A stretch of DNA of 64,000 bases from Abditibacterium sp. (lineage in GTDB: Bacteria; Armatimonadota; Abditibacteriia; Abditibacteriales; Abditibacteriaceae). The translations under genes and the position numbers were made by a program. A model generated the notes under the pieces. The model ran no database searches and had not been told where the DNA came from. It saw nothing but the letters and a program-made list of their open reading frames with translations. Below are positions 1-64,000 of this stretch, one piece after another. Each line of letters starts with the position of its first letter. Positions within the stretch are counted from its first letter, which is position 1. The stretch covers positions 3,712,001 through 3,776,000 of the forward strand of contig CBDASK010000003.1 in assembly GCA_965199495.1 (NCBI GenBank), written 5' to 3'.

Positions 1-3000
1 TGAAACCTTTCCAATCCGAAGGAATCGCCGGATTGAGATGCAATTTATCGCCGCGTTTGTCGAAGCCCAAAACGCCCTCGACCCACACGCGATACATCCA
101 GCCGCACGAGCCGGTATACCACGACCAGCCACCGCGCCCGACCTGGCCCTCCAAATCGTAAACGTCCGCCGTCACGACGTATGGCTCGACCTTGTAAGTC
201 TGCACCGCTTGCGGCGTGCGCGCGTGCTGAACCGGGTTCATCAGGTTTAGCGTCTCGACCGCTTTGTCGCCGCGCCCCGCGAGCGCATAAGCGTAAGCGA
301 CCCAGCACGCGGCGTGCGTATATTGCCCGCCGTTTTCGCGCACGCCGGGCAGATAGCCTTTGATATATCCGGGGTCTTTCTCGGTATGGTCAAATGCGGG
401 CGTGAACAATTTAACGATTTTCTTTTCTTTGTCAATCAAATGCTGCTCGACCGCATCCATCGCCATACGCGAACGCGCGGCGTCGCCGCCGCCCGCGATC
501 ACGCTCCAACTTTGCGGCAACGAATCGATTTTGGCCTCGTCGCTGAGATGCGAACCCAACGGCGTGCCGTCGTCGAAATATCCGCGACGATAGTAAGCGC
601 CGTCCCACGCGTTCTTCTCGATGCTTTCGACGTAAGTTTGCGCGCGTTTGCGATAATCGCTCGCGAGCTTTTTCTCGCCGCGTGCATCGCAAATTTCGGC
701 GAAGCTGTTCAAAACGTCCACACAAAACCACCCTAACCACACGCTTTCGCCTTTGCCCTCGATGCCGACGCGATTCAAACCGTCGTTCCAATCGCCGCCG
801 CCAATCAACGGCAAACCATTCGGCCCACTCGTGCAGCCTTTCTCGATGGCACGGCGGCAATGCTCGAAAACGCTCGCTTTTTCTTCGGAAATTTGCGGCT
901 CGAAATACTTTTCGTGTTCGCCTTCGGCCAAAACGTCGGCGTGTAAAAACGGCACGACTTCGTCCAAAATCGCCGTGTCGCCCGTCACTTTGACGTATTG
1001 CGCCGTGCCATAAGGCAGGAACAACAAATCATCGGTAATCAGCGTGCGCACGCCCGCATCGCCGGGCGGATGCCACCAATGTTGCACGTCGCCTTCCTCG
1101 AATTGATGCGCGGCGCAGCGCAGAATTTGGTCGCGCGCGGCTTTGGGATATAGCGTGGTTAAGGCCAGCGAATCCTGCATTTGGTCGCGGTAGCCCCACG
1201 CGCCGCCGCTCTGATAAAACGCCGAGCGCGCCCAGATGCGGCAACTCAAAATTTGGTAGGGCAACCAACGGTTGATGAGGAAACTGACCGATTTGTCCGG
1301 CACCTCGACCTGTAAAGTGCTTTCCATGTCGTCCCACCAAGTGCGCGTGGCTGCCAAAGCGCGGTCGGCGCTGCCTTTGGCGCGGAAATCGTTGACGAGC
1401 GAGCGCACCTGTTCCACGCTGTCGGCTTCGCCCAACATAAACGTGACTTCGATGCTTTCGTTCGGCGCCAGTTCAACGGGCACTTGCAACGCGGCGCACG
1501 CATCTAATCCGGCGCCGACGCTGTTTTGTAGCCTCTTGCGGCGCAGCGAAAACGGGTTGATTGGCGAGCCGTTGCGTCCCAGAAATACCATGCGATCCGC
1601 CGTGAACGACTGCGGTTGGGGCGTCGCGCTGGCAAATGCCAGGCGATGCGGAAAGTTCGGATTATAAGCGTTGCGCGCCATTAACGCCGAACTCTGTGTG
1701 TCCCAACTGGTCACGATTTGCATGCGCGTCTCTTCGGCGTGCGTGCCCAGAATCCACTGCGCATACGAAGTCGCGCTCAACTTGCGCACGCGTCCGCTGC
1801 GGTTGGTCAGCTTCAACGTTTGCAAGCGAATCGGGCGTTTGGCGTCGTCCATCGGCACGAACGCGGTTAGCGTTTGCTCGATGCCGTGCGAAGAATGCTC
1901 GAACACCGAGTAGCCCTGACCGTGGCGTGCGCGATAGGCTTCGTTTTCGCGGATCGGCAGCGAAGTCGGCGTCCAAAACTCGCCGGTTTCTTCGTCGCGA
2001 ATGTAAATCGCTTCGTCGGCGGTATCCGAAACCGCGTCGTTGTTCCAAGGTGTAATGCGGTTCGCCTGCGAGTTGCCATACCACGCGAAACCCTGGCCCG
2101 CCTCGGATACTAAGGCGCCGAAATCTTCGTGCGCGAACACGTTAATCCACGGCGCCGGAGTCACATCATTCGGCCCCAGATAAATCGCGTATTCCTCGCC
2201 GTTTTGCGTGAATCCGCCCAATCCATTGAAGTAGGGCAACTCCATAAACGGCAGCGACAACGCGGTTTCGGTTCGCGTTTTCTCGGTCGGCACGAAGCGC
2301 GGCGGCGCATCCATGTCGTCGTTGACCAAGCCCAACTGCTGCGAAATGCCGCCGCGCGCCGCCACCAAAACCACGCGCGCCACGCTCAGCAAAAGCGTCA
2401 TATCTTCCGGCGGAATCGTATCTGCTGAGCGCAAAAACACGCCGCCCGGCTTTTCGGTGCCGGTATAAGGCGTCGAACCTTCGATGAGTCGGCGCAGCGT
2501 TTCGGTCAAGTCCTGCGCGTAGCCACCGGCCTGTTCGTTGACGATAACCAAATCCACTTTCATGCCGCGCACGCGCCAAAACGTGTGCGCGCGCAACGCC
2601 TGACGCACCACGATTAAATCGCGCGCGTTGTCAATGGCGACCAGCAAAATCGGCAAATCGCCCGAAATGCCATAGGCCCACAACCCGCTTTGCCCCTTGT
2701 CGTTGGCGCGAATGCGCGAGGCGGGCGCGCGTAGAGCCGCGTTGGGATACAATAAATAGCCGCCCAACTGCTGAAACGACTGCGCCTCGTCGGCCTTGAT
2801 TTGCAGATGATGCAGTTCCAATTGCGAATGCGTCCAAGCTAAATCGAACGCCCGCTCGCAGGCGCCAAAGTCGCCGTAACGCTCGATTAAACGATTGGCG
2901 TTCTCCTGCGAATCGGCGGCGCCCGTGACCCAGCAAATCTGAACGCGCTCGCCCGGCTTGAGCGTCGCCTCGCGGCGTAGCGAAAAGCACGGATCCAAAA

Positions 3001-6000
3001 CCGCGCCCGTCGTGCCCGACAATTGTCCGTCCAAAGCGACCGGATTGCGCGCGCTGCGCGTCCGTCCCAGGAACTGCAAGCGGTCGGTTTCCCACTGCGC
3101 CGCGCCCAACGGCTTCGACGTGGCTGTTAAGTGGACTGCCCAAACCGGCGTATCTTTGGGCTGACGCAAACGGCGCCACGCCAAAAGCGCCGCACGGTCT
3201 TCGATGACGCCGGTTTGAATGAACAACTTGTTGAACGCTGGATGCGCGCGGTCGGTGGCGTGCGGCGCGAGCGACAATTCGGCAAACGATGTCGCTTCGA
3301 CGCGCCGTTCGCGGCTCGAATGGTTGACGAGCGTTAAGCGGCGCACTTCGACGTTATCTTCGGGCGAAACGCAGATTTCCAGGCGCGATTCGATGTCGCT
3401 ATCGTAGCGGTCGAACTCGACTTTTTCCGGCTTGAAACTGACGCCCATGTTGCGCGCTTTACGTTTGAGAGGTTGGTGCGTCGCGCTCCACGTCAGGTTG
3501 GAATCGAGGTCGCGCAGATACAAGAATTGGCCCCAATTGTCGCGCGTTGGGTCGGCGCGCCAACGCGTGATCTCAAATTCGCCCCAACGCGAAAATCCCG
3601 CGCCCGCCGCCGTCATCATCACGTTGTAGCGCTCGCTGCCCAGCAAATGCGCGCGCACGGCGGGCGTATCGGGCGCCGTCGGGCGCTCGACGGCATCGCC
3701 GCCCAAATTCTCGACGTGCGTCGGGCGCACGTTGTTGGCCGATGGGTTTTCCAAAACCGGTGGCGCTTCGGGAATCTTCTCGAACAAAAGCGGCTCGGCG
3801 GCCTCGACGTAAACATCGGAGTGAAAGCGCCGCTGGACGGCGCCATCGCACAGCACGTTTTGCATCGCGAGCAGCGCCATGCCCTGATGGTGAACCATAA
3901 AGCAGCGCACGATGGCGCCGCGCTGATCTTTGGAGGCCGCGCGTCCTCCAACGCGCGCCAGTTCGCCGACATCGGCGGCGACGACCGAATCTTCGTCCAA
4001 ACGCTGGCGCGTAAAATCTATGGATTCGTAGAACCCATAATCGCCGCGCGCGCCGATTTTTTCCAATTCGCGCAGGTTCTTCAGCGACGCCTCGCGATTC
4101 ACCATCAGCGCCATCATCGTGGCGTAGGGCGCGATCACCAAATCCTCGTCCAAGCCGCGCTTGAGGCCCAGACCCGGCACGCCGAACGCTTTATATTGGT
4201 AGGTATTATTGGAGTCAATCGCCGAATACGCCGCTTCCGAAATGCCCCACGGAACCCTGCGCCGCGCGCCGTAGGCGATCTGAGCAGCCACGGCGACGTT
4301 CTCGGCGCGTTCCAACAGCGAATTATCGAACGCTTTCTGGAACAGCATCGGCATTAGATACTCGAACATCGTGCCGCTCCAACTCATCAATGCCGGGCCA
4401 ACCGGCGTTTGTCCAAATCTGCGCCCCAACGCCAGCCAATGCTCGGCGGGCACGTCGCCGCGCGCGACCGCGCAAAACGAGGCCAAACGGCATTCGGAGG
4501 CCAGCAAATCGTAGAACGAGGTGTCCAACTGTTGCGATTCGACGTTAAATCCGATCGAGAACAATTTGCGCTGTTGGTCGAACAAAAAGCCCATCTTCAT
4601 TTCGCCCGCGATGCCGCGCGAACGGTCAATTACGTCGTCGCATTTGCCCAGCATTTCGCCCGCCAACCAGCGCGCGTTGTCCCATTCGTCGGCGATTTTC
4701 TGCGCCCATTCGCGCACCGGTTCGGGGGTTTGTGGCAAATGACGGCGCTCCAACAATTCGTTTAAACGCCCGGCTTCGCCACGCGCCAATTCGGTCAGCG
4801 ACGGCGAAAGCTCGAAGATTTCGCGCCGCAAATCGGGCGCGTCGGCGCCCAGTGATAATAGAAATTCGTCGGCGGGTTGCGCCAATATTTCGAGCCATTT
4901 GCCATAGCGCGAAACGCTTTGCATCCATAGTTCCAATTGCGTTTCGAGTTGCGCCGCCCAATACGAAACCGGCGTGATAGTAAAGCGTGGGTCGGTCGTG
5001 CCCGCATCCAGATTGGAGCGCGAACGCTGGCTGGCGCGGCGCGGCAATTCGCGCATCGAAAGCGAGCGGCTGAGCGCGACAATCGGCGCTTCCAAGCGGC
5101 GCAACGTCTCGAAAATATCGCGCTGCGAACCGTGCGGCGCCCCGGCCAACTGGCGAATTTCGCTCAGTTCCGCCTCAAACGTCGCGCGCTCATCGCCCAG
5201 CGCGTTTTCCAGCAAATTCAAAACATCGAGCAAGCCGCTCAACGATTTGCCGGTAAACATCGGCGCGCGATACAATTCTTTCATCGAGCGTGCCATCGTC
5301 CACAAACTGCCCAGCAAGTTGCCCGAATCTACGGTCGAAATGTAGCGCGGCAACAACGGTTTTGCGTCGAGGGAGCCATACCAGTTGTAGAAATGGCCCT
5401 GAAACTTCTCCATTTCGTCGAAAGTCTGCAACGTCTGGTGCGCGCGTTCGGCGACTTCATCCAACGTCAGCCAACCGAAATCGCGCGCTGCGACACACGC
5501 CAAAAGCCACAATCCCATGTTGGTCGGCGAAGTCCGTTGCGCAATTTCAACATTCAAGGCTTCCTGGTAGTTATCGGGCGGCAACCAATTGGTCTGCGGC
5601 CCGACGAAATCGTCGAAATAGCGCCACGTTTGCCGCGCGATGGCGCGCACATACGTTTCATCTTCGCGCCCAATTGCGTCGGTCTGGCGTTCTTCGCGCC
5701 CGCCCGCCAGCCACCAAATCGCCAAAGGCGCGACCGCCCACGCCAACAGATACGGCGACGCCGCGATAATCGCCGTGGCTCCGCGTTGCATCACGGCCAA
5801 AGCGATGGCGCCTGACAGCGCCGAGCCGCTCGCCATGCGCAACATAAACGCGACTTCTCCGGCGCTGCCGCCTCGGTAAGTCGAGGCGGCGGTCTGCCAT
5901 TCGAGCATCAATTTGCGCGACACCGATTTGCGAAACAGCGAGCGTCCGATGGCATCCAATGACATTCCGGCGCGATGCAAAAGCAGCGAAGTCTCGATGG

Positions 6001-9000
6001 CCGCGCGAATCAAACCGCGCCCGATTTCGTGGCGCCCGCGCAAAATCCGGTCGGGCCGCGTCGTCAAACGCGTGAAAACGTTAATCGCCGTCGGCCACAA
6101 AACCAGACCGGCCACGCCCGCCGAAGCAGCCACGGCGGCGGGGCCACCCGCCAGCCAGCCGCCAATTAAGAGCGCCACGCTGGCCGGAGCCAAGAGCGAA
6201 CGGCGCAGATTATCGGCGACCTTCCAACGGTTGAACCGCGAAAGCGGATTCTTCTCGCGCCCACGCGGCGTCGGAACCGAGCCAAATGCCCAGTCCGCGA
6301 TCTGCCAATCGCCGCGCATCCATCGGTGATCGCGCTTGAGCGACGCCTGATATTGCGGCGGAAAATCGTCCAACAGAACAATGTCCGAAGCCAAACCAAC
6401 GCGAACGTGCGCGCCTTCGATCAAATCGTGACTTAAAAGCGTCGCGTCGGGAAAACGGTTGCCTAAAACGCGCTCGAAAACTTCCAGATCGTAGATGCCT
6501 TTGCCGTGATACGAACCCTCGCCAAACGCGTCCTGATAAACATCCGAAACCACGTTGGTGTAGGGATCGAGGCCCGACGCCGTCGAGAACAAACGCGAGT
6601 AACGCGTCGCCATCGCGCTTGGTAACATCGTGTCCACGCGTGGCTGAATTAAGGTATAGCCGCGCTCGACCAAGCCATCTTTGCCGATATGCGGACGGTT
6701 AAGCGGATGGGCAATCGCCTCGATCATGCGGCGCGCGGCGCCGTAGGGCATCTGCGTGTCGGCGTCGAGCGTGATGACGAATTTGATGCCGTCCAACTCG
6801 CCCGGCTCGCCTTCGACGACGTGCATCTGTTCGGGCGATGGGTTGCGCGCCCCCAGCAAGTAGCGGTTGAACTCTTCCAATTTGCCGCGTTTGCGCTCCC
6901 AGCCCATCCAGCGTTCTTCGGTTTCGCTCCAACGGCGCTCGCGGATAAACAGGAAAAATTGCGGCCCATATTGCGCGTTGAGATTGGCAATCGCCGCGCG
7001 CGCCGCTTCCAAACGCTCGGCGTCGTCGGCGGTCTGGCGCGACTGGGCGTCGGTGTAATCGGCCAAAAGCGCGTAACGCAAATTCGGGTCGGTGTTGGAC
7101 AGATAATGAATTTCCAATTGCCGCGCGTTCTCGACGCCATCTTCGGCGCTGCCCAAAAGCATCGGAATCGCGATGATGGTTTTCCAGCGATTGGGAATTC
7201 CGTCTTTGAATTCCATCTTGGGCAGTGCCCGTGGCTGCATCAAACGCGTGACCGCGTAGTTGACGACTTGCGTCGCGACTTCGGACGAGGGCAAAAACGA
7301 CAAAACTCGGAGCGGCCACGGCAACGCGCCGCCGACGGCGCGCGCGAAGCGTTCGATGGCCCACATCGCCGCGCCCGTCCCCAAAGTGACGCCCGCGAAA
7401 TACCACGCGCCGGGCCGGTAGCGCAACCAGCGCCGCCATTTTCCGGCGACGGTGTTGCGAAATCCAATCGAAAGTTCAAATGGCACGCGTCCGTCATCTA
7501 TTAAGTAGTAGCCGACGTGGCTGACTGGCTGGTAAATCAAAGTTTCGTGTTCGCGCTCGCCGTGCGAAGGCGCCGCGCGTTGCATCCGCTCGCGCCCGGC
7601 GAGGGCCGCCGTTTGCACCACGCGCTGCGAAATCGTGATTTCGCCCAATTCAGAGTGGCGCGCCAACTTCTCGATTTTTTTGCGATAACGGTCGCGCGTG
7701 GCAAAATCCATCGAGCGATAAACGCCCGCTGGGTCTTGCGACAGAATTTGGTCAACCAGACTCAACTGCTCAAAACACTCGCGCCAATCCAGATTGGCCA
7801 GAAAGCGCATCGTCGTGATCGCGTTGCCAATCGAAACCGCGTCAACCGCCTGACGCCGTTGCTCGCGCGATGTCAATTCGCCCAGCGGCGCCGACATTTT
7901 ACGCTCCAACCAACTGCGCACCGGCCCCAGCGCGGCCTCTTCGTCGAATAAATGCGAAACCAAGCGGTCGGCGAAATGCGGCGCGATTTTCTTTTGTTCG
8001 CGGGAAAGTTCCGCCAGAAGCGGCAGAATTTGATCGGGTTCGCGAAACGCCGCCGCGAGCAATCGGTTGGCCCAGAAATCCGAACGCTCGCGTTCGCGCT
8101 GGCGCTTGTCGGCCTGCGCGGTTAATCGGCGCAAATTTTCGATAATCGCCAGCCGCAGCATCAGCGGCAACGCCCACAGTTCGCCGGTTGTCAAGTTCGA
8201 GCCGCCCGCCTGATAATGATGAATAAACGAGACTAAAACCTCGCGGTCGAAGCGCCCATCGGTGGCGGCGACGAGTTCCGACGCCAGCAGATAAACGCGC
8301 GGCACTTGCGTATAACGACCGCTCGCGGCGGCGGGCAGTTCTCGCAAAAACTTGGGCGTCAGGTTGCGCTCGACATCCTTGATTTGCCCTTGCACGACAT
8401 AATTGTTATCCAGTAACCATTCCGCCGACAGCGAAACCGCTTGATCCAAACGCGCTGCTTCGGTCAAACCAGCGGCCACGCGCGCGATGATCACGCGATT
8501 TTCGCGCAGACGACTGAGCAAAAAAGTGCCATCGCTTTTGTGTGTTTTGCCATGACGCGCGCCCAGTTCGAGCGCCAAATCGCGCAATTGGTCGGCGTTT
8601 AAAACGTCGCGGCGTAGCGGCGCCTTGGTCAAGTCGAACGGGTCGGGCGCATTGCGTTCGAGGAAAACGGCGGGGCCGCCTTCGCCCTCGCGCAAAATGG
8701 CGAGCGCGTCTTTGAGATAATTGGATGGCGCGCGCACGATAACCAAAGTTTCGCCACCCATCACCGAATTGCGATAGCGATGCAACGTCGCATCGGGCAA
8801 GCGCGCTGCGCCGTGGCCGCTCAACACGTAACCGATGCCGCCGCCAACAATCGCGCCCGCGATGGGAAACGCCGGAGCAATCGAACGCGGCGCCTCGACC
8901 AAACGCCCGACCGCCACCGCGATGCCCGCGCCCATCGCAGCGCCCGCGCCCGCGCCTGTAATACGTGGCGCGCGGGGGCGCACCACGCGCGGCTGCGAAA

Positions 9001-9142
9001 CGCTATTTTTGTCGGTTTCGCGCTCGCCCGCCGCTCGCGTAATCAGCGCGATTTGCGTGTAACCTTGGCGCTGCAGATTGCCGTAAGCGGCCTGAGCCGC
9101 CGAGGCGTCGCCAAAAAATGCCAGAATAGAACCGTGTGTCAT
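1..9142 (-). CDS. ndvB: Cyclic beta-1,2-glucan synthase/phosphorylase (NdvB/ChvB/Cgs-type, GT84 + GH94), 3' end beyond window
   Basis: Manual translation from ATG 9142 gives MTHGSILAFF...SAEWLLDNNYVVQGQIKDVERNL. The same frame near position 1 reads YKVEPYVVTADVY...GRGGWSWYTGSCGWMYR (GH94 C-terminus). Both ends are in frame; the ORF track omits it because there is no stop in the window. Confidence 0.9.
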   Translation of the reverse strand, partial: MTHGSILAFFGDASAAQAAYGNLQRQGYTQIALITRAAGERETDKNSVSQPRVVRPRAPRITGAGAGAAMGAGIAVAVGRLVEAPRSIAPAFPIAGAIVGGGIGYVLSGHGAARLPDATLHRYRNSVMGGETLVIVRAPSNYLKDALAILREGEGGPAVFLERNAPDPFDLTKAPLRRDVLNADQLRDLALELGARHGKTHKSDGTFLLSRLRENRVIIARVAAGLTEAARLDQAVSLSAEWLLDNNYVVQGQIKDVERNLTPKFLRELPAAASGRYTQVPRVYLLASELVAATDGRFDREVLVSFIHHYQAGGSNLTTGELWALPLMLRLAIIENLRRLTAQADKRQRERERSDFWANRLLAAAFREPDQILPLLAELSREQKKIAPHFADRLVSHLFDEEAALGPVRSWLERKMSAPLGELTSREQRRQAVDAVSIGNAITTMRFLANLDWRECFEQLSLVDQILSQDPAGVYRSMDFATRDRYRKKIEKLARHSELGEITISQRVVQTAALAGRERMQRAAPSHGEREHETLIYQPVSHVGYYLIDDGRVPFELSIGFRNTVAGKWRRWLRYRPGAWYFAGVTLGTGAAMWAIERFARAVGGALPWPLRVLSFLPSSEVATQVVNYAVTRLMQPRALPKMEFKDGIPNRWKTIIAIPMLLGSAEDGVENARQLEIHYLSNTDPNLRYALLADYTDAQSRQTADDAERLEAARAAIANLNAQYGPQFFLFIRERRWSETEERWMGWERKRGKLEEFNRYLLGARNPSPEQMHVVEGEPGELDGIKFVITLDADTQMPYGAARRMIEAIAHPLNRPHIGKDGLVERGYTLIQPRVDTMLPSAMATRYSRLFSTASGLDPYTNVVSDVYQDAFGEGSYHGKGIYDLEVFERVLGNRFPDATLLSHDLIEGAHVRVGLASDIVLLDDFPPQYQASLKRDHRWMRGDWQIADWAFGSVPTPRGREKNPLSRFNRWKVADNLRRSLLAPASVALLIGGWLAGGPAAVAASAGVAGLVLWPTAINVFTRLTTRPDRILRGRHEIGRGLIRAAIETSLLLHRAGMSLDAIGRSLFRKSVSRKLMLEWQTAASTYRGGSAGEVAFMLRMASGSALSGAIALAVMQRGATAIIAASPYLLAWAVAPLAIWWLAGGREERQTDAIGREDETYVRAIARQTWRYFDDFVGPQTNWLPPDNYQEALNVEIAQRTSPTNMGLWLLACVAARDFGWLTLDEVAERAHQTLQTFDEMEKFQGHFYNWYGSLDAKPLLPRYISTVDSGNLLGSLWTMARSMKELYRAPMFTGKSLSGLLDVLNLLENALGDERATFEAELSEIRQLAGAPHGSQRDIFETLRRLEAPIVALSRSLSMRELPRRASQRSRSNLDAGTTDPRFTITPVSYWAAQLETQLELWMQSVSRYGKWLEILAQPADEFLLSLGADAPDLRREIFELSPSLTELARGEAGRLNELLERRHLPQTPEPVREWAQKIADEWDNARWLAGEMLGKCDDVIDRSRGIAGEMKMGFLFDQQRKLFSIGFNVESQQLDTSFYDLLASECRLASFCAVARGDVPAEHWLALGRRFGQTPVGPALMSWSGTMFEYLMPMLFQKAFDNSLLERAENVAVAAQIAYGARRRVPWGISEAAYSAIDSNNTYQYKAFGVPGLGLKRGLDEDLVIAPYATMMALMVNREASLKNLRELEKIGARGDYGFYESIDFTRQRLDEDSVVAADVGELARVGGRAASKDQRGAIVRCFMVHHQGMALLAMQNVLCDGAVQRRFHSDVYVEAAEPLLFEKIPEAPPVLENPSANNVRPTHVENLGGDAVERPTAPDTPAVRAHLLGSERYNVMMTAAGAGFSRWGEFEITRWRADPTRDNWGQFLYLRDLDSNLTWSATHQPLKRKARNMGVSFKPEKVEFDRYDSDIESRLEICVSPEDNVEVRRLTLVNHSSRERRVEATSFAELSLAPHATDRAHPAFNKLFIQTGVIEDRAALLAWRRLRQPKDTPVWAVHLTATSKPLGAAQWETDRLQFLGRTRSARNPVALDGQLSGTTGAVLDPCFSLRREATLKPGERVQICWVTGAADSQENANRLIERYGDFGACERAFDLAWTHSQLELHHLQIKADEAQSFQQLGGYLLYPNAALRAPASRIRANDKGQSGLWAYGISGDLPILLVAIDNARDLIVVRQALRAHTFWRVRGMKVDLVIVNEQAGGYAQDLTETLRRLIEGSTPYTGTEKPGGVFLRSADTIPPEDMTLLLSVARVVLVAARGGISQQLGLVNDDMDAPPRFVPTEKTRTETALSLPFMELPYFNGLGGFTQNGEEYAIYLGPNDVTPAPWINVFAHEDFGALVSEAGQGFAWYGNSQANRITPWNNDAVSDTADEAIYIRDEETGEFWTPTSLPIRENEAYRARHGQGYSVFEHSSHGIEQTLTAFVPMDDAKRPIRLQTLKLTNRSGRVRKLSATSYAQWILGTHAEETRMQIVTSWDTQSSALMARNAYNPNFPHRLAFASATPQPQSFTADRMVFLGRNGSPINPFSLRRKRLQNSVGAGLDACAALQVPVELAPNESIEVTFMLGEADSVEQVRSLVNDFRAKGSADRALAATRTWWDDMESTLQVEVPDKSVSFLINRWLPYQILSCRIWARSAFYQSGGAWGYRDQMQDSLALTTLYPKAARDQILRCAAHQFEEGDVQHWWHPPGDAGVRTLITDDLLFLPYGTAQYVKVTGDTAILDEVVPFLHADVLAEGEHEKYFEPQISEEKASVFEHCRRAIEKGCTSGPNGLPLIGGGDWNDGLNRVGIEGKGESVWLGWFCVDVLNSFAEICDARGEKKLASDYRKRAQTYVESIEKNAWDGAYYRRGYFDDGTPLGSHLSDEAKIDSLPQSWSVIAGGGDAARSRMAMDAVEQHLIDKEKKIVKLFTPAFDHTEKDPGYIKGYLPGVRENGGQYTHAACWVAYAYALAGRGDKAVETLNLMNPVQHARTPQAVQTYKVEPYVVTADVYDLEGQVGRGGWSWYTGSCGWMYRVWVEGVLGFDKRGDKLHLNPAIPSDWKGF

Positions 9143-9254
9143 AAAATCGAAAAAGTCGGCGCGTGCCAATTCTTTGGGTTCTTAGTATGAAAGGTAAGGC
9201 GCCGAAATGTGCGCGTTACAAATGAAAATCGTGCGCCTGAAGCGCTACGCGTTG

Positions 9255-9400
9255 AGGCGAATAAATTCGCAGCCACAATTAGGTGTCGGCCTGCGCCGAC
9301 ACGTCGCAACATGAACGAAGCAAAACGGCTCTTCGTTTAGTGTGTTCTCTTCGTGTCGGCGCAGGCCGACACCTAATTATGGCTGCGAATTTATTCGCCT
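9255..9400. repeat. REP-doublet (REPIN-like) inverted repeat upstream of Y1 transposase
   Basis: Arm AGGCGAATAAATTCGCAGCCACAATTAGGTGTCGGCCTGCGCCGACACG and its near-perfect reverse complement; each arm holds two small hairpins. Confidence 0.85.
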
Positions 9401-9410
9401 TTCTGCGCGA

Positions 9411-9419
9411 TGCTATAAT
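9411..9419 (+). promoter_or_regulatory. Extended -10 promoter element upstream of transposase
   Basis: TGCTATAAT (TGnTATAAT) about 30 nt before ATG 9449. Confidence 0.55.
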
Positions 9420-9448
9420 TCAACTCGTCCCCATTTCAAATTCAACTT

Positions 9449-9901
9449 ATGCCCAACACCAACAGGCGTCTCGTTCGCGGCGACAAAATTGAGATTTACG
9501 TTCACTTCATCTGGACGACTTTCGACCGGCAAGAATGGATCGCGCCTCATCTGGAGGCCGAACTCTTTCCGCTTATCAACGCGATGGGCCAGCGTCATGG
9601 TTGCAAAACGTTGGCGATTAACGGTGTCGAAGATCATCTGCATTGGCTGGTCAAGTATTCTTCCACCACGCTGACCTGCGATGTGGCCAAAGATTCCAAA
9701 GGCGCTTCTTCCAAATGGATGGGCGAGCAATTCGAATCGTTCAAGTGGCGCCCGACTTATGCGGCCTTTTCGGTCTCGCGCTGGAATGTGCGCAAAATCA
9801 TGAATTATATCGCGCGCCAGAAAGAACATCACGCTAATGGCACGACCGATAAACGGCTGGAAAGCGAGGACGAGTGGCTGGAAATCGCGGATGGGGAGTA
9901 G
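9449..9901 (+). mobile_element. tnpA: IS200/IS605-superfamily Y1 (HUH) transposase, probably REP-associated (RAYT-like)
   Basis: YVHFIWTT, HUH motif DHLHWL, FKWRPTYAAFSVS, catalytic Tyr in YIARQKEHH; flanked on both sides by the same palindromes; no tnpB. Confidence 0.85.
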
Positions 9902-10007
9902 GCGAATAAATTCGCAGCCACAGTTAAGTGTCCACCTTCGTGGACACGGAAAATGGGTGTGTCGGCGAAGGCCGACACTTAACTGTGGCTGCGAATTTAT
10001 TCGCCTA
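9899..10007. repeat. REP-doublet (REPIN-like) inverted repeat downstream of Y1 transposase
   Basis: TAGGCGAATAAATTCGCAGCCACAGTTAAGTGTC...GACACTTAACTGTGGCTGCGAATTTATTCGCCTA; begins at the tnpA stop codon; same family as 9255-9400. Confidence 0.85.
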
Positions 10008-10017
10008 AACTAACCCC

Positions 10018-10662
10018 GTGAATTTATCGCTCTTTGCCGATGATGCAGCCACGCCGCCTGTATCGCCGCTAAATCTGCCCAAACATCTGCTCGACATCAA
10101 TACGATTTATCACGAGCCGAACGTTTTCGAGTTCGCGCGCGGCAGAGAAATCCGCGCGTGTTTTCCCGACTCCAATCTCATCGAAGTGCCTTCGCACTGG
10201 CAAATTCCCGAACTTCATGGCGACGCCGCAAACGATGCCGATTGGCTCGGCATCAAGCGCGAAACTTTGGTTCTGGGCGTGCGCAAGGCGATGAAAATGG
10301 AAGCCAACACGCGTTCGAGCGATTGGATCGCGCCCGCCGTGGCTAACGGTTGCGCCAGCGCGTGCGCGTATTGCGTGGCGGCGGGTACGCTTATTTCGAC
10401 GCCACAAGGCCAAGTTCCCGTCGAGCAAATCGAGGATGAAGCCGAAGTAATCGCTTTCGATAGTTCTTCGGGACAACTCGCAACAGCTCGCGTTTGCGGG
10501 TTGGCTTCGCGGGAAGTAAGCGAAGTTCTCGAAATTGATCTTGGCGACCGAGTGCTTCGTGTAACGGCAGAGCATCCGCTTTGGACGCGTAGAGGCTGGG
10601 TAAAAGCCGGAGATCTAACTCCAGACGATGAAGTTCTGTGTGATGAAAGCAGCACAGAGTAA
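10018..10662 (+). CDS. splB: Spore photoproduct lyase family radical SAM protein, N-extein (118 aa) fused to split intein N-part (96 aa, 10372-10659)
   Basis: SPL-like N-terminus (IEVPSHWQIPELHG, SSDWIAP, ANGCASACAY), then intein block A CVAAGTLISTPQG and block B LRVTAEHPLWT...GWVKAGDLTPDDEV, then a stop. Confidence 0.9.
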   Translation: MNLSLFADDAATPPVSPLNLPKHLLDINTIYHEPNVFEFARGREIRACFPDSNLIEVPSHWQIPELHGDAANDADWLGIKRETLVLGVRKAMKMEANTRSSDWIAPAVANGCASACAYCVAAGTLISTPQGQVPVEQIEDEAEVIAFDSSSGQLATARVCGLASREVSEVLEIDLGDRVLRVTAEHPLWTRRGWVKAGDLTPDDEVLCDESSTE

Positions 10663-11224
10663 TGCCGTTTTCGACATCGCACTTGTCATCGGGGAAGAGC
10701 GCGACAGGCAAAACGTGATGCGCTTGCAACTGCGTTTCGCTTCCGCAAATGCGGCAACAGCCGTCTCTCTCCAAAACGGCTCGCGCCCATTCTTTGCCAC
10801 TGCGCCGTTGTCGAAAGCCGCTTTGACTGCGTCCGTTGACATAATTGGGATTGCCCGCGCCACAATGCCGCTTCGCTATAATCGCCGCTTGAGCGCGCCG
10901 TCCCGCTCCGGCGCGCGAACACTGCGGGCAATAGCCGTAGCGGTTTTCATTGGTTTTGAACGGGGCGTCACACACGCGGCACCCCTGCCACTTGATAGTT
11001 GAGCGAGCAATGGTTCGGTCAATGGCAAACAAAACGCCTTCCCATCGGCGAACAGTGCGCGCATCGCGGCCCAGATAAAGCGCGGCCTGCCCGTAAGAAG
11101 CCACAACTTTGAACGGCATTGCTTCCATATTTGCTAAGTGTTGGCGGCACGTCGCGCAGCAAAACGCTTGAGGCGTCCGCTTGCCACACCAACCGCACGC
11201 CAGCGTGCCATTTGTCTGTCTCAT
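10391..11224 (-). CDS. Zinc-finger HNH endonuclease (putative homing endonuclease), antisense within the split-intein element
   Basis: VLERDGCCRICGS..LQAHHVLP..FPDDKCDVENGITLCCFHHTELH HNH core; N-terminal CxxC pairs; GAGNPNY motif before the HNH domain. Confidence 0.85.
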   Translation of the reverse strand: MRQTNGTLACGWCGKRTPQAFCCATCRQHLANMEAMPFKVVASYGQAALYLGRDARTVRRWEGVLFAIDRTIARSTIKWQGCRVCDAPFKTNENRYGYCPQCSRAGAGRRAQAAIIAKRHCGAGNPNYVNGRSQSGFRQRRSGKEWARAVLERDGCCRICGSETQLQAHHVLPVALFPDDKCDVENGITLCCFHHTELHRLELDLRLLPSLYASKADALPLHEALGRQDQFRELRLLPAKPTRKRELLRVVPKNYRKRLLRLHPRFARRELGLVASK

Positions 11225-12104
11225 GTTGAAATTCCGAAAAATTCAATCCATCCGCCGCGTGAGCGAACCACAAACCGTTTACAACTTTCATGTCCCCGGC
11301 CCGCAGTCGTATCTGGCCAATGGAATTGTAACCCATAACTGTTATGTCGCTCGTCGCAAAGGCCATGCTAACCCGATTACGACGTTCGTCAACATCGAAC
11401 AAATGACGAAATATCTGGCGCGTCACGCGATGCGTCAGGGCGAAAAAAGGGCAGCCACGCCCGCCGACGACAAATTATGGGTTTACGAAATTGGCTGCAA
11501 CTCCGACACTTCGATTGATGCGGCGATTTCGGATAACGTGCGCGATTTTGTCGAACTGTTTAGGACGTTGCCCAACGCCAAAGGCACTTTCGCCACCAAG
11601 TGGGTCAACCGCGCGATGTTCGATTACGACCCGCAACGCAAAACGCGCGTAAGGTTTTCCCTCATGCCCCAGCGCATGGCGAAGTTAGTTGACGTTCGCA
11701 CTTCGCCAATTAGCGAGCGCATCGCGGCGATGAACGATTTTTACGAAGCGGGCTACGAAGTCAATGTCAACTTTTCGCCGGTCGTCATCGAAGACGGTTG
11801 GTTGGAGGCTTACGACGAACTGTGGGACGAAATGAACGACGTTTTGCGGCCCGAAGTGAAAGCCGATTTGGTGGCCGAAGTGATTTTCCTGACGCATCAC
11901 GCCGGTTTGCACGAAGTCAATTTGCAGTGGCATCCGCGCGCCGAAGCCGTCTTGTGGCAACCCGCAATGCAGGAGCGCAAAATCTCGCAGGGCGGCGGTA
12001 TCAACGTGCGTTACAAAGTGAGTTTGAAGCAGCCTTTGGTCGCGCAGTTCGTGGCGCGAATGCGCGCTAAGTTGCCGGAGTGTCGCGTGCGTTACGCGTT
12101 TTGA
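11223..12104 (+). CDS. splB: Split intein C-part (39 aa, 11223-11339) fused to SPL-family C-extein (254 aa)
   Basis: MLKFRKIQSIRRVSEPQTVYNFHVPGPQSYLANGIVTHN|CYVARRKGHANPITTFVN...VYEIGCNSD...FATKWVN...RVRFSLMP...CRVRYAF; blocks F/G with terminal His-Asn and +1 Cys. Confidence 0.9.
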   Translation: MLKFRKIQSIRRVSEPQTVYNFHVPGPQSYLANGIVTHNCYVARRKGHANPITTFVNIEQMTKYLARHAMRQGEKRAATPADDKLWVYEIGCNSDTSIDAAISDNVRDFVELFRTLPNAKGTFATKWVNRAMFDYDPQRKTRVRFSLMPQRMAKLVDVRTSPISERIAAMNDFYEAGYEVNVNFSPVVIEDGWLEAYDELWDEMNDVLRPEVKADLVAEVIFLTHHAGLHEVNLQWHPRAEAVLWQPAMQERKISQGGGINVRYKVSLKQPLVAQFVARMRAKLPECRVRYAF

Positions 12105-13015
12105 GCGGGTTTATTCGCCATGACTTCGACTGCGCGCGGCACGATTTCAAATGTCATCGGCGCCGTGCCGATTAACTCGCCATCCACCAAAATTGGCCAA
12201 TTGCGGTCACACCACAGTTCCACTTTGCGAGCGCGACGCATAACCACGCGCGGATGATGAACGTGCGCGCCCCGAAACACGCCGGGGAAAGCGCGCGCAA
12301 ATTCCATTTTGCTTGCGTCTTGAATCACGCAAATATCGAATAATCCGTCATCTAACTGCGCGTCGGGCGCGACTTGCATTCCGCCGCCATACGATTTCGC
12401 GTTCGCCACGGCACATAAAAGCGCGCACGTATCGAGCAGTTCGCCATCCAATCTCAGGCGCAGGCGCGCGGGACGCAGACGTTGCAGTTCGAGTGTCGCC
12501 GCCGCCAGATATGCAGCCACGCCGCTGATGTGTTTCCAAACCGGATGCGTGCGCCCGGCGTTGATGCGGCGCGCGACGAGGGAATCGAAGCCGCAACCGG
12601 CGATGTTGAGGAACAATCGCGATTGCTCGCCGTGTTGACCGTAAGTCGCGCGCCCGATGTCAATGGTTCGGCTGTGCCCGCCAAATAAAATCTGAATCGC
12701 GCTGTCTAAGTCGTTGCCAATTCCCAGCGTGCGAGCGAAGTCGTTGCCGGTGCCCAACGGCAAAACGCCCAATTTGGTCTTTGTTCCATGAACCGCGTTC
12801 AAGACCTCGCCCATCGTTCCGTCGCCGCCCGCCGCCGCCACGATGTCGGCGCCGTGGCTGATAGCGACGCGCGCCAACGCGCGCACCTCGGACGGCGATT
12901 TAGTTTCGATGATTTCAAACGCCAAATCGCCCGCGTATCGCGCGATTTGTTCGTGCAATGCGGCGCGCGACACGCGACCACGTCCGGCGGCGGGATTGAA
13001 AATAATGGCGAGCAT
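12092..13015 (-). CDS. Diacylglycerol/lipid kinase family protein (YegS/BmrU-like)
   Basis: NPAAG, AAGGDGT, LPLGTGNDFAR, YGGGM, DDGLFD, VDGE motifs. Confidence 0.9.
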   Translation of the reverse strand: MLAIIFNPAAGRGRVSRAALHEQIARYAGDLAFEIIETKSPSEVRALARVAISHGADIVAAAGGDGTMGEVLNAVHGTKTKLGVLPLGTGNDFARTLGIGNDLDSAIQILFGGHSRTIDIGRATYGQHGEQSRLFLNIAGCGFDSLVARRINAGRTHPVWKHISGVAAYLAAATLELQRLRPARLRLRLDGELLDTCALLCAVANAKSYGGGMQVAPDAQLDDGLFDICVIQDASKMEFARAFPGVFRGAHVHHPRVVMRRARKVELWCDRNWPILVDGELIGTAPMTFEIVPRAVEVMANKPAQNA

Positions 13016-13033
13016 GGGAAATAATAAACAATA

Positions 13034-13068
13034 AAAGTCAGCTCATCCGCGCGAATGAGCTGACTTTT
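13034..13068. terminator. Intrinsic terminator hairpin
   Basis: AAAGTCAGCTCAT-ccgcgcga-ATGAGCTGACTTTT. Confidence 0.6.
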
Positions 13069-13083
13069 ACTTTTTGTCCTTGT

Positions 13084-13677
13084 TTAAACCGTCTGCATCG
13101 GCGCGAGTTTCATCGAGCCGCCGTTGACGCCACTGATGCGATATTCCATCGTCGTTTTGCCTTTGTTGTCGGTGACTTTCTCTTTGATCATCGAGTAAAG
13201 CGCGGCGATTTGCACATCGTCATCGCCAGTAATCACCATCTGAATTTGCAATCGCGGCCCGTCAATGCGCGCGTCGCCCCACTTGACATCTTTGTAATGG
13301 GCGAACTGCGGATACGTTCCTTTAATCATCGCCTCAAACTGCTCGGTCGAGCCAATGACCTGTTTCAGCCCGCTCGCCTGATACTTTTCGGCGGCTTTGT
13401 AGTCGTCGGCTTTGAACGCTTCGAGTTGCGCCACGATAACTTTCTGCGCCGCCTGCTTTTCGGCTGCGGGCGCGACTTTCCAGTTGGCGGGCGTCTCGTC
13501 TTGTTCCTGCGCTTGAGCGATTTTCATTTCGGGCGCGATGGGCATGGCGGGCGTTAGGTTCTGAGACCAGAACCACGCGCCCGCGCCAAAGATAACTCCG
13601 GCGATGAGGATTTCGGGCAAAAAGTTCTTTTTACCTTTGCGTTGTGGATTTTGTGGCGTGGGAAATTCAGTGGGCAT
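13084..13677 (-). CDS. Membrane-anchored DUF4864-like protein
   Basis: N-terminal TM; VIVAQLEAFKADDY..A..F..MIKGTYP..YRISGV pattern; start moved to ATG 13677. Confidence 0.6.
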   Translation of the reverse strand: MPTEFPTPQNPQRKGKKNFLPEILIAGVIFGAGAWFWSQNLTPAMPIAPEMKIAQAQEQDETPANWKVAPAAEKQAAQKVIVAQLEAFKADDYKAAEKYQASGLKQVIGSTEQFEAMIKGTYPQFAHYKDVKWGDARIDGPRLQIQMVITGDDDVQIAALYSMIKEKVTDNKGKTTMEYRISGVNGGSMKLAPMQTV

Positions 13678-13728
13678 AATAATCAAATTCTTATCACAAT
13701 TGGTGCCGCGTGGCCAGCGAAACACACT

Positions 13729-14721
13729 TCAAAACAACGACAGTTGGCGCGCCGAACTTTCGATTTTAGCTTCTGCCAACGGCGCCGCGTCCAAGCCCAA
13801 ATCGCGCAATTCGGCGGCGAACTCCGACGCGTATCCGTGCGTCGTCCAGACCTGCGAGGCGCCAGTTTGCCGCACGTATTCGTGCAAATCGGCATGGTCG
13901 GCATGATCCGATAAGGCAAACGCGGCGTCTGTGCCAAAGCGCGAGGGATGAGAATTCTGCGCCCAACCCGAAATATAGGCCGTGCGCACGCGTTGTCGCC
14001 GCGTGAAATCGTCCCACCAACGCCCGCGCTGGCACTGCGACGCGCATAGCAAGACGCCCTCGACATCTTCAAATTGTTCGTGGCGCTTATATTCGGGAAA
14101 TCGCACGCCGTGTCGCGCATAGACATCCGAAATTTGCGCGTGTTTCAGGTGCAATGTCACCGACAAATCGGCGTCGCACAATCCGGCCAAAATCTCCTGT
14201 CCTTTGCCCAGCGAATAGCAAAATAAAACCGGCGTTTCGCCATTATTCAAAGTTTGGCGACACCAATCCGCAATCTGGCCGACGACGTGGCTGCTCGAAT
14301 CGAACCGGTAGCGCGGCAAACCAAACGTCGTTTCCATCACCACAATATCGGCGCGCGGCACCTCGATTGGTTCGCTCGAAAAACCCGGTTTGAGCTTGAA
14401 ATCGCCCGAATACAGCAACCGCACGCCGTCGGCTTCGACCAACATTTGCGACGAACCCAGAACGTGACCGGCGGGCAAGAGCGAAACCTGTGCGCGGCCC
14501 CAATTGAACGGCTCACCCCATTGCAAATGGTGAAACTGCGATTTGGTCGCGCCGCGCACGCGCATCATGGCGGCGGTGGCGGGCGAACAAAACACGCGCC
14601 CGTGCCGCTTCATGTGGTCGGCGTGCGCGTGCGAAACAAACGCGGCCTCTTGCGCGCGGTGCGGGTCGAGCCACAACTTGTGCTGCGGCAGGTAAACCCC
14701 GTTTTTATCCAAGACAATCAT
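13729..14721 (-). CDS. MBL-fold/beta-CASP nuclease (ligase-associated DNA damage exonuclease-like)
   Basis: SHAHADH, PAGHVLGS, YSGDFK, METTFG, YSLGKGQE, LSDHADH, THG motifs. Confidence 0.85.
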   Translation of the reverse strand: MIVLDKNGVYLPQHKLWLDPHRAQEAAFVSHAHADHMKRHGRVFCSPATAAMMRVRGATKSQFHHLQWGEPFNWGRAQVSLLPAGHVLGSSQMLVEADGVRLLYSGDFKLKPGFSSEPIEVPRADIVVMETTFGLPRYRFDSSSHVVGQIADWCRQTLNNGETPVLFCYSLGKGQEILAGLCDADLSVTLHLKHAQISDVYARHGVRFPEYKRHEQFEDVEGVLLCASQCQRGRWWDDFTRRQRVRTAYISGWAQNSHPSRFGTDAAFALSDHADHADLHEYVRQTGASQVWTTHGYASEFAAELRDLGLDAAPLAEAKIESSARQLSLF

Positions 14722-14814
14722 TGTTTCATCCAGACGAATGAAACGAAAGTGAGTGCCGGTTTATGATGGAGAGCGACTTCATCACGGCGCGCATTTTGTA
14801 GAATTAAACGTTCT

Positions 14815-16173
14815 ATGCGCTCCAAATCCAAACGCCGCGAAACCGATTCCAAATTGCTCGGCGCTCCCGTCACCACAGTTCCCATTGATCAATGCCACAC
14901 CATGCACGACGCGTTTATGGCGCTCCCGCGCGCCTGTGGCGCCTCGACCCAGAGCGCGGCTTATCAAATTTTGTATCGTGCCATCGTCGAAGAAGTGCCG
15001 CTCGTTCTGACGGTTTCGGGCATCGGCAGCTTGTCCAATCAGACGCGATTTTGGATTAATTCGATGATTCGCGCCGGATATATCGCGGCGATTTCGACGA
15101 CCGATGCCCTCGTTTATCATGACGGCCACGATGTCTTCGGCAAGAAGAAAAAGGACGGCACGCGCGCGCGGCCCGTGGTTTCGATTGACCCCAATGGCGA
15201 CGATGGCATTTACCGCGACAACCGCGTGATTCGCGTTTTCGATGTCGGTTTTCCCGAAGAAATTCTGGAAGACCAAGATCGCGTTTCGCGTTGGATGTTC
15301 GCGCAACCCGAATTTCAGCACCCAATGACGACGACCGAGCGCAATTATCGCATTGGCAAGTTGTATCACATGCTCGAAGAAGCGCGCGGCGTCGAACACG
15401 GCATGATGGCGACGGCCTATGAATACGGTGTGCCGGTTTTCGTCGGCGCGCCCGGCGACGGTTCGAACAGTTTGGGAATGTTGCCGCTGAAATTAAACGC
15501 CGAAATGGGCGGGCCGGAATTCAAATTTAATTACGATCCGTTGCAAGACGTGATGGAAAGTTGCGCCTATCACTTCTGGGGCTTGTTCACTAATCCAATT
15601 GGCGACTTGGGCATTTTGATTATGGGCGGCGGCGTGCCCAAGAACTTCGCTCTCCAACCCGAACCGAGTTTGCTGCAAAACTTTATGTTGGACAGCGGCA
15701 AATACGAAGTGCGCGGCTACAAATACGATTTGCAGATTACATCCGCGCCCGTCACCGACGGCAGTTTGAGTTCGTGTCCGCCCGCCGAAGCGGTTTCGTG
15801 GGGCAAAGTGGATCGCGATACGTTTCGCGAAACCACAACCAGCGTTTACGGCGATTACACGCAATTATTCTGGCCTTTGGCCTACGCGTTGTTCGAGCGT
15901 CGGCGCGGATTTATGGCGCAATACGAGGCGTTGTCGGATAAGAAACAAGCGAAAATGTTAGAAGAAAACGCCGAAGCGCGCGGCTTGATTCGGCCCGACG
16001 GCGCGCCGCGATTGTTCAATCAACGCAAACAGTTGATGAAAGATTTCGTCAAAGTCGCGGGCAGCAAGAAAAATCTGAAACGGATTCGCGGTTGGTTCGA
16101 GGAAAAGCCGCAACTGCTCGAAACGTTGGACAAATTGCGCGCGGCAGGCGCGTTAGATGTCGGCGAGTTATAG
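14815..16173 (+). CDS. Deoxyhypusine synthase-like protein (homospermidine synthase, SpeY-like)
   Basis: GAPGDGS, MGGGVPKNFALQPEP, DGSLSSCPPAEAVSWGKV with catalytic Lys. Confidence 0.8.
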   Translation: MRSKSKRRETDSKLLGAPVTTVPIDQCHTMHDAFMALPRACGASTQSAAYQILYRAIVEEVPLVLTVSGIGSLSNQTRFWINSMIRAGYIAAISTTDALVYHDGHDVFGKKKKDGTRARPVVSIDPNGDDGIYRDNRVIRVFDVGFPEEILEDQDRVSRWMFAQPEFQHPMTTTERNYRIGKLYHMLEEARGVEHGMMATAYEYGVPVFVGAPGDGSNSLGMLPLKLNAEMGGPEFKFNYDPLQDVMESCAYHFWGLFTNPIGDLGILIMGGGVPKNFALQPEPSLLQNFMLDSGKYEVRGYKYDLQITSAPVTDGSLSSCPPAEAVSWGKVDRDTFRETTTSVYGDYTQLFWPLAYALFERRRGFMAQYEALSDKKQAKMLEENAEARGLIRPDGAPRLFNQRKQLMKDFVKVAGSKKNLKRIRGWFEEKPQLLETLDKLRAAGALDVGEL

Positions 16174-16267
16174 AAACAAAAACAGCGGGGCTTGCGCCTC
16201 CTTCCAATCAAGTTTCTGCAATGCCAAAGATTGGAAGGAGGCGCAAGCCCCGCTGTTTTTGTTTCTA
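16171..16267. repeat. Long perfect inverted repeat between convergent genes (bidirectional terminator/REP-like)
   Basis: TAGAAACAAAAACAGCGGGGCTTGCGCCTCCTTCCAATC...GATTGGAAGGAGGCGCAAGCCCCGCTGTTTTTGTTTCTA; the arms include both TAG stops. Confidence 0.85.
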
Positions 16268-17647
16268 AACCACCGCCAATTCCATCAACACCCGCGACGG
16301 CGTGGCTGCTTGAATCGAACGCGTAGCCACGCCGGTGAAACCCCACAGAAATCCTTCGCGTGTTTCGACTTCGACCAGACTGCCGGGCGCGTATTGAGCA
16401 GGCGTGCCGGGAAAAATCACCAACTTGCTGCCGCGCGTGCGACCCGCCATTTTGGTGTCGTCTTTGTTGGAAAGCCCCTCGACCAAAACTTCGACGCGCC
16501 GACCGACTTGCGCCGTATTTTTATCGCGCGAAATAATCTGTTGCAAACCGATCAAGCGGTTCAAACGTTCTTTTTTGACTTCGGCGGGCACGTCGTCGGG
16601 CCAATCGAACGCGGTCGTCGAATGGCGCGGCGAGTAGGCGAACAGAAAGCCTTGATCGAACTGAATTTCGCGGAAGAAATCCAAAGTATTCTCGAACTCT
16701 TGGTCGGTCTCGCCACAGAAACCGGCGATGGCGTCGGTTGTCACCGTCACTTCGGGGATTTTCTCGCGGATGCTTTCGATAATGCCGCGATATTTATCGG
16801 TGGTATACGTGCGTTTCATGCGCCGCAAAACTGCGTCGTCGCCGCTTTGCAATGGCAAATGCAAATGCTCGCACACGCTCGGTAAGGCCGCGATGGTGTC
16901 CACCAAACGCGCGTTGAAATACATCGGATGCGGCGAGGTAAACCGAACGCGCAAATTCGGATTGATCTCGTTAATCGCTTCCAACAGCCACGCGAAATCA
17001 ATGCGCTGGCCGTCGTCGAGTTTGCCCAAATCGTGACCGTAAGCGTTGACGGTTTGGCCGAGCAGAGTAATCTCGCGATAACCCAAATCGCTCAAAGCGC
17101 GCACTTCGTCCAAAACTTCCGATGGGCGCCGCGAAACTTCGCCGCCGCGCGCCGACGGCACCGCGCAATAGGTGCAGTTGAAGTTGCAGCCGAAAATGAT
17201 GTTGACGAACGCCGAAATTGAGTTGGAACGGCGCACCGGCGTGACCGGCGTCGGGTCAACGTCCAAATCCAAACCGTCGGGGCGCGCGCCATTTTGGGCG
17301 CCGCGCACCAAAACTGGCAAATGATGCAAATTGCGCGGGCCGAGCAGAATATCGACTTCGGGCACGCGGCGCCGAATGTTTTGCGCCTCGCGCTGCGCCA
17401 TGCAACCAGCCACGCCGAGGATCAAGTCGGGTTTATCGGCTTTAAGTTGGCGAATAATGCCCAAATCCGAATACAATTTGTGTTCGGGCCGCTCGCGCAC
17501 CGCGCAGGTATTAATGAGAATGACATCGGCGCCCTCGGCGGTGTCGTGCGGCGCATAACCCAGATCGTCCAACATTCCGGCCATGCGCTCGGAATCGTGG
17601 ACGTTCATCTGGCAGCCGTAGGTTTGAATAAAGTAACGCGGTTTCAT
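16265..17647 (-). CDS. miaB: tRNA-2-methylthio-N6-dimethylallyladenosine synthase
   Basis: TYGCQMNVHDSE, INTCAVRE, GCNFNCTYC, HLPLQSG, C-terminal TRAM domain. Confidence 0.95.
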   Translation of the reverse strand: MKPRYFIQTYGCQMNVHDSERMAGMLDDLGYAPHDTAEGADVILINTCAVRERPEHKLYSDLGIIRQLKADKPDLILGVAGCMAQREAQNIRRRVPEVDILLGPRNLHHLPVLVRGAQNGARPDGLDLDVDPTPVTPVRRSNSISAFVNIIFGCNFNCTYCAVPSARGGEVSRRPSEVLDEVRALSDLGYREITLLGQTVNAYGHDLGKLDDGQRIDFAWLLEAINEINPNLRVRFTSPHPMYFNARLVDTIAALPSVCEHLHLPLQSGDDAVLRRMKRTYTTDKYRGIIESIREKIPEVTVTTDAIAGFCGETDQEFENTLDFFREIQFDQGFLFAYSPRHSTTAFDWPDDVPAEVKKERLNRLIGLQQIISRDKNTAQVGRRVEVLVEGLSNKDDTKMAGRTRGSKLVIFPGTPAQYAPGSLVEVETREGFLWGFTGVATRSIQAATPSRVLMELAVV

Positions 17648-17714
17648 TGGTTTTTGATGCGACTTAGTTTAAGCGGTTGGCGCGAAGAGCCGTTAGAATT
17701 GCGACTCACAAACA

Positions 17715-17751
17715 AAAAGCGGTTCGCACTTTATCAGTGCGAACCGCTTTT
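17715..17751 (-). terminator. Intrinsic terminator after degP
   Basis: AAAAGCGGTTCGCACT-ttatc-AGTGCGAACCGCTTTT. Confidence 0.7.
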
Positions 17752-17771
17752 AATTTCACGCGCAATTGAAA

Positions 17772-19475
17772 CTAATCGAGCGTGATGATAACGAAATTCG
17801 CGACGCCATCGCGTTCGACGCGGAGCGCGACCTGTTTGCTGTCACCAGTTTGCGTGCCCAGAATTCGCTTGATTTCCGCCGTCATTTCGGCGACGGTTTT
17901 CACTGGCTTCTGACCGACTTTGGTGACCACGTCGCCAGCCTGTAAACCGGCGTCGGCGGCAGGCGAGTCGTCAGCGACTTCGCTGATCGCGATGCCCGTC
18001 GTCGGCTTGATTTTCAAGGCGCGCGCCACGGCGGGGTTCAAATCGCGGGCTTTCAGTCCGGGAATCGGTAGGGCCGTGCCACCCTGAAGCACGCTGTTGT
18101 CGCCCGCGCCGTTATCGGGCGCCGCGTCCTCGGACGGAGCCGATTTCGCATCGGGCAACTCTTCGAGCGTCGCCTTGAGTTGAACCGGCTTGCCATCGCG
18201 CAAAACGGTCAAAGTCACTTGACTGCCAACCGGCGAGTTGCCGACGGCTTTTTGCAGTTCGCCCGATTCGGTCACTTTCTGGCCGTTGAACTCGATGATG
18301 ACATCGCCCGCTTTCAGGCCCGCTTTGGCGCCCGGCGTGTTCGGGTCGGTGATGGCCGCGACCAAAACGCCCTCGGTGTTGGGCGCCAATCCAAACGCCG
18401 CGCTCACGTCTTTGGCGTTTTGAATCGAAACGCCCAGATAACCGCGACGGACTTTGCCGTTTTTGGCCAGTTGCTCGGAAACAAAACGCGCCGTATTAAT
18501 CGGAATCGCGAAGCCAATGCCCTGATTGCCGCCGCTCTCCGAGTAAATCGCGTTGTTGATGCCGATGACGCGCCCGTAAATGTCGAGCAAAGGCCCGCCG
18601 GAGTTGCCGGGGTTGATCGAAGCGTCGGTCTGCAAATAATCGGTGCGCGTGTCTTCGCCGCCCAATCGCAGTTGGTTGCCATTGCGGTTGATCGCCGAAA
18701 TTACGCCAACTGTTAATGTGTGATCGAGGCCGAACGGGTTGCCCACGGCAATGGCCCACTCGCCCGAACGAACTTTATCGGAATCGCCCAGTTTCACCGT
18801 CGGCAAATTGGTGGCGTCAATTTTGACAACCGCGATGTCGGTGCGCTCGTCGCGTCCCACGACGCGCGCTTTAGGAAATTTGCGGCCATCGGACAAAGTG
18901 ACGGTCACGGTATCGGCGCCCTTAACGACGTGCGCATTGGTAAGAATCAGGCCATTGGAATCGTAGATCATGCCCGAACCCAAGCCACCGCCGCGACGCG
19001 ACTGCACCTGTTTAAAAGCGACTTCGGCTTTTTCGCGTAGCACGCGGCCCTGCCACGAATTTTCCTGAAAGCTCTGGTCTTGACCAAAGCCGAACTGCTT
19101 CTGGAACTGTTTGAAGAAATCGCGGAACTGCTGATCGGAGCCACCGCCGCCGTTGCCGCCGGGAGCGCCGCCACCAAAAGGCGAGGGGGCACCGGGCGCT
19201 TTGGAGGTATTGGAAACGCGCGCGCCCAAAGTTTCGATGGTGACGACGGCGGGTTCGACCGATTTGGCGACATCAACGAACGCGTTTTGCGTGGCGGCGG
19301 CGTCGCGCGTGGCCGGTGTTTCGACCGGTTTTTCGGTGACGGGAGCGGGAGCGGGAACAGTGCCCTGCGCATCAACAGTTTTGATGTCGCGCACGGCGTA
19401 GCCGGTTCCGACGGCGGCTAAAATGGCGCCCGCCTGCAAAATGCGGAGGGTGCGAGGAGATTTGAATGCTGACAT
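17772..19475 (-). CDS. degP: HtrA/DegP serine endoprotease with two PDZ domains
   Basis: LTNAHVV, TDIAVVK, QTDASINPGNSGGPL, two PDZ repeats, N-terminal signal/anchor. Confidence 0.92.
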   Translation of the reverse strand: MSAFKSPRTLRILQAGAILAAVGTGYAVRDIKTVDAQGTVPAPAPVTEKPVETPATRDAAATQNAFVDVAKSVEPAVVTIETLGARVSNTSKAPGAPSPFGGGAPGGNGGGGSDQQFRDFFKQFQKQFGFGQDQSFQENSWQGRVLREKAEVAFKQVQSRRGGGLGSGMIYDSNGLILTNAHVVKGADTVTVTLSDGRKFPKARVVGRDERTDIAVVKIDATNLPTVKLGDSDKVRSGEWAIAVGNPFGLDHTLTVGVISAINRNGNQLRLGGEDTRTDYLQTDASINPGNSGGPLLDIYGRVIGINNAIYSESGGNQGIGFAIPINTARFVSEQLAKNGKVRRGYLGVSIQNAKDVSAAFGLAPNTEGVLVAAITDPNTPGAKAGLKAGDVIIEFNGQKVTESGELQKAVGNSPVGSQVTLTVLRDGKPVQLKATLEELPDAKSAPSEDAAPDNGAGDNSVLQGGTALPIPGLKARDLNPAVARALKIKPTTGIAISEVADDSPAADAGLQAGDVVTKVGQKPVKTVAEMTAEIKRILGTQTGDSKQVALRVERDGVANFVIITLD

Positions 19476-19982
19476 AGGATTTTTCTCGTGATTTGGGAGC
19501 GTTACTGCGCTCTGAAACGCGCAAATTAACAGCCATCGAAGACCGCTATTGCAGCGTTGCCCTTATCTAAGAATTACGTTTTAGGACGTCTCCCCCTTGA
19601 GAGAGGTTTCTCACTGCGCGTGAACAAACCTCGCGAGGCGGTCAAGAAATGTTTCACTTTCGCGCGCGAAATAAGCGTTAATTTCCGGTAAAACACGCGC
19701 GATATTGCGAAAATTTAAGAGTTGTCAAAGTTCCGATCAATCGCAGTCCAACCAATGTCACTATCGCAAAAAGCGCGTTTTGAGGTCAGTGGGCGAAACC
19801 CTTGCTAAATCAAATTTGGGGTTCGCCTTCCAGTAATAATGCCGCAATGCCCGCGTTTCTTTGCCCACCGGGCGCTGTGGCTGCACGAATGGAGAACCTT
19901 TTGGCAAAACTGCGCGTCTTATACTGCGCGGTTTTATCCTCGCGATGAAATTCGAGCTGAAAGTTTGAGTCTGGAAAATACC

Positions 19983-20408
19983 ATGTTACAATCCATTTTG
20001 AAACTGTTGGGCGGACATTTACTGCAACGCGCGGTCGCGCAGGGTGGCTTGCAAAAGGCTTTCGACTGGCGCCTCGGACTTCACCTCATGCGCGATGGCC
20101 GCGTCCCGGCCAAACACAAGTTGCAGGCGGTTTTTCTCGGCGTTTTGGCGTTAATCGCCCTCGAAGTTTTGGAACTGCCGATTCAAGCCGCGATGTGGGC
20201 ATTCTTACCGCTCATCGGTTTTGCCGCCGACGCCGCCATTGACGGCATCGAATTTTTGGCCGTGCCATTCCTCGTCGCTACCATCTCGCTGCCGTTTCTG
20301 GCCCCGCGCGCCATCGTTGATGGCATTCGCAACGCGCGCAGCGGTAACTATCCTAACACCGACGAATATGGTCGCGTTTATGACGCCGCTTCGTCGAAAG
20401 TCCGCTAA
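19983..20408 (+). CDS. Membrane protein, DUF1232/YkvA-like
   Basis: LMRDGRVPAKHK followed by hydrophobic helices and LPLIG..D; followed by a terminator hairpin at about 20424-20455. Confidence 0.5.
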   Translation: MLQSILKLLGGHLLQRAVAQGGLQKAFDWRLGLHLMRDGRVPAKHKLQAVFLGVLALIALEVLELPIQAAMWAFLPLIGFAADAAIDGIEFLAVPFLVATISLPFLAPRAIVDGIRNARSGNYPNTDEYGRVYDAASSKVR

Positions 20409-20598
20409 ACCCAAATTGAATCGAAAATCCCGCAACGTGAGTTGCGGGATTTTTTGTTTTTATCGCGCCAAAATCCACGGAAATTTCGCTAAAAAAACGC
20501 GCCAAAAACGCAACTTTGCCGCGCCCGATACGTCCTTAATTTAATTCATTGAATACAATGAAAATCCACTGTCGAAAGAGAAAACGACAAAATTAAGG

Positions 20599-21582
20599 AT
20601 GGCAAAAATGAACAAAAAATTAATGCTTCACAGTGGCAGGGCGGCGCTCGAATCGCTGCGAGTTGGTGGACGTGAGTTCGGGGTTGCGCCGCGTTATGGC
20701 ATCGCGCCGGGCGATTGGGTGGGCGCGGTTTGGACGCCCTTGGACTCGATGGGCGCACGTTGGTATTCGGGATTTCGTTGGGGCATCGCGCCCGATTTCT
20801 GGGACGAATCGCACGCCAGTCATCGTTTGCACAGCGCGCGCGCCGAAACGCTGGCGCGCAAAACCGCGTGGCGCGAGAGCTTCAAATTTCGCCGCGCCAT
20901 CGTGCCGGTTGATGGCTTTTGGATGTGGCGCGATGTTGACGGCGAGCGGCGTCCATTTCTGATTCACGACAAAGCGGGCGCACCAATGTATGTAGCGGCA
21001 TTGTGGAATCCCGCTGAGAATCGCGGCGCGGGCGAGTTGGCGATTGTCACGGTTGAGTCGAATCGTTTGGTCGAGCCGCTGGGCGCGCGTATGCCCGCGA
21101 TTTTGCGCGGCGACGAAGTCAACGTCTGGCTCGAACCCGGCATCGTGAGCGAGCGGCCCTTGCAGCGCATTTTGAAAACCTTGCCCGCGCGCGACCTGCG
21201 CGTGCGCGCCACCGACGCCGCAGCTACGGGCACCGAATCGCTACGCGAAGCTGCTGATGCGCGCACGGTGATGACCGATGTTTACGGCGCAGAGTTCGCG
21301 CCCGACAAACCGCGTTTTGCGCACAAACGTCGTCATGTTTTGCGCCAGAGCGAGGTGGGCGGCCACGTCTTTTTCAAGACGCGCTCGTTCACGCGCGACG
21401 ACGCGACGGTGTGGCATCCGGTCGTTGACGTTGAAGAAGGTTACGTTCATTGCGACTGCCCCGATTTCCGCTATCGCCACGCGATGCACGACCCCGACGT
21501 TTCGACGCCGCAATGGTGGTGCAAGCACTTGGCGCGCGCCGTGGCCAACTGCCAACGGCACGGCGAATTGGTCGCGGGGTAA
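20599..21582 (+). CDS. SRAP (YedK/HMCES-like) domain protein lacking catalytic residues, fused to a SWIM zinc finger
   Basis: PRYGIAP, RWGIAP, SARAETL, RRAIVPVDGFWMW, RMPAIL; C-terminal CDCPDF...CKH. Confidence 0.8.
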   Translation: MAKMNKKLMLHSGRAALESLRVGGREFGVAPRYGIAPGDWVGAVWTPLDSMGARWYSGFRWGIAPDFWDESHASHRLHSARAETLARKTAWRESFKFRRAIVPVDGFWMWRDVDGERRPFLIHDKAGAPMYVAALWNPAENRGAGELAIVTVESNRLVEPLGARMPAILRGDEVNVWLEPGIVSERPLQRILKTLPARDLRVRATDAAATGTESLREAADARTVMTDVYGAEFAPDKPRFAHKRRHVLRQSEVGGHVFFKTRSFTRDDATVWHPVVDVEEGYVHCDCPDFRYRHAMHDPDVSTPQWWCKHLARAVANCQRHGELVAG

Positions 21583-21661
21583 AAATGGAAACAAAAAGGT
21601 CTCGAATTGTAACGGCAATTCGAGTCCTTTTTGTTTGCGCAACTGCGGTAAAATTTACGGT

Positions 21662-23449
21662 GTGAAACGTTCTAATCGAGGGCGCAAGTTCTTTTGGTTC
21701 CTCGCACTCTGCGCGGGCATTTGGTTCTTCCGGGGCAAGTTTCGCTCGCACGATCCGCGCTTTCAGAGCATCGCCTCCACGCTCCACGGCGCCCTGCAAA
21801 AGTTCGCGCCGGACACAACGCCGCCAACGGCAGCCACGCCGTCGGGCACGGGCAAAAAATCAGTTGTGCCCGTCTTGCAACCCGCGCCCGATGACGAGGC
21901 ACCGCCCCAACAATCCGCCGCCGTGCCGCCGCCCGCCGACGAAAGCGCGCCCGACCCCAACGCCGAACTGACGCCCTCGAATTTGCCGCTCAAACTGCCC
22001 GGCGCCCCGCGCATCACGACGCGGCGCGATGCGCGAATAAATGAACTCGAAACCAAAAACGCTCGGTTCCCGACTTTCGCGGTCTACGAGCAGTTGGCCA
22101 AACATCATCTCGAACTGGGCAACAGCGCCGAAGCCGCTCGCATTTATCGCGCGGAAGCCGCGCTTTATCGCCGCAAGGGTTTGAGCGATGCCGCGCAAAT
22201 TCTGGAAAACCGCGCTTCGCAAAACGAGACCGTCGCCCGCGTTTTCGTCCAACGCAACGACGCGCTCGCCAATTTTACCGGCGCGCCGCTCGAACCGAAA
22301 ACCGGCGCTTATATCGGCGCGTTCATTGACCGCGACGACGCGTTGCAGGTCATTTTGCCGGGCGATAATTTTCAGGCTCACCGCTTTCCCAGCGAATTCG
22401 AGAGCCGAGTGGGACGCCGTTTGGGCAGCCTTTTTACCTACGTGAAGTGGGGCAATTTTCCACGAAAGTGGTTGCAGATGTGCAAAGAGCAGGGCGTCAT
22501 TCCGCAAATCGCGTGGGAGCCAGACGACTTAAATGACGTGCAGGACGACGCCTATCTGCGCAGTTGCGCGCAGTTCTTGGACGATTTGGATTGGCCGGTC
22601 TGGGTGCGTTTCGCGGGCGAAATGAACGGCGATTGGACGCCGTATCACGGCAATCCGGCGCTCTATAAAGAGAAATTCGCGCTCGTCCATCGCGTTTTGC
22701 ATAGCGGCCCGGCGCGCGTGGCTACTGTTTGGTGCGTCAACTCGATTCCCACGGAGAACATCGAATCGTATTATCCCGGCGACGCCAATTGCGATTGGGT
22801 CGGCGTCAATTTGTATTCGGCGCCGTTCGCCGACAACGACCGCACGCGCGAAGCGTTTCGCCAGTCGCCGCTCGCGCTTCTCGATCCGATTTACCGAAAA
22901 TACAGCGCGCGCAAACCCATCGCGATTTGCGAATATGCCGCCAGCCATCAGGCCAAATTGGATATGCAAATGCGCCCCGACTTCGCCATCGAAAAGATGA
23001 GTTTGCTTTACGGCGCCTTGCCCCTGCTTTATCCGCGCGTAAAAATGATTTCGTGGTTCGACGCCAACAATTTGGTTCACGCCGAACCGGGTCGCCAGTT
23101 GAATAATTATCGTTTGACCGAACTGCCCCTCGTTCAAAATACGTTCCGCGATTTGACGGCCAGCCCGTATTACTTGAAAAAATTTCCGCCAGCCCAAAAA
23201 GACGCGCCGCAGTTGCGCGAGTTGAAAGCGAACGAACCATTAAAGTCGGGCGAACGCGTCTGGCTATGGGTGACGAGCGCTGATGCGCGCCCATTGGTTT
23301 ATGTGCAAGCGAGCGGAAAAGTGATTTATGGCGGCAGACAATACGGCAAACACGTTCTCGATTTGCCCCAGAACGCGGGCCAAACCGTCATTTTGGTTTA
23401 CGATGGGAGCGGACGCTGCGTTTTGCGCCGTGAAATTTCGTCAAAGTAA
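21662..23449 (+). CDS. Membrane-anchored glycoside hydrolase family 26-like protein
   Basis: IAWEP, VRFAGEMNGDW, YYPGD..CDWVGVNLY, KPIAICEYA; likely GTG start 21662 before a TM segment and Pro-rich linker. Confidence 0.8.
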   Translation: MKRSNRGRKFFWFLALCAGIWFFRGKFRSHDPRFQSIASTLHGALQKFAPDTTPPTAATPSGTGKKSVVPVLQPAPDDEAPPQQSAAVPPPADESAPDPNAELTPSNLPLKLPGAPRITTRRDARINELETKNARFPTFAVYEQLAKHHLELGNSAEAARIYRAEAALYRRKGLSDAAQILENRASQNETVARVFVQRNDALANFTGAPLEPKTGAYIGAFIDRDDALQVILPGDNFQAHRFPSEFESRVGRRLGSLFTYVKWGNFPRKWLQMCKEQGVIPQIAWEPDDLNDVQDDAYLRSCAQFLDDLDWPVWVRFAGEMNGDWTPYHGNPALYKEKFALVHRVLHSGPARVATVWCVNSIPTENIESYYPGDANCDWVGVNLYSAPFADNDRTREAFRQSPLALLDPIYRKYSARKPIAICEYAASHQAKLDMQMRPDFAIEKMSLLYGALPLLYPRVKMISWFDANNLVHAEPGRQLNNYRLTELPLVQNTFRDLTASPYYLKKFPPAQKDAPQLRELKANEPLKSGERVWLWVTSADARPLVYVQASGKVIYGGRQYGKHVLDLPQNAGQTVILVYDGSGRCVLRREISSK

Positions 23450-23455
23450 GCGCGA

Positions 23456-23674
23456 CAGATGAGTATGAGTGAAAGATAAATCAGGAGTGAAGTTCTGTTG
23501 AGTCGGCAAACGAGTTTCATCTCGTGCCGCGCGGCGAATTGGGCAAACGACGGCAAAAGCAGAATTTCCAAGACTTTGGACACGATTTTGGTATCAACCG
23601 AAATCGTAGTAATGCGCCGATAAATGTCGATGAAGCCTTTGATAATCCACTCGCCGTCATCAGTAGCCACGGCG
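23456..23674 (-). pseudogene. Decayed 5' fragment of the EcoRV-like restriction endonuclease gene
   Basis: Near-identical to 26925-27138 (VATDDGEWIIKGFID...FAQFAARH), then indels and frameshift. Confidence 0.85.
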
Positions 23675-23698
23675 TAGGCTAATGTTTAATTTCTTGTG

Positions 23699-24127
23699 CT
23701 AATCATTTGGCGGATGCAAGCCGAATCTCGCCAGCACTCGCCGCAAATTGCGCACTCCGAGACGATTTAATTTGAGCGTCGTTACGGTTACGCGACCTAT
23801 AGGAGTCAAAGGGACAACCGTCAATAGATCTTCGCTCCAGTCAAAATGGTCTGCCCAAAGTTGCGTTCGCGGATGAAATAGCAACGCCATCGCTTGAGTA
23901 ACCTCATCGAAGCCTTCAGTTCGGATACCTTTGCTCATGTTGCAACCCGAACAAGAGTAAGCAAGATTCTCCTCGCTTGTCGGGCCACCTTTGGAGAAAG
24001 GAAAGATATGCTCAAAACAAAAAGTTTCTGTCGCGTGGTCGGCGGGACAATAACAGTATTCGCAGCGATAGTTGGCTCTGGCGCGAACCAGTCTTTGCAG
24101 AGCGACGGCAATATATTCGCTGGACAT
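23699..24127 (-). CDS. HNH endonuclease
   Basis: RANYRCEYC, EHIFPFSKGG, NLAYSCSGCN, LFHPRTQLWADHF; start coupled (TGATG) to upstream gene. Confidence 0.88.
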   Translation of the reverse strand: MSSEYIAVALQRLVRARANYRCEYCYCPADHATETFCFEHIFPFSKGGPTSEENLAYSCSGCNMSKGIRTEGFDEVTQAMALLFHPRTQLWADHFDWSEDLLTVVPLTPIGRVTVTTLKLNRLGVRNLRRVLARFGLHPPND

Positions 24128-24507
24128 CAATCTTTTATCAGGCGTGGTTCGGGTGTCGCTCCCATGATTTGGTGCCACAGAGTCTCAAACGGAACAGCGC
24201 GCAACTGCGCCAATTCCAGCACCGCTTCGACGCGTTCTGCATTGAGTTCCTCGCGCGCTTCGATAATCGCCGATAGTTCGGCCCGTTCATCTTCCGACAA
24301 TTTGCCAGCTTCCCACAATGGCGTCAATTGCTGATGGCGCTCAACGCCCGGCATCGGCTGATTGATAATCTTAAACAACGCGGTTTCGCGTGCGCTCAGT
24401 GTGCGCTTTGTGCGGCGCAAGCGTTCCAGTCGAATCGAATCTTCGAGCGATTCGAGTTCGGTCGTCGGATAAGATTTAATCTCTTCGAGAATTTGCGCGG
24501 TAGACAT
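24127..24507 (-). CDS. Small helical protein coupled to the HNH gene (putative antitoxin-like partner)
   Basis: 126-aa ORF whose stop overlaps the HNH start; LSEDERAEL...NAERVEAVLELAQLRAVP. Confidence 0.7.
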   Translation of the reverse strand: MSTAQILEEIKSYPTTELESLEDSIRLERLRRTKRTLSARETALFKIINQPMPGVERHQQLTPLWEAGKLSEDERAELSAIIEAREELNAERVEAVLELAQLRAVPFETLWHQIMGATPEPRLIKD

Positions 24508-24571
24508 GAGTGGAAGTTTGACAGATTAACGGCAAACACGATTTTCGACAACGAAGTTATACTTCCCATCT

Positions 24572-24784
24572 ATGACACGCCCAAACCATCGCTTCATTTA
24601 CGCGATGCCTTCACGCAGTGAAGGCATCGCGCGTCTGATAGATTTCGGCGGAGTTTTGGACGCTTATTCGCCGCCGCGCCGCCAGGCCAAGGGCGCCGTG
24701 GCTATAGCTCAGGCGTGGCAAGTTGTGGGCGGCACGTTGCGTCAGACAACCGAAAGCGAAGCGCCTTCTCGCCATGAATCCTGA
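24572..24784 (+). CDS. Small hypothetical protein or gene remnant
   Basis: 70-aa ORF (PSRSEGIARLIDFGGVLDAY...AWQVVGGTLR) filling the gap between divergent units. Confidence 0.35.
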   Translation: MTRPNHRFIYAMPSRSEGIARLIDFGGVLDAYSPPRRQAKGAVAIAQAWQVVGGTLRQTTESEAPSRHES

Positions 24785-24897
24785 TTCGACGCCGGAACCG
24801 ACTTCCGAAACGCCACCAGAAATCATCCGGCGCGATGAGATTCCTCGGCCCGATTCCAATTGGTGTTAAACAGGGTTGAAACTGTTAAAATAGAAGG

Positions 24898-25125
24898 ATG
24901 CCAATCACCATCGAAATCCCGACCGCAGAAGCAGCTTACGCGGCTTTACAACAATTGCCAGATGAGGAACTGACGCGTTTGCAGCAGATGTTCGTCAAAC
25001 CAAAAATTGACTACGGAGAAAATTACGAGAGCGATTGGAGCGAAGAAGATTTAGAAGACGCCGCGCGCGCGACCGCTTTATTAATAGAGAAACGGTTTGG
25101 CCCCGAAGAGGGCAATTATGATTAA
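24898..25125 (+). CDS. Putative antitoxin
   Basis: Small acidic ORF overlapping the start of a PemK toxin gene. Confidence 0.7.
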   Translation: MPITIEIPTAEAAYAALQQLPDEELTRLQQMFVKPKIDYGENYESDWSEEDLEDAARATALLIEKRFGPEEGNYD

Positions 25126-25444
25126 ACCGGGCGATGTCGTTACCGCTATATTACCGGGCGCTCGCCAGACCAAGCGGCGTCCAGCAATTGTCGTTTCGAC
25201 GCGTAATTATCATCTCGCGCGTCCCGATGTTTTGCTGGCGATTATCACCAGCCGCGTCGAAGATGCCACAACCGAGTTCGATTGCGTATTGTTCGATTGG
25301 GAAGACGCCGGTTTGCAGTTGCCTTCGGCGATGCGGTCGTATTTGTTCACCGTCGAGATCGCCGAAGTGACAAAGCTCGGCACGCTTTCCGAAGCCGATT
25401 GGTCGGAAGTTCAGAAACAATTGCGGTTGGCTTTGGAAATTTGA
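25118..25444 (+). CDS. PemK/MazF family toxin
   Basis: MIKPGDVV...KRRPAIVVS...LAIITS...GLQLPS...LGTLS. Confidence 0.85.
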   Translation: MIKPGDVVTAILPGARQTKRRPAIVVSTRNYHLARPDVLLAIITSRVEDATTEFDCVLFDWEDAGLQLPSAMRSYLFTVEIAEVTKLGTLSEADWSEVQKQLRLALEI

Positions 25445-25446
25445 AA

Positions 25447-26337
25447 TCAAGCGAACAGCGACAACGTTTCGCTCGAAGTCAAATCCTCCGCTTCCATTTG
25501 CGGATCGAAATTAGTAAAGACTGCCTCAATCATCGGGTGGCGCAAATCTTCGCTGGCGCCGACGTGATAATAATGCTCGATTTTGTGGCAATGATAGCCC
25601 AATGATTCCCAATAAAACGCGGTCTCGTTCTCTCGAAATTCGTTGCTGTGCCACGTCGAAAGCGCCCAGCGACACGGCGCTTTTTTGAGCCATTGCGTCA
25701 AATCATCTTCGTCTTCCATTGACCACGAGTTGAAATAATCGGCGTGCCGCCCAAAGTAAGGCGGATCGACATAAACAAAATCGTCTTCGTTTACTATCGC
25801 CAAAGTCGCCAGATAATCGCCCGTCCCGAAATGCCAATCGTTCATGCGCAGCACGTCTTCGACGGCGTTGACTTGATTGACGATTTTGGTGATATAAGCC
25901 GGAGCGAACCGTTCGGGCTTGTGGCAAAATGGCACGTTGAAGCCGCCCTTTTTGTTGAAGCGCATCACGCCATTAAAGCAGGATCGATTGAGAAAGAGAA
26001 AGCTGAGCGAATCGCCGCTTTCGTTGAATCGTGCTCGAACTGCGTTGTAAAAATCTTGGCCGCCCGCCTGGAGCAATGGATGTTGCTCCTCCAAAAACAC
26101 TCGCACTTTATCAGAAGTGATTTCGCCTTCTCGAATCGCTTCATAGAAGCGCATGATGTGCGGATTGGCGTCGCTCAAAACCGCGCGTTTGGGCCGCAAA
26201 TTGAGCGGCACAACTCCTGACCCACAAAACGGTTCTATCCAGCGCCCTTCGATGTCGGCGGGCACAATCTTTTTCAACGTCGGCACCAGCTTGGTTTTGA
26301 TGCCCTGACATTTAATCGGCGGGACAAGCGTCGCCAT
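25447..26337 (-). CDS. Dam/EcoRV-family (D12 class) N6-adenine DNA methyltransferase
   Basis: PPIKCQGIKTKLV, IEPFCGSG, FLNRSCFNGVMRFN, VYVDPPY. Confidence 0.92.
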   Translation of the reverse strand: MATLVPPIKCQGIKTKLVPTLKKIVPADIEGRWIEPFCGSGVVPLNLRPKRAVLSDANPHIMRFYEAIREGEITSDKVRVFLEEQHPLLQAGGQDFYNAVRARFNESGDSLSFLFLNRSCFNGVMRFNKKGGFNVPFCHKPERFAPAYITKIVNQVNAVEDVLRMNDWHFGTGDYLATLAIVNEDDFVYVDPPYFGRHADYFNSWSMEDEDDLTQWLKKAPCRWALSTWHSNEFRENETAFYWESLGYHCHKIEHYYHVGASEDLRHPMIEAVFTNFDPQMEAEDLTSSETLSLFA

Positions 26338-27194
26338 TATTCCACCTCCTCGGCGAGCGGCGCCTCGTCTTCGGCTAATTGGGCGATTTCCTGCGCGTGC
26401 GCTTGCAATACATCAATGCCGCGACTTTTGTATTCGAGGTAATCTTTCAAGTTCGCATAAGGCCGCGCGATTCCGGCTTCGCGCGCCATATCCGCCGTCA
26501 AGTAGAACTTCCAATAATCGTCGTAAACCTCCTCGCCCAAACTGGCGAACGGCCCATTGCCGTTGATCAAATCATCAATTTTATTGACCGAACCGATATT
26601 CTTGGTGTTGCCGCTACCTGGACGCGTCGTGGCGATGCGGAATTTGGGTTGCGCGAAGAAAGTAAAGTCGCGCACAACCGACTGAATCTGCGGCAGTTCA
26701 TCCAAATCGAATTGCCGCAGTTCGCCCTCGAAGTTCTCGCACTTGGAATAAATCACGCCCAACACGAAATGTCCGTCGTAATCGCCGTAAGGATAAAGCG
26801 TGTTCTTGTTGCTCTCGCGCTGCCGAAAATAGCCGGTGAATGCGCCCAAAGTCATGCCGTTAATCGTCGTCGCATTGGCGCGATAAGAGCTTTTGATGTC
26901 AACCGCGAATTTGCGCCCCGTCGGCAGATGAGTAAAAGACAAATCGGGATAGAAGTTCTGCCGAGGCGGCGATTCGAGCTTCATATCGTGCCGCGCGGCG
27001 AATTGTGCAAACGACGGCAAAAGCAAAATCTCCAAAACTTTGGAAACGATTTTGGTATCAACCGAAATCGTAGTAATGCGCCGATAAACGTCGATGAACC
27101 CTTTGATAATCCACTCGCCGTCATCAGTAGCCACGGCGCCCGACAGCGTGGTTGCTTCGGCTTGAAGTAAGGTGAGGAATTCTTCGTCCGTTAT
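26337..27194 (-). CDS. EcoRV-family type II restriction endonuclease
   Basis: DTKIVSKVLE, QNFYPD, AVDIKSSY, TLGAFTGYFR, GSGNTKNIGS match EcoRV hallmarks; the frame stays open upstream of GTG 27134 to an ATA at 27194 that overlaps the upstream TAA. Confidence 0.88.
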   Translation of the reverse strand: MTDEEFLTLLQAEATTLSGAVATDDGEWIIKGFIDVYRRITTISVDTKIVSKVLEILLLPSFAQFAARHDMKLESPPRQNFYPDLSFTHLPTGRKFAVDIKSSYRANATTINGMTLGAFTGYFRQRESNKNTLYPYGDYDGHFVLGVIYSKCENFEGELRQFDLDELPQIQSVVRDFTFFAQPKFRIATTRPGSGNTKNIGSVNKIDDLINGNGPFASLGEEVYDDYWKFYLTADMAREAGIARPYANLKDYLEYKSRGIDVLQAHAQEIAQLAEDEAPLAEEVE

Positions 27195-28669
27195 CCCAAG
27201 CCTTTGTCGCTCAACTTCTCGATAGTGAAATTGTAACCCTTACTTCCGGGCGCGGGCATCGAGTTCATTGTGTTCGCCATATCCTGCAACTTGTCGTCGA
27301 ATTCAGAGCAGAGCAAAATTGCTTCTTCTGGAAATTCTTTTTTATCCATGACAAGGCCATCCCAATACATTTTTAATTGGTAAAGATGTTCGGGTGAACC
27401 TTTGCCAATCTTGATCTCGTAGATGATAATTTGCCCGTCTTTCTTCTTTCGATAAACGTCGATTTTAGTTCCAGAAGGCCAAACGCTAACTTCTTTTGTG
27501 ACCGTCTCGTCTTTGTTTGTGGCTTTTAACATTTTGATCCACTGATCTCGGAGTTCGGCCTCGGAGGCGCTTCTTGGTTCTCTGGGAGGTCGAAATTTAT
27601 TCAATTCCTCGAATATCTTTTCCCAATTGGAATCATCCAAATTGAAGTCAGTTTTGTTGTTGACCGTTGTGAGCAACCCGCGCGGAACTGCTGGAATTAT
27701 AAGCTCTCCAACAAAGTCGTTGTATCCATTGTGCCGCGAAACTTGGGAACCGCTCTTATCCTTCCATATGGTTTCAAATTGCCGAGTAGCGATAGTGCGA
27801 TTTCCCAAGCGAATATCTACACCCTGTGTCGGAATATTGCCTTGATAGTAGAACTTCGCTTTAGATCCACTTACCAGTTCATCTCTTTTCACCGGATCAA
27901 TGGAACCAAATTGGTATTCAAGCGGGTATTCGACGCCATCTAAGACAACAGCAAAATATTTTTTGTCGCTTTTAGCAAATGGAATTTCGATGGTCGGCAC
28001 ATTCTTTTTGGTTTTGCCAACATGAACCGTGATGACGCCTTTGTTGTCTCCGGTTTTTGGATCGACCTGAAGAAAACCGCGATATAGAACTCCCAAATGT
28101 TCTATGAGCCAACTCCGCAGTGCATCCAAATCGGTTGCTTTGGCGCCTCTCCCTTGCAAGGTTTGAATAAAAGAGAGCTTGACGGGAACTCGAATGACAG
28201 TTGAAAAATCAGACGGCAGTAGGTCAAATTCTGGCGCATCGGCATCATCTACGATTTCCATTTTGGGGCGAAACGGCCCTTTCACAGAGCAGTATTTGCC
28301 TTCGCCCGGAACGTGTGTCCACATTTGCCATGCTCCATTGCCGCCAGACAAAGTTGCCAGAGCATTCTTCAATCCAAAACCATGCTCATTGAGTCTATTC
28401 TCCACTGTCGCAGATTCGCCCAGTTGCAAAGCCTTTTGAAGAATCTCAGATGTCATGCCGCGCCCATTGTCGGCAATGATGAGATCAACTAAGCCATCAG
28501 AATTTTTATTTGAGAAAATGATGTCGATTTTGAACTTCTCGCCATCTTTTACAGACGCGATAGAGTTATCAACCAACTCACTAATGCACTGGTGAAACAA
28601 AATGTTCTGTTTTGCAAGACCGCGAAAAGTGCCTTCGTTTGTAATCAGATCAACTGTGATGAGTGCCAT
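27191..28669 (-). CDS. GHKL (MORC/MutL-like) ATPase fused to C-terminal PD-(D/E)XK nuclease-like domain
   Basis: ELVDNS, DNGRGM, HGFGLK; C-terminal IDVY...IYEIK...YQLKMY; visibly lower GC than neighbours. Confidence 0.8.
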   Translation of the reverse strand: MALITVDLITNEGTFRGLAKQNILFHQCISELVDNSIASVKDGEKFKIDIIFSNKNSDGLVDLIIADNGRGMTSEILQKALQLGESATVENRLNEHGFGLKNALATLSGGNGAWQMWTHVPGEGKYCSVKGPFRPKMEIVDDADAPEFDLLPSDFSTVIRVPVKLSFIQTLQGRGAKATDLDALRSWLIEHLGVLYRGFLQVDPKTGDNKGVITVHVGKTKKNVPTIEIPFAKSDKKYFAVVLDGVEYPLEYQFGSIDPVKRDELVSGSKAKFYYQGNIPTQGVDIRLGNRTIATRQFETIWKDKSGSQVSRHNGYNDFVGELIIPAVPRGLLTTVNNKTDFNLDDSNWEKIFEELNKFRPPREPRSASEAELRDQWIKMLKATNKDETVTKEVSVWPSGTKIDVYRKKKDGQIIIYEIKIGKGSPEHLYQLKMYWDGLVMDKKEFPEEAILLCSEFDDKLQDMANTMNSMPAPGSKGYNFTIEKLSDKGLG

Positions 28670-28694
28670 GTTTTGAAAGCTTAATACCTGATCT

Positions 28695-28730
28695 GAAAAG
28701 CGGCGAAGCCAAAAGACTTCGCCGCTTTTC
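28695..28730 (-). terminator. Intrinsic terminator after ppdK
   Basis: GAAAAGCGGCGAAG-ccaaaaga-CTTCGCCGCTTTTC. Confidence 0.7.
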
Positions 28731-28757
28731 AATTACCGTCTATTTTACTACAACTTC

Positions 28758-31421
28758 TTACTGCGACAACGCCGCTTGCGCCGCCGCCAAGCGTGCCACC
28801 GGCACGCGTTTGGGACTGCACGAAACGTAGGTTAAACCCAACGTGTTGCAGAACTTCACGCTATCGGGGTCGCCGCCCTGTTCGCCGCAGATGCCCAACT
28901 TGATGTTCGGGTTCACCTTGCGCGCGTCGTCCACGCAAATCTGCATCAGGCGACCGACGCCGGTTGTGTCAATCGAAACCGTCGGGTCTTCTTTGTAGAT
29001 TTCCTGCGCGATGTAGGGCATCAGGAACGGGCCAGCGTCGTCGCGGCTCATGCCAAACGTCATCTGCGTCAGGTCGTTGGTGCCGAAGCTGAAGAACTCG
29101 GCTTCGTCAGCGATTTCGCCCGCCGTCAGACAGGCGCGCGGAATCTCGATCATGGTGCCGAACTTATACGGCACTTGCTGGCCTTCTTTGTCCGCCGTCT
29201 CTTTAGCAACGCGCTCCAACTGGGTCTTGATGACCTTCAGTTCGTTGACGTGGCCGATCAGGGGAATCATGATTTCGGGCTGAACATCGATGCCCTCGGC
29301 CTTGACCTGCGCCGCCGCGCCGACGATGGCCGCGACCTGCATCTCGACGATGCCGGGGAACACGATGCTCAAACGCACGCCGCGCAGACCCAACATCGGG
29401 TTTTGCTCGTGCAGTTCGCGCACTTTGTCGAGCAGCGTGGACTTCTCTTCGTCCACCAAACCTTTGGAATCCAAAACCGCCATTTCGCGCTCCAGCTCGA
29501 TCTGATTGGGCAAGAACTCGTGCAACGGCGGGTCGATCAAACGCACGGTGACGGGTTTGCCGTCCATCGCGCGGAAGATGCCGACGAAGTCCTCGCGCTG
29601 AATCGGCAACAGCTCGTCCAACGCTTTCTGGCGATCTTCGTCGTCCGCCGCCAAAACCATGCGGCGCACGATCGGCAGACGATCCTCTTCCAAAAACATG
29701 TGCTCGGTGCGGCACAAACCGATGCCTTCGGCGCCCAGTCCAATAGCTTCCTCCGCCTGTTCGGGCGTGTCGGCGTTGGCGCGCACGCCCATCGTGCGGA
29801 ACTCGTCCACCCAGCCCATCAAGGTGCCAAAATCGCCGCTCTGTCCCGCCGGTTCGACTTCGAGTTGGCCCTGATAAACGATGCCCTCGGTGCCGTCAAT
29901 GGTGATCCAGTCGCCCTCTTTGATGACCGTCCCATCGGGCGTCGAGAACTCGGTCGCGTGATGACCGCTCAACTTCATATCCGAGCAACCGCAGATCGTC
30001 GGAATGCCGAACTGACGCGCGACCAGGGCGGCGTGGCTGGTGCGTCCGCCGCGACTGGTCAAAACGCCCTGCGCCGCCAGCATGCCCTTCAGATCGTCGG
30101 GCGTAGTTTCCTGCGTGCACATGATGACCGGCTTTTCCTGCCCGCCCTTGCCCAGCTCCGCCGCTTTCTCCGACGAGAAAACCGCGATGCCGACCGCTCC
30201 GCCCGGCCCCGCGTTCAAGCCTTTGGCGATGACTTTACCTGAAGCGGTATTCTTCAAACGCGGGTGCAGCGCCTGTTCCAGACCACCGGCGGGCACGCGC
30301 ATGACGGCCTCTTCTTTGGAAATGAAACCGTCATTCACCATTTCGACGGCGATGCGAATCGCGGCGGTGCCGGTGCGCTTGCCGCTGCGACATTGCAGGA
30401 TGAACAGCTTGTTCTTCTCGATGGTGAACTCGATGTCCTGCATATCCTTATAGTGATCTTCCAGGCGCAAAGCGTTGGCGATCAGCTCGTCGTAAATCGC
30501 CTTGTTATCGCGTTCGAGTTCGGCGATTTCTTTGGGCGTGCGCACACCAGCCACGACGTCTTCGCCCTGCGCGTTGGCCAGGTATTCGCCGTAAATCACG
30601 TTCTCGCCGGTCGCCGCGTTGCGCGTGAACATCACGCCGCTTCCGGAATCTTCGCCCATGTTGCCAAAGACCATCGCCTGCACGTTGACGGCAGTGCCAA
30701 TCGAGTGCGAAATCTTCTCTTTGTTGCGATAAATGATGGCGCGCGGGTTGTTCCACGAACGGAAAACGGCGGTAATCGAAGTCTCCAACTGCTCATACGG
30801 ATCGGACGGAAACTCGCGCCCGGTCTGTTCTTTAAAGAACTCTTTGTATTTGACGCACAATGCTTTCCACTCGTCGCCGGTCACGTCGGTGTCCTCTTCT
30901 TTGCCGAGCGATTGTTTGTGTTCGGTCAGCATCTGCTCGAAACCTTCTTTGCTCAGACCGGGATAATCGGCTTTGAGCGTGATGTCCGAAAACATCATGA
31001 TAAAGCGGCGATACGAATCGTAGGCGAAACGCGTGTTGCCGCCCGCCGTGGCTGCTAAGCCTTCGACCGATTCGTCGTTGAGGCCTAAGTTCAAAACCGT
31101 GTCCATCATGCCGGGCAGGGAAAACTTGGCGCCCGAACGAACCGAAAAGAGCAGGGGATTGGACGGATCGCCGAACTTGCGGCCCATTTGGTTTTCGACA
31201 TCGGCGACGGCTTGTTTCACGTCGTCCATCAAACCGGCGGGGATTTGTTTGTTGTTGGCGTAATACTGCGTGCAGACTTCGGTTGTGACGGTGAAGCCGG
31301 GAGGCACGGGCAGACCGATATTGGTCATTTCGGCGAGGTTGGCGCCTTTGCCGCCGAGCAGGTCGCGCAGAGATTTGTCGCCTTCGCGGAAGAGCCAGAC
31401 GCTTTTATGTTGATTTTCCAT
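28758..31421 (-). CDS. ppdK: Pyruvate, phosphate dikinase
   Basis: LLGGKGANLAEM, SVRSGA, GGRTSHAALVAR, GLCRTEHMF, FSFGTNDLTQ; start at MENQHK. Confidence 0.96.
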   Translation of the reverse strand: MENQHKSVWLFREGDKSLRDLLGGKGANLAEMTNIGLPVPPGFTVTTEVCTQYYANNKQIPAGLMDDVKQAVADVENQMGRKFGDPSNPLLFSVRSGAKFSLPGMMDTVLNLGLNDESVEGLAATAGGNTRFAYDSYRRFIMMFSDITLKADYPGLSKEGFEQMLTEHKQSLGKEEDTDVTGDEWKALCVKYKEFFKEQTGREFPSDPYEQLETSITAVFRSWNNPRAIIYRNKEKISHSIGTAVNVQAMVFGNMGEDSGSGVMFTRNAATGENVIYGEYLANAQGEDVVAGVRTPKEIAELERDNKAIYDELIANALRLEDHYKDMQDIEFTIEKNKLFILQCRSGKRTGTAAIRIAVEMVNDGFISKEEAVMRVPAGGLEQALHPRLKNTASGKVIAKGLNAGPGGAVGIAVFSSEKAAELGKGGQEKPVIMCTQETTPDDLKGMLAAQGVLTSRGGRTSHAALVARQFGIPTICGCSDMKLSGHHATEFSTPDGTVIKEGDWITIDGTEGIVYQGQLEVEPAGQSGDFGTLMGWVDEFRTMGVRANADTPEQAEEAIGLGAEGIGLCRTEHMFLEEDRLPIVRRMVLAADDEDRQKALDELLPIQREDFVGIFRAMDGKPVTVRLIDPPLHEFLPNQIELEREMAVLDSKGLVDEEKSTLLDKVRELHEQNPMLGLRGVRLSIVFPGIVEMQVAAIVGAAAQVKAEGIDVQPEIMIPLIGHVNELKVIKTQLERVAKETADKEGQQVPYKFGTMIEIPRACLTAGEIADEAEFFSFGTNDLTQMTFGMSRDDAGPFLMPYIAQEIYKEDPTVSIDTTGVGRLMQICVDDARKVNPNIKLGICGEQGGDPDSVKFCNTLGLTYVSCSPKRVPVARLAAAQAALSQ

Positions 31422-31852
31422 GTTATGTTGAGGATTTCCTGTTGGTGGGGATTCCATATAAAGGATAGCAAACGCGCGTTTAGGCGGGCAATAAATGAGT
31501 GCGCATCGGCGCGAGAAGTCAAATATTAAGGCGTGTTGAGCGAACAACGATGTATTTTTACGCTTGTTGCTGAAGTTCTTTGGGTGAAGGATCAACCAAT
31601 TCTCCAGATTTTTGTGGGGTAAAACAGAGTTTATGAATTCATAAAAATAAAATTTCAAATTCATAAAAATTCTCTTGATTTCTGCTGAAGAAATCATATA
31701 AGATGAATTTGCCTGTTGCCGCCGAGCCTTTGCGTGCGATTGTTGTGGTGCAATCATCGGCATCAAGAGTGGCGCTGGCTTATGTATCGCCGCAGTTTTG
31801 ATCCGCTCTGTCGTTGCGTTGCGCGCGGGCGAAAACAGGAGAACTCATTTAC

Positions 31853-34291
31853 ATGAAACAACTTTCTTTGCGAGTGATGATGTGCGCGCTGATGGTCGCG
31901 CTGTGGACTTCGGGCGCGCGCGCCGATGGCTTGGTCAAGTCGGTGAATTTTGCTTTGACGCCCAATCCTATGAGTAGTTCGTGTGCGACCGCTTACGGTT
32001 CTGCAACTGGACCTACCGCAAACCTTAAGGGCGGGCAACTCGTAGGCAACTCGTTGACGCTTTCATCAGCTCTTAGGAGAAGCTCGACAGTCTCGACAGT
32101 AATGAATAGTCTTCCTGCCCTTGTTGACACGCTTGGTCCGCAGTCTCCTAGGCCGCAAATTCCTATTCCGCGTGGGTCGCTTGAACCGCTTGTGCCGCTT
32201 GCGCCGTATATGCCTTATGTGCCGCTTGAACCACCTTCTAGTCCTACGACTCAGAGTTGCATTATCGCTCTGACAGGGAGTCAAACCATCGCTGAGGGCG
32301 ACGTGTTTATGGTGGGAAGCACAGTTCCTTCGGCCAATTTCACCATCATTCAGATATACCCAACATCGAGGGTGACGTGGACGGCGGTAAGTGGTCAGGT
32401 GCGCGTGGTATCCAAATCGGCGTCCGCGCTCACTCTGCAACTGACCGATGTTGTCGTGCCAGGATCATCGTCAAACCGCACGACTTTCAACGGCACCATC
32501 ACGGCGACGTTTGCGACTTCCAACAGCGCGCCTGCCGACATCGCGCTGTCTAAAGCCAGCGTCTTGGAGAAGCAGGCGGTGGGCACGACGGTCGGCACAT
32601 TGTCGGCCACCGATTCCGATGCGGGCGACACTTTCACCTACGCTCTGGCGGCGGGCGAAGGCGATGATGATAACGCTTCGTTTGCCATCAGCGACAATGC
32701 GCTCAAGACGGCAGAGGTCTTCGATGCCGCGACCAAAAGCTCGTATTCGATTCGCGTGCGCGTCACCGATGCGGCGGGCGCGACGTTTGAGAAAGCGTTC
32801 GTGATCACCGTCATGCGAGAGAACCATGCACCCTCTTTAAGCAACGCGATTTTCGACGCCACGGCAAACACGGCGTTCTCGCAACAACTCGCGGGCACCG
32901 ACGCCGATGGTGATGCGCTGACTTATCGCGTGACGGCGGGCAATTTGCCATTTGGTCTGACGCTTTCGGAGCAGGGATTGCTCGCGGGCACTCCGGTAAT
33001 AGATGGTTCACCTGTTGCCACCATTGAGGTTGCCGATGGCAATGGCGGAACTGGCACAGCGCAAATTACAATTATCGTGAAAGCGGCGGTTGTTCCGCCG
33101 ACTTTAGCGCCAACTCTTACGCCGGTTTCGCCCAAGACCAACGACACGTTGACCGTCGCGCCCAACGGCGATGCGGCATCTTACGCTTACCTTTGGAAGA
33201 AAAACGGCGTCGTTATCTCCGGCGAAAGTGGCGCAACACTCAATCTCGCCAAAGCTGGTAACGGTGGCAAAGACGATGTCATCACCTGCGAAGTGACAGC
33301 GACTAATGCGGGCGGCGCATCAGCCACGGCGACGGCACAGGTGACTGTTGCCAACTCGGCGCCCATCGCTATCAGCAGCAAAGGCGAAGTTGACGCCGAC
33401 ACCGAAAAGGCGTTCGTGCTCAACGCCTTGGACGCCGATGGCGATGCGCTCACTTACAAACGCGTCGGTGGCCCGCGCAACGGCGTGACGGCAGATATTC
33501 GCATTGACCCGACCGATGGCAAAACCAAACTGTTCTATAAAAGCCGCAAGTTTTATGGCGGCGTAGACATCATTCGCTTTGTGGTGTTCGACAGCAGCAA
33601 CAAACAATCGAACGAATCCACGCTGGGCATCAACGTGCTTTACACGCCGCCACCGCCCACCAACCGCGCGCCGATTGCGGGCGATACCAACATTGATACT
33701 TACGTCAATACTACGGTCGTCAAAGGCTTGCTCGGCTCCGATCCCGATGGCGACGCGATTACTTTTCGCATCGTGGGTAACGCCAAATACGGCCAGAGCG
33801 AAATCAAGCGCGATAACGATGAGCAATTCAAGCTGTTCTACACCAGTCTCAATCGCTTCTACGGCGACGACCGCGTGACGTATATCGTCACCGACAGTCG
33901 CGGCAAAGAATCGAATTTGGCGACGGTGAACATTCACTTTACCAATCGCGCGCCCCTCGCACAGGGCAATCGCATCGGCGTGGCTTCGGGCGCGCTGGTG
34001 TCGCAATATCTATTCGGGACGGACGAAGATGGCGACGCTTTGACGTTCCGCTTGGTCAACAATCCGCGCTATGGCAAGGGCGAAGTCAAGCTCGACCCGC
34101 AGGGCAAATGGCGGTTTTACTACACGTCGTTGCCGGGCTATGTTGGGCCAGATCAAATTACGTTTATCGCGATTGACCCGATGGGCAAAGAATCATCGGT
34201 TGCGGCCATTGATATTAACGTCGTGCGCGTTGGCGGTTCGGCGTCGGGCGCCTTGCAGCGCGGCGTGGCTCCTTCGAGCGGCGCTTCGTAA
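31853..34291 (+). CDS. Secreted cadherin/Ig-like repeat surface protein
   Basis: Signal peptide, cadherin repeat (LSATDSDAGDTFTY), putative Ig and tandem NxAP...DADGDALT repeats. Confidence 0.85.
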   Translation: MKQLSLRVMMCALMVALWTSGARADGLVKSVNFALTPNPMSSSCATAYGSATGPTANLKGGQLVGNSLTLSSALRRSSTVSTVMNSLPALVDTLGPQSPRPQIPIPRGSLEPLVPLAPYMPYVPLEPPSSPTTQSCIIALTGSQTIAEGDVFMVGSTVPSANFTIIQIYPTSRVTWTAVSGQVRVVSKSASALTLQLTDVVVPGSSSNRTTFNGTITATFATSNSAPADIALSKASVLEKQAVGTTVGTLSATDSDAGDTFTYALAAGEGDDDNASFAISDNALKTAEVFDAATKSSYSIRVRVTDAAGATFEKAFVITVMRENHAPSLSNAIFDATANTAFSQQLAGTDADGDALTYRVTAGNLPFGLTLSEQGLLAGTPVIDGSPVATIEVADGNGGTGTAQITIIVKAAVVPPTLAPTLTPVSPKTNDTLTVAPNGDAASYAYLWKKNGVVISGESGATLNLAKAGNGGKDDVITCEVTATNAGGASATATAQVTVANSAPIAISSKGEVDADTEKAFVLNALDADGDALTYKRVGGPRNGVTADIRIDPTDGKTKLFYKSRKFYGGVDIIRFVVFDSSNKQSNESTLGINVLYTPPPPTNRAPIAGDTNIDTYVNTTVVKGLLGSDPDGDAITFRIVGNAKYGQSEIKRDNDEQFKLFYTSLNRFYGDDRVTYIVTDSRGKESNLATVNIHFTNRAPLAQGNRIGVASGALVSQYLFGTDEDGDALTFRLVNNPRYGKGEVKLDPQGKWRFYYTSLPGYVGPDQITFIAIDPMGKESSVAAIDINVVRVGGSASGALQRGVAPSSGAS

Positions 34292-34306
34292 ATCAGTAAT
34301 AAATAG

Positions 34307-34440
34307 AAAGGGGGCGACTCAGTTGAGTCGCTCCCTTTTGTTTCTGTTGCATCCTCATTTAAAGTTTTATCGTTGGCGTAAAACGCGTTTTTACACTAAA
34401 ACAAAAACAGCCGCCAACTGAAATTCACTTGGCGGCTGTT
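34307..34440. terminator. Two terminator hairpins between convergent genes
   Basis: AAAGGGGGCGACTC-agtt-GAGTCGCTCCCTTTT and AACAGCCGCCAA...TTGGCGGCTGTT. Confidence 0.6.
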
Positions 34441-34454
34441 TCGTTCGGCGAAAA

Positions 34455-35798
34455 CTAATTTTTAATTTCGATGGTGCGGCGTTCGATGTCGGCGCCCAAG
34501 CTTTTGAATTTGCCGACGATGTCCACGTAACCCCGGTCAATATAATGAATCTTGGAGACGCGCGTTTCGCCCTCGGCGCCCAAACCGGCGATGACCAGAG
34601 CCGCGCCCGCGCGCAGGTCGCTCGAAACCACATCGGCGCCCGAAAGTTTGGGCACGCCGCGCACCGAAGCGATGTTGCCGTCGAGAGCCACGTCGCCGCC
34701 CATGCGCGTCAGTTCGGGCAGATAATTGAAGCGGCCATCGTAGAGATTTTCGTTGATCAAACTACGGCCATCCGAGCGCAGCAGCATCGCGACGAGCGGT
34801 GGCTGCAAGTCGGTGGCAAAGCCGGGAAACGGCGCGGTCGAAACGTCAATGGCGCGCAGAGTATGGCGCCGCACCGCGCGTACCCAATCGTGGCCCTGCT
34901 GAATAAAGAGGCCCGCCGCGCTCAGTTTGTCCAGAAAAACCGGCAAATGCGAAGGCGAAATGCCCTTCACCGTCACATCGCCGCCCGCCAGACCGACGGC
35001 GGACAAATAAGTTCCGGCTTCGATGCGGTCGTTGAAAACCGTGTGTTCGGCGCCGTGCAACTCTTTGACGCCTTCGATGGTGATCGTCGAAGTTCCGGCG
35101 CCGAAAACTTTGCCGCCCATCTTGTTCAAAAAGTCGGCCAGGTTGATGACTTCGGGTTCGCGCGCCGCGTTTTCGATGACGGTTTCGCCCTCGGCCAAAC
35201 AGGCCGACATCATGATGTTCACCGTCGTGCCGACGCTTGAGTTTTTCGGCTCCAGATAAATTTTGGCGCCCTCCCACGTCGGCGCGTGCGCGATCATCGC
35301 GCCGTGTTCGATGGTGATTTCGGCGCCCATCGCAGTGAAGGCGTCAATGTGGTAATTGACCGGGCGCGGCCCCAGCACACAGCCACCAGGCAGCGGCACT
35401 TCGGCGCGGCGTAATCTCGCTAAAAGCGGAGCCGCCACATAAAACGAGGCGCGCATGGCGCGAACCAGACCGTCGGGCGCGATGTGCGTGTTGAGCGTGC
35501 TGGCGTCAATCACGACGGCATCGCCTTCGCGGCGCACGCGCGCGCCCAACGATTGCAGCATCTCGCACATCAAGTTGGCATCGGAAATATCGGGCACGTT
35601 GTGCAAAACGCACTCGCCTTTGGCCGCCAAAAGCGCCGCCGTGAGAATCGGCAACGAAGAGTTTTTGGAGCCGGAGACTTCGATGGTGCCATGAAGCTCG
35701 TTGCCGCCGCGAACGGCGATAACTTCGCGGGTTTTGGGTTTGGATTCGGCGCTCGAAACTTCTGGGGTCATGGGAAGGGAAGAGATGGTTTGCGTCAT
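34455..35798 (-). CDS. murA: UDP-N-acetylglucosamine 1-carboxyvinyltransferase
   Basis: SGSKNS, MRAS, LPGGCVLGPRP, NAAREPE, DRIEAGT, DLRAGA, IDRGY; AAGGAG RBS. Confidence 0.96.
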   Translation of the reverse strand: MTQTISSLPMTPEVSSAESKPKTREVIAVRGGNELHGTIEVSGSKNSSLPILTAALLAAKGECVLHNVPDISDANLMCEMLQSLGARVRREGDAVVIDASTLNTHIAPDGLVRAMRASFYVAAPLLARLRRAEVPLPGGCVLGPRPVNYHIDAFTAMGAEITIEHGAMIAHAPTWEGAKIYLEPKNSSVGTTVNIMMSACLAEGETVIENAAREPEVINLADFLNKMGGKVFGAGTSTITIEGVKELHGAEHTVFNDRIEAGTYLSAVGLAGGDVTVKGISPSHLPVFLDKLSAAGLFIQQGHDWVRAVRRHTLRAIDVSTAPFPGFATDLQPPLVAMLLRSDGRSLINENLYDGRFNYLPELTRMGGDVALDGNIASVRGVPKLSGADVVSSDLRAGAALVIAGLGAEGETRVSKIHYIDRGYVDIVGKFKSLGADIERRTIEIKN

Positions 35799-35947
35799 GT
35801 TGGACTCCTTGGATTGGGATGTTGCTGTGATGAGAACTGCGAGGTTGTGTTGTTGGAAAGGAACGAAGGTGCAACTTTGGGTGAAACCGGCGCAAGTATA
35901 ACGGCTTTGCCGCCGTTGACCGCCTATTTTTCCCAAGTTACTTTGTG

Positions 35948-36703
35948 TCACATCATCGCGACAATCCCAAAACGCCCGGCTTTCCCGTTTTGCCCGCGAT
36001 GCGAAAAAAACAAATCGGCGTCATCTTTCGGGCAAATCTCGCTGGTTTCAATTTGCGTAACTCCGGCACCTTCCAAATCGCGCCGAATCAGCGCGCGCAA
36101 ATCGAGCAGATACTTCTCGCCGCGCGGCTCCAATACGCTTTGGTCGTCGAACATTTCGGCGACTTCCGGCCCAACTTCGAGATTGCGCGCGCACAAACAC
36201 GGCCCGACGCCCGCGCGAACGTTGGCGGCTCGCGCGCCCAATTGCACCATCCTCGCCACGGCGCCCGATGCCACGCCCGCGAGGGCGCCACGCCAGCCCG
36301 CGTGAACGACGGCCAAAACGCGCGCGTCGGGATCGAACAACAAAACCGGCGCGCAATCGGCGACCAAAATTAAGAGCGGCACGCCGCTTTGCGCCGTAAT
36401 TAACGCATCGGTCGCGGGCAACGCCGAATCCCAATCCAAAGCGCCGCGCCCGGCGTGGCTGCACTCAACGACGGCGCACTGCGCGCCGTGAACCTGTTGC
36501 GCGGCGATCAATTTTGCGGCGTCGTAACCCATCGCTGCGGCGAGGGCGCGCCGATTGCGTCGCACGGTTTCGGCCTCGTCGCCGACATGAAAACCGAGGT
36601 TGAGGCTCGCGAAATCGCCTTGAGAAAAGCCGCCTTCGCGCGTGGTGATGGCGTGACGGAAATTGGGAAGATCGGAAAGGTTGGAAAATTGGAGCAGTTG
36701 CAC
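35948..36703 (-). CDS. pgeF: Peptidoglycan editing factor / YfiH laccase-domain protein
   Basis: SLNLGFHVGD, QVHG, VADCAPVLL, VHAGWRG, FFSHR. Confidence 0.9.
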   Translation of the reverse strand: MQLLQFSNLSDLPNFRHAITTREGGFSQGDFASLNLGFHVGDEAETVRRNRRALAAAMGYDAAKLIAAQQVHGAQCAVVECSHAGRGALDWDSALPATDALITAQSGVPLLILVADCAPVLLFDPDARVLAVVHAGWRGALAGVASGAVARMVQLGARAANVRAGVGPCLCARNLEVGPEVAEMFDDQSVLEPRGEKYLLDLRALIRRDLEGAGVTQIETSEICPKDDADLFFSHRGQNGKAGRFGIVAMM

Positions 36704-36713
36704 GCCAGATATT

Positions 36714-36962
36714 TTAATCCACCTGCGCGCGCAATTCCGCGCGTTCTGCGGCGGATAAATCGTGCCAGACGCGGTTTTGCAATGCGCCTTCCAGCACATA
36801 GAGAAACACGATGTTGAGCCGCGACCGCTGGAGTTGCACCAGATCGAACGCGCCGACGCTGCCCAACTCTTCCAGTTGAGCGCGCGTCGTGACGCCGATG
36901 GAAGCCAGCGCCGCCGCGCATTTCGGCCCCAGATTGCGCATTTGCGTGATTTCGGAATTCAT
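36714..36962 (-). CDS. TfoX/Sxy C-terminal domain protein
   Basis: MRNLGPK..L..IGV...LEELGSV..F...LYVLEGAL...W. Confidence 0.8.
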   Translation of the reverse strand: MNSEITQMRNLGPKCAAALASIGVTTRAQLEELGSVGAFDLVQLQRSRLNIVFLYVLEGALQNRVWHDLSAAERAELRAQVD

Positions 36963-36966
36963 AATT

Positions 36967-37686
36967 TTATTTTCGCGTTAACTCGTTCCAGCGACTTGCC
37001 AACAAATTCGCGTATAAAACCGGCAGCAAACCGTAACAGCCCAAGGAATATCCATCGTTGACTTCGATTAACAGCGTGCGCCCATAGGCGGCTATGCCCC
37101 AGTCCATCGAACAGCCACGCGGCAGGTCATCCCACTTTTCAATGGCCGCTTCGACGGGCGCGAAGTCCACTGGCAAACGAAAATCACCTTTATAATGGCG
37201 AAAGCCGACCAATTCGCCGTTGCAGATATAGCCGCGAAACTCGCCCTGAAATTCGACGACATCCGGCCACCAAATCGGCGTTTCATCAGGTAAACCCGCC
37301 GTGCGAATCAGATCGCGATAAGCCCGCGCGACGTGGCCATCGAACAATTTACCGACGATTGGTTTGATGGAAATCGGCGATTTTTCGTCCACGATGCGCT
37401 CGCGAATTTCGCCCAAAGTTGATAGCCCGAACTCGCGACCGGCGAAATGCTCTAAGCCGCGCGGAATCGGTTCGAGTTGCGGTGGCTCTACGCCCAAACT
37501 TCTCAGCGCTCGCCAAATCGTCGGGATACCCGCGACGACCGGCGTTTGCTCGTCCAATGCGAGCGATGCGACATCGGCGGCGACGAACGGGCAGATTTCG
37601 TAGCCCAACGTTTCAAAGCCGCGAAACGCGGTGTATTCGTTGACGCCGCGAAATTGATTTTCGACCTGCTCGATGAAAACTTTCAT
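36967..37686 (-). CDS. ATP-grasp domain protein (DUF4343/R2K-like)
   Basis: IKP..KLFDG, EFRGYI, MDWG, LLIEVNDGYSLGCYG. Confidence 0.75.
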   Translation of the reverse strand: MKVFIEQVENQFRGVNEYTAFRGFETLGYEICPFVAADVASLALDEQTPVVAGIPTIWRALRSLGVEPPQLEPIPRGLEHFAGREFGLSTLGEIRERIVDEKSPISIKPIVGKLFDGHVARAYRDLIRTAGLPDETPIWWPDVVEFQGEFRGYICNGELVGFRHYKGDFRLPVDFAPVEAAIEKWDDLPRGCSMDWGIAAYGRTLLIEVNDGYSLGCYGLLPVLYANLLASRWNELTRK

Positions 37687-37710
37687 GGAGCAAATTTAAC
37701 CACAATGGCT

Positions 37711-38923
37711 TCACTCAGGTTTTGGCGCTTCGATGGCGAGCAAAGCCGCGTGCGCCACTGGCATATCGCCCGCATCCAATGCGCGGGCGAAATTGTCTAT
37801 TTTTGCTTGCTGCTGCGCAGTTGCTCGGCTGTCGGTCAACTTCAATAAACGAAGGGCCAACCGCAAATCTTTCTCGACAAACGGAAAATCGGGTTGCGCC
37901 TCGCGTCGCCAGCGCAGAACGGTTTCCAAATCGCCAAACTCCGACGACTGAGACGGCTCGATTTGTGTGCCCTCGCCCCAATCGTTCCACGTCGCGATTT
38001 GCACGAAAGGCGGACTGATTTTTAGCGCGTTTCGCAGCGATTTGCTCAAAGTCTGGCCACCGTCTGCGGGAATAATTCCGTAAGAATCGCGGACTTTGGC
38101 TTCGCCATAAATATCGTGAAAGCGCGGAAATGCCACTGGTAGGACGACTGGCCAATCCCGACTTCGCGCAGCGAAATCTTCCGTCGCTTTCACGCCTTGC
38201 GCGGGAATCGGCCAATCGAAAGCGCCATCGGCTCCCGCGCGGCGACGATGTTCGCTCAAATAAATCGACGGCGTGGCTTGTGCTTTCAGAACCTGTTCCC
38301 ATTCGATGTCGGTTAAGCCGTCGTTGCCGAACGAAAGCCACACCGGTTTGCCCTCTATAGCGCAGATAAGCCGGATTTTGAAACCAATTTTTTCCCAACC
38401 AATGCACTTCATCGGCGGCGTGTTGAACGCGAGCGTCGGCCCCAATTTTTCCGTCTTTCACCAAAATTGGAATCGTCTGGTCTTCGTAGCAGACGGCGAA
38501 TTTCATGTTCAATCGCGCCGCCGTTTGCAAAACCAGTTCGCAGTTGCGATGAATCTGAGCGTAATCGAAATGGTCGGTGCGGCCATACCAATCCACGATA
38601 ACGCCATCAATCCCGGCTAACTTCATCGTGCGCAGATGATACTCGACAATCGCTGCATCGCTCGAATCGTAAGGGCCGATGATCGGATAATAATGCGAGG
38701 CGATGGGGCGTTTGCCGTTGACGACTTGAGTTGGATCGAACGCGTTCATCGTCCAATGCCAACCATAACTTTGGCTTTGTGGCGGCGCGCTAAACCACGG
38801 CATATAGTGCGCGAGCAGCAAAGGGCGCGGCGTGACTTTGGGAGTTTCATTGGCGCGCGCCAATTGGGGCGCAAACGTCACAACCAGCAGCCACAAAAGC
38901 GCGCGAAAACGAAGCAAAAGCAT
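37711..38923 (-). pseudogene. GH99/GH71-like glycoside hydrolase interrupted by a +1 frameshift near 38360
   Basis: One frame has a signal peptide, AHYMPWF, YYPIIGPYDS, AGIDGVIVDWYG; a second frame continues IEGKPV...QIATWNDWGEGTQIEPS. Confidence 0.8.
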
Positions 38924-38945
38924 GGAGCAAGTTTGACAGAGAAAA

Positions 38946-40832
38946 TCATTCGCGCCGCAGCAACAATTCCAAATAGGTCTGTAATTGCTCCGCCGCTTTC
39001 TTGTTCATGCCGGGCGCGAGGGCGATTTCTTCGACCGAAGCCGCGCGGATTTTTTGCAGGCTCCCGAAATGTTGCAACAGCGCGTTGCGCCGCGTTTCGC
39101 CGATGCCGGGCACATCGTCCAAAACCGATTTAGTCGCGTCCTTGCCGCGCCGTTTGCGGTGATGCGTAATGGCGAAGCGGTGCGCCTCGTCGCGGATGCG
39201 CTGCAACATGTGCAGCGCTGGAGAATTGCGCGGCAAAGCAATCGGTTCTTTCTGGCCGGGCACAAACAACAGTTCAAACTGTTTGGCCAAACCGGCGACG
39301 GGAATATCCGACAGATTTTTCTCGCGCAACACATCAACAGCCACGCCCAATTGGCCTTTGCCGCCATCAATTAATAATAAATCGGGCAAGGGCAAAAACT
39401 TTTCGTCGCCATCCAAAGCGCGTTGAAAACGGCGTCGCAAGACTTCGCGCATCATCTCGAAATCGTTGGGTTCGGTGCCGCCGGTAATTGCCAACGCGTG
39501 CTTAATCGTGAAATGGCGATAATTTTTCTTGTCCGGTTTGCCGCCGGTGGCGACAACCATCGAGCCGACCGAGTTGGAGCCTTGAATCGTCGAAATATCG
39601 AAACACTCGATGCGTTCGGGCATAACGTCCAATTTCAACTGTTTCTGCAAATCTTCTAACAACGACTGATTGACCTGCGTCGCCGTCGCGTTATACGACA
39701 AATGTTCCTTCAAAGCCTGCGCCGCGTTGGTGTGCGCCAGTTCGACCGAACGCACTTTGTCGCCGCGTTGCGGTCGCCGCACGTCAATTAAGCGGCCCGC
39801 TTTCTCGCTCAGCCATTCGGCGATGGCGGCTTCGTCTTCCAGTTCGACGGGCACTAAAACTTCGCGCGGAATGGCGACCGGGCCTTCGTAATGCTGGCGT
39901 AGAAAGACCGAAATGACTTCGCTGTCTTCGCGCCCTTCGATGTTTTGCAAAAAGAAATGCTGGTCGCCGATGAGTTTGCCGTTGCGCACGATCAGCGTCG
40001 TGACCGAGGCGATGCCCGCTTCGATTTGCAGCCCGATGGCGTCGAATTCTTCGTTGCTTGCCGAAACGACCTGTTGCTTTTCCAACACCGATTGCACCGC
40101 TTCAATGGTATCGCGATAAGTCGCGGCCTGCTCGAATTCCATGTTCGCCGCTGCCTCGCCCATCGCGCTTTCCAGCGATTTCAAAACATCACCGCCGCGC
40201 CCTTCCAGGAAATCTTTCAACTCGCGCGCCTGAAACGCGTAGTTTTCCGGCGAAACCGCCGCGATGCAGGGCGCCGTGCAACGGTTGATATGATATTCCA
40301 AACACGGTTTGTCCAATAATTGCGAAGTGTCGCGCCACGGACAGCCACCGCGCCGGGCACCGCCGATGATGGCGCCCGTTCGCACCTTGAAAACGCGCTT
40401 GGCCAGAGACACCGTCTGGCGCATTTTGCCCGCTCCGGCGTATGGCCCGAAATAAGTCGCTTTGTCGTTGGCGGGCGCGCGCACTTCCAGCAACGCCGGA
40501 TACTTCTCGTTCAAAGTCAGCTTCAAATACGGATAACGCTTGTCGTCTTTAAGCCGGATATTATAAGGCGGCTTGTGCATCTTGACCAGATTATTTTCTA
40601 ATATCAAAGCGTCTTTCTCGGACGCGGTGATGATGGTTTCGATGTCGGTAACGAGTTTGGATAATTTGCGCGTCAGAGGCGAATGTCCGCCGTCTTTATT
40701 GAAATACGAGCGCACGCGGCTTTTGAGACTGCGCGCTTTGCCGATATAAAGAATTTTGCCGTGCTGATCTTTGTGAATGTAAACGCCGGGCGCATCGGGC
40801 AGGGCGGCGAGCTGTTCTTCGAGTGAGGCCAT
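38946..40832 (-). CDS. uvrC: Excinuclease ABC subunit C
   Basis: PGVY...YIGKA GIY-YIG, IECFDIS, LIDGGKGQ, RDEAHRFAI, HhH. Confidence 0.96.
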   Translation of the reverse strand: MASLEEQLAALPDAPGVYIHKDQHGKILYIGKARSLKSRVRSYFNKDGGHSPLTRKLSKLVTDIETIITASEKDALILENNLVKMHKPPYNIRLKDDKRYPYLKLTLNEKYPALLEVRAPANDKATYFGPYAGAGKMRQTVSLAKRVFKVRTGAIIGGARRGGCPWRDTSQLLDKPCLEYHINRCTAPCIAAVSPENYAFQARELKDFLEGRGGDVLKSLESAMGEAAANMEFEQAATYRDTIEAVQSVLEKQQVVSASNEEFDAIGLQIEAGIASVTTLIVRNGKLIGDQHFFLQNIEGREDSEVISVFLRQHYEGPVAIPREVLVPVELEDEAAIAEWLSEKAGRLIDVRRPQRGDKVRSVELAHTNAAQALKEHLSYNATATQVNQSLLEDLQKQLKLDVMPERIECFDISTIQGSNSVGSMVVATGGKPDKKNYRHFTIKHALAITGGTEPNDFEMMREVLRRRFQRALDGDEKFLPLPDLLLIDGGKGQLGVAVDVLREKNLSDIPVAGLAKQFELLFVPGQKEPIALPRNSPALHMLQRIRDEAHRFAITHHRKRRGKDATKSVLDDVPGIGETRRNALLQHFGSLQKIRAASVEEIALAPGMNKKAAEQLQTYLELLLRRE

Positions 40833-40920
40833 GAAGGGAGTGTGCTTAAAGACGCGCGTTTAGAGAAGCAAGTCGCGAATAATTTGTTGGCCTATAGCTG
40901 TGTGCCGAGAGCGCGATTTT

Positions 40921-40985
40921 AATAGGACTTACGCAGTGAATTCTTCATTCGTAGCTTTTAAGCTACGAAGGGCGTAAGTCCTATT
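40921..40985. repeat. Miniature inverted-repeat element
   Basis: AATAGGACTTACGC...GCGTAAGTCCTATT with inner hairpin TTCGTAGCTT-tt-AAGCTACGAA. Confidence 0.6.
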
Positions 40986-41108
40986 TAAAGGAAAATGAGA
41001 AAATTACAACTATTGCAAAAATGTTTGGGTTGGGCCAAACTCCGCTTCACTTCGTCCCTTTTAGAGAAAGTATCTCGCGGCGATTCTGATCAAATTTCGG
41101 AAATAATT

Positions 41109-41684
41109 ATGCGATATACATCTTGGAAATTGTTGGGCACACTGGCCTTGATGCTCGTTGTTGCGCCCACGATGCTCACGACGGCGCACGCACAGGACGA
41201 CGACACGCAAGCTCAGGTGCAAGATCAGCCCGCGCCCAAAATTACCTTGAAAGTGGGCGATCAAGCGCCCGAAATTTCGGTGGATGGTTGGTGGAACGAA
41301 AAGGCTCCGGAAAAGCGCGCCAAAGGCAAGGTTTACGTTGTTGATTTCTGGGCGAGTTGGTGCGAGCCGTGCCGCGAATCCATGCCGCACATGGCGCAAA
41401 TGCAAGACAAATATGGCGATTACGCGACCTTCATCGGCATCAGCATTGACGAGAATAAAGGCGATGCCATTGATTATCTGAGTTCGCTCGGCCAAGATTT
41501 ACCGATTTATTTCGCGGTGGATAAAGACGGCCAATCGTGGGCGGATTGGGGCACCGCCGCTGGCCGCGACACAATTCCCACGACTTTCATCGTGGACGAA
41601 AACAACAAAATCGCGTGGGTCGGCCATCCGATGGAAGTGGAAGCCACGCTGCGCGATGTGATTTTGAAAAAATTGGCGAAATAG
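41109..41684 (+). CDS. TlpA/ResA family thiol-disulfide oxidoreductase
   Basis: Signal peptide, DFWASWCEPC, IPTTFIVD; terminator hairpin at about 41701-41742. Confidence 0.9.
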   Translation: MRYTSWKLLGTLALMLVVAPTMLTTAHAQDDDTQAQVQDQPAPKITLKVGDQAPEISVDGWWNEKAPEKRAKGKVYVVDFWASWCEPCRESMPHMAQMQDKYGDYATFIGISIDENKGDAIDYLSSLGQDLPIYFAVDKDGQSWADWGTAAGRDTIPTTFIVDENNKIAWVGHPMEVEATLRDVILKKLAK

Positions 41685-41810
41685 CAATCGCGCATCAAAT
41701 AAAAACGAGCCGCTTCGATTCGATTGAAGCGGCTCGTTTTTTATTGCCACCCGTTAGCTGGAATAAAATCGAGTTGATCTTGGTGAATGTAAACTTGAAC
41801 GGTAATTCAA

Positions 41811-42890
41811 ATGAGTAAATCGCTTTGGCTTAGAAATGTTGTTTTGGCAATTTTGCCGTTGCTAATATTTGGGTTTATCTACCGCATTCGGGCCGACCAA
41901 AAGCGCACGCTTTTTTCTCAAAGCAATGTCATTGCTTTAGCTTTCGTCGCCGACACTAACCAACTCGCGGCTTCCACTGGAACGATGGGAGACTTCCAGA
42001 TATGGAATGTGCCATCTCGCAAGTTAATCTCGAAAGGTGGCAGAAATTCTTCTGATCGGGTCGAGGATCAGTTTTTCGGGAAAGGTCTGTTCTTGGCTCA
42101 TTTTGGAAGCGGGTCTCAAATGGAGATACGTGATATGCGAACGGGAAAAGTCGTGCAGACCATCGATTGCAAAAAGGAAATCGAAGCCCAATACCAAAAT
42201 TACGAGGATTTGGGAGCCGGTTACTTATCGAATGACGGAAAGATATTGGCGCTTGTGACTTGGACGCCGCCGAACGATAGAGATGTCCCGTCAAATGGGA
42301 AATTGCGCCTGTGGAATCTACAAAAACACCGACCGATTTGCGTCATTCAAGCCTCTGCGTTGCCGCCAAACTTTAAGCCGGGCGATTATTATATTGCGCC
42401 AGCCATTAGTTCGGTTCGGTTTGCGCCCGACGATAAAAGCATGGCCATTGGGCTGAACAATGGTGAAGTGAGTCTCTGGAGTGTGCCCGCAGGCCAATTG
42501 AAGCATCGCTTGAGCGGACAGCAGAATGCCGTGAAATCCCTGGCCTTTGCACCCGATGGCACTCGCTTGGCCAGTGGTAGCATCGGCGGCATTTTTGACA
42601 AGAGCGTCCGCAACAGCATCAACGTGTGGAATACGCGCCAGGGCGCGCTTTTGTATAGGCTCAATGTGGGAGCAGGCGCAACGGCCTTGACATTTTCGCC
42701 CGATGGAAAATGGGTGGCGAGCGGTGATGAGTGGGGTGGAGCCGCGTTATGGAATATCTCGACGGGCAAGCTAAGAGAACGGCTCAATGGTCATAGCCAA
42801 TGGATTTCAGGTTTGGATTTTTCGTCGGATGGAAAAACTCTGGCAACCGGGAGTTGGGACAAAAAAATCAAGCTATGGCGCATCGAGTAA
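41811..42890 (+). CDS. WD40 repeat protein with N-terminal anchor
   Basis: Repeats such as LAFAPDGTRLASGS and GH...LDFSSDGKTLATGSWDKKIKLW. Confidence 0.9.
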   Translation: MSKSLWLRNVVLAILPLLIFGFIYRIRADQKRTLFSQSNVIALAFVADTNQLAASTGTMGDFQIWNVPSRKLISKGGRNSSDRVEDQFFGKGLFLAHFGSGSQMEIRDMRTGKVVQTIDCKKEIEAQYQNYEDLGAGYLSNDGKILALVTWTPPNDRDVPSNGKLRLWNLQKHRPICVIQASALPPNFKPGDYYIAPAISSVRFAPDDKSMAIGLNNGEVSLWSVPAGQLKHRLSGQQNAVKSLAFAPDGTRLASGSIGGIFDKSVRNSINVWNTRQGALLYRLNVGAGATALTFSPDGKWVASGDEWGGAALWNISTGKLRERLNGHSQWISGLDFSSDGKTLATGSWDKKIKLWRIE

Positions 42891-42908
42891 ACGTTTACTA
42901 AGCTACCT

Positions 42909-43169
42909 TTATGATTCGTCGCGCGCGAGTTCCGCGCTCCATCGCGCGATTAAATGCAACTTATCGTTGCTCGTTAATTCGTTCGCTGGCGCACCCCATT
43001 TGACGGTGAATTCGGATTGTTCGGCGTCTTTGAGCGTTTTGGGCAATGCCGAGCGCAACTGTTGAACTTTGGCGAAAAACTCTTCTTCGGGCACCAGGCG
43101 TTTGCCCAGAATGCCTTTGCTTTCTTCGACTAATTGTTCGAGTTCGTTAATGATGCGGAGAACGTTCAT
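42909..43169 (-). CDS. Small hypothetical helical protein
   Basis: MNVLRIINELEQLVEESK...LRSALPKTLKDA; protein-like composition. Confidence 0.55.
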   Translation of the reverse strand: MNVLRIINELEQLVEESKGILGKRLVPEEEFFAKVQQLRSALPKTLKDAEQSEFTVKWGAPANELTSNDKLHLIARWSAELARDES

Positions 43170-43323
43170 GTGCGATTGATTGGCAGTTTGCCTTGTATTG
43201 GCGGCAATAAAAACGGTAGCGAGACGCACGATTTTTGGTAAATTCATCTTTCGCGACTTTATCGCGGTTTTGCATGACGTTCACATTTCCCCATTCCCAA
43301 TTTGCGTCCAATGGAGATTCGCA

Positions 43324-43980
43324 ATGACGCCGCGTCGCATTTTATTATTGGGGCCGCCGGGCAGCGGCAAAGGCACGCAGTCGGTGCGCGTGGCTGCACA
43401 TCTCGGCATAGCGCACATAGCCACGGGTGACCTGTTCCGTGCGGAAATCGCCGCGCAAACCGAATTGGGCGTTTTGGCCGATAGTTTTATCGCGCACGGC
43501 AATTTGGTGCCCGACGAAGTGACTAATGAAGTCGTGCGCGAACGTTTGGCTCAATCCGATGCGCAGGGTTTCGTGTTGGACGGTTATCCGCGAACGTTGG
43601 ATCAAGCGCGCGCTTTGGAAGCGAATTTAAATTCGATTGAGCGTCCGCTCGACGGCGCGTTTTTGATTGATGTGCCCGACGAAAATATCGTGCAACGCGC
43701 GATTGGGCGCGTGTTGTGTCCGGGTTGCGGCGCGATTTATCATTTGCAGTTCAAGCCGCCTTCTGTTGCGGGCATTTGCGATAACTGTCGCAACGTTTTG
43801 GTCGTGCGCGACGACGATACGCCTTCAACCGTTAGGCACCGGTTGGCGGTTTATCATCGGATTACGGCGCCGGTGATCGAGTTTTATAAAGCAAAAGATT
43901 TGCTGAAAAGTGTGAATGGCGTGGGGACTCCCGATGAAATCACTCAATTGCTGCTTGCGCAAATCGCGCGGAGTTGGTAG
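43324..43980 (+). CDS. adk: Adenylate kinase (zinc-lid type)
   Basis: GPPGSGKGTQ, TGDLFR, LDGYPRT, CxxC...CxxC lid. Confidence 0.95.
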   Translation: MTPRRILLLGPPGSGKGTQSVRVAAHLGIAHIATGDLFRAEIAAQTELGVLADSFIAHGNLVPDEVTNEVVRERLAQSDAQGFVLDGYPRTLDQARALEANLNSIERPLDGAFLIDVPDENIVQRAIGRVLCPGCGAIYHLQFKPPSVAGICDNCRNVLVVRDDDTPSTVRHRLAVYHRITAPVIEFYKAKDLLKSVNGVGTPDEITQLLLAQIARSW

Positions 43981-44067
43981 AATTATCCCCTTGGCGCCCC
44001 CAAAGATTTTTTACGGCCCTTAATTGTGGCTGTTGCGCCGGGAGTAAAGCAAACAAATTTCGTAGAT

Positions 44068-44286
44068 ATGGCAAAAGATTCAGGAGTAGAAGTCGAAGGC
44101 CGCGTGGTGGAAACCCTCCCCAACGCGACTTTTCGTGTGGAACTTGAAGCAGGGCATGAGGTTTTGGCACATGTGTCGGGCCGGATGCGCCGCAACTTCA
44201 TCAAAATTCTGACCGGCGACCGCGTGTTGATCGAACTCAACGTCAACGATTTGACCCGTGGCCGCATCCTTTACCGCTACAAATAA
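44068..44286 (+). CDS. infA: Translation initiation factor IF-1
   Basis: [22 protein letters not shown]...GRILYR. Confidence 0.97.
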
Positions 44287-44432
44287 AAATCTCGCACCCT
44301 GCTCGGTGGCATAGAGAAAATGAAGAACGGTTTGTATTCTAACGGACTATTCAAATTTTCTTTGTTTTCTCCGCGCGGATCGTTTCTGCGCGAGATTGAA
44401 GTTTGCGATTTTCCAAAAATCACGGAAAAATC

Positions 44433-44549
44433 ATGCAAGTTCGCACTTCTGTTAAACCGCGCTGCGTCAATTGTCGCGTCATTCGCCGTCATGGCAAAGT
44501 GATGGTCATCTGCAGCGCCGTCAAAAAGCACAAACAGCGCCAAGGCTAA
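44433..44549 (+). CDS. rpmJ: 50S ribosomal protein L36 (not in ORF track)
   Basis: Manual translation [38 protein letters not shown]. Confidence 0.95.
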
Positions 44550-44633
44550 TTGCAGCCACGCGCACTCGAACCAACCCGCGCACGTTCATGTAAATCGTAA
44601 GATTTGCCGCCGAGCGCACAATTTACCTCAATT

Positions 44634-45008
44634 ATGGCACGTATTGCTGGCATTGATTTGCCCCGCGACAAGCGGCTTGAAACCGCTCTCACCTACATCT
44701 TTGGCATCGGCCCCTCGCTCGCCAAAGAGATCATCACCAAATCTGAAATCGCCGAAAATCCGCGCGTGCGCGATTTGTCTGAAGCCGACGCCGCGCGTTT
44801 GCGCGAAATCGTCGAGCAGGATTACCGCGTCGAAGGCGACCTCAAGCGCCTCGTCAACGGCGACATCAAGCGCCTGATGGAAATTCAGGCCTATCGTGGC
44901 ATCCGCCATCGTCGCGGATTGCCGGTGCGCGGTCAGCGCACCAAGACCAACGCGCGCACCCGCAAAGGCCCGCGCAAAACCGTCGGCGTTAAAAGGACGA
45001 AGAAATAA
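44634..45008 (+). CDS. rpsM: 30S ribosomal protein S13
   Basis: [10 protein letters not shown]...[18 protein letters not shown]. Confidence 0.97.
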
Positions 45009-45013
45009 AGTCG

Positions 45014-45183
45014 AGCGTCGCTTCGCGCCCCTGTCATTCTGAGCGAAGTGAGGCACGAACGCAGTCGAAGAATCCAGCACGTTTTAGCTGTTGCGTAATT
45101 TCGCAGGGCTTTTCACTTCATGGATTCTTCGACTACGTTCGTGCCTCACTTCGCTCAGAATGACAGGGGCGCGAAGCGACGCT
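45014..45183. repeat. Long palindromic repeat, copy 1 (TGTCATTCTGAGCG family)
   Basis: Arms ...CCTGTCATTCTGAGCGAAGTGAGGCACGAACGCAGTCGAAGAATCCA and reverse complement. Confidence 0.88.
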
Positions 45184-45200
45184 GATTACCTCACATCATT

Positions 45201-45584
45201 ATGGCAGAACCTCGTCAATCACGGCGTGCGAAGAAAGCTGCGGCTCGCGGCCAGGTCTTCATTCAAAGCACGTTCAATAATACCATCGTCACCATCACCG
45301 ACGGTGAAGGCAACTCGTTCGGTTGGGCTTCGGCTGGCACCGTCGGTTTCAAAGGCACCAAAAAGGGCACGCCCTTCGCCGCGCAAGTCGCCGCGTCCAA
45401 TCTGGCGCGCCGCGCCGCCGAAGCGGGCATGAAGCGCGTTGACATCTTCGTCAAAGGCCCCGGTAGCGGACGCGAAACCGCGATTCGCGCGATTCAGGCT
45501 TCCGGTTTGGAAGTCGGCTCGATCCGCGACGTGACGCCGATTCCGCACAACGGTTGCCGCCCCAAAAAGCGTCGCCGCGTGTAG
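45201..45584 (+). CDS. rpsK: 30S ribosomal protein S11
   Basis: [32 protein letters not shown]. Confidence 0.97.
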
Positions 45585-45586
45585 TT

Positions 45587-45711
45587 GGCAAGGAACAAGT
45601 GGCAAGGAGCAGGGAATAAGGGAGGGAAAAGCAGATTGTAGCGCGACGAGAAATCGCAAAGCGCATTGCCTCCAAATTTCTGTCCTTGTTCCTTGCCACT
45701 TGTTCCTTGCC
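45587..45711. repeat. Inverted array of 7-mer repeats
   Basis: GGCAAGGAACAAGTGGCAAGG... / ...CCTTGCCACTTGTTCCTTGCC. Confidence 0.75.
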
Positions 45712-45818
45712 CCATTAACAACCTGCGCCGGTAAAACAGGCGCGCGCGACTCTTAACCAAGCACGCGCGACCCAAGCCCGGCGCCGAACAACAAACAGGA
45801 AAGAACAAAATTTAAATT

Positions 45819-46433
45819 ATGGCTCGATATACAGGCCCAGTGGGCAAAGTGAGTCGCCGTCTTGGTTTCGGCATCTCAGAAAAAGGCGATCGGATTCTCA
45901 AAAAGCGGCCCAATCCGCCGGGTATGCACGGTCACAACGGCCCGCCCCGCAAACAGTCGGATTACTCGTTGCGTTTGGCCGAGAAACAGAAAGCGCGCTA
46001 CGCTTACGGAATGCTCGAAAAGCAGTTCCGCCGCACCTTTATGGAAGCGAAGCGGATGCAGGGAGAAACCGGTTCCAACTTCTTCTCGTTGTTAGAGCGC
46101 CGTTTGGATAACGTGGTTTATCGCATGGGCTTGGCTTCGACGCGCGCTCAGGCGCGCCAGCTTGTGAACCACGGCCACATCATCGTCAATGGTCGCAAAA
46201 CCGACATCGCTTCGTATTCGGTGAAAATCGGCACACAGATTAGCGTGCGCCCGCAGAGCCGCAACACGACTTACTTTAAGGAACACGCCGAGGGCGGCGC
46301 CAGCCGTAATCGCGTTCCGGGTTGGATTTCGATGGACGGCGATATGAGCGGAACCGTGCAGTCTTTGCCGCGCCGCGAAGACGCCGAACCCGACATCAAC
46401 GATCTGTTCATCGTTGAGTTCTACTCGCGTTAA
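45819..46433 (+). CDS. rpsD: 30S ribosomal protein S4 (no zinc-finger cysteines)
   Basis: [34 protein letters not shown]. Confidence 0.97.
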
Positions 46434-46574
46434 GGAAAAGCGGAAACACATCTTGTCGAATAACCCGATTGTCTCAATCGGGTTATTGCGATGCCAGAAG
46501 GTTCTTTTGTTTCGACGGAATTAACGAGAAGTAAATGACCTTGCTGAGAAACAGTTAGGGCTATTAATTAAACT

Positions 46575-47555
46575 ATGCTGACAACCAATCAGGGTTCGGC
46601 TCCCAAAGTCAACGCGATGGCGGGCGCCAACGACCGTTACGCGAAATTCACCGTTTCCCCGCTTCCCAAAGGCTACGGCCACACGCTCGGAGCTTCGCTG
46701 CGCCGCATTTTGCTTTCGTCCATCGAAGGCATTTCGATCACGGCGATTCAGGTTCAGGGCGTGCAGCACGAGTTCACGACGTTGCCCGGCATCGTCGAGG
46801 ACATGATGGAAATCGTGCTCAACCTGAAAGAAATTTCGGTGCGCTCACCTAACGGTCGCCTCGAAGGCCCCGTGGCTGCTCGCATCGACAAAGTCGGCGA
46901 AGGTCGCGTGACCGCCGCCGATGTGCAATTGCCAAGTGGCGTGCAGATGGTTTCGCCCGAAAAACCGATTTGCACCTTGAGCAAACCCGACGCGCGTTTC
47001 GACGCCGTTATCACCATCGAAGCTGGCGTTGGCTACGTTCCTGCGAGCTTGCAGGAACGCGGCAAAACTATCGGCACGATTCCGATTGATGCCAATTACT
47101 CGCCGGTTACGCGCGTCAACTATTACGTTGAACCCACGCGCGTCGGCCAACAGACCGAGTTGGATCGCCTGGTTCTGGAAGTTCATACCAACGGAACTTT
47201 GACGCCCTCTGCGGCTTTGGCGCAAGCGGCGGGCATCATGACGAGTTATCTCGGATTGTTCACCGGCATGGAAGGCGGCGTCGAAATTCTGCCCGTCCCC
47301 GGTGCCGAGCCAACCGCCAGTCGTGCGCGCGACATCAAAATTGATGATCTCGATTTCAGCAACCGCACTTACAACTGTTTGAAACGTCAGGGCATCGAAA
47401 CGCTCGAAGAGTTGGCCGGTTACAACGAGGAAGAGCTGATGAACATTCGCAACTTCGGACAGAAGTCGCTGGATGAAGTCATCGAGAAGCTCAAAGAATA
47501 CAACATGGACTTGCGTCCCGCCGCCAGCGCCGACGCCGAGGAATACGCGATTTAA
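46575..47555 (+). CDS. rpoA: RNA polymerase alpha subunit
   Basis: GYGHTLG.SLRRILLSS, HEF, RTYNCLKR, IRNFGQKSLDE. Confidence 0.97.
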   Translation: MLTTNQGSAPKVNAMAGANDRYAKFTVSPLPKGYGHTLGASLRRILLSSIEGISITAIQVQGVQHEFTTLPGIVEDMMEIVLNLKEISVRSPNGRLEGPVAARIDKVGEGRVTAADVQLPSGVQMVSPEKPICTLSKPDARFDAVITIEAGVGYVPASLQERGKTIGTIPIDANYSPVTRVNYYVEPTRVGQQTELDRLVLEVHTNGTLTPSAALAQAAGIMTSYLGLFTGMEGGVEILPVPGAEPTASRARDIKIDDLDFSNRTYNCLKRQGIETLEELAGYNEEELMNIRNFGQKSLDEVIEKLKEYNMDLRPAASADAEEYAI

Positions 47556-47559
47556 TCGC

Positions 47560-47667
47560 AGGGTGACAGGTGGCAAGTCTCAGGTGACAGGGAGTGGAGA
47601 GCCAGTCTTCGCGACGAACTTTCTAATCTTCTCCACTTGAAACTTGTCACCTGTTACCTGCCACCCT
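47560..47667. repeat. Inverted array of 7-mer repeats
   Basis: AGGGTGACAGGTGGCAAGTCTCAGGTG... / ...CTTGTCACCTGTTACCTGCCACCCT. Confidence 0.7.
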
Positions 47668-47678
47668 AAAGGAGAAAT

Positions 47679-48167
47679 ATGCGACATAAAGTAGGAAAGC
47701 GCAAGCTGAACAAACCGACCGATCAGCGAATGGCGCTCTTAAAAAACCAGGTGCAGGCGTTGTTCATGCACGAGCGTTTGGTCACGACCGAAGCGCGCGC
47801 CAAAGAAGTGCGTTCGCTCGCGGAAAAGCTGATCACGCGCGCCAAAGTCGATACCTTGGCCAACCGCCAGCAGGTCGAGAAATACATCCAGAAGCCGCCG
47901 ATGCCGACGGAAACCAAATACAAATTCGCCGAGCGCAAAGCGCGCAATCCCTATGCGGTGCGCAAAAGCGTGACGGTGAAAAAGTGGCGCGATATGGAGC
48001 ATCCCGAACGCGAGATTCTGGAGAAACTCTTCACCGACATCGCCCCGCGCTACGCGGGCCGCGCCAAAGACGCCCCCGGCGGCAACGGCGGCTACACCCG
48101 CATCGTGAAGCTGCCCGCCCGTCGCGGCGACGCCGCCCCCACAGCCGTGCTGTTGTTAGTCGAGTAA
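47679..48167 (+). CDS. rplQ: 50S ribosomal protein L17 with internal insertion
   Basis: MRHKVGKRKL, TTEARAKE, GGYTRIVKL..RRGDAA. Confidence 0.95.
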   Translation: MRHKVGKRKLNKPTDQRMALLKNQVQALFMHERLVTTEARAKEVRSLAEKLITRAKVDTLANRQQVEKYIQKPPMPTETKYKFAERKARNPYAVRKSVTVKKWRDMEHPEREILEKLFTDIAPRYAGRAKDAPGGNGGYTRIVKLPARRGDAAPTAVLLLVE

Positions 48168-48211
48168 TCGTGCGACGTGGCTGCTGTTGAGGACGCGGAA
48201 ATTTGCGGGAT
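48162..48211 (+). repeat. Direct repeat A (rplQ end plus intergenic), second copy at 54059-54107
   Basis: GAGTAATCGTGCGACGTGGCTGCTGTTGAGGACGCGGAA(A)TTTGCGGGAT, identical except for one A. Confidence 0.9.
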
Positions 48212-48320
48212 AACGCTGATGTGAATCGGTGTTATCCCGCGAGCTTGCAGTGATTTGCGTGCGGTTCGCACGAAGCGAAGGCGACATCGCTATGACGAAA
48301 CTTATTGTATAATGAAAGAC

Positions 48321-49808
48321 ATGAATAAAACCGACTTGAGCTCCATGTATTCTTTGTTCCATTGTGCAGATACTGGCATTGGTGCATTTGCAGTAGAAGG
48401 AATGCATGATAAAGTTCACGAGCATCTTAGCCACCTTGATCAAAAATCTCTGACTAAAGTTCAATTGAACCAACTATTTGTGTTATCCAACGCAGGTAGC
48501 GTGTCGGACGGATTCTTTCAATATTACTGGTGCACAATTCCTGAACACACTTATGATGTAGAGAAAATACGCTACTATAACAAAGGCTTAGACATCAAGA
48601 ACATAGCCAAGCCGGAGATACTGTCTCACGATCATTTGCGGTGGGGTTTATATCGGTTTTACGTAGATGCTCTTCTCTACTTCGGCAATATTTCTGATGC
48701 TTTTGCTGCACTTCGTTCAATAAGTTTCGTAGAGTTGACCGAGTTTTTTGCCCAGAAGCGTTTTGATACAGAATCTATCAAGAATAGGGGGCCGTCTCTT
48801 GATCTTCAAAAAATCATCAAAGATGATAGATACTTGATTTCAGAAATGGTTTGTAAGAACTTCGGCGATTTGACCATTGATGGTGACTTACCCGCAGATA
48901 AAGACAATCTCAGAGAGAAATTTCTGAGACTTTATCGTGAGCGCGCGAAAAAAGGAAAAGGCTCTGTCCCCTTCAAATTGTTGATTGCCGACATTTTAAG
49001 AGAGGAAAAAAGTAATCCTAACCAATTAACGCTCTCTTTCGATGAACTTCTTGAGGACGTCATATCTGATGAGAGCGACCTCATTAAGAAATTCGATGGC
49101 CTACTGACAAAATACTCAAACGCTCGGCAAAAGGCACAACAGAATACCGATCTATATCTTTCAATGGTAAACGACCTTGATATATATGTCGCTACAAGTA
49201 TGCGAACTCGCCAGAATTTCCGCGAAATGGCTGACACTTGTGACGCTATCTTTCGAAGCGAAAATTTGAAAGATTTGCACTTGCGCTACTTCGACCCGAC
49301 GATGAGCGCGGCACGTGGACATGAAGACAAAGGATTGATTGAGTGCTTAATGGTTAAGTGCGCAAAAGTCGTTATTTACACAGCAGGTGAGAAAGAGAGT
49401 TATGGAAAAGATGCTGAAGCTGCTATGGCACTCAGCCTCGGAAAACCAGTTATCTTCCACTGCGATGAAAATGCAAAAGATGACTTTTACAAAAATGTTC
49501 ACCCATTGTCGAGATTGATTGATTTTCGTTCGGGAGTTGCAGTTGGGGCAATTGTATCGAGTAGTATCGTTGACACGACAGAAATTTTGCGGCGTATATT
49601 TTCCAACGAGATGGAGTATGAGATTAAGCATCATGATTCTCGTGATGGTTATCTTAAACTTCACGAAAAGCTGACGGGCTCAGTTGTAAGATTACAAACT
49701 GAAGATCCTTTGCTAACAACGACGTTTTGGAACAATTATCATAAACGCCAGCCTGGAAAATATATCACGCTCGCGGCAGGTAAAGAAGCTGAACGACTTC
49801 AAGAGTGA
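48321..49808 (+). CDS. Low-GC hypothetical protein with C-terminal nucleoside 2-deoxyribosyltransferase/TIR-like fold
   Basis: DIYVATSM...FDP...KVVIY...SYGKDAEAAMALSLGKPVI; TATAAT lies 7 nt before ATG 48321 (alternative start 48312). Confidence 0.7.
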   Translation: MNKTDLSSMYSLFHCADTGIGAFAVEGMHDKVHEHLSHLDQKSLTKVQLNQLFVLSNAGSVSDGFFQYYWCTIPEHTYDVEKIRYYNKGLDIKNIAKPEILSHDHLRWGLYRFYVDALLYFGNISDAFAALRSISFVELTEFFAQKRFDTESIKNRGPSLDLQKIIKDDRYLISEMVCKNFGDLTIDGDLPADKDNLREKFLRLYRERAKKGKGSVPFKLLIADILREEKSNPNQLTLSFDELLEDVISDESDLIKKFDGLLTKYSNARQKAQQNTDLYLSMVNDLDIYVATSMRTRQNFREMADTCDAIFRSENLKDLHLRYFDPTMSAARGHEDKGLIECLMVKCAKVVIYTAGEKESYGKDAEAAMALSLGKPVIFHCDENAKDDFYKNVHPLSRLIDFRSGVAVGAIVSSSIVDTTEILRRIFSNEMEYEIKHHDSRDGYLKLHEKLTGSVVRLQTEDPLLTTTFWNNYHKRQPGKYITLAAGKEAERLQE

Positions 49809-49816
49809 TGTCTTCC

Positions 49817-50599
49817 ATGCGACGAATCGCCTTAACTGTGGCCTACGACGGCACGCCCTGGTGCGGATCGCAACGCCAGCAGAATGGGCGCACGATTCAG
49901 GGCGAAATCGAAGGCGCGCTGGAAACCCTGCTCAAAGCAGCCACGCCGATCTCGATGGCGGGGCGCACCGATAGAGGCGTGCACGCGCGCGGGCAAGTCG
50001 CCGCGTTCGAGACGCCGAATCGCTCGCTCCCGACCGAGCGATTCGATTTGGCGTTGAACGGAAAACTCCCGCGCTCGATTCGGGTGCGCGAGCCGCGCGA
50101 GGTGCCAGAGCGTTGGCATCCGCGCTTTGACGCGACAGGGCGGGTTTACGTTTATCGGTTGCAAATTGGCGACGAAAACCCGTTGACGCGGCAAATCGCC
50201 GCGAGTTGGACGAAACAGTTAGACTACTCTGCCGCACGCGAGGCGAGCCGGGCTTTCATCGGAAGGCACGACTTCAAAGCGTGGCAATCGGCGGGCAGTC
50301 CGATGCCGACGACGGTGCGCTGCGTGCGGCGCATCGAGTTCCGAGAAACGGCGGCTTTCGGGTCGCCGCTCTGGGAAATAGAAATTGAGGCCGACGCGTT
50401 TTTGTATCAGATGGTGCGAAACATCGTCGGCGCGCTGATCGAAGCCGGACGAGGCCGATTGGACGCGGATGCGATTCGGGCGTTGACGCTGGGACGGGAC
50501 AGAACCAAATGTCCGGCCCCGGCGCCGCCGCAGGGATTGTGTCTGGAGCAAGTGATTTACGGAGAAAGAGAGAAAACTGATGGCAAGCATTCAACCTAA
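49817..50599 (+). CDS. truA: tRNA pseudouridine(38-40) synthase
   Basis: [44 protein letters not shown]. Confidence 0.95.
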
Positions 50600-51041
50600 A
50601 ACCTACCACGCCAAACCCGGCGAAGTCGAGCGCAACTGGTATGTCATTGACGCAGACGGCCAAACCGTCGGGCGCATCGCATCGCGCATCGCGCACATTC
50701 TGCGCGGCAAGCACAAACCGCAGTTCACCCCGTCCATTGACGTGGGCGATTTCGTGATCGTGCTCAACGCCGAGAAGATCGTGTTCAAGGGCGACAAAAT
50801 GGACGATAAAATCTATTATCGCACTACGACGCGTCCCGGCTCGATGAAGAAGATCAACGCGCGTTCGTTGTTGGAAAAGAACCCGACGAAGATTCTGGAA
50901 GACGCGATCTGGGGCATGGTTCCGCACAACACGCTGGGCCGCCAACAGATCCGCAAACTGCACGTTTATGCGGGCGATTCGCATCCGCACAACGCGCAAA
51001 ACCCGCAGGTTCTGGAACCCTCCGCCATCGGCGTGGGCTGA
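50580..51041 (+). CDS. rplM: 50S ribosomal protein L13
   Basis: [30 protein letters not shown]. Confidence 0.97.
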
Positions 51042-51051
51042 AAAATTTCGG

Positions 51052-51150
51052 ATTTCACACAAAGATACTAAGATCACACAAAGAGGCACAAAGGGTTTTC
51101 ATTCATTCTCTTTGTCTCCTTTGTGCGAACTTTGTTTCTTTGTGTGAAAT
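51052..51150. repeat. Inverted CACAAAG-type repeat array
   Basis: ATTTCACACAAAGA...CACACAAAGAGGCACAAAG / CTTTGTCTCCTTTGTGCG...TCTTTGTGTGAAAT. Confidence 0.7.
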
Positions 51151-51184
51151 GATCGAAGCAACTGTTTGGATAACGAAAAACATT

Positions 51185-51571
51185 ATGGCAGAAACATATT
51201 ATGGCACCGGCAAACGCAAAGATGCGGTTGCACGCGTGTATCTCACGCCCGGATCGGGCACGATGACCGTCAACGGCAAGCCGTTGGACGAATACTTCAC
51301 GCGCATTTTCTCGCAGCAACTCGCCAAAAGCTCTTTGGCCATCGCTGGCGAGCAGACCTTCGACATCAAAGTTTTCTGCAACGGCGGCGGCATCAACGGC
51401 CAGGCCGGTGCGGTCAAGCACGGCATTGCCAAATGCTTGGTCGCGATGAACGAAGAGTTGCGCGGCGGACTGCGCGAAATCGGCGCCCTGACGCGCGACT
51501 CGCGCGTCAAAGAGCGCAAGAAATATGGCCGCAAACGCGCGCGCCGTGGCTTCCAGTTCTCGAAACGCTAA
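51185..51571 (+). CDS. rpsI: 30S ribosomal protein S9
   Basis: GTGKRKDAVARV, GGG..GQAGA, ERKKYG...QFSKR. Confidence 0.97.
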   Translation: MAETYYGTGKRKDAVARVYLTPGSGTMTVNGKPLDEYFTRIFSQQLAKSSLAIAGEQTFDIKVFCNGGGINGQAGAVKHGIAKCLVAMNEELRGGLREIGALTRDSRVKERKKYGRKRARRGFQFSKR

Positions 51572-51591
51572 AGTTTGCGAGGGCAAACGCG

Positions 51592-51624
51592 AAAAACCGC
51601 GACCAATTTTGGTCGCGGTTTTTT
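51592..51624 (+). terminator. Intrinsic terminator after rpsI
   Basis: AAAAACCGCGACCAA-tt-TTGGTCGCGGTTTTT. Confidence 0.75.
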
Positions 51625-51806
51625 GTTTTGGGATAGAAAAAATACAAATAACCGAGCTGAGCCGTCTTTCACTTTAATTTTATGAATTCGGGCGTTCTTC
51701 ATAAGAAATTCAAAATCAAATTTGAGAGATTCTATTGCCAAAACTTGAAACATTCCAAAGGGTTTGTTAAGTTTGAAATGACTTATTCATTTCAATTTTT
51801 CAGAGT

Positions 51807-52358
51807 ATGCCACCTCTCTTTCTTTTGTTCGTGCTTTCGGTAGCCATCGGCTCAAATTACGCCTCAAACGGCACCAACTCGAAATTTGCGGCGCCACACA
51901 CAACCGGTTTATCTGCCGCGAAAACGCAGAGTGCGCTTCCGATTTCGCTCTCCGATGCAACCACGGCGCCGCCAGCAATTGCTCTGATTGAGGCGGACGC
52001 GGCAGGATTGCTGATGCCGTCGGAAACCGATGCGCCGATTCTGGTGAAATACTGGGCATCGGAGAAAACCGAATTATTGCCCGGCGACGTGGCTGCTCTG
52101 ATCGAGCAGAAAGCCGATGCGCCGCTTGAAACGCAAACTGTCGCCGAATTTTTTAAGAACGCCGCGACAATTGAAGACTGGATGAGCGACGATGAAAAAG
52201 CGACGGCGCAGAAATTTCAAAAATTGATCGTCACTTTGCAAACCCAATTGGATAATTCTCACGTTTATCTATTTGGCGAGCGCGAGCGCACCGTCGTCGT
52301 TATCGGCAAAGTCAAAGGAGGTTTTGGCGGCGTCGTGACGTTGGTTGTCGAGACTTGA
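51807..52358 (+). CDS. Nuclease A inhibitor (NuiA)-like protein with signal peptide
   Basis: GLLMPSETDAP, FF...W, KFQKL..L...L, VY.FGE, TLVVET C-terminus. Confidence 0.8.
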   Translation: MPPLFLLFVLSVAIGSNYASNGTNSKFAAPHTTGLSAAKTQSALPISLSDATTAPPAIALIEADAAGLLMPSETDAPILVKYWASEKTELLPGDVAALIEQKADAPLETQTVAEFFKNAATIEDWMSDDEKATAQKFQKLIVTLQTQLDNSHVYLFGERERTVVVIGKVKGGFGGVVTLVVET

Positions 52359-52521
52359 AGCGTGCTTCCGCCTTTGTCCTATTGAACACACAATAATTGG
52401 CGGCGGACAAACCGCACTAACTACAACAACTTTAAATCGTTATGCCTTGCGCGCGGCGCGATGATGTCTTAAACCCGCTTGGCCCCAAATCGGCTCTTTT
52501 ACCGGCGCCTCTGGCCTTCTT

Positions 52522-54045
52522 ATGTCTGATTCCCCACAAACTTCTCCTCGCAACGGTTCGCGGCAATCGCCTTCCTGCGTTATGACGATCTTCGGCGCGA
52601 CCGGCGATTTGACCAAACGCAAGCTCATTCCCGCTATCTACGATTTGGCCTGCCAGAAACTTTTGCCCGACGAATTCGCCATCGTCGGTTATGGTCGGCG
52701 CCCGCAGGACGAAACCGAATTCCGCAAAGGTCTGGGCGAAGGCGCCAAAGAGTTTTCGCGCCTCGATTGGAACGAGGAAACTTGGAATTGGTTGTCGGAG
52801 CGCATTTTCTATCAGCCCGGCGGCTACGGCGATCACGATTCTCATGAAGCACTCGAAACGCGTTTGAACGAAATCGCCGAGAAGTTTGGTATCGGCAATC
52901 ATCGTTTGTATTATCTCTCGATTCCGCCCGAAGAGTTCGCGCCCGTTATCGAGAATATCGGCAAAATCCGCCAAGAACATCGCGAAAAAACCGGCGACAG
53001 AGACGCGTGGCGCCGCATCATCGTCGAGAAACCGTTCGGCCAAGATTTGGATTCGGCGCGCAAACTCAACGCGCTGTTGGCGAGGTATTTCAAAGAACCC
53101 GAAGTTTTCCGCATTGACCATTATCTGGGCAAAGAGACTGTCCAGAACATCCTGACTTTGCGTTTTGGCAACATCATCTGGGAGCCGGTCTGGAATAATC
53201 ATTATATTGATCACGTTCAAATCGTGGTATCGGAGAAGGTTGATGTCGGCCAGCGCGCCGGTTACTACGAGTCGTCGGGCGCGCTGCGCGATATGGTCGT
53301 CAACCACATGTTTCAGGTGATGAGTCTGGTTTGCATGGAGCCGCCGACGAGTTTGGCCGCCGACGACGTGCGCGACGAGAAACTCAAGGTTTTGCGCGCC
53401 GTCGAGAAGATGACGCCGACCGAGATTTTGGACAACACGATTCGCGGCCAATACACCGGCTACCGCGAGGCCGAGGGCGTCGCGCCCGATTCCAATACCG
53501 AAACTTATGTCGCGCTGAAACTCGAAATTGATAACTGGCGTTGGGCGGGCGTGCCGATTTATCTGCGTCACGGCAAAGCCTTGGAAGAACGCGTTTCGGA
53601 AGTCGTGATTCGTTGGAAAGACGTGCCGAGCGTGTTGTTCAATGAGGAGCCGGAGAACGCGCTCAAGAGCAATATGTTGGTGATGCGGATTCAGCCGCAC
53701 GACGGTTTTGCTTTGCGCATCAACGCCAAAGTGCCCGGCGGCAACGAGATTCGCGACGTGCGCATGAATTTCGATTACGCCGAAACTTTCGGTGCCGAGC
53801 CGCCCGAAGCCTACGAACGTTTGCTGCACGACGCTCTGATCGGCGATTCGACGTTGTTCACGCGGCGCGACGAAAGCGAGGCGGCATGGGGCATCGTTGA
53901 CCCGATTTTGGAAGCGTGGAAAGACGCGGGCGCGCCCGATTTCTACCAGAAGGGCAGTTGGGGGCCAAAAGAAGCCGACGACTTTTTGTCGCGCGATGGT
54001 CGCCGTTGGCACAAGCCACCGGCGGACACGTTGAAGGGAAAATAA
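52522..54045 (+). CDS. zwf: Glucose-6-phosphate 1-dehydrogenase
   Basis: IFGATGDL, EKPFG, RIDHYLGKE, NWRWAGVP. Confidence 0.97.
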   Translation: MSDSPQTSPRNGSRQSPSCVMTIFGATGDLTKRKLIPAIYDLACQKLLPDEFAIVGYGRRPQDETEFRKGLGEGAKEFSRLDWNEETWNWLSERIFYQPGGYGDHDSHEALETRLNEIAEKFGIGNHRLYYLSIPPEEFAPVIENIGKIRQEHREKTGDRDAWRRIIVEKPFGQDLDSARKLNALLARYFKEPEVFRIDHYLGKETVQNILTLRFGNIIWEPVWNNHYIDHVQIVVSEKVDVGQRAGYYESSGALRDMVVNHMFQVMSLVCMEPPTSLAADDVRDEKLKVLRAVEKMTPTEILDNTIRGQYTGYREAEGVAPDSNTETYVALKLEIDNWRWAGVPIYLRHGKALEERVSEVVIRWKDVPSVLFNEEPENALKSNMLVMRIQPHDGFALRINAKVPGGNEIRDVRMNFDYAETFGAEPPEAYERLLHDALIGDSTLFTRRDESEAAWGIVDPILEAWKDAGAPDFYQKGSWGPKEADDFLSRDGRRWHKPPADTLKGK

Positions 54046-54058
54046 GAAGGCGGAATTT

Positions 54059-54107
54059 GAGTAATCGTGCGACGTGGCTGCTGTTGAGGACGCGGAATTT
54101 GCGGGAT
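54059..54107 (+). repeat. Direct repeat A, copy 2
   Basis: Matches 48162-48211. Confidence 0.9.
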
Positions 54108-54145
54108 GATAAAATTGTTCTAACGCGAAGGTTTGGAGGTTATTC

Positions 54146-54583
54146 ATGAAAATACCATCTTTTTTTGCAACCGTTGCGGTTATCTGCTTTGGTCAAGTTG
54201 CGATGGCTGATAACAAATCAGACAACGAATTGAAAATTTTGGCTTCAAGAACCAAACTTATGGTCACGGGGCGGGCAGTCTCCAAACCAGAGTTAAGCCC
54301 AATAGGTGTGGGTTATTTGATTTTCGACTTCAGGTTTCAGGCCACACAGGTTTTAAAAGGTGTAATGCCGACATCGAAGAAACTTTTTGTGGAATTCGAC
54401 GCTCCGAAGGATTACCGAAGCGAGCCTTATAAGCTCCCAACTCCACCAGTAAAAGTTGGAATACCTTACATTTTGTTTTTGCATGACAAGGGGGCAGGAA
54501 ACATTCCGAGGTGGAAAGTTGTTGGTATTCGTCCTTACAGCTATCAATTGGTGAAGAAACTGAGACAATTGCATGCTTTGTAA
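54146..54583 (+). CDS. Low-GC secreted hypothetical protein
   Basis: GGAGG RBS, signal peptide ending AMA, atypical codon usage. Confidence 0.75.
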   Translation: MKIPSFFATVAVICFGQVAMADNKSDNELKILASRTKLMVTGRAVSKPELSPIGVGYLIFDFRFQATQVLKGVMPTSKKLFVEFDAPKDYRSEPYKLPTPPVKVGIPYILFLHDKGAGNIPRWKVVGIRPYSYQLVKKLRQLHAL

Positions 54584-54631
54584 TAGTAGCAGAGCAAACC
54601 GTTCCAACAACCGCCTAAACCGGAAACGCAA

Positions 54632-54763
54632 ATACGACCAATCGCTTTAACTGTCGCCTACGACGGCACGGACTTGTGCGGAGCGCAACGTCAGCACAAT
54701 GGGCGCGCGATTCAGGGCGAAATCGAAGGCGCGCTGGAAAGTTTGCTCCAAGACACCACCTAA
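54632..54763 (+). pseudogene. truA: truA 5' fragment
   Basis: [39 protein letters not shown] versus Tru[40 protein letters not shown]. Confidence 0.88.
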
Positions 54764-54769
54764 ATCAAC

Positions 54770-55486
54770 ATGAATTCCGAAATTATTATTGCCGAAGATA
54801 GCGCGCAACTCGTTGAAATGTTGGCGGCGCGCCTCGTCATGACCGCGCGCCAGTGCATTGATGAACGCGGCTCGTTTTCGCTGGCGCTGTCGGGCGGTTC
54901 GACGCCCAAAGCGCTTTATCAAAAATTGGCTTCTCCGCAGTGGAAATCGCAAATTGATTGGGCGAACTGCGACATCGTCTTTGGCGACGACCGCGCCGTG
55001 GCTGCGGATGACGCGTTGTCGAATTATCGCATGGCGCGCGAAACGTTATTGGATTTCGTTCCGGCGCGTATATATCGCATCGCAACTGAATCGGACGATT
55101 TGGAAAAAGCGGCGGCGGATTATGACAAGGTTTTGCGTGGGTTGGGCGGGCGTTTGGATGTCGTTTTGCTGGGCCTTGGCGACGATGGTCATACGGCGTC
55201 GCTGTTTCCGGGTTCGCCGCAATTGGACGTTCACGATAAGTGGGTGACGGCCACGCCGGTCGCTTCGTTGGAGCCGCACGTTCGGCGCGTGACTTTTACC
55301 TTCGATTGCATCAATGCGGCGCGGCACATTTGGTTTTTGGCCGTCGGCGTGGGCAAATCCGAGCGCGTTTACGATGTATTGCGCGGATCGAAAAATATCG
55401 CGAAATGGCCCGCGCAGGGCGTTAATCCGCAAAGCGGCGAGTTAGTCTGGTTCTTAGATGAGGCGGCAGCGCGCGATTTGGATTGA
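54770..55486 (+). CDS. pgl: 6-phosphogluconolactonase
   Basis: LSGGSTP, GDDRAV, SNYRM, LGLGDDGHTASLFP. Confidence 0.95.
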   Translation: MNSEIIIAEDSAQLVEMLAARLVMTARQCIDERGSFSLALSGGSTPKALYQKLASPQWKSQIDWANCDIVFGDDRAVAADDALSNYRMARETLLDFVPARIYRIATESDDLEKAAADYDKVLRGLGGRLDVVLLGLGDDGHTASLFPGSPQLDVHDKWVTATPVASLEPHVRRVTFTFDCINAARHIWFLAVGVGKSERVYDVLRGSKNIAKWPAQGVNPQSGELVWFLDEAAARDLD

Positions 55487-55517
55487 ACAGTGGAAAATCA
55501 AGCTGATTTACAATCCC

Positions 55518-55552
55518 AAAAAGGCCGCAACGTTTGCACGTTGCGGCCTTTT
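55518..55552. terminator. Bidirectional terminator
   Basis: AAAAGGCCGCAACGT-ttgc-ACGTTGCGGCCTTTT between convergent genes. Confidence 0.75.
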
Positions 55553-55566
55553 CGTTTGTCACCAAT

Positions 55567-56238
55567 TTACGCCACGATATAGGGCGCGATTAATGTCGTG
55601 ACTTGATCGGTTGTGAGCGGCGATTCGTAATATCGCGGTGCGAAATCGAAGCCCGCGAGCGAACGCAAAATCGCGGCGTGTTGCGCTTCAGCGCCGTAAA
55701 TTGAAGCGGCGGCTTTGCGAATATCGTCGCTCTGGATGGAGCCGACGGCGCCCAGATAGGCGCCGATGCCGATCTCTTCGAGCGTGTAGCCGAGCCACGC
55801 GAATGTGATGGGCGACAAAAACACGCTCGCCGGGAACTGAAAACTGGGCGTTTCAGGCACGGTTTGGCCCGCGCCCGTTAAAACGGCTTCGAGAGCTTGG
55901 ACGTGAGAGGCTTCGGCCCCCGCGATTTGTTGCGTCAGCTCGAACGCGCGCGCGGGCAAATAGGCTTTGTCTCCGTGGGCCGCCACGACCTGCGCATAAA
56001 ACGCGGCTTCCAAACGCTCCATCGTTAACGCGAATTTCACGATGTCGAGGTCGCCCGTAGGCGTCGCCATCGTGGTCGCCGGTTCCAGCATCATCTGTTT
56101 TTTCGCGTCCATGTCCGCCGTGGCTGGTTGGGCGTGGCCAGATTTGGCCGCCAATAAAAGTGCGGCGGCGCCGACACCAGCAGCGCTGGCTTGAGCCAAA
56201 GCGCCTCGGCGCGAAATATTTTGTGGGGTATTATTCAT
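55567..56238 (-). CDS. Tat-exported ferritin-like domain protein
   Basis: SRRGAL signal; DIVKFALTMERLEAAFY, EASH, LEEIGIGAYLG, EAQHAA. Confidence 0.85.
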   Translation of the reverse strand: MNNTPQNISRRGALAQASAAGVGAAALLLAAKSGHAQPATADMDAKKQMMLEPATTMATPTGDLDIVKFALTMERLEAAFYAQVVAAHGDKAYLPARAFELTQQIAGAEASHVQALEAVLTGAGQTVPETPSFQFPASVFLSPITFAWLGYTLEEIGIGAYLGAVGSIQSDDIRKAAASIYGAEAQHAAILRSLAGFDFAPRYYESPLTTDQVTTLIAPYIVA

Positions 56239-56240
56239 AT

Positions 56241-56900
56241 TTAAATCTCGGTGCCGAAGCCGAATTTGCTCAAAGTTTTGCCGACTTCCTGAACCGAGAG
56301 CGGCGTGACATAAGTATCGAACGGGCTGAGTCCGGCCATTTCTTTGAGCATCGCCTGATGGCGATTTTGCACGCCCGCCAGCGCGGCAATTGCCTGAACG
56401 ATGTCGGCTTTGCCGCCTTTGCCAACGATGCCATGAAACGCGCCAACTGCCGTAGATTTAATCGTGATGGCCGAAGCGAAAAACTTCTCGCGCGAGGCGT
56501 AATTGGTGTTCATCTGGAAGTTCGGCTCCATCTGCGACGAAGGCATCGTCGCGCGTGAGGGCATCAGGCCGCGTTGCGCGCGCGCGGCGCTAAACCAGCG
56601 CGCCTGATCGCCGTCTTGCGTCGCGATTGTGAGCAAGGCTTTGCCTTCGCCCGGCGTCAACGGGTCAATGAGGCCGGAACGGAGCGCGCGCGAGAAAAAT
56701 TGATTTTGGAAAAATTGCACGTTTTCCAAAAACTTGAGTTCGGAGGCCAAACCCAAATCGAGCGCGCGCGCGGGCAGGGCGGGCAGGGCAATGGCCGCCG
56801 CACCAGCCACGGCGCCCAATGCCAGAAAACTGCGCCGCGTCGTGGCGGGCGAAACCGAATTGGGTTCGGTTGAGAGAGTGAGATCGGGAAATTCCGTCAT
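56241..56900 (-). CDS. Tat-exported divergent ferritin-like protein
   Basis: TRRSFL signal; helix pattern parallels the neighbour but Glu/His ligands are mostly replaced. Confidence 0.65.
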   Translation of the reverse strand: MTEFPDLTLSTEPNSVSPATTRRSFLALGAVAGAAAIALPALPARALDLGLASELKFLENVQFFQNQFFSRALRSGLIDPLTPGEGKALLTIATQDGDQARWFSAARAQRGLMPSRATMPSSQMEPNFQMNTNYASREKFFASAITIKSTAVGAFHGIVGKGGKADIVQAIAALAGVQNRHQAMLKEMAGLSPFDTYVTPLSVQEVGKTLSKFGFGTEI

Positions 56901-56970
56901 AATGCTCCTCGAAAGAGGTGCCTCAATTTTAACCGATTGGGAGATAAACTCCAACTTTAGTTGTTTTGTG

Positions 56971-57150
56971 GGAATGATTCAGTTTCTCCTCCCTGTCATT
57001 CTGAGCGCAGTGAGGCACGAACGAAGTCGAAGAATCCATAACTTTGAAGTCTCTTCAAACGCGCGCGGCGCCCCGGACGCACTGGATTCTTCGACTTCGT
57101 TCGTGCCTCACTGCGCTCAGAATGACAGGGAGGAGAAACTGAACCATTCC
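56971..57150. repeat. Long palindromic repeat, copy 2 (TGTCATTCTGAGCG family)
   Basis: Same core as 45014-45183 with different outer arms and spacer. Confidence 0.88.
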
Positions 57151-57172
57151 GTTTTGTGAACATCTCGCCGCT

Positions 57173-60100
57173 TTATCCGACAGTCATTTCGACCTGCGCA
57201 TAACCCATTTTGTCGCGCGACAATTGATAGCGATGGCCGAAAAAATCCTGCACATCGTTTTGATGCGAGACGACAATAATGCGCCCACCTTTCAATTCGT
57301 GCTCGCTCAGATGGCGCAGGTTATCCACCATCAAACCGCGATTTTCTTCGTCCAAGGCGCCAAAACCTTCGTCAATCACGAGCGTGTTCATCGGCGCGCC
57401 GCCCGCCGCCATTTGGCCAATGGCAATCGCCAGACTAATCGCCACGCGAAACCGTTCGCCACCGCTGAGCGCATCGAAAGTGCGCTGCGCGCCGCCGCGC
57501 GCCAAATCGCGCGCGATGATTTCGAGTTCTTTGTCTTTATCGTCCTCACCCGCTTCGCGCAAATCAATTTGCCATTGGCCTTTCGATAAACGCCCCAAAA
57601 TCTTGTTAGCCGCGCCGCGCAAGTTTTCCTGCGCCTGCTTGATGATGCGCGCCTGCAAACCGTCGCGCCCCAACGCCTCGGCCAGTTCATTGTCGCGGCC
57701 AAACTCGACTTGCGCCTCGTTGCGGCCTGTTTCGGCGCGTTCCCATGTCGCGCGCGCCTGACGCGTCTCAATTAAATTCTCACGCGCGTTTTGCAATGCG
57801 TCTTCCGCGTTATCTAATTCGGCACGCGCTTGATTTAACGCCGTTTGCGCCCGCTCGACTTCGATGCGATGTTCGATGGGAATCGCCGCGATTTGATCTC
57901 GCAAAAACTGGATTTCGCTTTCCAAATCGCGCACGCGTTGCCGCGCCTGCGCCAGTTCGCCCGCGCGTGCAGCCACGGCGCCCAAATCGTTGGTGCGCGC
58001 GCTTAAATCGTTCAACTTTCCGTCTTCATGCGCGGCAGCGTCTTCGCGCCAACGCGGCGCAAGTCCGTCGAGTTGCGCGTTTAATTCGGCGTTCGCTTTC
58101 CGCGCGACATCCAATTTTTGCGCTTCCAACGCCGCCGCGAGTTTCGCGTTGTTCTGCGCTTCCGTCAAATCGTCGCGCGCTTTTTGCTGCCGATGTTGCG
58201 CGTCTTGCGCTTCGTCTTGCGCCGCTTTCAATCCTGCGTTCGCGTGCTGCAAAACGCTCTGCAAATCGTCTTGCAATTCGCCAATTAAGCGGCGTTTCGC
58301 GTCGTCCCAAGCGGGCAAACGCCGCAGTTGGTCGCGATTCGCTTTCGCCGTGGCTTGTGTTTGCAACTCGACATTGCGCGCCTTTTGCAAAGCGCGCCAA
58401 TCGTCTTCGATTGTCACAGGTTCCTGCCGAGAAAGTCGCTGTTCCAGCGTGCCCAAATCTTCGCGTGCCCACTCGCCCGCGTCAGCGCGCGCCATCGTTA
58501 ATTCGCGGCTTTTCTCGTTCATATCGCGCTGTGCTGCTTCGAGTTGCGCTTCGGTTTTGCCCGCGATTTTGTCCGCTTTATCAAACTCGGCGCGCGCGTT
58601 TTTTTCGGTTTGCGCGCGCGCTTTTTTATCTGTTTCCAAAGCGCGTAATTCGCCTTCGATTTCGCCCAAGCGCGCTTGCCACTTTTCAATTTCGCGGCGC
58701 AACATTTCGCGTTCGTGCGCAATCCGTTCGCACGCATCCGAACCGTTGGAACCGTCGAGCGTTGAGCCGCAAGTCGGACATTCGTCGGCGTCTTGCAATT
58801 CGTCGCGCGCGCGCAAAATTTCGCGATTCAATTCTAATTTGGCCGCTAACTTTGCGCGTTGCGTTTTGAGTTCTTCGTCCGCGCCATCCAATTCGCCGTG
58901 CGCTTGCCGCGCCTTTTTCCACGTCGCTTCAGCACTTTTCGCATTTTGCGCGGCGATTTCGCCCGCTTTTTGCGCGTCATTGGCCGCATTTTGCGCGGTC
59001 GTCAACTTTCGCGATGCTTGCTCAAGCGGGCGCACTTTTGCGATTATCGCGTTCAAATCCTCGATTTGCGCGCGCCGCGCTTCGATATTTTCCGCTTGAT
59101 TCAACCAAACGCGATGCGGTTCTAATGCGCGCTCACAAGCAGCCACGGCGGCTTCCAACTCTTCGATTTGCGCCAACGTTTCGGCATCTCTTTGCGCGTT
59201 GGCGCCGTCCAATTCGGCCTGTTTCGCGCGCAATTGCGCTTGCATCAAAGCGTCGGCGGCGAGTTCGCTTTGCGCCCGCGTTTGTTCCACGAACGGCGCC
59301 AATTCGCGTTCTTTGATTTGCGCGTTTTCCCGTTCCGCGCGCGCCGGTTCCAACTCTACTTCGGCGCCCGACAACGCGCGCCGCGCCGCGCCGATGGAAC
59401 GGAGCGACGGCAAAATCGCGTTCAATTCGTCACGTTCCGTCACAGCTTGTTCGATGATTTCGGCATCAGCCAAAATCGCCGCGTCATCGCTTTGCCGCGC
59501 GATTTTAGCATCAACTTGCGTTTGCCAATCCGCCGCTAAAATTGCGTCATCGCACAGCTTTTGCGCGCGCTTGGCCGTTTCCCCCAATTTACCAACGCGC
59601 GTTTGCGCATTGGTCGCGAGTTGTTCGGCGCGCGTCAAATCTTCGGGCGAAACCGGCGCGCAGTTTTGCAATTGCGTCTCCTTAATTTTAAGTTCGACCC
59701 GCGATTGGTTGCGTCGCGCGTTGGCGGCGGCGCTGATTTTTTCGTATACGCTCAGGTCGAGCAGTTCCATCAATTGATCGCGGCGTTCGCGCGGCGTCGC
59801 GCGCAAAAAACGGTCGGCGCGGCCCTGTTCTAAAATCACCGACGAGACAAAATTTTCGTAAGAAACTTTGAGCGTGCGCTCCGCCCAATCGCGGATTTTG
59901 CCGACGTTTTCTTCAACAACCCAACGGTTTTCGCTTTCGCGCCAGCGCGAAACTTCGGCCCACGAACTCGAATGTCCGTCGCGATTTTTCTTGAGTTTCA
60001 GGCGCCGCTTGATCAAATAACGCTCGCCGTTTGCTTCCAATTCGACCTCGACGTTTGCCGCCATGCTGCGGTCGTTGACGAGTTTGGCCAATTGTCCGCC

Positions 60101-60286
60101 GCGCGCCTTATCGAAGAGCGCGAATGTAATCGCGTCGAAAACCGAGCTTTTGCCGCTACCGTTGGCTCCGTGCATCAGCCACAAATTCGACTCGCGAAAA
60201 TCGAGGTCAATCGGCGCAATGGCGCCGTCAATTTCCCGTCCATAATGGGCCAAAAAGCCCTGCAAACTAACGCGATTTAACTTCAT
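57173..60286 (-). CDS. sbcC: SMC-family exonuclease subunit SbcC
   Basis: GANGSGKS, coiled coil with CPTC hook, LSGGE, IDEGFG. Confidence 0.92.
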   Translation of the reverse strand: MKLNRVSLQGFLAHYGREIDGAIAPIDLDFRESNLWLMHGANGSGKSSVFDAITFALFDKARGGQLAKLVNDRSMAANVEVELEANGERYLIKRRLKLKKNRDGHSSSWAEVSRWRESENRWVVEENVGKIRDWAERTLKVSYENFVSSVILEQGRADRFLRATPRERRDQLMELLDLSVYEKISAAANARRNQSRVELKIKETQLQNCAPVSPEDLTRAEQLATNAQTRVGKLGETAKRAQKLCDDAILAADWQTQVDAKIARQSDDAAILADAEIIEQAVTERDELNAILPSLRSIGAARRALSGAEVELEPARAERENAQIKERELAPFVEQTRAQSELAADALMQAQLRAKQAELDGANAQRDAETLAQIEELEAAVAACERALEPHRVWLNQAENIEARRAQIEDLNAIIAKVRPLEQASRKLTTAQNAANDAQKAGEIAAQNAKSAEATWKKARQAHGELDGADEELKTQRAKLAAKLELNREILRARDELQDADECPTCGSTLDGSNGSDACERIAHEREMLRREIEKWQARLGEIEGELRALETDKKARAQTEKNARAEFDKADKIAGKTEAQLEAAQRDMNEKSRELTMARADAGEWAREDLGTLEQRLSRQEPVTIEDDWRALQKARNVELQTQATAKANRDQLRRLPAWDDAKRRLIGELQDDLQSVLQHANAGLKAAQDEAQDAQHRQQKARDDLTEAQNNAKLAAALEAQKLDVARKANAELNAQLDGLAPRWREDAAAHEDGKLNDLSARTNDLGAVAARAGELAQARQRVRDLESEIQFLRDQIAAIPIEHRIEVERAQTALNQARAELDNAEDALQNARENLIETRQARATWERAETGRNEAQVEFGRDNELAEALGRDGLQARIIKQAQENLRGAANKILGRLSKGQWQIDLREAGEDDKDKELEIIARDLARGGAQRTFDALSGGERFRVAISLAIAIGQMAAGGAPMNTLVIDEGFGALDEENRGLMVDNLRHLSEHELKGGRIIVVSHQNDVQDFFGHRYQLSRDKMGYAQVEMTVG

Positions 60287-61448
60287 TTTCGACTTCCTCC
60301 AAAATACTTAACGTCTTTTTTTGCAAAATATCTAAATCGGTGCGTTCGATAAACCGTTCGCCGATATAATCCATCGCCGTCGCTTTCCAATCGCGCGGCG
60401 CGAAATTCTCACGTTCGCTCACTTCGCTGTTTTCGTTGACCGAAACGCAATCCAAAACGCGCGGACACAACTCGTAAACGCGCCGCCGCGCGCCAACGGC
60501 ATCGTCGGCTCCGGCACAATCGAGCGTGACATGAACGAACGCGGTTTGATAATTGGGATAGCGTGCGGGCAACTCTTCGATGTCGTTGGCATGAATCTTA
60601 ATGTCTGTAAAGGGCGTCGCCGGAAGTTGCAGCCACGTCGCCGTGGCTGCATAGTTGTCGGCGCGGTCGGCGCCGATTTCGACCAGATAAACGCCGCGTT
60701 GCGGATCGTGCCGTTCGCCGCGATTGTAGCGATCCAAGTTGCCCGAATAGTAACACGGCACGACGCATTCGCCGCCTATTTTTTGCGGCTGATGAATATG
60801 TCCGAGCGCGATATAACTGACATTGCGCGGCAAATCGGCGGTGCCGATGCGCAGACCGGGCGTGTAAGACAATTCCATTTCCGACGGCGTTTTTACGCCC
60901 GCGACCGTGACGTGCCCGATGAAAACGGCGGGCTTGGAATCGTCGAAATTGGCCGCGATTTTCGCGACCTGCGCCGCGTAACCGGCGCTCATCGAAGCGT
61001 CGCGGTCGTCGTCGTGAGCGTCTTGATATTCGCGTGCATAACGCGCCAAAACGTCACGCGACGGGTAGGGCATCGCGCCCCACTGCACGCCGCACATCTC
61101 GAAATTTTCCGGCTGCTCGATGACATGCAATCGCGAAATCGCCTCGCCTTCGAGCGCCAAAAGCGCGCGCATCATCTGCAAATGTTCGGGCGTATCGTGG
61201 TTGCCCGACATCAAAACCACGTTCAACCCGCGCTCGATATGCGGCTTGAGCAAATCCGTCAAGCGTTTGGTCAGCGCCGCCAATCCGGTGCGCTTCTCGA
61301 AAACATCGCCCGCCACGACGAGGGCACAAACTTCATGTTGTTCGCATAATTCCAAGATTCGTTCGACCTGCGCGAACTGAATGTCGGTCAAATCGTGGGT
61401 GCCCAATCGCAAACCCAAATGCCAATCGCCGGTATGGATAAATTTCAT
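60267..61448 (-). CDS. sbcD: Exonuclease subunit SbcD
   Basis: HTGDWHLG, AGDVF, GNHD, ALGHIH. Confidence 0.92.
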   Translation of the reverse strand: MKFIHTGDWHLGLRLGTHDLTDIQFAQVERILELCEQHEVCALVVAGDVFEKRTGLAALTKRLTDLLKPHIERGLNVVLMSGNHDTPEHLQMMRALLALEGEAISRLHVIEQPENFEMCGVQWGAMPYPSRDVLARYAREYQDAHDDDRDASMSAGYAAQVAKIAANFDDSKPAVFIGHVTVAGVKTPSEMELSYTPGLRIGTADLPRNVSYIALGHIHQPQKIGGECVVPCYYSGNLDRYNRGERHDPQRGVYLVEIGADRADNYAATATWLQLPATPFTDIKIHANDIEELPARYPNYQTAFVHVTLDCAGADDAVGARRRVYELCPRVLDCVSVNENSEVSERENFAPRDWKATAMDYIGERFIERTDLDILQKKTLSILEEVENEVKSR

Positions 61449-61545
61449 CGTAAGTTTAAAATGGTTTCCAAGTATTCACTAATGAGGATGAATTCACAAG
61501 CGCATCCACAAAAACGCCCCGCGAAAGAAATCGCGAGGCGTTGGC

Positions 61546-62523
61546 TTACAAATTCATCTGCGCCAACTGCGTCAGATAACGGTCGCCCCGGTCGCACAAA
61601 ATCGTGGTAACGACGGCGTTTTCGCCGCGCTCGTCCAGTTCGCGCGCGACTTTCATGGCAGCCCAGACCGCCGCGCCCGCCGAAAAGCCGACGAATAAAC
61701 CTTCTTCTTCGGCTAAGCGCGCTTGCATATTATAAGCGTCTTCGGTGTCGGCTTCGATTTTTCGGTCGTGCGCGTGGGGGTTGTAAATGCCCGGCACAAT
61801 CGAGGTTTCCATGTGCTTCAAACCTTCGATGCCGTGCATCGCGTTGTCCGGTTCGACGGCGATGATGCACACGTCGGGATTGACTTCTTTGAGATAACGC
61901 GCCGTGCCCATCAAGGTGCCGCTCGTGCCCAGCGTCGCCAGAAAGTGCGTCACGCGATGATCGGTTTGCTCCCAGATTTCGGGGCCGGTGCCGAGATAGT
62001 GCGCTTCGGGGTTGGCTTCGTTGTTGTATTGATCGGGCTTGAAATACAAATCGGGATTCTCTTCGTAAATCTCGCGAGCTTTCAAAATCGCGCCATCCGA
62101 GCCGTCGAAGGCCGAGCTTAACACCATTTCGGCGCCATACATTTTGACAATCGCGCGGCGTTCGGGCGAGACGTTACCCGGCATCACGAGTTTGACTTTG
62201 TAGCCCAGCGCCGCGCCCAACATAGCGTAGGCGATGCCCGTATTGCCCGAAGTCGAATCGAGAATAATTTTGTCCGGCGTTAAGGCGCCCGACTCCAGGC
62301 CACGGCGCATCATATTAAAGGCGGCGCGGTCTTTGACGCTGCCCGCCGGGTTCATATATTCGGCTTTGGCATAGACCTCGACGTGCCGTAAATCCTTCGT
62401 GATATTATTGAGGCGAATGAGCGGCGTATTGCCGATTAAGTCAACGATGGACACGTCGCTATCCAGACGCCGTTGCGGATCGGCGAGTTGCGGGGGAGCA
62501 GAAATCATGGGGTTATTAACCAT
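61546..62523 (-). CDS. cysM: PLP-dependent cysteine synthase (CysM-like)
   Basis: IGNTPL, NPAGSVKDR, TSGNTG, GTSGT, IEGLKH, DRYL. Confidence 0.88.
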   Translation of the reverse strand: MVNNPMISAPPQLADPQRRLDSDVSIVDLIGNTPLIRLNNITKDLRHVEVYAKAEYMNPAGSVKDRAAFNMMRRGLESGALTPDKIILDSTSGNTGIAYAMLGAALGYKVKLVMPGNVSPERRAIVKMYGAEMVLSSAFDGSDGAILKAREIYEENPDLYFKPDQYNNEANPEAHYLGTGPEIWEQTDHRVTHFLATLGTSGTLMGTARYLKEVNPDVCIIAVEPDNAMHGIEGLKHMETSIVPGIYNPHAHDRKIEADTEDAYNMQARLAEEEGLFVGFSAGAAVWAAMKVARELDERGENAVVTTILCDRGDRYLTQLAQMNL

Positions 62524-62971
62524 TTTTTATCGTCACGGGTTCCTCAACGATAGATTCGGGAATTTGGCGTCCAGTAATTTTAAACGAGCGCGGTTCGGGA
62601 TTTTCGGGGTCGCGCAGCGAAACGATGAGATACGAATAGCCGGGAAAAATCAGTTCGTCGCCGGTTTCGTCCCAGTGCGCGCGCGCGACATCGGTTTTCG
62701 ATGGGTAGGGCACGGTCGCCGGATGCGTGTGATAAATGCCGACGATTTCCAAATCGCGCGCGCGCGCATCGGCGTCAATTTTCATGTATTGCAAACCGTC
62801 CATCGAATAGGTCGTTTCCTGCGGATCGGTCGAATCCACGCGATGAATTTCGGAAACCGTGGCATCGTCGCCGTCGCGGTGCCCGACGAGCAATCCGCAA
62901 ATTTCGAGCGGTTTGCCTTCGCGTCCGTGTTCGATAATTTTCTGGTAATCTTCGTTGGAAAGAGTAAGCAT
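62516..62971 (-). CDS. JAB/MPN+ metalloprotease (Mec-like, M67)
   Basis: PLEICGLL, IYHTHP...PSKTD, YLIVSL; overlaps the cysteine synthase start. Confidence 0.88.
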   Translation of the reverse strand: MLTLSNEDYQKIIEHGREGKPLEICGLLVGHRDGDDATVSEIHRVDSTDPQETTYSMDGLQYMKIDADARARDLEIVGIYHTHPATVPYPSKTDVARAHWDETGDELIFPGYSYLIVSLRDPENPEPRSFKITGRQIPESIVEEPVTIKNG

Positions 62972-62985
62972 AAAGGTATGAGGAG

Positions 62986-63194
62986 AGCGTTACAATTGGC
63001 CCCCTCCCCAGCCCTCCCCGTGCCAGGAGAGGGAGCCACGTCGAAGTCGTTATTAATTTTCGCAACTTGCTTTCACGGTGTAGGACGGCGCCGTTTTGAA
63101 ACGCCCAAGTTAGTTCCGAAAACGATTGACGTCCGAAACGTAGCTCCCTCTCCCGGCACGGGGGAGGGCTGGGGTGGGGGCCAATCGTAACGCT
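62986..63194. repeat. Long palindromic repeat (CCCCTCCCCAGCCCTCCCC/GGGAGAGGG family)
   Basis: AGCGTTACAATTGGCCCCCTCCCCAGCCCTCCCCGTGCCAGGAGAGGGAGC and near reverse complement ending at the sat stop. Confidence 0.85.
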
Positions 63195-64000
63195 AATCGG
63201 TTTTCATCGCTTCTATCAAAACTTGCGCCACTTCGGGCCGCGTGAATTCGGGCGGTGGCTGCTGTCCGTCCATCAACATCTGGCGGACTTTGGTGCCGGA
63301 TAACGCCCACTTCTCGGCATCCGAAGGCAAAGTTTTATCGGTGCCCATGCAACCAACCGTGGGGCTATAATACGCGTGATCGAAAAGCATCGGCGTAATG
63401 CCTAATTCTTGCGGCTCGAACTCGTCGAAGATATATTGCGCGTCGCGCGTGCCGTAATAGTTGCCGACGCCCGCATAATCGCGCCCAACGATGAAATGCG
63501 TGCAACCGTAATTTTTGCGCACAATCGCGTGATGAACCGCCTCGCGCGGCCCGGCGCTGCGCATCACGGCAGGGAAAGCCGAAAGCATCACGCGGTCGCG
63601 CGGATAATAATTATCCAACAAAACTTCGTAGCACTTCATGCGTGCGTCGGGCGGAATCACGCCCTCTTCGCGCGGCGCGAAAAGCGGATGAATCAGCAAA
63701 CCGTCCATCGTTTCCAAAGCGCATTTAGTGATATATTCGTGCGCGCGATGAATCGGATTTTGCGTTTGGAAACCGACGATTTTGCGCCAGCCACGTTGAG
63801 CGAAGGCGCGGCGCATCTGCTGCGGAGTTAAACGTTGGCCGGGAAACGAATCGTCCACGCGCTCCTGCAAAACCTGAATTGGCCCGGCCAGATGAATCTC
63901 GCCGCGCCGATAAAGCGCGCGCACGCCGGGATGCGCGTCCTCGGATGTGCGATAAACCAACTGCGCCTCGCGCTCGCGGTTATAGCGGTAAATCTCTTCC
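63193..64000 (-). CDS. sat: Sulfate adenylyltransferase-like protein, 5' end beyond window
   Basis: HPGV, FQTQNPIHRAHEY, AGPREAVHHAIVRKNYGCTHFIVGRD, LSGTKVR, PPEFTRPEV. Confidence 0.9.
   Translation of the reverse strand, partial: EEIYRYNREREAQLVYRTSEDAHPGVRALYRRGEIHLAGPIQVLQERVDDSFPGQRLTPQQMRRAFAQRGWRKIVGFQTQNPIHRAHEYITKCALETMDGLLIHPLFAPREEGVIPPDARMKCYEVLLDNYYPRDRVMLSAFPAVMRSAGPREAVHHAIVRKNYGCTHFIVGRDYAGVGNYYGTRDAQYIFDEFEPQELGITPMLFDHAYYSPTVGCMGTDKTLPSDAEKWALSGTKVRQMLMDGQQPPPEFTRPEVAQVLIEAMKTD

Follow-up and report, generated by a model that had tools for sequence, protein, structure and literature searches.

An SPL-like radical SAM gene divided by a candidate homing split intein with an antisense HNH nuclease gene

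Results

In a 64,000-nt window of an Abditibacterium sp. contig (the window being the whole stretch of DNA analysed), a gene of the spore photoproduct lyase (SPL)-like radical SAM family is divided into two ORFs, each carrying one half of a predicted split intein. An intact gene for a putative HNH endonuclease lies antisense between the ORFs and across them. Very probably, this is a selfish, mobile homing element combining a split intein with an HNH nuclease ('fractured gene' type), whose host is rescued by trans-splicing. With less assurance, though still on the favourable side, we propose that it belongs to an undescribed group of chromosomal split inteins found across phyla. In this group, the antisense HNH gene would create the split, its active-site codons forming the IntN stop, with about one third of the HNH overprinted on the intein. 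A single insertion site would then show the whole life cycle: homing while split, recurrent restoration of contiguous mini-inteins and, outside cyanobacterial dnaE, an independent unlinked split-intein pair on a bacterial chromosome (G388).

Architecture of the locus

Insertion is at Tyr|Cys within CxxxCxxC, so that the element immediately precedes the third of the Fe-S cysteines (Table 1). An earlier note on this DNA had described an SPL-type gene split in two ORFs. Its coordinates, the 560-nt gap, the differing reading frames, the extein total of 372 aa and the charges of the halves (19 D/E against 7 K/R in the acidic IntN; 5 K/R against 1 E in the basic IntC) were all reproduced, as was its identification of the +1 residue with the third cysteine of CxxxCxxC. 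What it overlooked was the HNH gene in the gap and across IntN: the gap, with 10 stops between the halves, is coding, being filled by the antisense ORF. This ORF overlaps ORF1 by 272 nt, all within IntN; about 90 of the 96 IntN codons are dual-coding, and the last ~88 nuclease codons are the antisense of IntN.

Table 1. Features of the divided gene and its inserted element, in window coordinates.
Feature	Position	Strand	Remarks
N-extein, 118 aa, start of a TIGR03886 SPL-like radical SAM protein	10018..10371	+	putative GTG start; ends CASACAY, the first two Fe-S cysteines
ORF1	10018-10662	+	214 aa: 118-aa N-extein and 96-aa IntN
IntN, 96 aa and TAA	10372..10662	+	Cys1, block-B T-x-x-H, net acidic
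Whole element, 968 bp	10372..11339	.	syntenic empty alleles lack it, with exact junctions
Free-standing HNH endonuclease gene (predicted), 277 aa	10391..11224	-	intact; antisense ORF
HNH core	~10640-10756	-	C157xxC160, HH169-170, N186, C191, HH194-195
HNH flanking parts			Cys-rich N-terminal part; C-terminal tail helical, its coding sequence antisense to IntN
IntN stop TAA	10660..10662	+	reverse complement of the nuclease ATT-ACT (Ile188-Thr189) junction, NGITL motif
CATG palindrome	11222..11225	.	ATG starts of IntC (+) and HNH (-), divergent and overlapping
ORF2	11223-12104	+	293 aa: 39-aa IntC (to 11339) and 254-aa C-extein
IntC, 39 aa	11223..11339	+	net basic, block F (VYNFHV), terminal His-Asn
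C-extein, 254 aa	11340..12104	+	Cys +1 is the third Fe-S ligand; contains EIGCNSD

The CATG start arrangement is identical in G003, L054/L062, L087 and L088; in L055-L060 a short spacer keeps the IntC and HNH starts apart. No Shine-Dalgarno motif was found upstream of ATG 11223, and such motifs are uncommon in the host genome (89 of 631 starts against a background of 50 of 631). A promoter scan returned 2 sites against 1.1±1.1 in shuffles; of these, the one on the minus strand (11392-11365), which lies upstream of the HNH start, was no better than chance.

The split intein and its host protein

The earlier reading of the two parts as a natural split intein with charge-complementary halves is supported, and the split position is canonical. 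ORF1 matched SPL PF20903 and PT-HINT, while ORF2 matched SPL and, above its cut-off, intein_Cterm TIGR01443. The class-1 residues Cys1, TAEH and THN|C (Cys at +1) are present, and the catalytic residues are invariant in 12-row alignments. The halves, 96 and 39 aa long, are encoded in separate ORFs, with the break at the position canonical for an intein endonuclease; natural contiguous relatives measure 132-136 aa.

A survey of 68 N-half proteins showed the CxxxCxY|C junction in 67, all of which have TxxH and a net-acidic IntN; the IntN is exactly 96 aa long in 62. Source databases label these N-halves 'polymorphic toxin-type HINT domain-containing', 'Hint domain-containing' or hypothetical. 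The predicted IntN/IntC complex scored 0.67, against 0.00 for the best control, a value that may reflect likeness to solved split inteins; the mark for this score is reached by 116 of 157 solved pairs and 2 of 215 mismatched pairs. Contacts agreed between runs to at least 95%, with a partner pLDDT of at least 77.

The intact ortholog L005 and the contiguous-intein relative P0096 scored 544.3 and 523.7 bits against TIGR03886 (cut-off 437.55); the locus halves, taken singly, scored 126.6 and 399.1. Against spore photoproduct lyase proper (TIGR04070), L005 reached 122.7 bits, with a cut-off of 400. By these profile scores the host gene is an SPL-like TIGR03886 member and not spore photoproduct lyase proper, which narrows the SPL-family label of the earlier note. 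In the alignment to an intein-free homolog, which that note had proposed, the N-extein aligns with L005. L005 aligned to 4fhc pairs gcasacaycy with GCMGHCHYCY and eigcnsd with EAACTSD, and so has two features of SPL proper: CxxxCxxC with tyrosines on its flanks, and the catalytic cysteine downstream. Through this ortholog, EIGCNSD of the C-extein corresponds to the EAACTSD cysteine of the solved SPL, and the motifs are also present in the locus halves. The same cysteine is replaced by E or T in several family members. A role of the host protein in UV repair is presumptive. The host genome encodes a second SPL-like paralog, and the host gene looks dispensable.

The antisense HNH nuclease

The 277-aa ORF matched HNH_2 (PF13391) with an E-value of 1.7e-4 and 21.8 bits, against a cut-off of 21. 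Residues H169, N186, C191, H194 and H195 are invariant in 14 HNH sequences, and we take the residues of this ORF to fill the H-N-H and CxxC-CH zinc-site roles. The structural model (pLDDT 83.7) had HNH domains as its best, if middling, matches, the top one being the phage GVE2 HNH (Z 6.5, rmsd 4.5, 84 aligned); Foldseek with this model returned no match at E≤0.001. Profile, motif and model identify the ORF as a predicted HNH endonuclease with the beta-beta-alpha-metal fold of that class. A search for HNH relatives at E 1e-8 gave no match among 50,697 phage or 72,556 plasmid records.

In all 14 HNH-bearing loci that reach the IntN end, the IntN TAA is the reverse complement of NGITL codons. Since the Ile-Thr codons of the HNH form the IntN stop on the opposite strand, retention of the nuclease motif also maintains the split. 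The antisense nuclease would account for both the occurrence and the position of the break in the gene. HNH motifs and open frames are retained across hosts of 32-64% GC. The antisense frame over IntN is stop-free in 11 of 11 loci, and synonymous recoding gave a probability of 0-0.067 for zero stops in each.

Selection was compared over 28 non-independent pairs from 8 HNH-bearing loci, with pS 0.87 and pN 0.34 in the HNH-only part, 0.89 and 0.20 in IntC, and 0.83 and 0.27 in the C-extein. Third-position identity in the same 28 pairs was 0.72 in the IntN overlap, against 0.34-0.37 in the other four parts. IntC and both exteins are under purifying selection, and these sequence comparisons indicate that selection acts on both strands. 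The locus may offer a clean example of overprinting, in which the tail of a functional protein is read from the strand opposite a folded catalytic domain and both reading frames are under selection.

Two further candidates were ruled out: a free-standing HNH relative, L061, as a carrier of a decayed antisense IntN (22.5 against 20.9±1.7 in shuffles), and an SPL-like gene beside the HNH of L065 (no Pfam match).

Distribution and allele states

Genome G003 shares the split layout, as do 7 complete loci from metagenomes and 3 from viruses. Each of the 12 loci that carry an HNH and both halves is split, with the HNH antisense, and their IntN frame carries 7-20 stops. Protein clusters of the N-half number 68, against 6 of the contiguous form; named hosts are Abditibacteriota, cyanobacteria and Rubrobacter. 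Orthologs occur in 12 of 27 family genomes, 9 of them without an intein; none was found with this query in the other 15, several genomes being incomplete.

The earlier note had suggested looking for other allele states at the same site, and split, contiguous and empty ones were found, together with an unlinked one. Empty alleles, re-fused mini-inteins with antisense nuclease fossils, and unlinked halves (one genome, G388) all occur in close relatives. The empty allele L001 has 85% nt identity, with matching blocks flanking the element. Sequencing run X3 contains the joint 10371>11340, which is the empty junction, and its split-type, empty and re-fused contigs co-occur. Contigs from run X1, which may be the source of this DNA, tile positions 10102-11997 with 0 differing letters. 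The recurrence of the layout and these contigs confirm that the locus is not a product of chance or of a single assembly, the artefact that the earlier note had considered for the gap.

Some carriers look damaged: in L054 the C-extein is frameshifted, and G009 has lost ~70 N-extein residues in frame. A weak HNH match (E 0.002) located ~2 kb away from the C-half of G388 lies on the wrong strand for a relic and was set aside.

Mobility and fate of the element

The extein tree (31 rows) requires at least six state changes. Empty alleles are sisters of occupied ones, and a clade of empty alleles was rejected (p-AU 7e-7). In intein trees, built on 128 columns, a mini-intein clade was also rejected (p-AU 1.6e-8). 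The L060 intein nests among bacterial inteins, with an extein only 38-46% identical to theirs; its grouping with viral inteins was rejected (p-AU 0.0125). Antisense HNH-tail scores exceeded the null in G009 (155 vs 33±9), G263 (243 vs 37±10) and G388 (144 vs 35±10).

Synonymous divergence of the element between G000 and G003 roughly equals that of the exteins, so a recent jump between these two is not indicated. No co-conversion tract was seen around the insertion site in a comparison that was uninformative. Another possible source of the patchy distribution is conversion that returns occupied alleles to the empty state.

We infer expression, splicing and cleavage as follows. The two precursors would be made separately, IntN and IntC would pair, and class-1 chemistry (Cys1, TxxH, His-Asn, Cys+1) would join the exteins into a 372-aa enzyme whose Fe-S motif is whole again. 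Close to the insertion site, the HNH would cut or nick alleles that lack the intein, and the whole element would be copied in during repair. To judge from the fossils and trees, nuclease loss may be followed by re-fusion to a 132-136-aa mini-intein or, alternatively, by movement of the halves to unlinked loci.

A possible post-translational switch on UV repair was the suggestion of the earlier note; the intein would then be domesticated, and the repair enzyme would stay inactive until something triggers splicing. Because the +1 residue serves as an Fe-S ligand, the enzyme depends on splicing, and between G388 and G263 pN is well under pS in each separated half, where the nuclease is absent. 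However, selfish inteins are expected to insert at catalytic residues. With 9 of 12 orthologs empty, repeated re-fusion of the intein, and an enzyme that is an uncharacterised SPL-like family member with a paralog in the genome, we see no sign of a switch and regard one as highly improbable. Decay of a pseudogene or an assembly error, with halves that are not made or not joined, is scarcely credible: the damaged alleles and the 15 genomes without an ortholog by this query, several incomplete, would fit it, but IntC and both exteins are under purifying selection, catalytic residues are intact in 68 N-half clusters, and the locus is tiled by contigs without differences.

It is also conceivable, though unlikely, that the split intein works and the HNH is expressed, while the nuclease has ceased to promote whole-element homing. 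It would then have another target, such as contiguous mini-intein alleles, or another role, and inheritance would be mostly vertical with occasional conversion to empty. The conserved HNH motifs and open frames across hosts of widely differing GC content, the extein/intein conflict in L060, and the sister relation of empty and occupied alleles at 85% nt identity argue against this. Synonymous sites of the G000 and G003 elements are nevertheless saturated, extein and intein trees are concordant in some clades (G000/P0096, G388/G263 and P0100/P0101), and the model of Dassa 2009 (PMC2677866) puts the original nuclease target inside the intein.

Comparison with known systems

As a probable homing split-intein/HNH element, the locus most resembles the fractured genes of Dassa 2009 (PMC2677866; gp41-1, IMPDH-1, NrdJ-1, NrdA-2). 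Both have a gene broken at the canonical endonuclease site with a nuclease gene between the parts, charge-complementary halves and a host gene of DNA metabolism. In the fractured genes, however, the three coding regions share a strand, the nucleases belong to the GIY-YIG or Vsr-like types, coding regions overlap by 6-69 bp at the start of IntC, and the loci were judged phage-derived (PMC2677866). Here the nuclease is antisense in 12 of 12 complete loci and HNH by Pfam and structure; the 272-nt IntN overlap includes part of the HNH active-site motif, with the nuclease supplying the IntN stop; and the hosts are bacterial chromosomes. The antisense, overlapping HNH and the chromosomal hosts set the element apart from this type. 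The Dassa model predicts nuclease loss (step III) and then uncoupling of the halves (step IV) (PMC2677866). With empty, linked-split, re-fused and unlinked alleles in close relatives, this 2009 model of split-intein origin becomes testable at one site. Re-fusion to a mini-intein through nuclease loss is absent from the steps given in the Figure 5 legend of that paper; the contiguous mini-inteins here, which would descend from split ones, suggest that splitting is reversible.

Antisense endonucleases (LAGLIDADG, VSR-like) were described by Gosselin et al. (bioRxiv 10.1101/2025.01.02.630785), likewise opposite the intein, apparently still mobile and missed by annotation. Those inteins are described as full, with an in-frame HNH type and a second ORF that is typically found outside the splicing domain, whereas here the intein is split by the stops in its IntN frame and overlapped within IntN. 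Cyanobacterial split DnaE and the Nanoarchaeum equitans split Pol resemble G388 in having separate loci and no nuclease, and their fragments (IntN ~100-120, IntC ~35-40 aa) are of similar size to those here. Their hosts are essential polymerases, in contrast to the apparently dispensable host here. The dnaE split was traced to a single, irreversible event; at the present site linked, re-fused, unlinked and empty states coexist.

The earlier note had also put forward a candidate new split-intein pair. No description of this element, its chromosomal spread, re-fusion or dispersal was found in the literature searched, which covered few subscription journals. Inteins in SPL-related radical SAM proteins are nevertheless already known: PMC4760082 gives 48 SplB-class/COG1533 inteins in Actinobacteria, and NF038136 (Rv2578c-family) is another case. 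The host here is TIGR03886, while NF038136 is a model of a single 574-position protein. A search for the Rv2578c insertion site with NF038136 gave nothing over the cut-off in G000 and 14 controls; a weak match (E 0.0033) spanning the CxxxCxxC motif into the intein hints at the same site in that family. Annotation hides a large family here, which supplies dozens of Cys+1 split inteins as candidates for use in protein ligation, along with HNH nucleases that are candidates for homing.

Organisation of the split locus

An earlier note had described a spore-photoproduct-lyase (SPL) family gene broken by a split intein. The anatomy it gave (two ORFs, a 560-nt spacing, different reading frames, combined exteins of 372 aa and the charge counts of the halves) is all present in the sequence, and profile matches on ORF1 and ORF2 are consistent with a split intein in an SPL-like gene. 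The coding content of the gap had been missed: it holds an antisense HNH frame.

Coordinates of the split gene and the inserted element
Feature	Position	Strand	Size	Content
ORF1	10018-10662	+		118-aa SPL-like N-extein (ends CASACAY), then 96-aa IntN from 10372
HNH ORF	11224 to 10391	-	277 codons	Open frame; runs across the gap and into IntN for 272 nt
ORF2	11223-12104	+		39-aa IntC (ends THN), then 254-aa C-extein (starts CYVARRKG)
Element	10372-11339		968 bp	Single copy in its genome (G000)

The split locus is real. An assembly artefact, which the note had considered, is argued against by contigs of sequencing run X1, possibly the window's own source, which tile 10102-11997 with no differences, and more strongly by the recurrence of the layout in other genomes. 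The surrounding region is ordinary chromosomal DNA, syntenic at 85% nucleotide identity with L001, a locus titled Abditibacterium sp. that lacks exactly the stretch 10372-11339.

The proposed SPL-family membership holds in that the host is an SPL-like radical SAM protein of TIGR03886; it does not belong to TIGR04070. Aligned to a solved SPL, the Fe-S motif, its flanking tyrosines and a downstream cysteine are retained in this lineage, which makes repair of a DNA lesion plausible. A second SPL-like radical SAM gene in the same genome (L025, C3:1702867-1706691) is intein-free and nearer TIGR04070 (316 bits, short of the 400-bit cut-off); most genomes of the genus carry similar paralogs. Inverted repeats of ~49 nt, in two pairs, bracket an IS200-like/REP-associated tyrosine transposase gene (9449-9901) upstream of the split gene; across the genome this repeat has 19 matches, 18 of them 40 nt or longer. 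The whole block (9255-10006) is missing from L001 and may affect the promoter of the SPL-like gene, because it ends 12 nt upstream of the start codon.

The residues needed for splicing are in place and do not vary across alignments, and IntC is under purifying selection; the halves are predicted to be expressed and to splice. A model of the IntN-IntC complex scored 0.67 against 0.00 for the best control; the threshold was passed by 116 of 157 solved pairs and 2 of 215 mismatched pairs. In the model, contacts agree at 95% or more and partner pLDDT is at least 77. The model supports pairing of IntN and IntC, a result possibly owed to likeness to solved inteins. No Shine-Dalgarno motif was found upstream of ATG 11223; across the genome, these motifs show only slight enrichment. 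Long open frames elsewhere in the genome contain three further intein C-terminal ends (C3:1534439, 1537046 and 3582834).

An antisense HNH gene interlocked with IntN

The antisense ORF matches the HNH_2 profile only just above cut-off. Of 2070 candidates from a protein search, 24 proved to be relatives, and the top 12 share 51-93% identity over 72-97% of the query. An alignment of 14 rows shows no variation at C157, C160, H169, N186, C191, H194 or H195; the C-terminal tail is preserved in 13 of the rows. In an AlphaFold2 model (mean pLDDT 83.7, pTM 0.52) the tail is helical; HNH nucleases give the strongest structural matches (GVE2 HNH: Z 6.5, rmsd 4.5, 84 aligned), and HNH domains head the Foldseek list, which held no match at E<=0.001. 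We infer that the protein cleaves DNA and promotes homing.

Within the overlap, the third codon position of the intein is the second position of the nuclease, and silent intein changes therefore alter the nuclease. Eight HNH-bearing loci were compared in 28 pairs, which are not independent of each other (G000 and G003, another split genome, were also compared alone). The overlap has a third-position identity of 0.72, against 0.34-0.37 in the N-extein, HNH-only part, IntC and C-extein; pS is 0.87 and pN 0.34 in the HNH-only part. The antisense frame across IntN is free of stops in 11 of 11 loci, and under a synonymous recoding null it stays open with a probability of 0-0.067 per locus. The stop codon of IntN is formed by the reverse complement of the junction between the I/V and T/I codons of the nuclease motif N-G/N-I/V-T/I. 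This holds for every one of the 14 HNH-bearing loci (11 of them distinct) whose sequence extends to the end of IntN. Because the motif codons fix this stop, IntN has a length of exactly 96 aa in 62 of the 67 database fragments. The IntC and HNH start codons overlap in a single CATG in G000, G003, L054/L062, L087 and L088, and lie slightly apart in L055-L060.

Two AT-rich, near full-length HNH relatives (L061:251-961 and L065:227-970; 39% and 28% identity, respectively) lie on contigs without a match to intein or SPL. L061 also resembles the tail region and was negative in a relic test for decayed antisense IntN. The two may be free-standing forms.

Distribution and relation to known systems

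An ortholog with an E-value under 1e-90 is present in 12 of 27 family genomes: two split with HNH (G000, G003), one contiguous mini-intein (G009) and nine empty. Split, contiguous and empty alleles of the insertion site, the states named in the earlier note, all occur in the family. G025 has an ortholog fragment at a contig end; the remaining family genomes, with several genomes incomplete, yielded none with this query. Among 401 phylum genomes, close IntN matches occur in G000, G003, G009, G263 and G388, and 56 others match through distant Hint domains only. Metagenomes scanned with the HNH alignment yielded 33 loci (7 with the full layout, 3 cut by contig ends, 23 with HNH similarity only); a viral scan yielded 55 (3 with the layout, 2 of them distinct; 52 HNH only). 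Each of the 12 complete loci is split, and the DNA they lie in spans 32-64% GC. From protein collections, where sequences are known as proteins alone, come 68 N-halves among 97 candidates (named Abditibacteriota, Leptolyngbya, Oculatellaceae, Nodosilinea, Leptolyngbyaceae and Rubrobacter) and six contiguous forms among 210 candidates, the latter from a search weak for long proteins. In one protein (P0091, 119 aa) IntN follows a different CxxxCxxC context, SCNKSCSG/CF, which suggests entry into another radical SAM family.

In Dassa 2009 (PMC2677866), a fractured gene has its parts on one strand and a nuclease of the GIY-YIG or Vsr type, and fracture by HNH is suggested as possible too; the present element would work alike and differs in strand and nuclease type. 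The SplB inteins given in PMC4760082 number 48 and all come from Actinobacteria. No description of this element was found in the literature searched, which lay outside most subscription papers and included parts of Gosselin et al. (bioRxiv 10.1101/2025.01.02.630785), PMC12707363 and PMC7765530. The regulatory switch on repair proposed in the earlier note is not needed to account for the element.

Probable mobility

In a 31-row C-extein tree (excluding L058, L063 and L064, with C-extein cut or absent, and the redundant L089, L144 and L001; L054 cut at 200 aa), occupied and empty alleles are interleaved, with a minimum of six changes, gain and loss being indistinguishable in these counts. G000 groups with the empty G012 and mini-intein P0096 (100/100), and G003 with the empty G001 and G010 (100/97); a single clade of empty alleles is rejected (p-AU 7e-7). 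The extein of L060, 38-46% identical to all others compared, is placed next to viral exteins through a long-branch join flagged by the program. Its intein falls among bacterial inteins (100/98), and grouping with viral inteins is rejected (p-AU 0.0125). Recent movement is disfavoured by two observations: saturation between G000 and G003 is as high in IntC and the HNH-only part as in the exteins, and no co-conversion tract is evident at the insertion site. Locus L054 (2238-3838) has an IntN 80% identical to G000 and 68% to G003, with IntC, HNH and extein nearer G003 (89, 70 and 88%, respectively); it is possibly a mosaic.

Probably re-fused and unlinked alleles

A single clade of the eight contiguous mini-inteins is rejected (p-AU 1.6e-8; 20 rows, 128 columns). 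Both mini-inteins with DNA carry an antisense fossil of the nuclease tail, scoring far over the recoding null (G009, with three stops, 155 versus 33±9; G263, 243 versus 37±10). Its retention, with silent sites elsewhere saturated throughout the family, is most simply read as descent from HNH-bearing split forms via deletion and re-fusion, an order of events that we infer. Run X3, a lichen metagenome from a separate study, has contigs matching at 80% likeness, hence from related organisms: one covers the HNH part and one joins 10371 to 11340, an empty allele. In X3 and run X7, a contig links 10650 to 11226 through three additional bases that keep the frame, a re-fused allele. Damaged carriers are L054 (frameshift in the C-extein) and G009, where L006 (C167) has lost ~70 N-extein residues in frame, apparently between two EPN repeats, likely as a pseudogene or assembly slip.

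Genome G388, of another family (91% complete, 4% contamination, ~70 contigs), has its halves at least ~53 kb apart, judged by the lengths of the contigs, a state found in 1 of 42 genomes searched in that family. Its sole N-half match (C1:44,649-45,212) has no HNH and is followed by a gene with an S-layer domain and by mreB on the other strand; the C-half lies on C63 between pilM and an E1 dehydrogenase, and again on C32, a 99.3% duplicate. This duplication, at least 3.9 kb at 99.3% identity, is probably strain heterogeneity in the assembly. Against G263, pN is well under pS in all four parts (0.13/0.58, 0.08/0.48, 0.22/0.82 and 0.12/0.53), a signal spanning the time before and after separation. 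The G388 IntN retains a decaying antisense fossil (144 versus 35±10). Three N-halves with shorter IntN of 92-93 aa (P0072, whose end is like G388, P0092 and P0093) may represent further alleles without the nuclease, possibly unlinked ones.

What the first reader, a model, noticed from the sequence alone, without database searches (positions are those of the whole stretch)
10391..11225. Antisense HNH endonuclease interlocked with both intein halves (dual-coding homing element)
Seen: a 277-aa Zn-finger/HNH ORF on the minus strand fills the gap between IntN and IntC and continues 272 nt antisense through IntN, stopping 19 nt from the intein's first base. The last HNH residues (TLCCFHHTELH) are encoded by the same DNA as the IntN tail (PDDEVLCDESSTE*). 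Its ATG (11224-11222) and the IntC ATG (11223-11225) share one CATG. The overlap is not in the codon-aligned antisense frame, and IntN DNA uses codons atypical for this host (AGA, CTA, GTA, GGA). Known: 'fractured genes' with free-standing endonucleases between split-intein halves are described from phage-like metagenomic loci. Inference: a 968-bp selfish unit (10372-11339) in which the nuclease drives homing into empty splB alleles and the overlap locks nuclease and intein together. Endonuclease invasion in reverse orientation may be what split the intein.
Basis: partly seen in the sequence, partly recalled or inferred. Interest (0 to 1): 0.88.

Follow-up and report, generated by a model that had tools for sequence, protein, structure and literature searches.

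The report
Nuclease gene overprinted on split intein
A selfish DNA element in bacterial and phage DNA-repair genes uses the same 270 bases for a protein-splicing domain on one strand and a folded nuclease tail on the other, an unusually clear case of a new protein domain born inside an old gene.

Summary
Confirmed and extended. A 968-bp element (10372-11339) splits a spore-photoproduct-lyase-family radical SAM gene at its CxxxCxx^C motif into IntN and IntC halves. A 277-aa Zn-finger/HNH gene lies on the opposite strand; its last core helix and a 78-aa helical tail are read antisense through IntN. The same layout occurs in several bacterial groups and 32 viral loci. Both frames are under selection: 0 antisense stops in 36 of 36 distinct split loci (1.8-6.1 expected each), against 3-7 stops in 6 of 7 HNH-less mini-inteins; four-fold sites of IntN are 0.65 identical against 0.30-0.36 elsewhere. 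A free HNH remnant keeps the tail while its IntN frame is dead. AlphaFold folds the tail at pLDDT 94-98. Relatives show empty alleles, re-fused mini-inteins (not one clade, AU p 3e-6), halves at separate loci in one MAG, and a jump to another radical SAM gene. Fractured genes and antisense intein nucleases are each published; overprinting of the splicing domain itself was not found in 9 literature searches. Expression, splicing, cleavage and homing are inferred, not shown.

The parts
10018..10371 (+). N-extein of a spore photoproduct lyase family radical SAM protein (TIGR03886), ending with the first two Cys of CxxxCxxC
   Evidence: E 1.2e-36, residues 27-120
10372..10662 (+). IntN: N-terminal half of the split intein (Cys1, block B His-Pro, 96 aa, stop 10660-10662), net charge -9 over residues 1-90
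   Evidence: PT-HINT E 5.3e-8; TIGR01445 E 0.002, below its cut-off
10391..11224 (-). Zn-finger/HNH endonuclease gene, 277 aa
   Evidence: AlphaFold mean pLDDT 93; fold matches HNH nucleases
10391..10627 (-). Overprinted helical tail of the HNH protein (residues 200-277), wholly antisense to IntN codons 7-86
10628..10804 (-). HNH core (residues 141-199; C157, C160, H169, H170, N186, C191, H195, H199); residues 189-199 lie antisense to the end of IntN
   Evidence: invariant columns
10919..11197 (-). N-terminal putative DNA-binding part of the HNH protein: two four-Cys clusters (residues 10-26, 82-102) around a two-helix segment
   Evidence: DNA-binding role is inference
11222..11225 (.). Shared CATG: start codons of IntC (+) and HNH (-)
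   Evidence: present in 24 of 36 distinct split loci
11223..11339 (+). IntC: C-terminal half of the split intein (39 aa, ends His-Asn), net charge +3 over its last 36 residues
   Evidence: TIGR01443 E 5.1e-8, above cut-off
11340..12104 (+). C-extein of the radical SAM protein; its first residue is the +1 Cys nucleophile and the third Cys of CxxxCxxC
   Evidence: (TIGR03886 E 1.7e-119)

Best explanation
A mobile, dual-coding split-intein element. A free-standing HNH gene entered a mini-intein in reverse at the usual nuclease position and broke it in two (inferred). The HNH reading frame ran on into the antisense of IntN; that read-through became a selected, folded helical domain, so about 270 nt now encode the Hint N-half one way and the end of the nuclease the other way (shown by sequence evolution). 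The host radical SAM enzyme is made as two chains, N-extein-IntN (acidic) and IntC-C-extein (basic), which associate and splice in trans to complete the CxxxCxxC iron-sulfur motif (inferred from intact motifs and charges). The HNH, made from the other strand, cuts or nicks intein-less alleles near the Cys-motif codons, and repair copies the 968-bp unit (inferred). The element decays by three routes seen in relatives: deletion of the HNH with re-fusion to a mini-intein, separation of the halves to different loci, and escape of the HNH with its tail.
For: Layout conserved in 11 of 12 metagenome loci, 3 named-genome loci, one same-genus genome and 32 of 36 viral loci, at 25-65% GC and IntN identity down to 35%. 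Antisense stops in IntN codons 11-90: 0 in 36 of 36 distinct split+HNH loci, expected 1.8-6.1; 3-7 in 6 of 7 mini-inteins. HNH stop sits at IntN codons 3-10 in all split loci. Four-fold-site identity IntN 0.65 v IntC 0.30, HNH non-overlap 0.32, C-extein 0.36 (10 loci); 0.89 v 0.76/0.65/0.49 (21 viral loci). Reciprocal decay: free remnant L040 keeps HNH position 2 (0.66-0.75) and loses position 3 (0.36-0.46), 8 stops in its IntN frame; old mini-inteins lose HNH position 2 (0.53-0.59). Tail modelled as helices at pLDDT 94-98. IntN negative and IntC positive in 35 of 35 split pairs. Both halves intact at separate loci without HNH in G401. Mini-inteins are not one clade (p-AU 2.7e-6) and carry the synonymous imprint (z 6.3 and 10.2 for L003, L049). 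Mobility: 6 empty, 1 mini, 1 split among 8 same-genus orthologues; L037 element far closer to the window than its extein is (IntN 69%, HNH 48%, extein 39%; viral clade 35-45%, about 30%, 30-43%); L074 has the element in a different radical SAM family at the same motif.
Against: No expression, splicing or cleavage data. Within the genus, intein and extein have diverged to a similar degree (L004: IntN 73%, HNH 60%, extein 70%) and the pattern fits inheritance with loss as well as homing (4 changes on the extein tree). The CATG is not shared in 12 of 36 loci. Several HNH copies are broken (L039 insertion, L047 5' deletion, L074 frameshift). Rooting failed: outgroups did not form one side, so the order of events rests on the age of the Hint fold and on nesting under a midpoint root. 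The five Chloroflexota mini-inteins show only a weak imprint (z 1.4-3.1) and could be never-invaded forms. Loci are related, so the 36 are not independent trials.
Confidence: 0.8

Rival explanations
1. The overlap is real and selected, but the element no longer homes: the HNH is kept for another role (for example a repair or regulatory partner of the lyase, or antisense control of it) and the unit is mostly inherited vertically.
For: Similar divergence of intein and extein within the genus; Chloroflexota and Rubrobacter copies group the same way on intein and extein trees; convergent overlap must give antisense transcripts (sequence).
Against: Repeated loss of the HNH with the intein kept; many empty alleles; element/extein discordance in L037 and a different host gene in L074.
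Confidence: 0.12
2. Antisense shadow: the HNH ends functionally at residue 199 and the rest is neutral read-through that looks conserved only because IntN is conserved.
For: On the window alone an open frame has P about 0.035; mini-inteins give tail-like antisense translations by themselves (L003 63%); L049, a mini-intein, is still open.
Against: 0 stops in 36 of 36 split loci; IntN synonymous sites twice as conserved as controls; the tail stays conserved in L040 where IntN is dead; ten proteins carry the tail (24-51 bits) yet cannot encode IntN block B above the shuffled level.
Confidence: 0.02
3. The tail is an older domain of a free-standing HNH family and the free forms are ancestral; the overlap arose later by co-adaptation rather than by birth of the tail on IntN.
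For: Divergent tail-bearing proteins without an IntN-compatible antisense exist; the HNH tree is largely unresolved at its base and could not be rooted.
Against: IntN aligns without gaps to the ancient Hint family, so about 80 codons cannot have been shaped from a pre-existing tail gene; free-type rows fall in three places among overlap-type rows; the tail was found only attached to this HNH type among 191 proteins held.
Confidence: 0.04
4. An in-frame HNH domain of a contiguous intein was inverted, or the middle segment is an invertible switch.
For: The HNH sits where intein nuclease domains normally sit; in-frame HNH inteins exist (bioRxiv 10.1101/2025.01.02.630785, section 8).
Against: No inverted repeats flank the segment; the last core helix lies inside IntN, so flipping the middle would truncate it (sequence); the 8 longer proteins found were 6 mini-inteins and 2 unrelated Hint proteins (a weak search); no opposite-strand joint at the element in 3 runs.
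Confidence: 0.02

Closest known systems
Fractured genes: split intein with a free-standing endonuclease between the halves (Dassa et al. 2009, PMC2677866; passages and section 16 read)
   Same: IntN, endonuclease gene, IntC in one locus inside a conserved DNA-metabolism gene; acidic and basic halves; frequent in phages; their model foresees loss of the nuclease and dislocation of the halves, both seen here.
   Different: There all three coding regions are on one strand, with 27-51 non-coding bases after IntN, GIY-YIG or Vsr-like nucleases, and overlaps of 6-69 bp with IntC. Here the nuclease is an HNH on the opposite strand, overlaps 272 nt of IntN (almost the whole half), and shares a CATG with IntC.
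Inteins with antisense or out-of-frame nucleases (Gosselin et al., bioRxiv 10.1101/2025.01.02.630785; passages and sections 8, 15 read)
   Same: Nuclease encoded on the antisense strand inside an intein, proposed to come from a free-standing gene and to keep homing.
   Different: [quoted passage not shown] Here the intein is split and the splicing domain itself is dual-coding.
Cyanobacterial DnaE split intein (described in PMC2677866 section 16 as the dislocated end state)
   Same: G401 has the two halves at separate loci with no nuclease.
   Different: Different host gene; here the linked, nuclease-bearing precursor is still common.
Zn-binding HNH nucleases (GVE2 HNH 5h0o, EcoKMcrA 6ghc, T5 SciA 9qgx)
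   Same: Core fold, residues about 127-228 (Z 6.6, rmsd 5.4, 81 aligned for 5h0o) and His/Asn/Cys pattern.
   Different: Library matches end at residue 199-204; the tail matched no Pfam, NCBIfam or PHROG model in those calls.
De novo genes by overprinting (viral and bacterial antisense overlaps; search listing and abstract starts only)
   Same: A new frame written over an older gene, under two-frame selection.
   Different: Here it is a domain fused to an old enzyme core, spread over several phyla and phages, with natural controls that kept only one of the two frames.

Membership tests
Fractured gene (Dassa 2009) | Host gene in two ORFs, in original order, ending and starting with split-intein halves | tested here: met
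Fractured gene (Dassa 2009) | Free-standing endonuclease gene between the halves | tested here: met
Fractured gene (Dassa 2009) | All three coding regions on the same strand, non-coding gap after IntN | tested here: not met
   HNH is on the opposite strand and overlaps IntN by 272 nt; paper text
Fractured gene (Dassa 2009) | GIY-YIG or Vsr-like nuclease | tested here: not met
   HNH by Pfam, PHROGs and fold
Naturally split intein (class 1) | Cys1, block B Thr/His, terminal His-Asn, +1 Cys/Ser/Thr | tested here: met
   block B reads T-A-E-H
Naturally split intein (class 1) | Opposite net charges of the halves | tested here: met
   35 of 35 split pairs
Naturally split intein (class 1) | Protein trans-splicing | not testable with these tools
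   indirect only: halves intact at separate loci in G401
HNH homing endonuclease | Intact HNH core with conserved His, Asn, His and Zn ligands | tested here: met
   H169, H170, N186, H195, H199 invariant in 29 rows; fold
HNH homing endonuclease | Cognate empty alleles and a patchy or discordant distribution | tested here: inconclusive
   empty alleles exist; discordance for L037 and L074; within the genus loss explains it as well
HNH homing endonuclease | Site-specific cleavage of the empty allele | not testable with these tools
   needs a bench assay
Intein with antisense nuclease (Gosselin 2025) | Contiguous intein frame running across the nuclease | tested here: not met
   IntN stops at 10660-10662; all three plus frames have stops across the HNH
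Overprinted (dual-coding) gene | Purifying selection on both frames | tested here: met
Overprinted (dual-coding) gene | Both frames expressed | not testable with these tools
   no RNA holder listed
Spore photoproduct lyase family (TIGR03886) | Profile match over both exteins and CxxxCxxC motif | tested here: met
   126.6 + 399.1 bits on the two halves, each below the whole-protein cut-off 437.55 alone; lyase activity not tested

The most novel reading that the evidence does not exclude
A folded 78-residue protein domain arose de novo as the antisense reading of an intein's splicing domain, became a needed part of a homing nuclease, spread with the element across bacterial phyla and phages, and was later carried off by free-standing nucleases that no longer overlap any intein. 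The family preserves every stage: empty site, dual-coding split element, re-fused mini-intein, separated halves and escaped nuclease.
Probability: 0.72. Interest if true: 0.93.

Novelty: new variant of a known kind. Interest (0 to 1): 0.86.

Why it matters
Long antisense overlaps in prokaryotes are disputed, and the birth of new folded domains is rarely traceable. Here both frames encode recognisable proteins, and nature supplies both single-frame controls, so the cost of dual coding and the folding of a de novo domain can be tested directly. It also gives observed intermediates for how split inteins arise, re-fuse and separate, and a new set of more than 30 natural split inteins and an HNH family for protein and genome engineering. 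The insertion point makes completion of a radical SAM iron-sulfur motif depend on trans-splicing.

Tried and rejected
Expression: no RNA holder listed among 6 runs, so nothing either way. HNH homodimer prediction (residues 128-275, two copies): no answer, score 0.00, not evidence. Single-sequence fold of a free-type protein P0016: pLDDT 45, uninformative. The tail was not folded and searched alone, so no claim of a new fold is made; whole-model searches were dominated by the HNH core. ESM Atlas search with the tail: best 0.79, below the lead level. DNA for the divergent free-type proteins was not found: viral scans with A1, P0056 and P0185 gave no locus, A6 gave 6 core-only HNH hits, A8 gave only the L074 contig again; GenBank phages gave 1 core-only hit among 50,697 records. 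Outgroup rooting failed for intein and HNH trees. Promoter scan: 2 weak sites against 1.1 expected, not used. Rfam: nothing near a gathering score. No inverted repeats at the element, so inversion was rejected. Phylum search: 401 genomes, full-length HNH only in G000 and G012, one tail-only shadow, the rest core-only. Nine paper searches found no description of this family or of a nuclease overprinted on a splicing domain; the library lacks most subscription papers, and I did not see the supplements of either paper read, which could list a similar overlap.

Full report
OBSERVATION. The window holds a spore photoproduct lyase family gene (TIGR03886) in two plus-strand ORFs, 10018-10662 and 11223-12104. 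The first ends in a 96-aa Hint N-half starting at Cys 10372; the second starts with a 39-aa C-half ending His-Asn before Cys+1 at 11340, the third Cys of the CxxxCxxC motif. A 277-aa ORF on the minus strand, 11224-10391, has an HNH core (Pfam HNH_2; 6 of 7 PHROG matches are named HNH) and runs 272 nt into IntN. The genome has no second copy of the element. IntN and the HNH tail have poor codon adaptation (0.49, 0.47), IntC and the exteins do not (0.68-0.72). Taken alone, the open antisense frame has P about 0.035.

THE FAMILY. Among 12 other genomes of the genus, 8 have a close orthologue: 6 empty, 1 contiguous mini-intein (L003), 1 with the same split layout (L004); 3 same-family genomes are empty. 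Protein searches gave 12 close homologues covering 72-97% of the HNH and about 20 more at 27-43% identity with the tail. DNA searches gave the layout in 11 of 12 metagenome loci. Of 31 genome loci found with IntN, 11 were close: 3 split with HNH, 7 mini-inteins, 1 lone IntN half; titles name Abditibacteriota, Rubrobacter, Chthonomonadaceae and Chloroflexota. Of 36 viral loci, 32 have it, at 25-37% GC and IntN identity 35-49%. Checked viral hosts are TIGR03886-family genes, except L074 (548-kb contig), where the element sits at the same Cys motif of an AmmeMemoRadiSam-type radical SAM gene.

BOTH FRAMES ARE SELECTED. (a) Stops. After removing identical IntN sequences, 44 remain. Antisense stops over IntN codons 11-90: 0 in 36 of 36 split loci with HNH, where redrawing synonymous codons gives 1.8-6.1 on average; 3, 5, 5, 7, 6, 5 and 0 in the 7 mini-inteins; 1 in the lone half. 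The HNH stop falls at IntN codons 3-10 throughout. These loci are related and are not 36 independent trials. (b) Synonymous sites. In this frame IntN third positions are HNH second positions. Four-fold-site identity is 0.65 in IntN against 0.30 (IntC), 0.32 (HNH outside the overlap) and 0.36 (C-extein) for 10 metagenome and genome loci; 0.89 against 0.76, 0.65 and 0.49 for 21 viral loci; 0.46 against 0.32, 0.28 and 0.19 between the groups (duplicates, truncated loci, L047, L074 and L075 left out of the groups). IntC and the HNH body belong to the same mobile unit, so recent transfer cannot explain it. (c) Reciprocal controls. L040 is an HNH remnant in an unrelated setting: its tail is 46-61% identical in protein, with position 2 kept (0.66-0.75) and position 3 decayed (0.36-0.46), and 8 stops in the IntN frame. 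Old mini-inteins show the mirror image, HNH position 2 decayed to 0.53-0.59; overlapped pairs keep all three (0.63-0.92). This argues for protein-level selection rather than an RNA or DNA signal. (d) Ten further proteins score 24-51 bits on a tail profile built from 18 DNA-verified rows (next best 10.7 of 191 proteins) but cannot encode IntN block B above a shuffled control (4-24 against mean 25, maximum 47; close overlap-type proteins 73-115). That test is ungapped and under-scores forms with a one-codon insertion (30-52), and L040 scores 51, so these ten are probable, not DNA-verified, free forms.

STRUCTURE. AlphaFold2 with 61 rows gives mean pLDDT 93 (pTM 0.66); residues 201-270 form seven short helices at 94-98. 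Fold searches match the core to HNH nucleases (5h0o Z 6.6, rmsd 5.4, 81 aligned; Foldseek best E 0.03) and barely test the tail. H195 and H199, invariant in 61 rows, are encoded inside IntN, so the nuclease core itself ends in the overlap.

LIFE CYCLE. IntN is acidic and IntC basic in 35 of 35 split pairs, as for known split inteins. The 13 mini-inteins are not one clade (34 rows, 126 columns, p-AU 2.7e-6); P0177 groups with the window, L003 with L004, L049 with L045. L003 and L049 keep the HNH-driven synonymous pattern (z 6.3, 10.2); five Chloroflexota minis keep it weakly (1.4-3.1). One lichen metagenome of 3 runs laid has contigs that join 10371 to 11340 (empty allele) and 10650 to 11226 (re-fused mini-intein), and a contig over the HNH; these are relatives at 85% likeness or more, not the same strain. 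In MAG G401 the IntN half lies inside contig C1 with unrelated DNA behind it, and the IntC half lies on C63 and C32 behind an unrelated gene, with its own start; both ORFs are intact and no HNH is near. That is the dislocated state known from DnaE, with the caveat of MAG binning. The shared CATG is kept in 24 of 36 distinct split loci, including most viral ones.

MECHANISM. Shown: architecture, boundaries, two-frame selection, allele states. From established knowledge of class 1 inteins and radical SAM enzymes: splicing needs Cys1, block B His, terminal His-Asn and Cys+1, all present, and the iron-sulfur motif is complete only after splicing. Inferred: trans-splicing; expression from the minus strand; cleavage of empty alleles and homing. 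For homing, L037 has an extein as distant as the viral clade's (39% against 30-43%) but an element much closer to the window (IntN 69% against 35-45%, HNH 48% against about 30%), and L074 shows a change of host gene. Against, divergence within the genus is as expected for inheritance with loss. Direction: IntN belongs to the old Hint family, so the tail must be the newcomer; trees could not be rooted to confirm this. What the tail does is open; stabilising the last core helix or adding DNA contacts are my guesses.

KNOWN KIN. Dassa 2009 (PMC2677866; passages; section 16): same-strand GIY-YIG or Vsr-like genes between split halves, short overlaps with IntC. Gosselin 2025 (bioRxiv; passages; sections 15 and 8): antisense LAGLIDADG and Vsr-like genes in full inteins, typically outside the splicing domain. 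So neither 'fractured' nor 'antisense' is new. The combination, an HNH antisense in a split intein whose splicing half is overprinted, with the new domain surviving outside, was not found in 9 searches (all other papers seen as listings and abstract starts only). It works like a fractured-gene homing element but fails two of that group's described features.

VERDICT. Real, conserved dual coding; new variant of a known kind; interest 0.86. Best explanation 0.8; de novo domain with later escape 0.72.

Noticed in passing
window 9255-10010: Y1 tyrosine transposase (9449-9901; IS200/REP-associated type) flanked by two pairs of 49-nt palindromic REP-like repeats (9255-9303/9352-9400 and 9899-9947/9959-10007), with a related 15-mer at 12105-12119 just after the lyase gene.
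   Followed up: partly
G401: L045 (C1:44649-45212) and L124/L125: Split lyase-family gene with the two intein halves on different contigs, no nuclease: a candidate new genomically separated split intein.
   Followed up: yes
L074:3605-7544: In a 548-kb viral contig the element sits in an AmmeMemoRadiSam-type gene; the HNH is frameshifted and about 1.8 kb with further ORFs lies between it and IntC.
   Followed up: partly
L047:2379-2798: HNH has lost its N-terminal half but keeps core and tail open (140 aa), the same size as the short free-type proteins P0047, P0049, P0058.
   Followed up: partly
L039 and L040: HNH genes interrupted at their 5' part by what look like insertion sequences (family recalled, not tested).
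   Followed up: no
G000:C3:1704367-1705191 and C3:1534439-1537141: A distant second lyase-family paralogue (22-24% identity) and two other Hint C-terminal-like motifs elsewhere in the genome.
   Followed up: no
L037:81-4196: Phage-like neighbourhood with dCMP deaminase and an endonuclease (PHROG 174, 8420) beside the split lyase gene.
   Followed up: partly
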